From Salisapilia sapeloensis CBS 127946 (lineage: Eukaryota; Protista; Oomycota): a stretch of DNA of 43,197 nucleotides. The position numbers and the translations under genes are program-made. Positions within the stretch are counted from its first letter, which is position 1; each line of letters starts with the position of its first letter. The notes under the pieces were generated by a model. It saw only the letters and a list, made by a program, of their open reading frames with translations, made no database searches and was not told the DNA's origin. The DNA lies in assembly GCA_023334545.1 (NCBI GenBank), contig JAADVB010000165.1, forward strand, positions 1 to 43,197, in the 5' to 3' direction. Below, piece by piece: positions 1 through 43,197 of this stretch.

Positions 1-1
1 A

Positions 2-217
2 ATCATTTCCGTATCGCCATACCAATGGAACGCCTTCCACGCCGGCCCACGACAATGTGTCGGTCAGCGCATGGCCATGATGGAGCTGAAGACTGTGCTG
101 GCACATATGCTGAGCAAGTACGATATCCATCTTACGGAGAAGGAGTACACGTACAGAATGTCAGGGATCTTGTCTGTCAAAGGCAAGGTGCTTGCTAAAA
201 TCAAGCGTCTCCATTAG
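2..217 (+). CDS. Cytochrome P450, C-terminal end (5'-truncated by window edge)
   Basis: The frame from nt 2 reads ...WNAFHAGPRQCVGQRMAMMELKTVLAHML...KRLH*. It contains the heme-thiolate motif FxxGxRxCxG. Stop TAG is at 215-217. Not in the ORF track. Confidence 0.93.
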   Translation: MISVSPYQWNAFHAGPRQCVGQRMAMMELKTVLAHMLSKYDIHLTEKEYTYRMSGILSVKGKVLAKIKRLH

Positions 218-344
218 CCTACGTACTGAAGTCAATGCGCAAACGAACAGCGACGTATGCAGAGAACATCCTCAAATATAATCACCACGCATGAAATGAA
301 CAGAATCAAACATGAATTTTGTTTGTTTTACTCAAGGTACCAAC

Positions 345-1853
345 TTATGGCAGACATCCCTCCGGACGCTTGATGATGACCGTCTTGTGCTCCAAGTAGT
401 TCTTGAGGCCTGGCTCACCGAGCTCACGGCCGATACCCGAGTCCTTGTATCCACCAAACGGCGTGTTAGCATCGAACACATCGTAGCAATTCACGTACAC
501 CGTGCCTGTGCGGATGCCATGCGTGATCTTGAGGATGTTGTCCATGCTCTGCGTGACGAGACCGGCACCAAGACCGTACTCGGAGTCGTTGGCGCGACGG
601 ATGACCTCATCCACATCGCTGAACTTGAGGACGCTCATCACGGGACCAAAGATCTCCTCTCGAGCGATCTTCATGTCGTCCTTGACGCCAGCGAAGATGG
701 TCGGCTCGACGAAGTATCCCTTGTCACCAACGCGCGTACCACCGGTGACGAGTTCTGCGCCCTCAGACTTGCCCTGGTCCACGTAGCTCAGAATCTTGTC
801 GAATTGCTTCTGGTCGATCTGAGCACCTTGGTTCGTATCGGGGGAGAACGGGTCACCAACACGACGGTTGGAAGCACGCTTAGCGGCCTTCTCAAGGAAC
901 TCGTCGTATACCTTTTCGTGCACAAACACACGGCTTCCGGCGATGCAGCACTGGCCCTGGTTGAGGAAGATACCCGTTTCCGTCTGATCAAGCGCTAGCT
1001 CCATGTCAGCGTCATCCATGACGATGTTGGCGCTCTTGCCTCCGAGCTCCAACGTCACACGCTTCAGGTTGTCCACGTGGGAATTGCGCATGATCTCGTA
1101 TCCTACACTCGTGCTGCCAGTGAATGCCACCTTGTCGACATCCTTGTGCTTCATAAGCGAGGCACCAGCAGTGGCACCAAAACCTGGCAGGAGATTCAAC
1201 ACACCCTCTGGGTATCCAGCCTCTGCAGCCAGTTCAGCGACGCGCAGGGCACTCAGAGGCGTCTGCTCTGCCGGCTTCATGACGACGGTGCATCCGGTCG
1301 AGAGAGCTGGGCCAAGTTTCCACGCCATCATCGCCAACGGGAAGTTCCATGGAATGATTTGGGCGCACACACCCACGGGTTCCATCCGGCTGTAGCAGAA
1401 GTGGTCCGTGCTCAGCGGGATCGTCTGGCCGTGGATCTTGTCGGCCCACCCAGCGTAGTAGCGGTAGGTCTTAAGCACAAGCTCGAGATCCGCGTGTCTG
1501 GCTTCGGCGAGAGGCTTGCCGTTGTCCATGGCCTCTAACGCCGCCAACTCGTCAATATTCGCCTCGATCAAGTCGGCGAGTTTGTACATGAGTCTTCCAC
1601 GCTCGGCACCTGACATGCGTCGCCATGGTCCATCGTCGAAGGCTTTGCGAGCTGCGGCAACAGCACGGTTCACATCCTCTTCGGTGGCTTCCTGGACGGA
1701 TGCGAGCTTCTTTTCCGTGGCCGGGTCAAACGTGTCGAAGGTCTTTCCTTCGGCTGCGTCGACGAATTTGTTGTTGATGAATAGCTGGGTCTGCTTGATG
1801 GGCACGTGGCCTGCGCTCGAGAAAGAGCGTTTAGCGAACTGGCGGAGCATCAT
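345..1853 (-). CDS. Aldehyde dehydrogenase, ALDH1/2-type, probably mitochondrial
   Basis: 502-aa intronless ORF with IIPWNFP, KPAEQTP, FTGST, catalytic Glu in LELGGK, catalytic Cys in NQGQCC, and EEIFGP. The Arg-rich N-terminus MLRQFAKRSFSS resembles a mitochondrial presequence. Confidence 0.97.
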   Translation of the reverse strand: MMLRQFAKRSFSSAGHVPIKQTQLFINNKFVDAAEGKTFDTFDPATEKKLASVQEATEEDVNRAVAAARKAFDDGPWRRMSGAERGRLMYKLADLIEANIDELAALEAMDNGKPLAEARHADLELVLKTYRYYAGWADKIHGQTIPLSTDHFCYSRMEPVGVCAQIIPWNFPLAMMAWKLGPALSTGCTVVMKPAEQTPLSALRVAELAAEAGYPEGVLNLLPGFGATAGASLMKHKDVDKVAFTGSTSVGYEIMRNSHVDNLKRVTLELGGKSANIVMDDADMELALDQTETGIFLNQGQCCIAGSRVFVHEKVYDEFLEKAAKRASNRRVGDPFSPDTNQGAQIDQKQFDKILSYVDQGKSEGAELVTGGTRVGDKGYFVEPTIFAGVKDDMKIAREEIFGPVMSVLKFSDVDEVIRRANDSEYGLGAGLVTQSMDNILKITHGIRTGTVYVNCYDVFDANTPFGGYKDSGIGRELGEPGLKNYLEHKTVIIKRPEGCLP

Positions 1854-3871
1854 GATGCTTGTCGTAGTCGAGGGTCTATCTGCGTGGTTGGGCGCAAGAA
1901 AGGAAATGGATCTTTAGCTCTTTGGACCTGCCTCGAACATCGCTCGGGCGTTTCACCTTCGATCGGATGCTCCCAAGTTCAAGTTGAAGCTGTCTCCATT
2001 CTGAAACGCCGTTTGCCAGTACCAGCGTTGCGTTTCGGCGCGTTTGGATCGATCAGAAAGAGTGTGGAGATGACGAACCCTAGATTTGTATGTTCTTAGG
2101 ACGAGCGGGGTGGAGCGACAAGTATAAGATGATATATTTTCCAGACAGGGTTTACCACGCCGAGAGCTCGGAAACGCAATGCTGCACATTGCCTGCCTCG
2201 TGATTTCTACAGGTGTTCCTCCCTTGACTGGAACTCTCTATTAGATCTTTCAATGGGCGATATGTAAACCGAGGCGTTTTGCAATCGAATTTAACGTTCA
2301 CCTCGCTTTTACAATGTACTGTCAACGGGTGCACGAATGCAACGGACAAACAACTAAGCGGAGGGCATGCTGAATTTAACTCCAGTACCGAAGCACAAGG
2401 TCGGGGCAAGAGTTCGGTCAGCAGCTCTATCTCACAGCAGCATTAAATTTGTCGATCTAGTGAACCAGTACGGAGACATGACGGGAAAGGACGTTGATTG
2501 ATGATAGAATGTAGCTGTACGTAGAATGGTAAAAGTCAAGAGGGAAAACGATTTTGCTACAGTCCTACTACCCTCCGTGCCGTCAATTTGCATATTGCCG
2601 ACTCACAAAGAGACTCTAGCAATTTATTCAGTTGGAGTCAGGATTGACTGAGCTAGTACTCTTTATGTGTACCACTGTTGACTCAGGTTCTGCAGGTGGA
2701 CAAGCTTTACATCTCAGCGATCAAATGTCGACGACTAATTTCGTCACTAAGGAGCTTCCGGAGTTACTGAAAAGAAAATAGTCTCGAAACAGATCGACAT
2801 GCTTGCCTCGACCCTAAGCGTACTTTTATTGCTTACTCACAATAGCATTTCATGCCAGCCAGTATGATTGCTGCCGATAAAGTAAATTCACCTTTTCATC
2901 CTCAGCATGCAAGCGGTCTCTTTGTGATCACGCTGTGGACACGCAATATAATTTGATACGACGTTGATTCTGCCCGCACGTCATGCCTTGCGCTTGGTGA
3001 ATCGTCACCAAATCAAACTCTATACCGTTTGCCAGTGCATGAGCGGTAAGTGCTGACTCAAGCCACATCAAGTTGGTGGTAGGAATGCGCGTGTTTCTGA
3101 CTTGTGCGAAATTTGGAAGAGTCACGTTACTGGTAGCCTGGTTTTGAGCACCACTGCTCGTTCTTGCTGTGGTAAGTGCATTCCGACCTTGGTGTCTTGT
3201 ATTCCATGTACTCGGAAATCATCATTTTGTCTGCTGGGATGATCGCAGCTGTCATAAATATGCAATCTCTTCGTGCTCACAGGCTCCACATCAGCATACT
3301 TTCTAACATAAGCGTTCAGCCTCCACATGACATTTAAATGCTTCAAGCTTACTACCTTGCGTTTCAGCTAAAATGTCGGCATCTGCTCTTCAACTACAAA
3401 ATTCCTGGATATCATTTACAGTTCATGGTTTGCTGTCTATACTTGGCATAAATTCGGGTGAAGATCGAAGATATCTGTCATGAAGCATAGAGCGAAAAAG
3501 CTTTTAGAATAAAACGAAGGTATTCATGCATCCTATCGTTTCTCCAAGCATGCACAGGAACAAACCAGTCGTCGTAAACATTTATGTCGTAAAGCTCTAC
3601 AAAGCATGACTTCTTTTTTAACTGACACCAAAGACTAGTCGAGGAAAATTGATATACTTTAACAAAATCATTCAAGCCAACGCAAGCTACGTACCGACAG
3701 CAGAGCATCTTTGTCCACAATCCTGCTTTCGCTACGGATAAATTACGATTGCACTGATTTGTACTGGTGAAGAAGGATGGTTATGCGTATACATGTAGTA
3801 GCCAGTCTATTCCGATCTGCACGGCAGCCGGCCACAAAGAGAGTAACTCGAGCTCCATATACAATAGGTTT

Positions 3872-4478
3872 CTAATTTCGTTTTTGCTTCTTGATCTTCT
3901 TTCTACCCTTGGCACCGCTGCCAGAACGCTTTTTAGTCGCCTTGTCTGCGCTTGTGCTCGAACTAGCGGCAGAAGGCTCGATCGTCTGCTGATCAGAGCT
4001 AAGTGCATGCTTGACCATACGCGCAGCAGCCTCTTTATCCACCCTAACTTTGGGCTCCTCCAATTGTCGTTCCGTGTCTTTAATTTTCTGAATAAAAGTC
4101 TTGACTCGGTCCTACATACCATAGTTTCCATGAGTTCGTTTATGATGAAGACTGAAGCGATACACAGTGTCATGTACCAGCTCTTGCTTCACATGCGTTT
4201 GTCTGATGTCTTTACTTGTCACACCTTGTGTCTTTAAATGCACATAGAGGAGTGCATTAAGAGAGTAGGCTATAAAAAAGTATCAATGCTCAGTCGACAG
4301 GAGTGATTGGGAAGCAATGGAAGGTCATACCAAGGGCGACGTTCTTTTTCGCACGCTCCACTGGCGTCATCTCATTCACTAGATCGTGTACATTTTCTGC
4401 ATTTGCAGTAAAGTCACTCAGTTCCTTGTCGACCGTCGCGAGTGTCTCCTCCACCGCATCGAATGCATCCACACTCAT
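3872..4478 (-). CDS. C1D: C1D/Rrp47 (Sas10/Utp3/C1D family) exosome cofactor, 3 exons
   Basis: Exons 4478-4331, 4269-4178 and 4111-3872; GT-AG introns of 61 and 66 nt. The spliced product reads ...ERAKKNVALAYSLNALLYVHLKTQGV...HVKQELDRVKTFIQKIK...RVDKEAAARMVKHAL, which matches C1D family motifs, and ends in a basic tail. Confidence 0.9.
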
Positions 4479-4678
4479 ACTTGTCAAGTCTGTTGGTTAG
4501 CACGTGTTTCCTCCTATTGATTGTATGTCATATACATTGTAGTAGATAAAGTTGTGTCAATATTATCAATGGACTTTTATGATCTAAATACACATTTTAT
4601 CTGATAACATACAAACGCCAAAGTCAAAGCTTCTTGGACCAAATCCCTGGGAGTCGCATTCTTTCTGCACACTAGGTC

Positions 4679-5457
4679 ATGGCTCCCCTCGTTATCGTAC
4701 GAAGCGGCTCGACGCATGTCGAATATCGCGATAGCTTGTCAAGTGACTCGAGCTCAGATTCTGACAGTTCTTCGGACTCGAATGAAGAAGACCAGGAGCA
4801 CACTGCTTCGGATCAAGCAGTGGATGCGAAAGGAGGGAACCGCGGACTGCTTGGCATTAAGCGCCAATTGAGTAAGCTCAAAGCTCGGAAGCTTCTCAAA
4901 GTCGACAAGTCCGAGTCCTCCACTGGTTTTTCGGAAGAACTGCGTGATCTCGGCGGCATGCAAGCATTCCGGTAACATTATAGCATCTTGCTCATCTCTG
5001 TTGTGCTGACCTCGGTAAATGATACATTGCAGCTGTGTCGAATGTGGAAGCGTAGTAGCAACGAGAGAAGATGTCGTCGCCAAATCCTTTTTCGGACGAA
5101 CTGGCAAGGCTTTTCTTATGAACAACATGTACCTTGTATATCTTGCCTAGTGCTTACATGCAGTAACCATGCTTTTCCTTAGGTTTAACGTGCGCACTGG
5201 GTCACCTCGCAATAGAGCTCTCATGACTGGCATGCACACCATCACAGACGTCTCGTGTGGCCTCTGCCATACGAACCTCGGATGGAAATATGTAAATTCT
5301 CTTTGTGCGCTTGCTGCCTACGTCTCTAAGAGCTAAGAGCTGCTCGGCATAGATCAAAGCAATGGAGTCTTCTCAAAAGTACAAGGAAGGCAAGTTTATC
5401 ATGGAAAAGGCGGTGGTGCAGGACGATGCGGAGGACACGCCGTGGAAGCAGTACTGA
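4679..5457 (+). CDS. Yippee (YPEL) family zinc-binding protein, 4 exons
   Basis: Introns 4972-5032, 5129-5182 and 5292-5352. The spliced product includes FRCVECG...VAKSFFGRTGKAFLMNNM...[43 protein letters not shown]. It has two CxxC pairs plus the GWKY and QKYKEGK signatures. Confidence 0.93.
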
Positions 5458-5509
5458 CCGGCACCATCAAATGAAACACGTTTTTACCTGCATAAAGCTC
5501 TTGTGACGT

Positions 5510-6458
5510 TTATTGACCAGGCGGTGGGGGAGGCATATTGTTATTATATGGCGGCGGAGGTCCACGAGGGTTGGCGCCGTTGTTGGGGGCCATGCCAGGC
5601 GGCGGAGGAGGAGCGCCCATGCCAGGCGGTGGGGGCGGACCACCCATGCCAGGCGGCGGCATCATTCCGCCCGCTCCTCTCGGAGCCATCGGAGGCGGTG
5701 CAGCGCCACGACCACGGCCGTACGCTTGCGGAGGTGCACTCGCTGCGACTACAGAGAGATAGGAGTTAGTAAAGGTAGAACGGATGGAGGTTCCATCAAA
5801 CTAAGATCATTGGTAGGTTTGAATTAAGTATGCTCATGCCCACAAGGTTCGGAAGGACATACATCCAGCCACCGTTCACCTCATTATATCAATGGGGTCA
5901 CTTATCTGTTCGTTTTTATCATCTGGAACCTTTAGAAAAACAGTATCGTACCTTGTCCAGGTGGCACCATGCCAGGAGCAGCTCCTCCGACTCCGCGCAT
6001 AGGGGCTGCTAGACCCATAGGAGCAGATCCTGCAGGTGCGGCGGGAACACCACGACCGGCAGCCCGAGCCACACCAGGTCCAGCAGTCGCTTTCGTGTCC
6101 TCGGCTTTGTTGAGCGGCGGGCCATCCACAGATAACGAGACGACGTTTTCTCCTCGAAGGAGAACGAGTCCCAAGTGACGCTTCTCTGTGCGTTCTTCTG
6201 ACGTGTTATTTCCCTTGGCCTTTTTCAGCGTGCGGAACTCTTCGCAATCACCCAATACGAGGTTCATGTGCTTATCGAAAGCGAGAAAGTAGCCGAGGAG
6301 CACTCGAGTGTCCTGCAGCGTCACCTTCAGGCGATAATTGATGTAATTGAGCATCTTGCTACTCTTGCTCATGACCTGGAATACGGTTTAGCATAAGAGT
6401 TTGTGGTAGAATAATGTATAAAGAGCGAAAAGTAAGCAAAATACGGCGTACGCACCAT
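5510..6458 (-). CDS. SmB: Small nuclear ribonucleoprotein SmB/B'
   Basis: Sm1/Sm2 motifs ([35 protein letters not shown]; [14 protein letters not shown]) and a Pro/Gly/Met-rich tail. Probable ATG-only exon 6458-6456, intron 6455-6376, exon 6375-5952, 203-nt intron 5951-5749, and last exon 5748-5510. Confidence 0.94.
5788..5931 (-). ncRNA. Intronic box C/D guide RNA (sno/scaRNA) with U2 snRNA antisense elements
   Basis: 8-bp terminal stem AGGTTCCA/TGGAACCT. C box ATGATAA (5922-5916), D' GTGA (5901-5898), candidate C' ATGAGCA (5837-5831) and D TTGA (5799-5796). Guides GAACAGATA and TGATCTTAG are complementary to conserved U2 nt 37-45 and 21-29 (human numbering). Confidence 0.8.
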
Positions 6459-6553
6459 CTTTCTTCGACGCAGCTATCGTCTTGCGACCTGTGTAAGTGT
6501 CTTTTACCTCGGGGATACGAAGTTGGGGCCTAGTACTGCTGGGCAACGAACAG

Positions 6554-7227
6554 GACGGTCGAAAGAGTACACCCGTTGGCTTCCTGCGATCAAAAGTTGT
6601 TTGGTTGGGATTTGTGTTTTTGGTTGGTACTATAGTGGTACCATGATGGATCACATGCTAGATCCTAGCTATCAAGCTATGCTGACTGCATCATACAGAA
6701 TTTGAGCGATACCAAGAGCTAGTGTACTCGATGCGAGAATTTCGCGACAGAGCGTTAGCAGGTGCTTCTTTTGAGATGACGATAGATTTCGAAACTAATC
6801 CAAAATAAACATAGAACAGTACAACCCATCCGTTAAAATCATTATAGCTCATTCTGTAGATTTAAATATAGGAAGAACAAGTCTTATGTTGTTAAATCTA
6901 AAGCGAGCTATGATCTCGGTGTATCAATTGATACCCTGTTAGAGGTGTGCTTCCATGCAGACTGATTAGACGCTAAGAAATTATCAGTAAAACTAATTTG
7001 TCTTAGCTTGGTGGTTGTGCTGGCATAAACCGGCAATACATAGGGAAGGATGTCTGTCATTTGTACGGATTTTAGACTCGCGCTGCTTTCGTATTTTCAT
7101 CAAATCATCGTTCCATGAAACCATACTTGGAGTTGTCAGTAAGCCAATGCGAGCATACCAAACTCACTGGGCACGCTGCTTGCATCAAGTAGTAAACAAT
7201 TTAAATCAGTTTATATTACAAGTCTAG
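6554..7227 (+). CDS. Possible intron-dense gene or pseudogene of unknown product; start not resolved
   Basis: Intron-like GT..AG intervals at 6638-6698, 6762-6814 and 6945-7006, each with a CTRAY-like branch site, and at 7063-7139. They flank open segments such as EFERYQELVYSMREFRDRALA and SYDLGVSIDTLLE/LGGCAGINRQYIGKDVCH. I could not build a full reading frame or find an ATG. Confidence 0.3.
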
Positions 7228-7819
7228 TGTTTTAGGAACTCGTACTGGTTGTCAAAGCAGCTACAATGATTCTGCTTTAGAAGCGAGAATGCACTCAAGC
7301 GGAAGTAGACGAAACAAACAATTGGACCTTGAACTTCTTTATGAGCCTTATTTTTGATAGCAAAGCAGAGGTCTGTCTTACTGAATTGGCAGCGACGACA
7401 ACAAAATTAAGCTACCTAAGTTATATGCCAAATTTCTTTTTAGTTTATATTTTATCAATTACTTGTAGCTATCGCGTTAACTTCAGTTGAAAAGTACTAC
7501 TTAATGTACAAAGACAGTTTATTAGCATATCAAGTAGCATACCATATTGTAGCAAGCTCATAAAACTCTACTGACCTATCATGTTCCTAAGCGTAGCACC
7601 TTTGTCTGACTTCCAATGATACTTGTTAGACTCAGAGGGCAGCAAGTATTAGTAGCACGTTCATTTCAGCAATCATAATAATGCTAGCTCGAACATTTTT
7701 GTACTTTTTCGACTATGAACAAAAAACTCAAAAGTACATGTGAAACACTAGTACGAATGATTGTGATCGTATTTCTTGAAAGTTTAAAGTTGTCTAAAAG
7801 ACGGTCACTACACGCATAC

Positions 7820-9988
7820 CTAGATTGCAAACGATTTCTTGTGCAACGCGAAATCTGGCGCCGAAAGCTTGCTCGCATGCACAGAAACGCTCGTCTGAAG
7901 CTGCTCTGGGCCGCAGATGTAGATGTCAGCATCAACATTCGATCCATACTGGTCCTTGACCTTTTTGTGAACCGATGACAGAATCGACGCGATGTCAGGA
8001 CGCGTTTCGACTATGGTGAAATTTCCTGGTAACTTCGACGTTGTCTGTGTCATAGTCGATTTCACTGGTGTAGAAACTTGGTGATATCCGAGCTCTTCCT
8101 GTCCATAATCGCCTGCTGAGCCGTGCTTTTCATTCTTGAAAGTTGAAAGGAACAGTGCCACTCCGCTGAACAATAACGCTCCACATACTGCTGCAATCAT
8201 CATAAACAATTGTTCCACGTACCAGTAGTGTCCATTAGGCACGGAGTAGTCGACGATGTAAAGACCAGCTGCTGCCCCCAAAGACGTCGTCAAGAAAAGT
8301 GTAAGACGACTGACCGGTAAACTAGCAGAGAAGGTCAATTCCTGCTCCCTGATCGGGTAGTGCCGTTGAATGCCTTCGTTTTCATTGAGAGAGTCTTCTT
8401 TTGCGTCTGGCGTCACATGCAAGTGAAATTCACTTTGCCAGTTTGAGTTCTGAGCGACCTTTTGCAGTAATTCGCTGTAGTCCTCAATGAAGTTACGGTC
8501 TCGAGTGGTCCATACAACCCATATCGACTGGGGCAGTGCAACTTCATTCGACTCGCAAGTAGTATCGCGGCCTTCAGCTTTGCAGACAAGATGCTCAAGC
8601 AGACTGAGGAACGGTGTCATGCCACTTCCACCACCGATGAGCACCAAGTGCGAGCCCGTTGTAAATTCCGATCCGTAGTAGCCATCCACTTCCATGGAAC
8701 TAAGCGTATTTTTCTTCATCATTTCTAATAACGACTTTGTGAATCCATTCTGCACTTTGATGTCCACTTGGAAAGATTGCTTGTTCCGCAACGGGCTGGA
8801 GCTGATGGTGAACGGATGCCATCTTTGACTAATCGACTTGTTTCTCAAATAGACGTATTGACCGGGACGAAAGTCGTCTGTGGAGGAAGCATTTCGGTGC
8901 AGTTCGAGCTGGAGAATGTGGTTGGAAATGTTGGTGTAAGAGAGGACGTTGGACTGACGGCGCGTGGTGAAGGATACAAGGCGGTAGAACATGTACATGC
9001 TCGTACCTGCCAACAGCCAGTATGCCATCTCATGGTAGTGCATGCATCCAAAGAGAACGAAGAGGATGTTCAACCAATGCACAATTGAGAATCCGGCAAA
9101 GTATACGCGTCGCACACGCTCTAATGAGCACAAGAAGACGATAGCCAAGGGCGCGTACGATAAAATACCCGAGAAGTTCCGCAAATTCTTGAATTGCCGT
9201 CTGTCGGAGCAGTCTGAACAGGGAAGGAATTTGTCGTTAATGGCGCCCTTCTGTCCCCAGAGGACAAAGTATAAAATTCCGTGCAATGTGTAGATGATGA
9301 ACGAAAAGTTACTGGTCCAGACGTGGTACTTGGCTGACCTCTCAGCCGATAGCGAAAGGAACTTGTGCAGGAAGGAGGAGCGGCACACGAGCCAAATGGA
9401 GAAAATTGTCGCCAAAAGGCCGTTCATTCCAGAATGGTGCGCAATCGACTTGAGGTATCCACCTCTTTCCAGTTTGCCTATCTTGGCATCATACCTGACC
9501 TTGCCAACAATGCAGCTGATCTGGATGGCAGCAAACACGATGATGTATGCCAAGTCGATACGGTCAATGTTGGGAAAGAAGGGTAGAGGACGCGTGAGGT
9601 TTAACCAGCGAGTAGGAGCTTGGTTGTCCGCAACACTAAGATTGGTTGATGTGAAGCGCACCATAGCGTAGTAAATGAATCCGGCCACTATAAATGGGAG
9701 TATAAACTCCGCAGCAATGAAGATTCCGTCAATTTTCCTCTTTTCCAATTTTTCCGTCATTACATGCTTGACATGGATCTGGTAGAGAGGCCAGCAAAGC
9801 CAGAACATCAGTGCCACCATTAGGACAAGACACAGTATTATGCCGATACGAGCAGCCCATGTTGCTGATGAAGTCGGAGCACTACGCTTCTGTAGCACAT
9901 GGCCGTTCGTTGGAGCTTTGGAGCTGTGAGGCGCTGGGTTACCAGGAGTGAGAGGCTCATCGAGAGCGACATCCCTTGACTTTGACAT
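7820..9988 (-). CDS. Ferric reductase / NADPH oxidase-family transmembrane flavocytochrome (FRO-like)
   Basis: 722 aa with paired heme histidines (YHVW...TLHG; VHW...CMHY), FAD motif WHPFTISSSP, VDGYYG, NADPH motifs LIGGGSGMTPF and YICGP, and C-terminal HKKSF. No EF-hands. Confidence 0.93.
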   Translation of the reverse strand: MSKSRDVALDEPLTPGNPAPHSSKAPTNGHVLQKRSAPTSSATWAARIGIILCLVLMVALMFWLCWPLYQIHVKHVMTEKLEKRKIDGIFIAAEFILPFIVAGFIYYAMVRFTSTNLSVADNQAPTRWLNLTRPLPFFPNIDRIDLAYIIVFAAIQISCIVGKVRYDAKIGKLERGGYLKSIAHHSGMNGLLATIFSIWLVCRSSFLHKFLSLSAERSAKYHVWTSNFSFIIYTLHGILYFVLWGQKGAINDKFLPCSDCSDRRQFKNLRNFSGILSYAPLAIVFLCSLERVRRVYFAGFSIVHWLNILFVLFGCMHYHEMAYWLLAGTSMYMFYRLVSFTTRRQSNVLSYTNISNHILQLELHRNASSTDDFRPGQYVYLRNKSISQRWHPFTISSSPLRNKQSFQVDIKVQNGFTKSLLEMMKKNTLSSMEVDGYYGSEFTTGSHLVLIGGGSGMTPFLSLLEHLVCKAEGRDTTCESNEVALPQSIWVVWTTRDRNFIEDYSELLQKVAQNSNWQSEFHLHVTPDAKEDSLNENEGIQRHYPIREQELTFSASLPVSRLTLFLTTSLGAAAGLYIVDYSVPNGHYWYVEQLFMMIAAVCGALLFSGVALFLSTFKNEKHGSAGDYGQEELGYHQVSTPVKSTMTQTTSKLPGNFTIVETRPDIASILSSVHKKVKDQYGSNVDADIYICGPEQLQTSVSVHASKLSAPDFALHKKSFAI

Positions 9989-12315
9989 CTCGCGCTATCT
10001 GACGTAAGTCGAAGAGAGCTTGTTGTTGAGAAAGCAAAAGCTAGAATGAGCTTCCGGTTGTCCTAGGGCACATCAGGAAACAGACCAGCATAGCCTGAAT
10101 GATTGGCAATGCCAAGCCCAAGAGCACGGTCGATGATGTAAAACTTCGTCTTAAGCTTGTACCAGAAGAAACGCGACGACGCATAAGCCACAGGATTGGA
10201 TAACGTGCGAGGATCTTCTCAGATAGTGCTGATCGTAGGCGTGGTGCGTGCTTCCCACCAATAGCAATCCGCACGATTAAGATAATAAAATGCGTCTAGG
10301 GCCAAATTAACCTTTTATGCAAAAACAATACGATGAAAGGTGAGTGTGTACAATCAATACCTGCCTGGCTCACCGGCTGCCATCAGATTTCAGTAGTCGT
10401 TGGATCAATACTGAATGTGGCGGGCGCGTGGCACGAAGCAATCAAATTCCGTGTTGCATATGGATGGTCATTAGCGCCGAAATGAAAGCATGGGTATATT
10501 ATTCAGCAGAAAGCAATTAATGCATGCTTCATTAAGGCGATGGACGTAGATTAAGACTTGGTGATTGCTATTAATTTCTATCTCGGATTGACCAAGTGAA
10601 AGTATCAAAATAGCGTTTGATTATCAGTGGCGGCACCACGTTTGTAAGCAGGTGAAAACATCTGGGAATTGGTCACATTGGATGGTCTCATGCTGACAGA
10701 GCTAGATTACAGTTGAGAAAATAGCTGGGGATTTGCGAGCACAAAAAAACTCGTTATAATTGATTGTTTCTCTACGTAGTATACGTGCTTGGGGTTTTGG
10801 CCTGTAGTAGTTAAAGATTTTACCTTGTATTATGAATTCCTGCCCACAAGTGACCAGGTTGCTACCCTACGACCGCTAATATCACTATCTTTTTGTGCAC
10901 TGCACAGAACTGTGGAATGCCAAATCTTCAGTCTATGCACAAATCTGATCAACTACGAAGACATGCGAGGCTGTCTGACCTATCCGACTATTCGGTCAAT
11001 CTATCGTTCAACGCTATCCATTGCTTAAGCCATCCGCATTCCTAGTTTTCGTGCGTGTCAGGACGCATAAATCGGGCTTCATCCAGTCTGAACTATACTA
11101 CTGAAAGCTTAATTGTTTAATCAGTTTCTCATTGCATATGCGATGCGTTATCCAATCTGATTGCCACGTGCGTACGAAGGTCCTTAAAGTCATATTGGTC
11201 TCGCATTAGCCTGACGCATGCACAATCGTTCTAATAGCGAAAGGATGAAAAGTGTGCATGACAAATTAAGAAAAATGAATTAAACATCCATCCGACGAAT
11301 ATTTCTGCTCTGGTGACTGAAAGAATCATGGAGCTCCGATACAAATTGAAATAGGTTTTTGATCAAGCATTTGCTCCGACCTGAAAAATAGCCAATGCAA
11401 ACGGGATGTTCGCTGATAATACTCTTGATGCATTGATTTGTGCGTTGAATTGCGAGCACGGATGCATGCCAAACGATGGATGAAAGCCCGATGTTTCATC
11501 CTGTTTTCCAGACTGCGCTGTCGCATCTTTACAATCGTGCACAGTCTATACCTGAAGATGAATATTGAGTCCTCGCCAGACCCTTCGGTATAGTGACAGG
11601 ATGACCATGCCGATCACTTCTATGCATATGAAGAGTTGTAATCAAACAACGACAATCCGATGATACTGTCTTCGTCAATACACTACGATTTCGAAAACTT
11701 CTCGCAATTGCCTTTCGAATCGTTGTAAATTAAATCACGCGTAAGAGTGAAGCGAACTGTATGAACCACTACAGTTACCCTGCCAGATAGGTGCTTTTAG
11801 CTCTTCATTGGGTCATATGAACACTTCATAAACATGTATACTTGTGATAAGTCGTATGCCACGCATTGATCCTCAAATTTGTTAGAGCTTCATGCTTTCT
11901 ATTAGTGTGCTATAATTTCAATGTTACCTGACGTCATGATTTATACGCGGACTATGCTGTAATTTATCATATCGTATCAAAAGTAGCAGCGTCAAAAACT
12001 AAAATAAATTAAATTTGTATTGAAGCACATGCAGGAGCAAAAACGATAATAATTGCTTCACCAACGTGTAACCAAACAATGGTAGCAATATTTACACTTT
12101 TTGCCGAGTGAATGTTAAGTTTGGCCAAGATTTCTACGAAAGTATCTGGGTTGCTTATCCACTGAGACGCAAAAGTAGTTTTACAAAACTAGCACGATAT
12201 TGATATATGTACTAACATATAAAATAGCGAAACATATAAATAAATTGACTACTCGTTGTATGTGTATGCATACTACACTGTAGTGCATATAGCGGACAAC
12301 AAAAGTTGACACGAA

Positions 12316-12781
12316 ATGAGTTCGAGCAAGATTGGCAGCTACGCTGGAGGCTTGCTTTTCGGTATAGCCTGGTGGATCTTTATTGATGGCGCGATTGCAG
12401 CCCCTGCCGATGTGCCTATTGATTTCACCAAGTACGTACCCGGCCTAATTTCGACCCTTGCATTTTTCCTGTTAAACACCCTTGACTGGGAAATGCTGTC
12501 TTCCTCTTCCATTGCGTATGGGCCTGATGCTGCATCTCGAGCCAGGTATTTCGCATAATATAAATCTATCCTGCTTTTACATATCCTGACATAAATGCAG
12601 AGTTTTTGTGATTTGCTGTGTCGTGCTATCTTTCGCTGGATTGGCTGGCGGCATCATGGTGTTGACAAAGACAGACTGGGGCGAAGACAACTCCAAGTAC
12701 CCAGGGATTGCAATCTTACTTCAAAATGTATTTCTTTTGCTGGCCACATTCACCATGCGGATTGGCACGTTGAAGCTGTAG
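12316..12781 (+). CDS. Vps68/TMEM50 (UPF0220) four-TM protein, 2 exons
   Basis: Reads YAGGLLFGIAWWIFIDG...YVPGLISTLAFFLLN. Intron 12546-12600 (55 nt) joins ...VLSFAGLAGGIMVL...YPGIAILLQNVFLLLATFTMRIG, with stop at 12779-12781. Confidence 0.88.
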
Positions 12782-12817
12782 CTAGCTTAAATAACGAAGT
12801 GAAAGCACTGTCTCGTT

Positions 12818-15800
12818 TTACTCGTCGTCATCTCCAGATAAACCTTCATAGCATGTTTTACCCGCAGCATTCGGGATCGTGTCATCAGCTCCTTTCTCTA
12901 TTAGATAATTTGCCATATCTCTGTGGTTGTACTCGATCAGATAATGCAAGGCCGTGTTTCCGTGGATGTTCTGTCAAGGATGAACTGTTATTACTCGATC
13001 AGCAGTATATGTGTATAAGTCGTACCTGAGCATTCATATCCACTCGCCGTCGCATTAAAAGCTTTGCAATCCTCTTGTCTCCCTGTTGACATGCGAGGAT
13101 AAATAAGGAGTTACCATGGTCGTCTCGAACATTCATGTCCACTCCATCGTCCAGCAGAGTTTCGAGCTATATTTTGAAGACATTTCTAAGCAACAGTATA
13201 GTATATGACGAAAGCGTGCATACCCCTGAAATGTTGTTGGTTTTGGCACAAAGCAATGCTTTAGCCACCTTGTTTAATTCCGAATTTTGCGCTTCTGTAA
13301 CATCTTCCTCATGGGAGTTGCCGACTTTCTTAGATTGAACGTCTAGTCTTCGCATTTTCTCGTAAAGATCGTTCCTTATTTGTGACGTGAACATCGTCTT
13401 TAGCTCCGGATCTAGCTCGTTTATTGTATAGGCGCTGCACTCCCATGGTTTTCTTATGCCTACTGGAGATGGTCTATTCGTGCAATTGATCCACGCATTT
13501 CTTTCTCTTTTTTCATCCGCAGCCACAACATGGGTTCCATATACGTTTTCATGAAAATTTGGAGTCAGTCGAGGACATCGATATCGACGCCACCCTTGTC
13601 CATAAGAAAGTTTTCTTTCACCGTTCAAAGCTCTCTTCTTTTTATGCAAAGATCTTATCTTTAATTGCATATTCTCTCGGTTATCTCCCTCCTCCTTTAT
13701 CATCCGCATCAGCTCACTATCCTCTTCTTCATTACTCAAGCTGTCTTCAGCTGCCTCTGTATTGTCTTCCATATTAGAGGGAAAGTCATAATCGTAAGTG
13801 CTAGCTATTGCCTGCTGGCATAGACCGAGTTTTTCTTTCAGTTTTTCGAGAAACTCTTCATTTGCTAATAGGTTTTCAATTAAACCTTCTTGATCAGAAG
13901 CTTTTTCAACGTCAACAGTCGGAGTTGGATCGGTTCGCGAGCTGAGAGGGTACGTTTTGCGCTCACTGTCAGTTAAACGAAATCCTTCTGGTTTGTCGAA
14001 CGTACACCGATCGCGTACATGGACAGCATTGCTTTCAATCGCAAAATAAAAAGCAACTTGGCTCTCACGAATCATTCGTTGTTCCCATTTCCCACATGCA
14101 CCAGTTGCGTCAGACGCTGCGAGCCTATCTTCCCACTCTTTATTTTCTTCCAATATCACCTTTTCATCGTCTTCTATATGGTTAATTTGTTTCTGCAACC
14201 AAGCCTTTTCCCTCGCTTGCTGTCTTTCAGCTTCCTCCTTTTTAGCAGCAATCAATAGACGCCCTTGTTCCAATCTTACTTCGATCGCTTCCATTTGTCG
14301 TTTAATTTCTTCTTTCTCTCTTTCTTGAACCAAGCGGTCCAGGTGCTTGGATAGCTTATGTACATGCACATCCCGCATCATTTCGTGCGTTAATAAGATG
14401 ACGAAAAAGCTACAATCCGGGCGCGAATAAAAGATTCCGTTCGGATTACTGATAATATCAATGAAATCCTTTGCAATTCGTCTTCTGGTTAACTCTCGAT
14501 CCTCTTCCTCGATGGAGTGCCACGTTGATCTTCCACATTTCCCGACAGTATTTGGCTGAGCCAGTTGGACAGCACACATGCGAGCACTGACGTCAAAATC
14601 CGGCTCAACAGCGTTGACTGCAATTAAGCTGTCTCGAAAGCCACGTGACCTCAGCAGTTCGTCCTGATGTTGCAGCTTTATACAGAGTGTGTCTTTATCA
14701 TAATAGAAATAAGGGTTATGCGTCAAAGTTGTGGGTGGATATCGTCCGTCGAGGTTTGAGAGTAGTTTAGCTTTCTGTAGCTCAACTGTCAGAGAATGCA
14801 TGACCTCTGGTATGTAGCTAGGCTGGAAAAGTACGTCGATATACCCTTGATTTCTTGGGTGATGTATACTTCTGTCCGGCGGATGTGGCGTTGAGTACTC
14901 GTGAATCCAAGCTAGCAAGACTGGAGCCCGTATGGTTGCATCCAAAGCCATCACCAGTTTAACAAGAACAGTGTTGGATGAAGATGTTTTCGGGTCCCGC
15001 TCGAAAAGTGCCAATGCTCTTGTCAGGTCCATGTTTCGGATACCGTCCAACTCGAAGTACTTTTCGTTGGAATCAACAATACATCGAAGAAGCGGAGCCT
15101 TGTTCTGTAATTGAGCTCCCAATACCTTATTAAGTAAATTCGGACACGCATCTTCGTCCCACTGACCACAGACTAGCAATGAAAGAGGAAGTAGTTGAAA
15201 GTCTGTAATGTCGATCTGCTTATTCTCTATGGTAACTCTAGATCGGTCCGTGTGATTTCCATCACGACTCTTTGGTGCTCTCGCATGACGAAACTGCTGA
15301 TATGCATCATTTAATGGCTCGACATGTGCCTTTGATCTCCTCTCTGAAATGGACTGAATTTGCGAGTAGCCTCTAGAAATAGAAGCGATGTCCTTTCGAT
15401 CCTTTAAACCGTTCTCATCGTCATAGTTTTTACTGTGATTAAAGTGATCCAGGTTTGTCAGCCAAAAATGGTTCACATCAAAAATATACGTCTTCTTCTC
15501 GTTAAGCAGTCTTGTGCTTTTCTTCGTGGACAGATTGGCAAGGTCAATCTGATTGTGTGCTTTGTCGTATACCGGGTGTCGTTCGTTGAAAGCTTTAAGC
15601 TTAGCCTGTTCTTCTGGGTCTTCTGTCTGCTGTATCTGTTCAATCGTTTGGTGATATTGGATTTCGCGGTTTACTTCACATCGATATAGGTTGTATAAAT
15701 CTCGAAGTGACCAGCTCTGTGGATGGAAGTTTGGCAACTTTTGATGCCTAGGGAGTATTTGTCGATGATGATTGCATCCAGTTCGCCGTTGAGGATTAGA

Positions 15801-16430
15801 CCAACAAGCTAGACACATCCGAGTTTCGACACTGTGACCCGGTTTCTGAATGTTAACAATCTTTTTCTCTCGAAGACCAATTAGCTCGAGCATAGCTTCC
15901 ACACCGTCCACTTGTTCAATCAATGATTTATTTGTTGTAGGTTTTGAGACTGCTTTCGACAGTGGCGATTTCATCAGCTTTTGCACCATTGCCACTTTTC
16001 TTTTCGTCGCAAATCTTTCACTTTTGCTGTACACAGGAGGAAGCTGTATGTTGTTACTTTTGGCTATTCTGCCATCAGTTAAGCTAATAGAGTCTGGGGA
16101 GAGCACCGGAGAGCTATGAATCTTCGGTAATTCACCTTTAGAGTTTATTGACTCTGTCTTCGTATTGGGTCGCTCCTTGTTGTTAGACTTTTTGGAAGGG
16201 CTATCCGATGCATTTCCAGCCTTGTAGTATTGCTTCAGCTGGTCTTTTGTAATAGGATTGAGTTTGGAAGGAGAAGAAGTTTCATACTTGTGTTTGGATT
16301 TGCCTTGTTTCTCCTTCAAAAGCTGGATGCGCTCCTTCAGTGCATTCTCTGTTTGCTTCTTGTTATGATTCTTAAGTACGCGGCGTGCTACGTTCTCGAC
16401 GCCGTTGATGAATTGATCCAAGTCACTCAT
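12818..16430 (-). CDS. Large (~1166 aa) uncharacterised protein with coiled coil, WW-like segment and C-terminal ankyrin repeats
   Basis: First in-frame ATG at 16430 (MSDLDQF). Introns 13223-13167 and 13025-12971 add the ankyrin repeats DDHGNSLFILACQQGDKRIAKLL and NIHGNTALHYLIEYNHRDMANYLIEKGAD. WW-like segment: KWEQRMIRESQVAFYF...TFDKP. Confidence 0.85.
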
Positions 16431-16613
16431 AACATACGAAAAGTCTTTTACGACCCACAAGACAAGTAGTGTATTTTTATTGTCATTTCCGTTTTGAATC
16501 TACTGACTAGCGGCTAGCTAAAACGAATACAAAAGAGCACATATATTCTACTGATATCCCTACCATAAGCTCAAGAATTTATCGATGTAGGTGACTATAC
16601 ATACGAATAGCGC

Positions 16614-17302
16614 ATGCGCTCAAGTCTTTTCATCCACATTGCTCCCAAGCAATTACTAGGATATCTTCAATTCCATATCTCAATTCGCCACGCTTTGGCA
16701 GTCGCATCTTGTAGCTCTGTACAGATTCTTCGTAGAAAATCAAAGTCATGCCAGCCTTCACGCGTCGACTTCATCGGCAGCCTTGCATCAAGTGGTTTAA
16801 CAATGCAAGACAATTCAGTCACAATGCGTTCATTCTCCGTTTATCTGGCGCAAGCTGGCAAAAAAGTGACCTCCAGGAAGACCTGGCCTCCCCAGACGTC
16901 TTGCACTTTGAGCGTGGATTGCCGATTTGCGGTTTCTCGTGGTATGGTAAATCGGAGAATGAACAGCATTGTGCAAGGCTCAAAAGTAAGAGTAGATATG
17001 GTTTTAGTTTGGATAGTCAAAAGGTCCTTTCGGACTATGCTGGATAGATGAAGATAGAGAAAACAGAGAAGATACGAAGCAACTACGATACACGCTGTGT
17101 AACGCAGAAAGCTTCGAAATCTCGGTCACTTACCTCTTCCATCTACCATCTTTCGAAATGCACCATGGAATCAATCAGCTTTCCTCACCACTACTTCTAC
17201 CATTCTAAGAACTGCCCAGCAAAGTGCTCTTCGCAATGTATTACCGTTAATATAATTTCGGAAATCTTGAATTGTACATTTAAAGGTCTAGCGATTCAAT
17301 GA
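16614..17302 (+). CDS. Hypothetical 2-exon protein (uncertain)
   Basis: ORF 16614-17051 has a strong donor (AAA|GTAAGA at 16986). A 62-nt intron to 17047 would join it in frame to ORF 17048-17302. No recognisable domain. Confidence 0.3.
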
Positions 17303-17452
17303 ACCGCTATAGGAAAGTTTGAGTAGAACCAACAACAGTTTTGTGCGAATTCGTTTTCATTTAGATTCGTCGCTCGAATACCATGATTTCGTGCGTTCAC
17401 ATCTAATTTGGAAGCTTTGCGCACAAATGCTTTATTAATTTATCTGTCACTT

Positions 17453-18245
17453 CTAGGCTGACAATGTTGAGTCTTTCTTGGATCGAGAACTATCTGAAAA
17501 CGAGATTTTAGGCATGGACTCAATAAAGTTGCTTCGTGAACTTCCAAAATCCTTGTTGCGGACCCTAAAAATGAACATATTTGTTTGATATTTGGCTAGC
17601 TTTGATAAAAACGAGGTACGAATTGCGTTGTGCAGGATGTACCTGAATGAGGTATCATGAAACGAAATGGAGTCGTCCTTGACACTAGGGCTTGATGTTG
17701 TAGTTACGTCAGAGATATGCATGCCGAGCTTGCGCTTTTGACTCGGACTGTAAGTAGCTGTTTGAACATCATTAGGTTTAAATTTATACACAATTAACTG
17801 ATGACCCAGGCTTCCTACCTTCATTATCCAAATCGAGATTGTCCGTTCTTGTTCTTCGTTTGCCGTTTACCTTTCTGTCCGGTGAGGATTTTGAGACGGA
17901 GATATCGTGAACTCCCAAGTGACCTGGAGGTGGTAATTCGTACACCCACCATGGAACCAGCGAGTCATCATCCGCACTTTTAGTTGAAGTATTGACGATT
18001 TCCAGTCCGCTGACACTAAGAAGAGGACTCACGTGAATGGAGTTGTTTGCAACGGAATCGGCATCAATTGTTAAATTGGTCTTTGTTCGAAGACGTAGCG
18101 GACGCTTTGACTTTTTAGTATTGCTTAAAGCACAAGTTGTACCAGTTGCTGTCTTGCCCGGTTCATCGTGCTCCTTGTCGCCACTTAAATTATGCTTTTC
18201 AATTCGTATATCATTGCCACGATCTTTCTTGTTGCTTGTGGACAT
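17453..18245 (-). CDS. Hypothetical low-complexity Ser/Lys-rich protein, spliced
   Basis: Intron 17818-17758 (61 nt, GTAGGA..ACAG) joins the two ORF-track frames in phase (DNE-A-TYSPSQK). A second in-frame 78-nt intron at 17642-17565 is possible. Confidence 0.55.
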
Positions 18246-18342
18246 GATGGCAAGATTTTTAGATGTCTTCTATCGAGTGGAATAAGGAATCGCAGCGATC
18301 TTGAACGCATGCAAGCGACGATTCATCCAGGCGTTTTTCATT

Positions 18343-21300
18343 ATGAAATTTGGCTCGATTTGTCCAGTAGCTTCTTCCGATATAAATAAAAAAAAGCAAG
18401 ACGGTGAGATGCTTCTCGAAAAGTTATTGGATCCGAATGAGGCTCTCCGACGGCGTCGTATCCGAGCTCGAATCATATATAAGAATCGAATTAAGCGAGA
18501 AGTAAGCAAGGGAAATAAACCTCGTCTTCGAGCTAAGCGTCCTCCGAAAGATGACGACTTTACTCTGCCTATTCATGAAGATGCTAGACCTATGGATTTT
18601 GAAGAAAGAGTTCGAGAAAGTTTGAGTCTTGTCACTTCAAAGAAAGCGACAGGTACTTACCGTACCATTGACGATGGAAACTTGGACGCAAGTGCAGCTA
18701 TATACGAATCTGTGACTGGAATTAATCGAGATGGTCGTGATATAAGCTTGGAACAAGTACAGATGGACGAGATGCTTCTGGAAGTTAAGAATGATAAGAG
18801 GCGTGTAGATATGCCGGAGACGCAGATAGCATCGGCAAGTGTTAAAAACAAGTTGCCATTTGAGAAGAAGCCGTCAGTGCTGGAGAAAAGAGAGGTGAAT
18901 GAAAGTGTTCAAAAGCAATGGATGAATGTATTCAGAGGGATCATGATAGAGAAGCACCGAAGTGTACTCGCGAAAACGCCAGATCGAAGGTGGAGACAAC
19001 AACGCCTGGGCTTATTGCTGTATCGAACAGAACATTATTACGAAGCGTATCAGCATTTACGAAAAGCGATTGAATTAGGAGATGATTCAACGATTACATG
19101 GCGTCGTTTTGCTCAAAGCTCCATGAAGCTGTATCTCGTAGATGAGGAGGAACACTGGGGAAAGTTATGGGACGCTAAAAGCACTTATGAGTGGATCCTA
19201 CGACACGTTGAATGTATGCTTAATCCATATATTTTGTTGGAGTACGAGCAAGTCATTGAGAAAGTGGGGGGTTTTAAATTGGCCATGCAAATCTGTGGGA
19301 CTTTGATGACTGCATTTACCAGCTTTCAGCGGAAGCAATATGTTCAGCTAAGGTTCGTTATCCTTCACAAGTATTACATGTGTCAAAACAAGCACCAGGA
19401 TTTTGATGTTGAAACGATATTGCGGAAGTGCGTAAGTATACTGGAAACCTTCTTACTCGACGATTCCTTCACCAAGGTACGCCGTTTATGCATTCTTGCA
19501 CAGTAATTGTGGACACTAAAGTGAAGGTATTCAACTAGAGCAACCAATACGTGATGATCTTGTATCTCCATGCGCGAGTTGCAGAACTTTTACATGTACA
19601 CCTTCAAACGAATCGAGACAAGGCATCGAGAAATATTCAGTATCATCAAATCTCTCGCCATTCCTTTGAAGAAGTGTACAAGCTTATTTGCCACCATAAG
19701 GTTGATGCTCTTTCATTGCCAGATGATGGCAAGTCCTTCGCATATTGGCGAAAGAGTTCTGACGCATTTTTGAATCTGAGTGAGTACTTTTCGAAGGTTT
19801 TAAAAGAGCCGCTTGTTGCTGCTGATGCTATCTATTTCGCGCGAGAGCTCAAGAAAAACAAAGATGAACCCGAAATCCTACTTTCTTTGGCGAGAAATGC
19901 ATACGATTGTAACCAAATGGAGAGTGCGATCAAGTATATGGAGAAAGCACACGAGTATTGCCCTCTTCTAGAAGAAGCTCGCGAAAGTCTTTGTGCTTGG
20001 TTTCCAGAAAAATGGAAGTACGAACTTTAGTAACTTGGTAAAGAAGAAATTGACTGACGTACACGTAGAGATCGATTAGATTTGGAAGACGCTTGCCAAG
20101 TTCACATCGCTCGGGCATTTCGGGGCTACTGGGATCGAAAGAAAGCATCTCATAGATATAGAACCCAACTGCAGGAAGCGCAGAGAGATTATGACCAGTA
20201 TATTATGAACTTGAAAGCTCGTCGGGATCTGTTGCGGCTTGCTCCACATGTTTACAAACCTCTCTTTGACATACAGAATGAAGCAGCCGTAAGAATACAG
20301 AAGCAGGCAGCCCAATACTTACAGTATGCAAGGATACGCTGGAAGATGATGGAGGAGGAAGAGAAGACGATCAACGCTTATGTAAGACACATTGGCATTT
20401 CCTATTTGGTGCTCTGTAATGACTCTTTGGTAGAAAGCCAAGTACAAAACGCTCAAGTATCGGTACAATCAAAACGTTCGGAAGCAACTTATCCGGATCG
20501 TACCAGAAGAGTATCAAAAACGATTCTTGCGAGAAGAAATTGCGGCCCATACCATCCAGGTAGAGGCCTTGCCATCTATTAGCTCGTAAATATATTGCTA
20601 ATCTTTTGTTGACAGCGATGGTACCGTGGTGAACGAGTGCGAGTGGACTATCGATTTATGCACAGACAACATCGACTTCAGCTTCAAGAAGAGATCAACG
20701 CATCCGTTGTACTCCATTCTTTCTTTCAATATGTGAAACAGAGACAGTTTAGTCGTGATCGAATCCGGGTGTTTATCCGAGAAGCCAAGTTTCTCGTTCA
20801 GCTAGTCGAGAGGCAGTATTGTGTGTTTAAATTTCGTGTTGCGATTGATGGGCATATCCAAGCTAAAAAAAAACGACGTGCTTTAAAACAGCAGGAAGCA
20901 GCTCTCATACGCAAGAGTGCTACATCCATCCAAAGAGCTTGGCGAAAACATCATGGGTGCACGTCGCAATGTGACTTATTCACCTCACAATCTTCATCTA
21001 ATTTTGCCCATGATATGCTGGAGAGGCTGCACAGGGACGAGATGAGGGAACAGGAAGAGTTGGAGATAGCAAGAAAAGAACGACAACGTATTGCAGCTAC
21101 CTGTCTCCAGTCTCAACTGAAAGGATGGTATACACGCTGTTTGATGCGAGGTGTCTGTAGTGACCTGATATCGACCTTTGAGCCGCGTGCAAGTCGAATA
21201 ACAGCGTTTATGGCAAAATGCGAAGATCGAATGAGTCTGCTTTTGTCGGATATGTACTCAGAGGAGGACAGAAAGATGTACTTGATTCGACACTTTGGCG

Positions 21301-22169
21301 TATTGCTCATTGAAAGTGGACTGACAATTGCACAACTTGATACTATCCTTCGTCCTCCGACGCCGCGACTCTCGGCTTTGGTCATTCGAAGCACGGTCGT
21401 TAATGATCCGCTCTACTCTTCTCTCTTATCGATCTTAGAAACGCAGGTGGAAATCAAGGTATTGGCATTCCAGCACGTCCAATTCCATCTAGCAAAAGGA
21501 GCATTCTCACGATTGGTGAGACTTTTTACGACCAAGCTCTTTGGTTTGGAGCAGCTCTTGTTCGAAGATGTCAATTGTGGAGATCCTGGTCAAGCGTGGA
21601 CTGATGTGGTGGATGCCGTCGGCGACTATTTCTTCGGACGCTATGGGAAGCTGCATACACTCAGTCTTTCGTCGCTGGGTCTTCAAGATAGTGTGATGCA
21701 ATCCGTGTCGTCAATGCTGACGACCAACCACGTGCTGACAAGCCTGGACCTCTCCTGCAACGCCATCGGAGACACGGGAGCGATGGTTCTGGCACAAGGC
21801 GTGCGTGCCAATACTTTTCTGCGATGCTTGGACCTGTCAAGCAACCACATCCAAAGTCGAGGTGCCAAAGCCATCGTTTCAAGTGGTCACTCGTTGCAAA
21901 CGATCGATCTGGGCAACAACTTCATCCTACGAGATCTTGTACCGTTCCTTACGATGTCACCACCAACGATCATGATGGATGCCAATCTGGTCGTGGCGAA
22001 CGTGTCTGCGCGGATCTGCGGGACGGGAGAAAAAGCTGTCCTTCCTACTCCGCTCTCACCTACCAGGTGGCTTCAAAAGCAGTCAAACAGGACGTCCAAG
22101 GAAGCTATCAAATGGCCTCGAAAGCGCAACAAGAAGCCCCCGGCCATCCTGCCGGTGCACATTCGATAG
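18343..22169 (+). CDS. ~1200-aa protein with TPR-like helices, several IQ motifs and C-terminal RI-type LRRs, 5 exons
   Basis: Introns 19477-19538, 20018-20068, 20382-20433 and 20560-20615 all keep frame. IQ-like motifs: IARAFRGYWDRK, IQRWYRGERVR, IQRAWRKH, LQSQLKGWYTR. LRRs: LTSLDLSCNAIGDTGA, LRCLDLSSNHIQSRGA. Start codon uncertain. Confidence 0.85.
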
Positions 22170-22265
22170 AGAGAAACGTTTACAGCCTTTTGGACTCCTT
22201 GTTTTTGTTAAGATACCTAAAAGATCCAGGTCGGAAAGAATGAAAAATGTCCTTGGTAATCTGGT

Positions 22266-23408
22266 CTACATGTCGCCCTCGTAGATAAGCTCTTCGTCGT
22301 CCTGTTTCTTGCGGAAGATTTGGTCGCCCTCCCCAAGCGATACGTCGACGGAGGACGGTCCGATCGGTCGCTGCAGTGGTGCTGGCTTCTTTTCTCCCGC
22401 AACTCCCGTGAGTGGCGTCATGACCTCTTCGTAGTCGTCTGACGCTTCCTGCTCTCGCATCAACGCCGTCTGTCGAGCGCTTTCTCGCACCTTGGCGCCG
22501 ACGTGGATTAACAGCATGATGAGGGCGACACCGCCAAAGACAATGCCCGTGACGGCCGGCCCGGATAAGGAGACTCCAGGGTTGGCTTCCTTGACGTACA
22601 GCTTGTATGACTTGTCCCAGTCCGAGACCAGTCCCGACTCCTTCTTGCAGCACTTGAGGTGTTCTCCCCACATGCCGTTCGTAATGACACACTTGCCGTC
22701 AAGTCCTTGGCACTTTTCCGCCAGGTCGTCCCACCTGTATGTGGAGGATTTGTCGTACTAGAAGAGAGAAATTAGATCGTACATAACCTGTCTAGATGTG
22801 CTTAAAGGTACCTTGAGCGTGGAAGAGAGACAGCCAGCGAGGACCATGGACGTGCCCTCTGGATCTCCGTAGCAGCCTCCGTTGATCTGCTTGCTGCCCG
22901 ACACGGATTTCGTCTTGTCCGTGTACTTGACGGCAGTTCGACCGACAGCCCAGAAGCTTTCGCAATCGACCGAAGCGAAGAGCGTCGCGAATACGTTATC
23001 CGATGGCGGGTCGTTCGCACGGTCGATACGCCATTTGAGAGTAGGACCGTACAAGAAGCCGCAGCTCTCAGCGTCCGGCGGACTCGCCTCCTGCTGACAG
23101 TCAGGCATTTGGGTCGAGTCGCGCTTGTCGGCGTAACAGCATCCGTTGGCCTTGGCCTGCGTGTAGATGGACGGCAAAGAGCTCATGAGCGTCTGGTTGC
23201 TCAGGTTGAGCGTGGTGCCATCGGGTCCTTCCTTGGGCGTGATGCACGTGTAGGGGCACGTGACGCATCCGCCAAAGTCGCCGTCGTAGTTGGACCAGTC
23301 CTGCGTCGAGACCTTGATGTCGTAGGCGGCGGACTGGTTAAACTTGGATTTGGCGTGCGCGGAGGCCGCGAGTCCGAGGGTCGCAACGAGCCAGAGTCCG
23401 AACTTCAT
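22266..23408 (-). CDS. Cys-rich type I single-pass membrane protein with signal peptide, 2 exons
   Basis: Signal peptide MKFGLWLVATLGLAASAHA, then a Cys-rich ectodomain. Intron 22811-22758 (54 nt). TM segment AVTGIVFGGVALIMLLIHV, followed by an acidic cytosolic tail containing Tyr motifs (YEEV, YEGDM). Confidence 0.87.
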
Positions 23409-23903
23409 GGTTTGGAAGTGAAAGTACCGAACGAGAGAGGTTTCGGTCGTCGGCCGGCAAATGCTGCTTTGGTAGAGAAAACGGAGGGTGGTGCGAAAAA
23501 AAAGGAACAAGGGGGCGACGGAACCCACTTCTGTCGGAATTTTATCCAATGACGATCCGTCGGGAGGAAGAACTGGAGCTGGCGTGCCTCCGCTCAAGTC
23601 TTGCGTCGTGACTTTTCGGCAGGTTTCGAGGTGTCACCGAAACGTTCCGGCTATTTTGAAGGCCCCTGGGACAGGAGGTTTCAAAACCTCTCACGAACCA
23701 GGTCCGGAGACTGGATTTTTCTATGGGAAAGATTTTTTTGGATGCGCTCGCGACGGGACGATATTCCGAAATACGAGCTGCAGACAAAACCGCCTCCCGC
23801 CAGAAGCCGTCAAAACCCAAAAAGAAGGCGACGGACACAAGCGCTGCTCCAGACTCTCCCGAACCTCTTTGACCAAAAGCTCTTTGGTACATCACACACA
23901 CAC

Positions 23904-26900
23904 ATGTCTGCCGCCGACATCGTCGCGGGCATCGTCGGATGCATCGGTGGCTTGTCGCTCGCGCTAGGGGGGTGGTCCAGCCTCAGCCTTGGCGCGCGCT
24001 CCCTCTTTGTCGCGACGCAGTTTACCTCTGGATTTTCCATGTACGCTCTTCCGCACTTCACTGTATTCGAGTGTAACTGACTTTGTGCTATATAGGGGAT
24101 TCGCGGCATGCTACACAGCGATCCGATACCTTGCAGCTGACACGAACGAGTGGATTGCAATAGGCGCCGGTGCTGGAGCCGGTGCCGCGGTCTCGCTCCT
24201 CGTCGGCTTCCTCACGGCCATCGGACCATCCATCCTCATTCTCATCTCGGGAGCCATCATTGCCCCGTACATTCTTCTCTTCGACGCCCACGCCGGCGCC
24301 AAGCTCTATCCCGAAGACAATCAGCTCGCCCGTCAAGAGTTTGTCATTGCCTTTATCATCATCTTCTTCCTGGTCATGTGCTCTCGAAGCAAGACGAGTG
24401 AGATGGAGAACCACCGGATCAAGTACGTCATTCTCTCGTCAATCGTAGGCGGATGGATCTTAGCAGACGGTGTCACGCGCTTCATTGGCGACGACACACT
24501 CGCAAAGGTGCTTTACAAGTCCATGCAGGATGGAGGCCAAGTGGCCCTCGACTCTATGGACGCCTCTGTTCAGGTGCTCATGTTCTGCGTCTGGGCTGGT
24601 GTCTTTGTCGTCGGTCTCATGAACCAGTTTGCCATGCGCTGGGGCGTCGGATGCTACAACAAAGTCGGATCTCACAAGTCGATGGGTCAGATGGAAGACA
24701 CTATGCCAGAACTTCCGACAGGTGCTACGCTCGCTGCGCAGCAACAGAGCGAAAAAGTGCGTCTTGTGTGCGAGAACTGCTTTGCCACAGTGCCGACTGG
24801 AACTGCCTTCTGTACGGAGTGTGGTGAAGCGATGCCATCGGATGACCAGGACCCGAACATCTCTATCTCCCAGGCTCAGATGCCGTCGGTGTCTGTCAAC
24901 AGCAAGTCACAGGCACCTGACCGCTGGCAGCCGATTCCTCACCGCTCGTACGTGTCCACGACGTCGTTTGTCGACCCGAAGATGGCCAAGGAGTCGAGCA
25001 TGACCGATGGTCGCTCTATTCGTTTCATGGACGCTGGCGATGGTGACAAGTCGTACTCGCAGGCTCGTCCGAACTTTTACGAACCGTCCTTCCGTTCGTT
25101 TGCCATGAGCACGTACAGTATTGCTAACCGCGCTGCGGAACCGGTGGAGACACCGAACGTTCGCAAGTACAAGATGAGTGGCAGTGGTCTCTTCCATATT
25201 GTCTACGTCCTGTCTGGTATCTTGGGATTGTGGTGGCTCTTCAACCTGGTTCAGTTCTACCCGCAGGAAAGTTACTGTAGCCGTAACGCCCCCACTCTTC
25301 CTTGCTCGGAGCTGGAAGAGAGTGTTGCGAAGGACTGTTACTCTTCGAAGAAGAACTTTGACGCCAGCACAGACGAGGGATACTGTATCAAGGACACGCC
25401 GTGGGGTGTATGGATGATGTTCTTCATGTTCGTCTTCTCCGAGTTCCTCAATTTCTTCCTCGGTCTCCTCTTCAACTTCAGTATGTGGCGCCCCATCCGT
25501 CGTGGCGCTCGCTACATGAACGACTTCAAGCCGCCAATCCCGAAGGAGCAGTGGCCGAGCGTCGACATCTTCCTATGTCACTACATGGAACCTGTGGAAG
25601 ATAGCATGCGCACTCTCAAGAACTGTCTCTCAATGCAGTACCCACCGGAGCTCATCCACATCTTCATTCTAGATGATGGTTACACAAAGTCCGTCTGGGA
25701 CGCCAACAACCACTTCAAGGTTACGGTCAACACTAAAGTCATCGAGATCGCTGGTGACTTGCGCGGAGACCTCGCTCGTCTCATGCACGAACGCATCGTC
25801 GGCCCTGTCCAGGACGACGCTTCTCTCAAGGCATGGCGTCGTCAGCACTCTTCCGTACGCGAGCTGCGTAAGGAAGGAGGCAAGGGTGTGCAACGTCGTG
25901 ACTGTGCCGTCGGCTCTCTGTCCGATGATTACGATTACCGTGACCGTGGCATTCCGCGTGTAACGTTCATTGGGCGCATGAAGCCCGAGGTGCATCACTC
26001 CAAGGCCGGTAACATTAACAACTGTATGTTCAACGAAGGCGCTGACGGCAAGTACCTCGTCATTCTGGATAACGATATGAAGCCTCACCCCAAGTTCCTG
26101 CTCGCCGTGCTTCCGTTCTTCTTCTCGGAAGGCGAAGCCGTCGACGGCGGCGGACGCCAGTACTCTGATGACATTTCATGGAACCAAGTGTCGTACGTCC
26201 AGACGCCGCAGTACTTTGAAGACACACCGCAACTGACGATCATGGGCGATCCGTGTGGTCACAAGAATACGATTTTCTTCGATGCTGTGCAGTGTGGTCG
26301 TGATGGATTCGACTCGGCCGCCTTTGCCGGTACGAACGCCGTCTTCCGTCGCCAAGCCTTCGACTCGATTGGTGGTATCCAATACGGTACGCAGACGGAG
26401 GATGCCTACACTGGTAACATTTTGCACACGTCCGGATGGGACTCTGTCTACTTCCGCAAGGACTTTGAGGGAGAAGCCAAGGACCGCATCCGTCTCTGTG
26501 AAGGTGCCGTGCCCGAGACCGTGGCTGCGTCCATGGGCCAGCGTAAACGTTGGGCCAAGGGTGCCGTTCAGATTCTTCTGATGAAGAATGAGAGCGAGGT
26601 CGACCCGGACTGGCGCCCACCGCGCGTGCCTGCTCCGGACCCAAAGCCGCAGCTGGCGTTCGCACGTAAGATGTTCTACTACGATTCCGTCTTCTACCCC
26701 TTCGGTAGTATCCCGGCTATCTGCTACGTGGTCATCGCCGTGTACTATTTGTGCACTGGCTCTGCTCCAATTTACGCTGCTGGTACGCAGTTCATGTACT
26801 CGTTCTTGCCGGTCATGCTCATCCGATGGATGCTCAACTTGCTGGCCAACCGCGCCGTCGACAACAACGATGTGTGGCGTTCGCAGCAGACGTGGTTCTC

Positions 26901-27354
26901 GTACTCGTTTATCACGTTGCTGGCCATTGTGGAAGCCCTGCAGGCTCGTCTGTCTGGCAAGGACAAGAGTTGGGCGAACACTGGTGCCGGTCAGAAGACG
27001 AGTTGGACGGAAATCCCGAATGTGCTCATGTTCTTCACGCTGGCCATCTCGCAGGTTGTGGCTCTCGTCCGCTTCTTCCAGTACGAGAACGCGACGAACC
27101 CGTGGAACTACGTGTCTGCCATGTTCTTCGGTTTCTTCATTATGTCGCAGTTCTACCCGATGGTCAAGATGAGTATCAGCGAGTACTGTGGCTGGGACCA
27201 CACGGCCGCGACGTTCACGGCGAACATCTTTGGAAGTCTGATCTTGGTCTTCATCGTCGTCTTCGTCCAGCTGTGGCAAGTGTACTACGCCGAGAACTTG
27301 CGGGTGGCCCAGGGAGAAAGCACGCTGTCCGCCGTTAGCGCCACGTCGACGTAG
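23904..27354 (+). CDS. CesA3: Cellulose synthase, oomycete CesA3 type (GT2)
   Basis: Exon 1 is 23904-24040 (MSAADIVAG...GGWSSLSLGARSLF), intron 24041-24095. N-terminal TM block, CENC...CTEC zinc ribbon, and catalytic motifs DIFLCHY, KAGN, DND, QTP, TED and QRKRW. No PH domain, consistent with CesA3 as opposed to CesA1/2/4. Confidence 0.95.
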
Positions 27355-27653
27355 AGCACGTATCTACTGTAGTCTTTTGTGGTCTCGACTCGCGTAGGAC
27401 CGCGCTTTTCTTTTCTTTTTCCCTAGGTTTCTAGCTGTAGGCTCGGAATCGCCTTGAATCAGACACATTACACTCTTTTCGATTGTACTCAAGTTGATCT
27501 TCCTTCTTCGATTGTCTCAGGTGCCGTCGATCGGTCTGTCAAAGTAACGCATGCAGAGCACGTCACTGGGTGACTCCATGTCGGTAGAGCAGGGCGTACG
27601 TAACTCGACTCAGGAGTGCGGCTATTATTCTGATCACGATAGTCGTCGGTTGA

Positions 27654-27738
27654 TTGGCAGAGACGCCTAGGAAAATTAGACCAGTATCCGCGACTTTGGC
27701 AGGTGCGCCTGGGAAAAATTGGACCCGTATCCGCGACT
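27654..27738. repeat. Imperfect 42/43-bp tandem direct repeat (2 copies)
   Basis: ttggcagagacgcctaggaaaattagaccagtatccgcgact is followed directly by ttggcaggtgcgcctgggaaaaattggacccgtatccgcgact. Confidence 0.9.
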
Positions 27739-28045
27739 GACTCGATACACTCATCCAGCTGAAGAATCTTGAACTTCTACGCACCGGTGCACTCGCTCGG
27801 TCGCTACTGCCCATCCAGGCAGGAAAGTGAACAATCCGACCGTCGAGTGCCTTCACTCCACCCTCGTCCAGTCGTGACATTGAAAAGACACAATGGATTT
27901 CTACTACAGATAGATACATTCTACAGCCCAGATTTCCATATCTTCCTAGAAGTAGCTTTATCTAGGTGTCCATACGGTCGAGCTTAGAGAAAGTGAACTG
28001 GTCATTGCATTCGTCTTAGAAAATTAATCCGCAGCTATGCCTACT

Positions 28046-29545
28046 TTACACCTGAGATTGTAGTTGTGGTCTATTCAGGAACGTCGAGAGCTTTGGGAGG
28101 TTACTGGCGTGATGCTTGGGGCACATAAATCCCAATGGGCTATCACTGGCTTTCGGAGGCACGCACTGCGCATGGTACGATGTGGGGCACAGTCGGCAGT
28201 GCGCAAACTCGTCACTGCCTTTAGAGCCTTTGCACCCCACGCACTCGTGGCGAGGGCATTTGAATGGTTCGTCCTGCCTACGCTCCCCATCCAGAGTCGC
28301 ATCCAGCGGTAGCAATTTCCCGTTTGCAAAGCGTCGAGCCATAGGACTGTGATCGATACAGCTCTGATGGTAAAAGTGTCGGCATTCAGGCTCGGAGCAT
28401 TTGAACATGCCTCCTTCTTTATTAATTACGCCAACATCACCACAGATGAAACACTGCTGCTCATTATGTTTGCAGAGTATGCACTTCCAATGATGCTTGG
28501 AAGAGGCGTCTAGATTCAGACAGCCCAAGTGAGACCTAGCAGGGCAGCCACCAGCGCAAGAGATCATCTCCGTCTGCTGCCCATCCTCTAGTTTACCGCA
28601 CACAGCACAAAGATTCGTATAGTCACGCACGTATTGCTGCAAACTACGTGGGCTGGAGCTTTTCTTTACTTTCGTCTTGCTATCGTTGACATGACCGTCG
28701 CTACTTTTCCTCTTCTGACTAGCGTTGCGACCTGGGGAAGCTGCTTTCGAGGTTTCTGGTCTCGACCCATTCGACTTGTCACCCACTGCTTTCCCCCCTT
28801 TCGACTTTCCGTGCTTGTCCTGGTCGGCACTAATGACGGGGTTGATAGGCTCAATATCCGCTTCGCCACTTCCCTGTCGGAGTTTCTCTTGCTGCATATC
28901 GTAAATTCGCCACTTGCCTGGGACTTTCGACCCGCGTTTAGCGAGGCGAGTCAGTCTCTTTCGACTGAAGAACTCGTCTTCATCTGTACTCCAGCCTAAG
29001 TAGTGCACCGTAAGTCCGTCGGTGGACTCACCGGCGACGCGACCAGCGAGCCATGTCCGCGTGAGGACACAAAAGACGTCGACATCCTGCCCGACGGAGA
29101 ATGGAAAGCTGTTTTCGGCGGAGGATGCAGGCGTGACTGCAACTTCCGTTCGAGGAGGCTCAATCTGCTGACTCTCGGACTCGAGTGACTCAATCTGGCG
29201 ATCAATTTCTTCCTGCTGAGCACGCAATTTGGCAATTTGCTTATCAACTTCCTGTCGGCGAAGCTGCTTTAGTCGCTCTACTAGTTGCTTCTGAAGCTCG
29301 TCGTGCGTTTGCCAGCTGACAGTCGCTTTGGAGCCACGAGGGGCGAGGTGCTGCAAATTGGATATGCTGATGGTGGCGGTGCCCCGAAAGCTGGTCGCTA
29401 TATAATATATTCTAATGGACGTCTTAGTGGCAGTGATGATGCGAGCTGGAAGCCAGCTTTTCGTCGGGGCATGATAAGCGTCCACATCTTGATCGATGGC
29501 AAACGTTAGGTCCTCGAGAGCTCCATCGCTTCGGTCGCTGGCCAT
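28046..29545 (-). CDS. Chromatin reader: two chromo-barrel/Tudor-like repeats, a coiled coil and an NSD-like PHD finger cluster
   Basis: Two repeats of pattern D(Q)DVD..W..AR/GR....V/IHY and LA(P/K)RGSK. Cys/His fingers: CAVC..C...C..HxxC..CxxC, CFIC..CSEPECRHFYHQSC..CPRH, and CVGC..CRLCPTSYHAQC..CPKH. The 3' end may splice at CAG|GTGTAA (about 28051). Confidence 0.85.
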   Translation of the reverse strand: MASDRSDGALEDLTFAIDQDVDAYHAPTKSWLPARIITATKTSIRIYYIATSFRGTATISISNLQHLAPRGSKATVSWQTHDELQKQLVERLKQLRRQEVDKQIAKLRAQQEEIDRQIESLESESQQIEPPRTEVAVTPASSAENSFPFSVGQDVDVFCVLTRTWLAGRVAGESTDGLTVHYLGWSTDEDEFFSRKRLTRLAKRGSKVPGKWRIYDMQQEKLRQGSGEADIEPINPVISADQDKHGKSKGGKAVGDKSNGSRPETSKAASPGRNASQKRKSSDGHVNDSKTKVKKSSSPRSLQQYVRDYTNLCAVCGKLEDGQQTEMISCAGGCPARSHLGCLNLDASSKHHWKCILCKHNEQQCFICGDVGVINKEGGMFKCSEPECRHFYHQSCIDHSPMARRFANGKLLPLDATLDGERRQDEPFKCPRHECVGCKGSKGSDEFAHCRLCPTSYHAQCVPPKASDSPLGFMCPKHHASNLPKLSTFLNRPQLQSQV

Positions 29546-29801
29546 GGCACTGGCACGAGGTAGAAAGTAAAGTTGAAGGCCATTGTATGTCAGTTTAGCT
29601 TATACAACGATGCAGCTATAGCTTGGGTGGAAAATATAAAAAAGAGCTGTGAAAATAGACATGTTGGCAGGCCATTGGAAACATAGCTCCTACTTCTACT
29701 CTCCTTTTGCGACTTGTTACTCCATGACAATTTACAAACCGGAAGACAATTTAACGCCAAAGTTGGTAGCTCACTTTGGATGTGCATTATGCCTGTTCTA
29801 C

Positions 29802-31922
29802 CTACGGTCCCATCGGCGACAGAAGAGGCTCCATGGCTCGGGCCCACCGGTCGTCAGCGCGCACCCGTCCTTCAAAAATCCTCGGACCGATAAACTGACT
29901 CAGCTGCTTGACACAGTCCTGGGCTGCGGCTCTCGCTAGTCGGTGGGTGCCTTCAAGCGTAAAGACAAGCGGGTCCATGAAGATTTCCAGATACCTCTTG
30001 GCCTGCTGCTTGCCCAAGTTCTCAAACATCAGAGGCAGCTGCCTCCAGATCGTCTCTTGCAAAGTATTCGTCTGTGGAAAGTGGCGCAGAATGGCTACGT
30101 CGGCTACTTTCGAAAGGTACGAAAGAGCTTTCTGTGGCGAAACGCGGCACAGCTCTCGAACGAGGTAGATGGCTCCGTCCGTGCATTCCCACGGCTCCGG
30201 CTCAGTGTGTTCATGGAAACGCTCCACACCTTCCATAGGCGCTGGCGCGCAGCAGTCCACTGGCTTTTGCTTCCTCCGCTTCACTTCTGTCTCCTGTTGT
30301 TTCAACGCAGCATACTCTGATTCGGACATCTCGAGCTGCTCCTTTGCCTTGCCAAGGTAGTCGTCGCAAAGACAGTGTACTCGGTCTTGCAGTGTTTCAC
30401 TTGAAGAATAGGCCTCGAAGAGCCGAGCGATGGCCACGGCAGCGTCTTCCCGTAAGCTCCAGATCTCGTCTGACAGCTGATGGGTATATAGATGGAAGAG
30501 CTCATCCACGTACGAGATGCTTTCGTCCGGGAAGTTGAGTAGGATCTGGGACGACGACAGGCAGGCTGCGTCTCGAATGAGAGCCCCGACTTCATGCAAG
30601 CATGGAACAAGTGCTTCGAGCAGCGTCGGGACGTACGGTCGGACAGCGTCTTTCGGGATCTTGGTTGCGAGCTCTCCAATGCACTGGCAAGCGGACTCTC
30701 GGACGGCATGCTCGGTCATTTTGACATAGTAGCCAACGACGGAATCCATGTGCTTGGCCACCATGTCCGGACCTTGTTGACCCATGAGTTGGACCCACGT
30801 CTCTTGCGAGTGGCGACGAACACGCTCAGCGATAAAGTACCGGTTGAGGCAAAGGCGAGGTAGGAGCTCACTGTAGTAGTGTTCTTCACGAAAATCCTTA
30901 TCGAGCTTCATGAGGAACTTGGAGAGAGCGATAGCTGCTGCGTACCGGACCTGGCTCCAGTTGTCCTGCATGCCTCGGACGATGCACTTGTTCAGTTTAT
31001 CACTGATCGCTTGCTTGTGAGACTCTAAAAAGCTGGGAGGGCACAGATCGCACAAGACGGAGATGCAGTCAAAGCCAACGACTCGGACGTGGCGGTTAAT
31101 GTGGAAGCAGCTAGTCAGTGTCAGCAGTTCAAAGAGTTCCGGAGAGAGGTACTGAAAGTCGTTCAGGTCGGCACCAGACGTAGGTTGGCTGGTCGGATCG
31201 TTCTTGGCGACTAGAAAAGCTTGGCCACTGTCACGCATAATGAACTGTAGAGCCCGTAAACTACTTTCAAGAGCTTTCCACCCACTGACGTCGTCTAGCT
31301 TGTGAGGAGTCGTTGGCGTTTCCAAAGGAGCACCCATGGGCGATTCCATTCCATTGACGCTGATGTTATCGTCTTCGAAGGGGTCGATGCCAGTCTCGAC
31401 AAACTCGGGAGATCGCACGAGATTAGATTGAGCGCTGTCAATGGCCAACGGAGCCAAGTGCTCCATGACAAAGGACAGTTCGAGATGAGCAAGTGCACCC
31501 AGCAAGTTGGCGACAGCCATACGTAGACGCGGCTCGTAGTGCTCCAGGTACTTTTTGACGATTCCAGTGAGCGTGCTTTGGATAAAGTCGTTCGACAAAG
31601 ATACTTTGGAGGTGTTCGAGGAGCTAGTGATGTCTCTTTCAACCGCATCCTCAGACGTCTCTGGATACGCTTGAATGGTGTTTCTCGACTGCATCGACAA
31701 GACCATCTCGGTGCTAACGGCACAGACTACGGCGACGGCCTCCCATCGTGTATCACCAGCAGTCTGCAGTTCGTTCAGGTGCTGCTCCACGGCAGCTGTG
31801 TCGGGTGCCTCCGACTCTGTAAGTGCATGGAGTAGCGCTTCTGCCTTGGAGACGCACTCCTGTGGTACTTTGGGTCGAATGCGCAGCGTGCGTAGAGCTC
31901 CAGCAGCACTCGACAAGTCCAT
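29802..31922 (-). CDS. HEAT/ARM-repeat protein
   Basis: 706-aa intronless ORF with HEAT-like turns: EPRLRMAVANLLGAL, NRHVRVVGFDCI, WSQVRYAAAIAL, HAVRESACQCIGEL, WSLREDAAVAI. Confidence 0.85.
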   Translation of the reverse strand: MDLSSAAGALRTLRIRPKVPQECVSKAEALLHALTESEAPDTAAVEQHLNELQTAGDTRWEAVAVVCAVSTEMVLSMQSRNTIQAYPETSEDAVERDITSSSNTSKVSLSNDFIQSTLTGIVKKYLEHYEPRLRMAVANLLGALAHLELSFVMEHLAPLAIDSAQSNLVRSPEFVETGIDPFEDDNISVNGMESPMGAPLETPTTPHKLDDVSGWKALESSLRALQFIMRDSGQAFLVAKNDPTSQPTSGADLNDFQYLSPELFELLTLTSCFHINRHVRVVGFDCISVLCDLCPPSFLESHKQAISDKLNKCIVRGMQDNWSQVRYAAAIALSKFLMKLDKDFREEHYYSELLPRLCLNRYFIAERVRRHSQETWVQLMGQQGPDMVAKHMDSVVGYYVKMTEHAVRESACQCIGELATKIPKDAVRPYVPTLLEALVPCLHEVGALIRDAACLSSSQILLNFPDESISYVDELFHLYTHQLSDEIWSLREDAAVAIARLFEAYSSSETLQDRVHCLCDDYLGKAKEQLEMSESEYAALKQQETEVKRRKQKPVDCCAPAPMEGVERFHEHTEPEPWECTDGAIYLVRELCRVSPQKALSYLSKVADVAILRHFPQTNTLQETIWRQLPLMFENLGKQQAKRYLEIFMDPLVFTLEGTHRLARAAAQDCVKQLSQFIGPRIFEGRVRADDRWARAMEPLLSPMGP

Positions 31923-32035
31923 CTTGGGTCCTACAAGTACTTTTCTTGTCGTGCTGCTTGGATGCTGTTAAGACGTTCGTAACTTTAGCTGAAAGTTGTT
32001 GGAAAGACACGTATATCGACATCGAAACAACTGCG

Positions 32036-32269
32036 ATGGACTTCTTGTCGCCGTCACCCGGAATCAACTATAACTTTGTGGCTGGCGTCTATGGAGCCTT
32101 CTCTCTCCTCTTCGTGCTGCTCATGACGTTGCATTTCTTCGTGCCTGCCGTCGAGGGTTTCTACATCGTTGTAGCACCGTTCGTGCCGTGCTTTGTCTGG
32201 AGTTTGGTCGTACGGAGCAGGTGGCTGGCCTCCCATGCCACTGACGAAGCAAGCAAAAAGGAACAGTAG
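32036..32269 (+). CDS. Small (77 aa) two-TM membrane protein of unknown function
   Basis: MDFLSPSPGINYNFVAGVYGAFSLLFVLLMTLHFFVPAVEGFYIVVAPFVPCFVWSLVVRSRW...SKKEQ*. GC-rich coding-like codons; starts 113 bp from the divergent HEAT gene. Confidence 0.72.
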   Translation: MDFLSPSPGINYNFVAGVYGAFSLLFVLLMTLHFFVPAVEGFYIVVAPFVPCFVWSLVVRSRWLASHATDEASKKEQ

Positions 32270-33456
32270 CTTGGGTTTTGCATTTGGACGAGCTAGGATC
32301 TGGTGTAGAATGCCGGCTGAAGGAATATAGCTAAAGGTGTTGTCAAATGTTACACGTAGAAGCTACTTTGTCTTGTCAATGTTGTCGACACGAAGCGAAA
32401 TGACGAATGGAAATTGTATATGATATCACAGCGCATGGCGACGAATGGAATCGTAATATATAGAGCCATTCGAACAGGCCAAAAGCTAGAGAGGAGATTA
32501 TATAATGACTTCGAAACCGAGGACGAGAACCATACCGAGTGCACTTGAGAAGACAATACGGCAGTGTTTCTCTTTGCATTTTCTTCCAATTCAATCGAGT
32601 CAAAGCGTCTATACTTTTGCTTGATTGTACAAGAGCATATTTGAGCACAATTCCCTCTTTTGCATTTCAGGCACGAACTAGTCTATCATGCTCTTGCTCT
32701 TGAATCTAGATGGAAGCGAGAGGCACTAACGAACAAATCGCTTTGTTTTAACTCGAGAGCTCATCATGCTCTGCTTTCAAAAACGTACTTGTCGTCAATT
32801 GCATCAAATTAATGCAGCGTTAATCTTTTAAGACGGACCGAACTGTAAGTATGCAGTACAGGACAGTTTGGATTTCTGCTTTGCCCGCAAAGCGTTTAGA
32901 CATGATTCTTTATGAAGACTACTTTGATGGTGTGACACCAAACTTATCAGTGTTGAAGTAAATGGTGAAAATATAAATTTATGACTTCATCGCATCAAAG
33001 AGCAAGGACTTCAATAGATGGTTGTGCACTCAATACACCGTAATTACGTTCTATCACAGCATCGTGTGTAGCATCAGCTCAAACTAGCAACAAAAGAACC
33101 AGGAACACTGGAGTATCCCGGATAGCAAGTGCGGGAAAAGCATATCACTTCGGAAACTGGAACTTGATATGCGTAGGATCTTCTTGTGACTCCTACGCAG
33201 GTTACTAGTAATTTCATAATATTTCCTTTGCGAAGGATAATGCATTTTACGACATGCTCATCACTCTCCTACCAATACCTGCACGGTATTGCATGAGGAA
33301 GCCTAAAAGTCCTGGAAGAGAGATCCTACCGTATTGACATAAAAAGGCAAGTGAATAAAGTGGCGAGATGGGATTGATCAACAACATGATCTAATGGCTA
33401 CACAATGCATAAACGAATCATCGCAACGCCGCGATACCAGTTTTCAATGCTGTCGC

Positions 33457-33469
33457 ATTGGCCGATTGG
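33457..33469. promoter_or_regulatory. Tandem CCAAT boxes (ATTGG x2) upstream of the VPS13 gene
   Basis: gcATTGGccgATTGGcc lies about 460 bp before the ATG at 33927. Motif match only. Confidence 0.3.
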
Positions 33470-33926
33470 CCGTCAGTCTGGACACAGCACTGATCGTATT
33501 TGTATTTGACGAGTAACGCGTAGGAAACGATCGTACAAATGAGGAATTTTCAGAGCTTGCGATCATCCTGACTCTTCAGGCATACACGCGACGTTGGCAC
33601 CACTGGGTTGCTGCGAAGGATAAACTCGTTGCAGCGCATAGTCTCTCGACTTTATTTCCAAATACGTTCCTAGCGCATCCCTGCTGGCACCGCGTTTCCC
33701 CCGTTTAAAAGGCTATACATTTGCTGAGCCTATTTCGGTGGATCCAGGAGTAAATTCAACCGGACGATCCATACAAACTTTCATAGTAAACCTTGAAGAA
33801 CTGGCCGAGCGTAAAAATCCGAGCACGAACGGTTCGGAATCGAACTGATTTCCATTCAAGCTTTTGCCGCCCCCACAGCACGTCCGATCTCGAACGGCCA
33901 CTCGAAAGTAGTACCCACGGACAACC

Positions 33927-36900
33927 ATGGGCTGGCTGCTCTATCTCTTTCTATATTTCATCACCTTCCTCGTGATCCTAATCGTCGCCTTCGCCACCGT
34001 CGGCGACGTGCTCGTCACGTCGCTTTTGCGCAAGTACGCTGGTGACTCGGTCGGCAAAAACGTATGCGTAGCCTGGTCTGTCCTCGAAGGCACCTTTGAG
34101 CTGACGGACCTGGTCGTGTCTCCGGACGCTCTGCCTGCCGTCGAGCCTTGGATCGGATTGCCGGCGACATGGAACAAGTTCATGCTCCCAAAGCTCGTGG
34201 TGCGCATTCCGTTCTGGCAACGCTTTATCAATGGACAGAAACCGCTGCGATCCACCATCTCTTTGAACGGTGTCAACGTAGCACTGGAGCTAGACGATGC
34301 AAGCGCATGGGTCGCCAAGCGAGAGGAGAACCAGGAACGCTTTAAGCAGGCGGTGGAAGATGCCAAGGGTTTGCGCAAGTCTTTTGTCGACAATTGTACG
34401 CAGACGATTGTGCAAAAGTTGCAGGAGCTCCATGACGCTCGTGAGAATGACAAGAGCTCTAATGAAGACACGCAGCCTGTAGGCCAACAGCAATCTGCGT
34501 CTAATGCAGAAGACGGACTGGGAGGTCCCCCAAAGCAAGGGCCAGCGTGGCAGGCTCTAATTGATGAGATCATTGACTCCATCGTGTTGGATCTCGAGGA
34601 ATCGGTGTTGACCATCAAGGACAAGTACACGAGCACGATGTTTGGCATGGAGTCCAAGCGCTTTACGATCCATGGCAGTGAGACGTCGGACGGACGTCGA
34701 ATGAGGCGCATTGAGCTGATAGACTTTGACATGAAGCTAAACGCTCGTTCGGAAGAAGAAGATGAATCCAACACGTCAATGATCAGCTCCTTCTCGGTCC
34801 ATATCGATCTCTTCTGCCCCTACGTAATGCAGAGTCTCGTCATGCAGTCCATTGAAGAAAAGCGCATCATCGAATTAAAGATGCGGCTGGCAGGGTCGGA
34901 GAAGCTGAATGTCGAGATGCGTCCAGAGCAGTTGCAGATGCTCATGGCCTTGTATCGTCCGATTCAATTCTACTTTGACTGGCTTGACCGTGCCAAGAAT
35001 GTGGACGAGATTTCGTGCGCCGAACTGTCAGCGGAAGAAACGGAAGAGTACAAACGGCTATACAAGGAGCAGCACGAAAGCGACCAAAAAGGGATGCTAA
35101 GCCGACTCGTGAGCAGTGCGGAACAGAAATCAACGACTCAGAAGCGGCAGGAACGACTATCACAGCTGGAAGACTCCGTGCTGGGCACTCAGCTTCTCTT
35201 ACTGCGCGCAGAGGTGATGGAGTGGGACATTCCATCGGCTGGCAAACGTGCCAAGTACGTAAGTGACGAACTGAAGAAGAAGGCTGATATGCGCAAGTTT
35301 ATGGAGAATCCGATTGAGTATTACGAACCTAAGACGCCAAAGGCCCCCTTCATGTTCCACCAGTTTGCAGTTAGCTTGGAGCTCCAAGACTTTGAGACGA
35401 CGCTGTTGACCAAAAAGCAGGAGCTGCTTTCGGTGTTCGCAAAAGGCTTCGAGTTCTCCTTTTCCTACACGATGACATACGAGGAGAATGAGGACGAGTG
35501 CATGCACATGACTCTCACAACAGATCGCTTCGGCTTGCTGGACAAGCGGAACTCGCCGTCCAACGTCTTCCGACAAATCATGGACCGAAACCCTGGCGCC
35601 GAGCATATTGTCTATCTGGACTTTGTCCAGCGCAGCAATGGCAAGATGGATGTATCGCTGGACCTGCAAGACTTTACGCTCATCTTGGTGTTTGACCCAC
35701 TCATGGCGGCCTCCCACGCCTTCTTGCCAGCGCTGGAAGAGGATGAAGAGTCTCAGCTTCGGTACATGGACTTTGAGGCGGACGAGAAGCCCAGCTCTCC
35801 GGAAGACAAGGACAAGGAGGCGGTCGTGTATGCTGAAGAAGAAGCTGTCGAGTACATTCCTCTGATTTTGGGTGGCACGAAGCTTGACTGTCGGATGAAA
35901 GTCAAAGCGTTCGAGATTTGTCTTGTGGGCGATCCCAAGACGCTTCAGTCCCATGTGCTCGCCTTTACGTCCGACGTAAACTTGCAGCTAAAGAGCTCTG
36001 CTTCTATGGAAGCGATGAAGCTGGAGCTTGTGGATGTCGCGCTGCAGCCTTGCAGCATCGTCTTACGAGACTACGGCATCGAACTGGATATTGCGGACGT
36101 CGGAACTATCTTGGAGCTGGAGGGCGAAGGCGTTGACATGGAGATTGACTACCGTCTTGCGCTCGTTAACCAAAAGAAGCAACGAAGCATAGGCAACAAA
36201 CAAAAGAATGCTGCGTTGGGTCAGAGTGGATCGCAGCTTTGGGGCCAAGCGCGTTCTGCCATGCAAAGTAAAAAGGTCGGCAAGAGCCAAGTGGTCACGA
36301 AGCGCATTGAAAACGCCGAGCATCCGGAGCTGAAGCGGGATTCGGGCAACCACAAGACCGACCAAGCAATGGACAGAAACCGTGTGAAACCGAGTGCACG
36401 ACGCAAGTTCTATGTGTCCATCTCCGACCTCGGACTGAATCTATCGACGAATGACGTCAGTGTCTTTTACGGAATCATGTCAACACTGAACGAGTCGATG
36501 AAGGAGGACAAGGATGTTGTGAAGAAGCGAGAGGAACGGGAGAAGCGTATTGCCGACGCAAGACGCCGCATCGAGGAGGAACGACACCTGGAAAAGCTCA
36601 AGAGTGAGTTTAAGAAGAGAGATGCGGACGCTGGTGGTACCTTGGACGTCAGTGAGATTGAGGACTTGCTGGCGAATGAGACGGATCGAAAGTCACTGAC
36701 CAAGGACGAGTTCAATGCGACCGTTCAGGACTTTATCGACATTGTGGACGCAGACCACAGCGGCGACGTCTCTCTGGACGAGTTTGAAGCTGCTCTGAGT
36801 CGCAACACGATCAACTACCGAGGGGAGCACACGGGTATCGTGATTCTGACGGGACAAGAGTACGCAGATCCGGACATGCTGCGCAGTCGAGTGCCGACTC

Positions 36901-39900
36901 TAGACGATAATGGAGACTTCAATATGGCGAATGCATCGGAGCTAGCCTCTTTCTGGGAATCTTACACGGAGCAAACTGGTGCAAGTCGAACGTCTCTGGA
37001 AGGCCACACTGCAGCAGTCATCCAGAAGAAAATGGTGCGTGTATTCAAAAATTACGAGTATGCGCAGGAAGCGTGGCGGCGTCTCGTGAACCCCTCTTTG
37101 AAAAAGCCAGGCGAGCGGAGCGACTGGTTGCTGACGAGGGAGATGTCCATGGGTGGCCGATCAAACGTCATCGACCAGCTTCTGTCCTCTCTGACTGCCT
37201 CGGAACAGGCTGCGAGCAGCATCCCAACGTCCACAGCACACATGTTCGTGCACACTTTAGTGTCGTCTTCCTTTGGTGGTATCTACTTCCGCTTGGAGGA
37301 CGAGATGCTTCCGTCTGGCATCCCAGCCATTGAAGTGTCACTGGAAGAGCTGATCGTGTACGGAAATATTTCCAAGTGGGAGGGCGGCGACTCGGCCAAG
37401 CCCACTGACGATGTTAATCCGGATGTCAGCACCGAGGACAACTATGGACTGGGCAAAGTCACTTTCGACTTGTATGGCAAGTACTACAACACGAGCACGC
37501 GTGAGACGGAGCCGTTCTTGGAAGTATACGAAGGAGTGCTGGATCTCCGCAAGGACCCTGGCACGCACATTGACATTGTGTACTCGTCCGATCGGTACTT
37601 GCAGCTGAACATCACGAGTGCCTTTATGAGGGTGCTTAACACGAACATGGCCAAGTTCTCCAAGGTTGAAGCGCTCTCTGCACGGGATCGTCCGCACATC
37701 AAGGAAGAGGACGGATACTTCTGGCTTGTGAACGACAGCGGAGTCGACTTGTCCTACCACGTCGTCGCGAAGAAGGAGATGCGCCAAGAGCAAGACACGG
37801 AGAAGGTCGTCTCGGACTGTACGCGTGTAAGCCATGGAGACGCCGACCCGTGCCACCTCCACGAAGGAGAAGACATGCAAGAGTTGGAGCAGCAGAGCAT
37901 GAAGGAGAAAGAGATGCGACGTCAGTTCAAAGCTGCAGATGCTGATGGCAATCGCGAGTTGGACACGGACGAAGTACGCACTGTGCTGCAGAATGTACTG
38001 AAGGAGGAACGGGAGAGTGAAGAGGCGCGCAACACGTACAGCAGCCACTCTCGGCGCAGCCGCAGCACTAGCGAACTCGACATGGACGAGGAGACGCTCG
38101 AGAGACACGTGCAGGACTTTATCGCGTTAGCTGACACAGATGCGTCGGGGACTGTATCGTGGGAAGAGTTCAAGGCAGCTCTGCAAAAGTCCCGTCAAAC
38201 CATCTCGCGCTTCGTGACGATCCATGTTGACGGATTTGAGCCAGTGAAGAGCATTCCTCTGGGACACTTGGGCCATGACCAAGTCTTTGAGCTCGTTCCG
38301 CATGTCGATGGATTGGAAGATGAGGACCTTGAGAGTCTGTATCAGAGAGGCGTCGGTATGATGCATCAGTCGGACGAACCGTCGCGACGGGAGCTCGAAA
38401 TTGCGTACGCTTGCCTCCACCGCGTGCGGAGCAAGGATCCAAACTACGACTGGGTCCAGTCGTACTATAAGCAGGTGCTTCGTCAGTACTTGCCTGTGCT
38501 TTTAAGTGTGCGCGTCACGGTGGACGGAGAACACGGACTCCAAGTCTTAGTGTCATCTGCTCAGCACATCAAGAACGGTACGGCGAAGAAGACCCAAGTG
38601 CAGTTCCGCACAAGTGAAGGTGAAGTGGCTCATCAGAATCCAGACCAGAAGGATGGAGAAAAGTTCTATGAGCTCAAAGGACACAAGTCCATTCCAATCC
38701 CCATCGACCTTGTCGACACTGGGTTCTTTACCATCCGCCAGATTGGCGAGACCGAGTGGAGTAATTTGCTCCAGCTCTCGGTACACGTCCAGCGTCTGTA
38801 CAAGAACTTTACTCGCTTTGAACAGCAAGAGGCGCAAAAGTCCCAAGGGAAAGAGAGTCCGAGCAAGAAGAAGCAGGTGAGTGCTGCCAAAATGGCTCGG
38901 GATCAACTTGGAGGTGATGTAGCTCTCCCTGACTTGTCGCGCGAGCCCGTTAGCGGCCAGATGAGAACGTATCCTAGCGCCAGTGTCATTGACGACCAGC
39001 CGACGGTTGTGACGGAGAGAGTGGCAGCGAACGACAAGAAACTCGGGAGCTGGTCTTTGGTGGTCCAGCCGCAGCTGGTCCTCAACAACGTACTTCCTTG
39101 TGGCTTTGAATACGCTGTCGTGCAAGCGACGGACTGTCCAGCGAATACGTTGGACAAGAACGGCAACTTCTATGTCTCGACCACTACGTCCAGCAAGAGC
39201 AGTGCTCGCGCTTGCAAAATCACTTGCGACACGGACTATTTTGACTATGTGGATGAAGTAAACTCTCGAAGGAGCTTTATCGAAAGCGGGCGAAGCGTGC
39301 AAGTGTTTGGGCTCAAGCTCGACACTCAGGCACTGGTCAAGTTCCGCCTTGCCACCAAGGAAGAGGATGCGAAGGAGGCCCCATGGAGTCCTCCGTTCCT
39401 AGTCCATTTGGACCATTCTCGAACGGACTTTGAAAGCGAGCAGTATGAAGTCCGGTTTGACGACGGACCTCGCATTGCCGTCGACCAAAAGTGGCCGCAG
39501 GAGTCTTCTCGAACGCTCTTCTTCTACACGCCGTACTGGATCCTTAACCGGTCTGGACTGGACTACCGCTTCCGTATCAGCGAAGGCCACGTCGTGTCGC
39601 TTGAGAAGCACCGAGAGTGGTTCCCAGACGACAGAGACATGCCGTTGCTCGCGACCGGTCCTGCCCAGAAGGCTCTGTTGAGTGTCCAGCCGTATCAGGA
39701 GACGAACAACAAGTACGCTCCGGATGCCCTCCGCAAATTGACGAGCCACCTGCCGAATTTCCATAAGGCAGACTGGTCGGAAGCAAAGGACATGAGCACG
39801 GTTGGAACGTCCGGAGAGATCCGTCCGAGTGGCTCCGGCAACTATTCTTTCGTTCTTGCGTACGAGATCAAGGCTGCTCCAGGACAGTTCGTGCGCTCTA

Positions 39901-42653
39901 AGTTGATGATCCTGTCCCCTCGTTTTATCTTTTTAAACAAGGTGCCGAGGATGTTAGAAATGGCGCCTGTGTTGCTAGACAAGAAAAAGCGTCGATCGCA
40001 TCAAAAGTCAGAGAAGGAAAGCTGCATCCGACTTGGAAAGGAAGAAGGGGCGGTCATGTATACATTCGCAGGGCCAGAGAAGCACTATGCTGCAATCAAA
40101 CTCCGAGACACGCCGAACGAGCAGACCGACGACACGTACGGTACATGGTCGCATGGCATTCCACTACCCATTACAGAAGGCTACAGTGTCTGGACGAGGG
40201 GGCAATTCGGCAATGGCCCGATTGTCGGTCTGTCCACACAGGTCAATGAAGAAACGATCTCTGTAATAGCCAAGGACATGACCGAAACGCCTCTCTACCG
40301 GATTGAGAATCGATCCACGAAACACTCGTTCAGGTACCTACAGAATGGGGTACAGGGCGCAGAGGAAGTGACGATCAATCCGTTGGAGTCACATTCGTTC
40401 GTGTGGGCCGATCCGTTAGTGGAGAACCCGCAGCTCAAGATCATACCTCTCCGATGGAAGTTGCCGACGATTGTCGATTTTATGAAGATCGGTGTCGTCA
40501 AGAGGATGACACCAGACACGCTGCATGCCGAAGTGTACATTAACAACGGTACTCGTGTGTTTGCTGTTGGAGACACGGATGTTTATGCCGATGTGCGTGA
40601 ACGTGTGCTGGTTCACGACTGGCTGAGCCGCGTCATGCTGGACTTTTCATTCTATGGCGTCGGCATCACTGTCGTCGACGACACGCCTCGTGAAATGCTA
40701 AACATGACACTGGAGAAGTTGCAGATCTCTTCGCCAGGGGAAGAGCGTAAGCTGAGTCTGACCTTGCACCACATGCAGATCGATGACATGTCAGCGGATT
40801 CACCCTATCCTGTCATCCTCGCCCCGTTGGACAGTGGGTACAATAGCGATCGACGAGAAGGATGGGTGCCGGACGACGGCGAGCGTCCGTTCTTCAAGCT
40901 CGAATTGTCAACTTCGCCCCAAGCAGGCATCACCGTCGTGAATGACTTTAATCTGGAGCTCAACTCGCTTGCAGTGAGGATCAGCCTCGAGTACATCTTT
41001 GGACTGTCCAACGTCATCATGGAGTTCATTCCAGAGAGCGACGAAGAGACCGTTGTGCAGCAAGGCGTGGATACGAAGAACCAGATGCTTACTGTGCAGG
41101 TGAATGTTCCGGACGAAACACAGTCGGCCGGCGTGTTGCTCTACTTTAAGCGATGGCGCATGGCTCCGTACGAGCTGCACTTGGTGTTTGACTCGTCACA
41201 GGAGGAACATGGTGAAGGTATCTCTTCGATTCTGGGCAACACTATCGGCAGTCTAGTCGGAGGTATTGCCCACGTGACGCCAGAGTTTGACTTTTCCGAA
41301 ATCTCTTACCACAACCGATTCTTCTACGAGTACGACCTCATCTATGAAGTGGCACTCAAGCTAGTCTACTCGGTGCTTGGACAGTGGTACAAGATTGTGG
41401 GCAGCGTAGAGATGCTGGGAGACCCTATCGGTCTCGCGACAGACATTGTCGACGGTTTCTCCCTTGCGGCGCGCCAGGTTCGACGTGATATCACGGGCAA
41501 GAGTTTGCGCAAAGGACAAGGTGCAGTCACGGTGGTGCAGACAGTTGTCGGGGCGCCGATGAACGCGGTAGGCAAGCTATCCAATGGCTTTGGAGACGTC
41601 GTGAAGAAAGCGACAAGTTTCGAAAGCCAGGAGGAGGCGACGCAGCCCAAGCACGTTGGACAGGGTCTGCTGCAGAGCAGCATCGTCTTCTCTCGAAGTA
41701 TCGGGTATGGTGTCGGAGGAATTGTCCGAGAACCGATGCGAGGCGCCAAGACGCAAGGATTCAAGGGATTCGCGCGCGGTGTTGGACGTGGAACAGTGCA
41801 GTTGATGGCGTCACCAGTCGTCGGTACGCTCGGAGTTGTGGAGAAGATGTCAATGTCCGTGAACAACACCACCCACTTGATGGATGAGAAACGTTACGAC
41901 GGCACGCGTCGACCTGCGCGTGACTTGCATGGCAACAACCCTCTAAAGCAGTTGTCGGACTCGAACATTATCACAGAGGTCGAAGTGTTCGTCCATCGCG
42001 TGGACGGATTGCCGGAGAAGATGAGCTCCCAGGTCATCATTCAAGTCTACATGGAGAAGGAGGACAACCCTCGCGAGGATGTGGGGAGATTCAAGTCGTC
42101 GACCGTGCGCCACACAGCCAACCCAACGTTCGATCAGTCCTGGCTTATCCCCATCACGTCTCTGCAGACACACTTTGAGATTGGCGTCTACCAGAAACGT
42201 AAACCTCTTCCGAAAAAACGCTTTGGCGTCGTGCGGTACTCCATGGAGGACATTTATCGCCAGTTTGAATCGGTGGCACCCAAGGTGCTCTCAGACCCGT
42301 CCACCAAGATTCTTTTGAAGAAGCGAAGTCGATTCCAAGGCAGCGTCCTCGCCAGCTTGGCGGATGGATCTAGCTCAGGTGGACCAGATATGCAGGATGA
42401 TACGTGGCGTCGTCGTATCCCGAGAGCAGAGCTGACGGATGTCATGTCGGAAGATTATGATGACGAAGACGATGGAGACGACGAGTACCAGCGACAGCTG
42501 GAAGCAAGCAGTTCTCGCAGCCAAAGCGTAGGATCGACGTCCTCATTAGGACTGTCCTCATCGACAATGGCCGTACGACTGGGTGACACTGATCGGGAGG
42601 TGACGATCCATTTAATGATTCGATACGTTAACGACATGCGTCGCTACGGCTAA
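33927..42653 (+). CDS. VPS13-family bridge-like lipid transfer protein with EF-hands and a C-terminal C2 domain
   Basis: 2908-aa single ORF. Chorein-like N-terminus after a hydrophobic anchor; VAB/SHR-BD repeats (FYTPYWILNRSGL, YRIENRS); APT1/ATG2-C region (LHHMQIDD, EMLGDPIGL, EPMRGAKTQGFKGFARGVGRG); four DxDxxG EF-hand loops; C2-like segment NPTFDQSW. Confidence 0.92.
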   Translation: MGWLLYLFLYFITFLVILIVAFATVGDVLVTSLLRKYAGDSVGKNVCVAWSVLEGTFELTDLVVSPDALPAVEPWIGLPATWNKFMLPKLVVRIPFWQRFINGQKPLRSTISLNGVNVALELDDASAWVAKREENQERFKQAVEDAKGLRKSFVDNCTQTIVQKLQELHDARENDKSSNEDTQPVGQQQSASNAEDGLGGPPKQGPAWQALIDEIIDSIVLDLEESVLTIKDKYTSTMFGMESKRFTIHGSETSDGRRMRRIELIDFDMKLNARSEEEDESNTSMISSFSVHIDLFCPYVMQSLVMQSIEEKRIIELKMRLAGSEKLNVEMRPEQLQMLMALYRPIQFYFDWLDRAKNVDEISCAELSAEETEEYKRLYKEQHESDQKGMLSRLVSSAEQKSTTQKRQERLSQLEDSVLGTQLLLLRAEVMEWDIPSAGKRAKYVSDELKKKADMRKFMENPIEYYEPKTPKAPFMFHQFAVSLELQDFETTLLTKKQELLSVFAKGFEFSFSYTMTYEENEDECMHMTLTTDRFGLLDKRNSPSNVFRQIMDRNPGAEHIVYLDFVQRSNGKMDVSLDLQDFTLILVFDPLMAASHAFLPALEEDEESQLRYMDFEADEKPSSPEDKDKEAVVYAEEEAVEYIPLILGGTKLDCRMKVKAFEICLVGDPKTLQSHVLAFTSDVNLQLKSSASMEAMKLELVDVALQPCSIVLRDYGIELDIADVGTILELEGEGVDMEIDYRLALVNQKKQRSIGNKQKNAALGQSGSQLWGQARSAMQSKKVGKSQVVTKRIENAEHPELKRDSGNHKTDQAMDRNRVKPSARRKFYVSISDLGLNLSTNDVSVFYGIMSTLNESMKEDKDVVKKREEREKRIADARRRIEEERHLEKLKSEFKKRDADAGGTLDVSEIEDLLANETDRKSLTKDEFNATVQDFIDIVDADHSGDVSLDEFEAALSRNTINYRGEHTGIVILTGQEYADPDMLRSRVPTLDDNGDFNMANASELASFWESYTEQTGASRTSLEGHTAAVIQKKMVRVFKNYEYAQEAWRRLVNPSLKKPGERSDWLLTREMSMGGRSNVIDQLLSSLTASEQAASSIPTSTAHMFVHTLVSSSFGGIYFRLEDEMLPSGIPAIEVSLEELIVYGNISKWEGGDSAKPTDDVNPDVSTEDNYGLGKVTFDLYGKYYNTSTRETEPFLEVYEGVLDLRKDPGTHIDIVYSSDRYLQLNITSAFMRVLNTNMAKFSKVEALSARDRPHIKEEDGYFWLVNDSGVDLSYHVVAKKEMRQEQDTEKVVSDCTRVSHGDADPCHLHEGEDMQELEQQSMKEKEMRRQFKAADADGNRELDTDEVRTVLQNVLKEERESEEARNTYSSHSRRSRSTSELDMDEETLERHVQDFIALADTDASGTVSWEEFKAALQKSRQTISRFVTIHVDGFEPVKSIPLGHLGHDQVFELVPHVDGLEDEDLESLYQRGVGMMHQSDEPSRRELEIAYACLHRVRSKDPNYDWVQSYYKQVLRQYLPVLLSVRVTVDGEHGLQVLVSSAQHIKNGTAKKTQVQFRTSEGEVAHQNPDQKDGEKFYELKGHKSIPIPIDLVDTGFFTIRQIGETEWSNLLQLSVHVQRLYKNFTRFEQQEAQKSQGKESPSKKKQVSAAKMARDQLGGDVALPDLSREPVSGQMRTYPSASVIDDQPTVVTERVAANDKKLGSWSLVVQPQLVLNNVLPCGFEYAVVQATDCPANTLDKNGNFYVSTTTSSKSSARACKITCDTDYFDYVDEVNSRRSFIESGRSVQVFGLKLDTQALVKFRLATKEEDAKEAPWSPPFLVHLDHSRTDFESEQYEVRFDDGPRIAVDQKWPQESSRTLFFYTPYWILNRSGLDYRFRISEGHVVSLEKHREWFPDDRDMPLLATGPAQKALLSVQPYQETNNKYAPDALRKLTSHLPNFHKADWSEAKDMSTVGTSGEIRPSGSGNYSFVLAYEIKAAPGQFVRSKLMILSPRFIFLNKVPRMLEMAPVLLDKKKRRSHQKSEKESCIRLGKEEGAVMYTFAGPEKHYAAIKLRDTPNEQTDDTYGTWSHGIPLPITEGYSVWTRGQFGNGPIVGLSTQVNEETISVIAKDMTETPLYRIENRSTKHSFRYLQNGVQGAEEVTINPLESHSFVWADPLVENPQLKIIPLRWKLPTIVDFMKIGVVKRMTPDTLHAEVYINNGTRVFAVGDTDVYADVRERVLVHDWLSRVMLDFSFYGVGITVVDDTPREMLNMTLEKLQISSPGEERKLSLTLHHMQIDDMSADSPYPVILAPLDSGYNSDRREGWVPDDGERPFFKLELSTSPQAGITVVNDFNLELNSLAVRISLEYIFGLSNVIMEFIPESDEETVVQQGVDTKNQMLTVQVNVPDETQSAGVLLYFKRWRMAPYELHLVFDSSQEEHGEGISSILGNTIGSLVGGIAHVTPEFDFSEISYHNRFFYEYDLIYEVALKLVYSVLGQWYKIVGSVEMLGDPIGLATDIVDGFSLAARQVRRDITGKSLRKGQGAVTVVQTVVGAPMNAVGKLSNGFGDVVKKATSFESQEEATQPKHVGQGLLQSSIVFSRSIGYGVGGIVREPMRGAKTQGFKGFARGVGRGTVQLMASPVVGTLGVVEKMSMSVNNTTHLMDEKRYDGTRRPARDLHGNNPLKQLSDSNIITEVEVFVHRVDGLPEKMSSQVIIQVYMEKEDNPREDVGRFKSSTVRHTANPTFDQSWLIPITSLQTHFEIGVYQKRKPLPKKRFGVVRYSMEDIYRQFESVAPKVLSDPSTKILLKKRSRFQGSVLASLADGSSSGGPDMQDDTWRRRIPRAELTDVMSEDYDDEDDGDDEYQRQLEASSSRSQSVGSTSSLGLSSSTMAVRLGDTDREVTIHLMIRYVNDMRRYG

Positions 42654-42978
42654 GGATAGGATTTGCTTAGTAATCTCGGATTCAAAATCCAAACTTTCTA
42701 TCGCGTAAATGTTTGAAAGTTGGCTTGTAGTTATCATGACTCGGGTCCGGACCCGGTCTCCATAGTCTTCACTTCAATTAGTCGTAATAAGCTCAATTAC
42801 TCAGATCAGTAGTCTCCACGTGTGAATTAGATAGCAGGGGTAGACTCAGTACGTCGGTCCGACGGATCAAACAAGCATATATTAGTTCGGTCTTGTTCTC
42901 ATTATCACGCACATTCAGGTCTATATCAAGACAAAAAGGAAATTTTATGGCTTCCTCGTGTACATTACAAGATGAGAG

Positions 42979-43197
42979 CTACAAACTTAAGTCTTCCATT
43001 TCACGGAGAGCTTCCATGTCAGCATGATCCAGTAATAGACGAGCCACCTCCGTGTGGCCATTCCGAGATGCAGACAATAATGCTGTATTCCCATATTGAT
43101 TAACAGCCTCGATATTGGCTCCACGATCCAGTAATAACTCGACCACTTCCCTGTGGCCGTTCCAAGATGCAGACAACACTCTTCTGTCGTCATCATT
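42979..43197 (-). CDS. Ankyrin-repeat protein, C-terminal end (truncated by window edge)
   Basis: SASWNGHREVVELLLDRGANIEAVNQYGNTALLSASRNGHTEVARLLLDH. The repeat is visible at DNA level with a 99-bp period (atccagtaat at 43027 and 43126). Confidence 0.88.
   Translation of the reverse strand, partial: NDDDRRVLSASWNGHREVVELLLDRGANIEAVNQYGNTALLSASRNGHTEVARLLLDHADMEALREMEDLSL

Follow-up and report, generated by a model that had tools for sequence, protein, structure and literature searches.

The second intron of the SmB gene of the oomycete Salisapilia sapeloensis CBS 127946 very probably carries a box C/D guide RNA that is specific for 2′-O-methylation of U2 small nuclear RNA and is co-expressed with SmB. 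The element spans 144 nt from terminal stem to terminal stem (5931–5788, minus strand) within the window, by which we mean the whole stretch of DNA analysed here (positions 1 to 43,197 of contig JAADVB010000165.1). Its anatomy, the splicing of its host intron, its conservation and covariation in oomycetes and its complementarity to native oomycete U2 were all observed directly. An earlier note on this DNA had proposed, from the letters of the window, that the SmB intron holds a box C/D RNA with two guides directed at U2; the proposal is borne out by a conserved and covarying element that retains both kink-turns (K-turns) and matches native U2.

The host gene and its introns

SmB (Sm protein B) occupies 5510–6458 on the minus strand, with coding segments at 6458–6456, 6375–5952 and 5748–5510 in a frame read from the window. 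Its product has an Sm/LSM domain (PF01423) and a proline-rich PPPGM tail, and its first 140 residues are matched best by oomycete SmB proteins (74–77% identity, all with PF01423) from Phytophthora, Peronosclerospora, Hyaloperonospora, Saprolegnia and Aphanomyces. Intron 1 (6455–6376) measures 80 nt; intron 2 (5951–5749, 203 nt, phase 1, GT..AG) holds the predicted box C/D RNA and has a UACUAAC branch site at 5771–5765. RNA contigs from five runs (X2, X4, X5, X6 and X8) contain the 5748/5952 joint, skipping 203 nt with borders that read CT..AC on the plus strand and GT..AG on the SmB strand; the 203-nt intron is therefore real. The loose ends of these contigs run on into the upstream exon, across the 80-nt intron 1. 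In orthologous SmB genes intron 2 sits at the same codon position (..GGxCAAG/GT). The length given for this intron in the earlier note was correct, but not the accompanying statement that it is about three times longer than the others, as it is ~2.5 times the length of intron 1, the single other intron mapped.

The SmB ATG is split from the remaining coding sequence by the 80-nt intron directly after it (6376–6458, minus strand), and an ATG/GT arrangement is also visible at the Aphanomyces and Saprolegnia SmB loci. A convergent Yippee/Mis18-like gene after SmB is common to Phytophthora, Peronosclerospora and metagenomic oomycete contigs (loci L002, L001 and L008/L009, respectively). Upstream of SmB, Sas10/Utp3 is found in L001 and L002 and a Pex2/Pex12 RING gene in L001.

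Anatomy of the element

The features expected of a box C/D RNA follow one another along the minus strand of intron 2, from 20 nt inside the 5′ splice site to ~22 nt before the branch site. The 5′ strand of the terminal stem (AGGTTCCA, as RNA AGGUUCCA; 5924–5931) pairs at all eight positions with the 3′ strand (TGGAACCT, as RNA UGGAACCU; 5788–5795). A 3-nt bulge, GAU (GAT in the DNA; 5923–5921), comes next, its A5922 and U5921 overlapping the C box AUGAUAA (5916–5922), which agrees with the consensus RUGAUGA at six of seven positions. Antisense element 1, or guide 1 (GAACAGATA(A), as RNA GAACAGAUAA; 5902–5911), precedes the D′ box GUGA (5898–5901). The 60 nt between D′ and C′ form an internal hairpin (5838–5897) that would serve as the canonical stem of the C′/D′ K-turn and contains the motif GAACGG..UCCGAAC (5877–5847); its 3′ strand leads through a 3-nt bulge, CAU, into the GA of the C′ box AUGAGCA (5831–5837), giving a second kink-turn. 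A CUAC block at 5813–5816, the window's version of a more widely conserved (U)ACUAC, is followed by antisense element 2, or guide 2 (TGATCTTAG(T), as RNA UGAUCUUAGU; 5800–5809), and by the D box UUGA (5796–5799; three of four positions agree with the consensus CUGA), whose UGA abuts the terminal stem directly. Both antisense blocks end 1 nt upstream of their box, D′ or D.

The C box departs from consensus at position 6 and the D box at position 1, and these two positions lie opposite one another. After the stem, the order of elements in the C/D motif is the GAU bulge, tandem G–A pairs (C opposite D), U·U, A–U (C6:D1) and A–U. Judged by its sequence, from which its geometry is predicted, the motif is a standard kink-turn with the usual G–C replaced by A–U. 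C and D boxes, a terminal stem with kink-turn sequence, D′ and C′ boxes and the placement of the antisense elements are the features by which the box C/D class is recognized, and all are found here. Arguing against membership are the non-consensus boxes (C, AUGAUAA; D, UUGA or AUGA) and a D′ duplex of only 9 bp. In these respects the description in the earlier note, with its 8-bp terminal stem, 3-nt bulge, tandem GA, four boxes and ~60-nt hairpin on the minus strand, was accurate throughout. The opposite strand was considered as the RNA-coding strand and rejected, as it carries U2-sense sequence and no boxes.

How readily could such an arrangement arise by chance? When both strands of the 43-kb window were searched for the scaffold (a stem paired at 8 of 8 positions, a 3-nt bulge and UGAU ... 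UGA), a single site was returned, 5788–5931, and the same scaffold is expected 0.22 times per window from shuffled sequences; by itself, the scaffold is thus weak evidence and mildly unusual. The fold energy is unexceptional (z = −1.4), and complements to U2 of 8–10 nt occur elsewhere in the window at chance frequency. One of them, a perfect 10-nt complement to U2 nt 36–45 (GAACAGATAC), lies at 15632–15641 on the minus strand with no box scaffold around it, ~3 such 10-mers being expected by chance per 86 kb. What raises the finding above chance is that the complements are placed exactly beside D′ and D and that the element is conserved in eight other oomycete SmB introns.

Rfam returned no match at gathering thresholds for the window or for seven orthologous loci, and none at E ≤ 10 over 5600–6100. 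The Rfam check, which the earlier note had proposed, thus places the element in no described family. It is an undescribed member of a well-known class, the box C/D guide RNAs.

Conservation and covariation in two oomycete orders

We retrieved SmB loci through their proteins and aligned nine sequences, the window and eight others. These came from Peronosclerospora sorghi (L001), Phytophthora nicotianae (L002), Aphanomyces astaci (L003), Thraustotheca clavata (L005), three Logan assemblies (L006, L007 and L010) and one AT-rich oomycete represented by two near-identical JGI metagenome contigs (L008 and L009), both of which contain an exact match to the two-guide pattern with a variable gap. The same element is present in the orthologous SmB intron of all eight other genomes or assemblies, which belong to two orders, Peronosporales and Saprolegniales. 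The Saprolegnia parasitica locus (L004:2319–2417) was uninformative, because a stretch of N breaks up the SmB intron and the annotated protein is truncated there.

Thirty-five columns of the nine-sequence alignment are invariant, namely the CCA/UGG base of the stem, C-box UGAU, GAAC-GAUAA, the GA of D′, GAUCUUAGU and D-box UGA, whereas outside the element the intron sequence is unalignable between species. The UGAU core of the C box is the same in 9/9 sequences. Guide 1 is invariant in 9/9 except for one A-to-G change in P. sorghi, which keeps a G·U pair, and GAUCUUAGU, the core of guide 2, is invariant in all nine. Orthologues have NNGA (GUGA, GCGA, AUGA or CAGA) in place of D′ at the same distance, (A/C)UGAGCA as C′ in all seven Peronosporales-type sequences, and AUGA as the D box in the eight orthologues.

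Conservation of primary sequence is accompanied by covariation of the stems. Five of the eight terminal-stem pairs are changed on both sides across the nine species, a level reached by 0 of 500 shuffles, and over the tested structure as a whole (the stem and the two K-turn pairs) the proportion of paired cells is 84%, compared with 31–50% in controls in which one strand was slid, and is again reached by 0 of 500 shuffles. The length of this stem, 8 bp in the window, ranges from 5 to 14 bp across orthologues, the 14-bp version belonging to Thraustotheca. The basal stem of the internal hairpin covaries too (CCCA/UGGG in the window; CGGG/CCCG, GUGGG/CCCAC and CUCGGG/CCUGAG elsewhere). All nine sequences have a bulge of the form NNU, after which GA stands across from the GA of D; the 3-nt bulge before the GA of C′ is always kept, and both K-turns are retained. 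The earlier note had suggested aligning SmB introns across oomycetes for conserved boxes and guides with covarying stems; boxes and guides are indeed conserved and the terminal stem covaries. Its description of the C6:D1 deviation as compensatory applies to the window, where the pair is A–U, but does not generalize: the pair is U–A in two Saprolegniales and a C·A mismatch in six other Peronosporales-type loci.

A covariance model built from the alignment (R1) scored the window element at 87 bits and the eight orthologous elements at 86–121 bits. Searching the window with R1 gave nothing beyond 5788–5931 and no paralogue, and with filters off there was no match in the Ectocarpus SmB locus, which has introns, or in the intronless SmB locus of Chrysophaeum. 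An Ectocarpus 8-mer followed by AUGA just past the SmB gene was rejected, being at chance level and in the wrong register. With R1, the element can be annotated in any oomycete genome.

The surroundings of the element differ between introns. An external second stem lies outside the terminal stem in P. nicotianae (L002:1985–2111), P. sorghi (L001:2476–2601), a Logan assembly (L007:2022–2162) and A. astaci (L003:2042–2196), for example GTGGCTGG/CCAGCCAC, and might, to judge from the sequence, aid C/D assembly; the compact intron of the window is without it. The D box is 47 nt from the 3′ splice site in the window, compared with ~88–96 nt in other Peronosporales-type introns (L001, L002 and L008).

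Pairing with native U2 and predicted sites

All U2 genes of Phytophthora infestans and Phytophthora sojae are given in the supplement of PMC4640811 (S3 Fig), and the U2 pairing was tested against these Phytophthora sequences. Both read GGCTAAGATCAAGTGTAGTATCTGTTCT over the stretch matched by the guides, identical to human U2 nt 19–46, which we assembled from sequences printed in PMC3866641 and PMC12342898. The numbering of P. sojae U2 is that of human U2; P. infestans U2 is one nt shorter, in the stem I loop.

Nine Watson–Crick pairs join guide 1 to U2 nt 37–45. Guide 2 forms 10 bp (one of them G·U) with nt 20–29 in the window, and 9–11 pairs with nt 20–30 across the nine species. The (U)ACUAC block, a few nt upstream of guide 2, complements GUAGU(A) at U2 nt 33–38, the branch-site-binding sequence, and in the window CUAC complements GUAG(UA) at nt 33–36. 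This block keeps the register of the main duplex in seven of the nine species, and six of those seven have the full 6–7 bp, so that the extension over GUAGU ranges from 4 to 7 bp; in Aphanomyces the pairing with U2 nt 20–38 takes in 18 of 19 consecutive positions. Together the guides and the ACUAC extension cover U2 nt 20–45, including the whole branch-point recognition region. The probability that a 9-mer at a fixed position matches a 44-nt target is ~1e-4, and the element has two such matches and a further 5-mer. As judged from these sequences, it cannot reasonably be chance that three conserved blocks fall on a single 26-nt stretch of U2, follow its order and keep the register of D′ and D. 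A native U2 that does not pair with the guides had been named beforehand as a possible refutation; native Phytophthora U2 is perfectly complementary to both guides.

Application of the fifth-nucleotide rule places G5906, in the D′ guide, opposite U2 C40, and U5804, in the D guide, opposite U2 A24, in agreement with the counts first reported for the element. A D-box register that would yield G25 was rejected, as in every species no nucleotide separates UGA from the invariant UGG of the terminal stem. Cm40, beside Ψ41, is a U2 modification conserved from fission yeast to higher eukaryotes (PMC5733568, PMC7960923). A24 is absent from the list of human U2 2′-O-methylations, whereas the neighbouring G25 is methylated (PMC7960923); a literature search for Am24 in U2 returned nothing relevant, and we found no published modification map of an oomycete U2. 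The element thereby makes U2 modification in stramenopiles directly testable and predicts A24 as a new site.

A model for guide production and action

We infer that the RNA is released and accumulates, binds protein, directs methylation and acts in the nucleus by the following route. It would be transcribed within the SmB pre-mRNA and freed from the 203-nt intron once this has been excised. Snu13, Nop56, Nop58 and fibrillarin would bind the two kink-turns, C/D and C′/D′, and once these core proteins were bound exonucleases would trim the RNA back to its terminal stem. The two antisense elements would then pair with the 5′ region of U2 snRNA, the D′ guide selecting C40 for methylation and the D guide (nt 20–29, in most species extended by ACUAC over GUAGU at nt 33–37) placing A24 in the active site, so that the RNA would act like an animal box C/D scaRNA.

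A search for RNA runs that contain the 144-nt element listed none. The RNA contigs at the locus, drawn from eight run slots, comprise spliced SmB mRNA and a single 135-nt fragment over the exon/intron border (run X6), and a stable ~140-nt RNA was not seen among them. The fragment, from a closely related strain, leaves guide, D box and stem unchanged and has one spacer substitution; it looks like pre-mRNA or DNA, not a processed RNA.

Vertebrate C/D scaRNAs are localized to Cajal bodies through a GU/UG wobble stem. The tandem U–G/G–U wobble highlighted in the earlier note is present in the window hairpin but not conserved, as it sits in a window-specific insertion. A different feature of the D′/C′ hairpin is conserved in the Peronosporales-type sequences: an apical motif (5847–5877, minus strand) that also occurs in L002, L006, L007, L008 and L010 and is absent from Saprolegniales. 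In it a 3-nt bulge whose last nucleotide is A is followed by CGG, a U-rich loop, CCG and A. From its sequence, this motif could be a protein-binding or localization signal.

Alternative explanations

The element could in principle act on its own host transcript. We consider it improbable that it is a cis-acting structure of the SmB pre-mRNA, whose blocks complementary to U2 and K-turns able to bind Snu13 would sense or titrate U2 snRNP or Snu13 and tune SmB splicing and output to snRNP supply, instead of or besides a released guide. Such a role would be consistent with a host that itself encodes a U2 snRNP core protein, with the closeness of the element to the 5′ splice site and branch site (20 nt and ~22 nt in the window), and with RNA contigs at the locus among which the released RNA is not seen. 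It would also be consistent with complementarity that covers the branch-site-binding GUAGUA, that at 18 of 19 nt in Aphanomyces exceeds the needs of a guide, and that includes branch-site-like UACUAC without the bulged A. However, the double-K-turn box C/D architecture is typical of guides and unneeded by a simple decoy, which would equally have no need for antisense blocks exactly 1 nt upstream of D′ and D or for a covarying terminal stem. The D box lies 47 nt from the 3′ splice site in the window and ~90 nt from it elsewhere, and this wide variation speaks against a position-dependent splicing element. An unlikely though conceivable combination is a guide that doubles as a feedback device, in which the intron or the released RNP would pair with U2 that is free, unassembled or unmodified. 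This would couple the production of SmB to U2 modification and to the assembly of the U2 snRNP, in an arrangement kept since before the split between Saprolegniales and Peronosporales.

The remaining alternatives deny a connection with U2 or a functional RNA altogether. A genuine box C/D snoRNA that has an rRNA or other target, or is an orphan, and matches U2 by coincidence is highly unlikely. The guides were compared with U2 as the target RNA, 9-bp duplexes are short, and U2 complements of 8–10 nt are at chance level elsewhere in the window; set against this, three conserved blocks match one 26-nt U2 stretch, in order and in D′/D register, and the guide blocks are invariant across orders, as expected if they face the invariant 5′ region of U2. 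We give almost no credence to a chance resemblance within an ordinary intron with no functional RNA. Although the scaffold is expected 0.22 times per window and the fold z-score is −1.4, the element is kept in eight other oomycete SmB introns from two orders, with compensatory stem changes and unalignable surroundings, and its invariant blocks of 9–10 nt exclude an alignment artefact. A U2-directed box C/D guide is the reading we retain.

Relation to known guide RNAs

Most of the described guides for snRNA modification come from animals, and some from plants and fission yeast. In the literature library that we searched, there was no description of an snRNA-directed snoRNA or scaRNA guide in oomycetes or other stramenopiles. 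Animal box C/D scaRNAs for U2, such as human SCARNA2 (mgU2-25/61), SCARNA9 (mgU2-19/30), Drosophila scaRNA:MeU2-C41 and mouse MBII-19, likewise combine box C/D structure with sequence antisense to the 5′ region of U2. Two of them, mgU2-19/30 and mgU2-25/61, carry two guides for one snRNA, as the oomycete element does, and scaRNA:MeU2-C41 and MBII-19 share the modification predicted for the oomycete D′ guide, Cm40 corresponding to Cm41 in the fly. MBII-19 is listed as the guide for Cm40 in a mammalian table (PMC7960923), and the Drosophila C41 guide is reported to have no known orthologues in other species (PMC5733568). The guide for U2 Cm40, a modification that lies inside the branch-point recognition region, is poorly documented. 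The oomycete element differs from the animal U2 scaRNAs in having no detectable sequence or covariance-model relation to any Rfam family, in a second guide directed to A24 and not G25, and in complementarity that extends over the GUAGUA box. SCARNA2, going by the title of its 2004 description, is independently transcribed and capped, in contrast to the intronic oomycete RNA.

In being one per intron, in sense orientation and with a terminal stem beside the C and D boxes, the element resembles ordinary intronic box C/D snoRNAs, from which it differs in off-consensus boxes (AUGAUAA and UUGA or AUGA) and in a predicted target that is the RNA partner of the host protein. The human SmB gene, SNRPB, hosts SNORD119 in an intron, and this RNA is assigned to Am4560 of 28S rRNA (PMC1636440); the two RNAs thus share a host gene family, but SNORD119 has an rRNA target rather than U2. 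That box C/D guides from introns of protein genes can target U2 is illustrated by SNORD120 (U2 Am30 in snoSeeker) and SNORD89 (U2 Gm12) (PMC7960923, PMC1636440), although these have other targets, hosts and lineages and no sequence relation to the oomycete element. The element would provide a clear case in which a guide RNA is encoded within the gene of a protein that binds the guide's target, and is a conserved candidate U2 guide in a lineage to which major pathogens of crops and fish belong.

The U2 genes of oomycetes are themselves sites of a specific insertion. Utopia non-LTR retrotransposons insert specifically in these genes, cutting at nt 38/39, and disrupted U2 copies outnumber intact ones in Phytophthora genomes (PMC4640811). 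The Utopia cut site falls within the stretch of U2 covered by the two guides.
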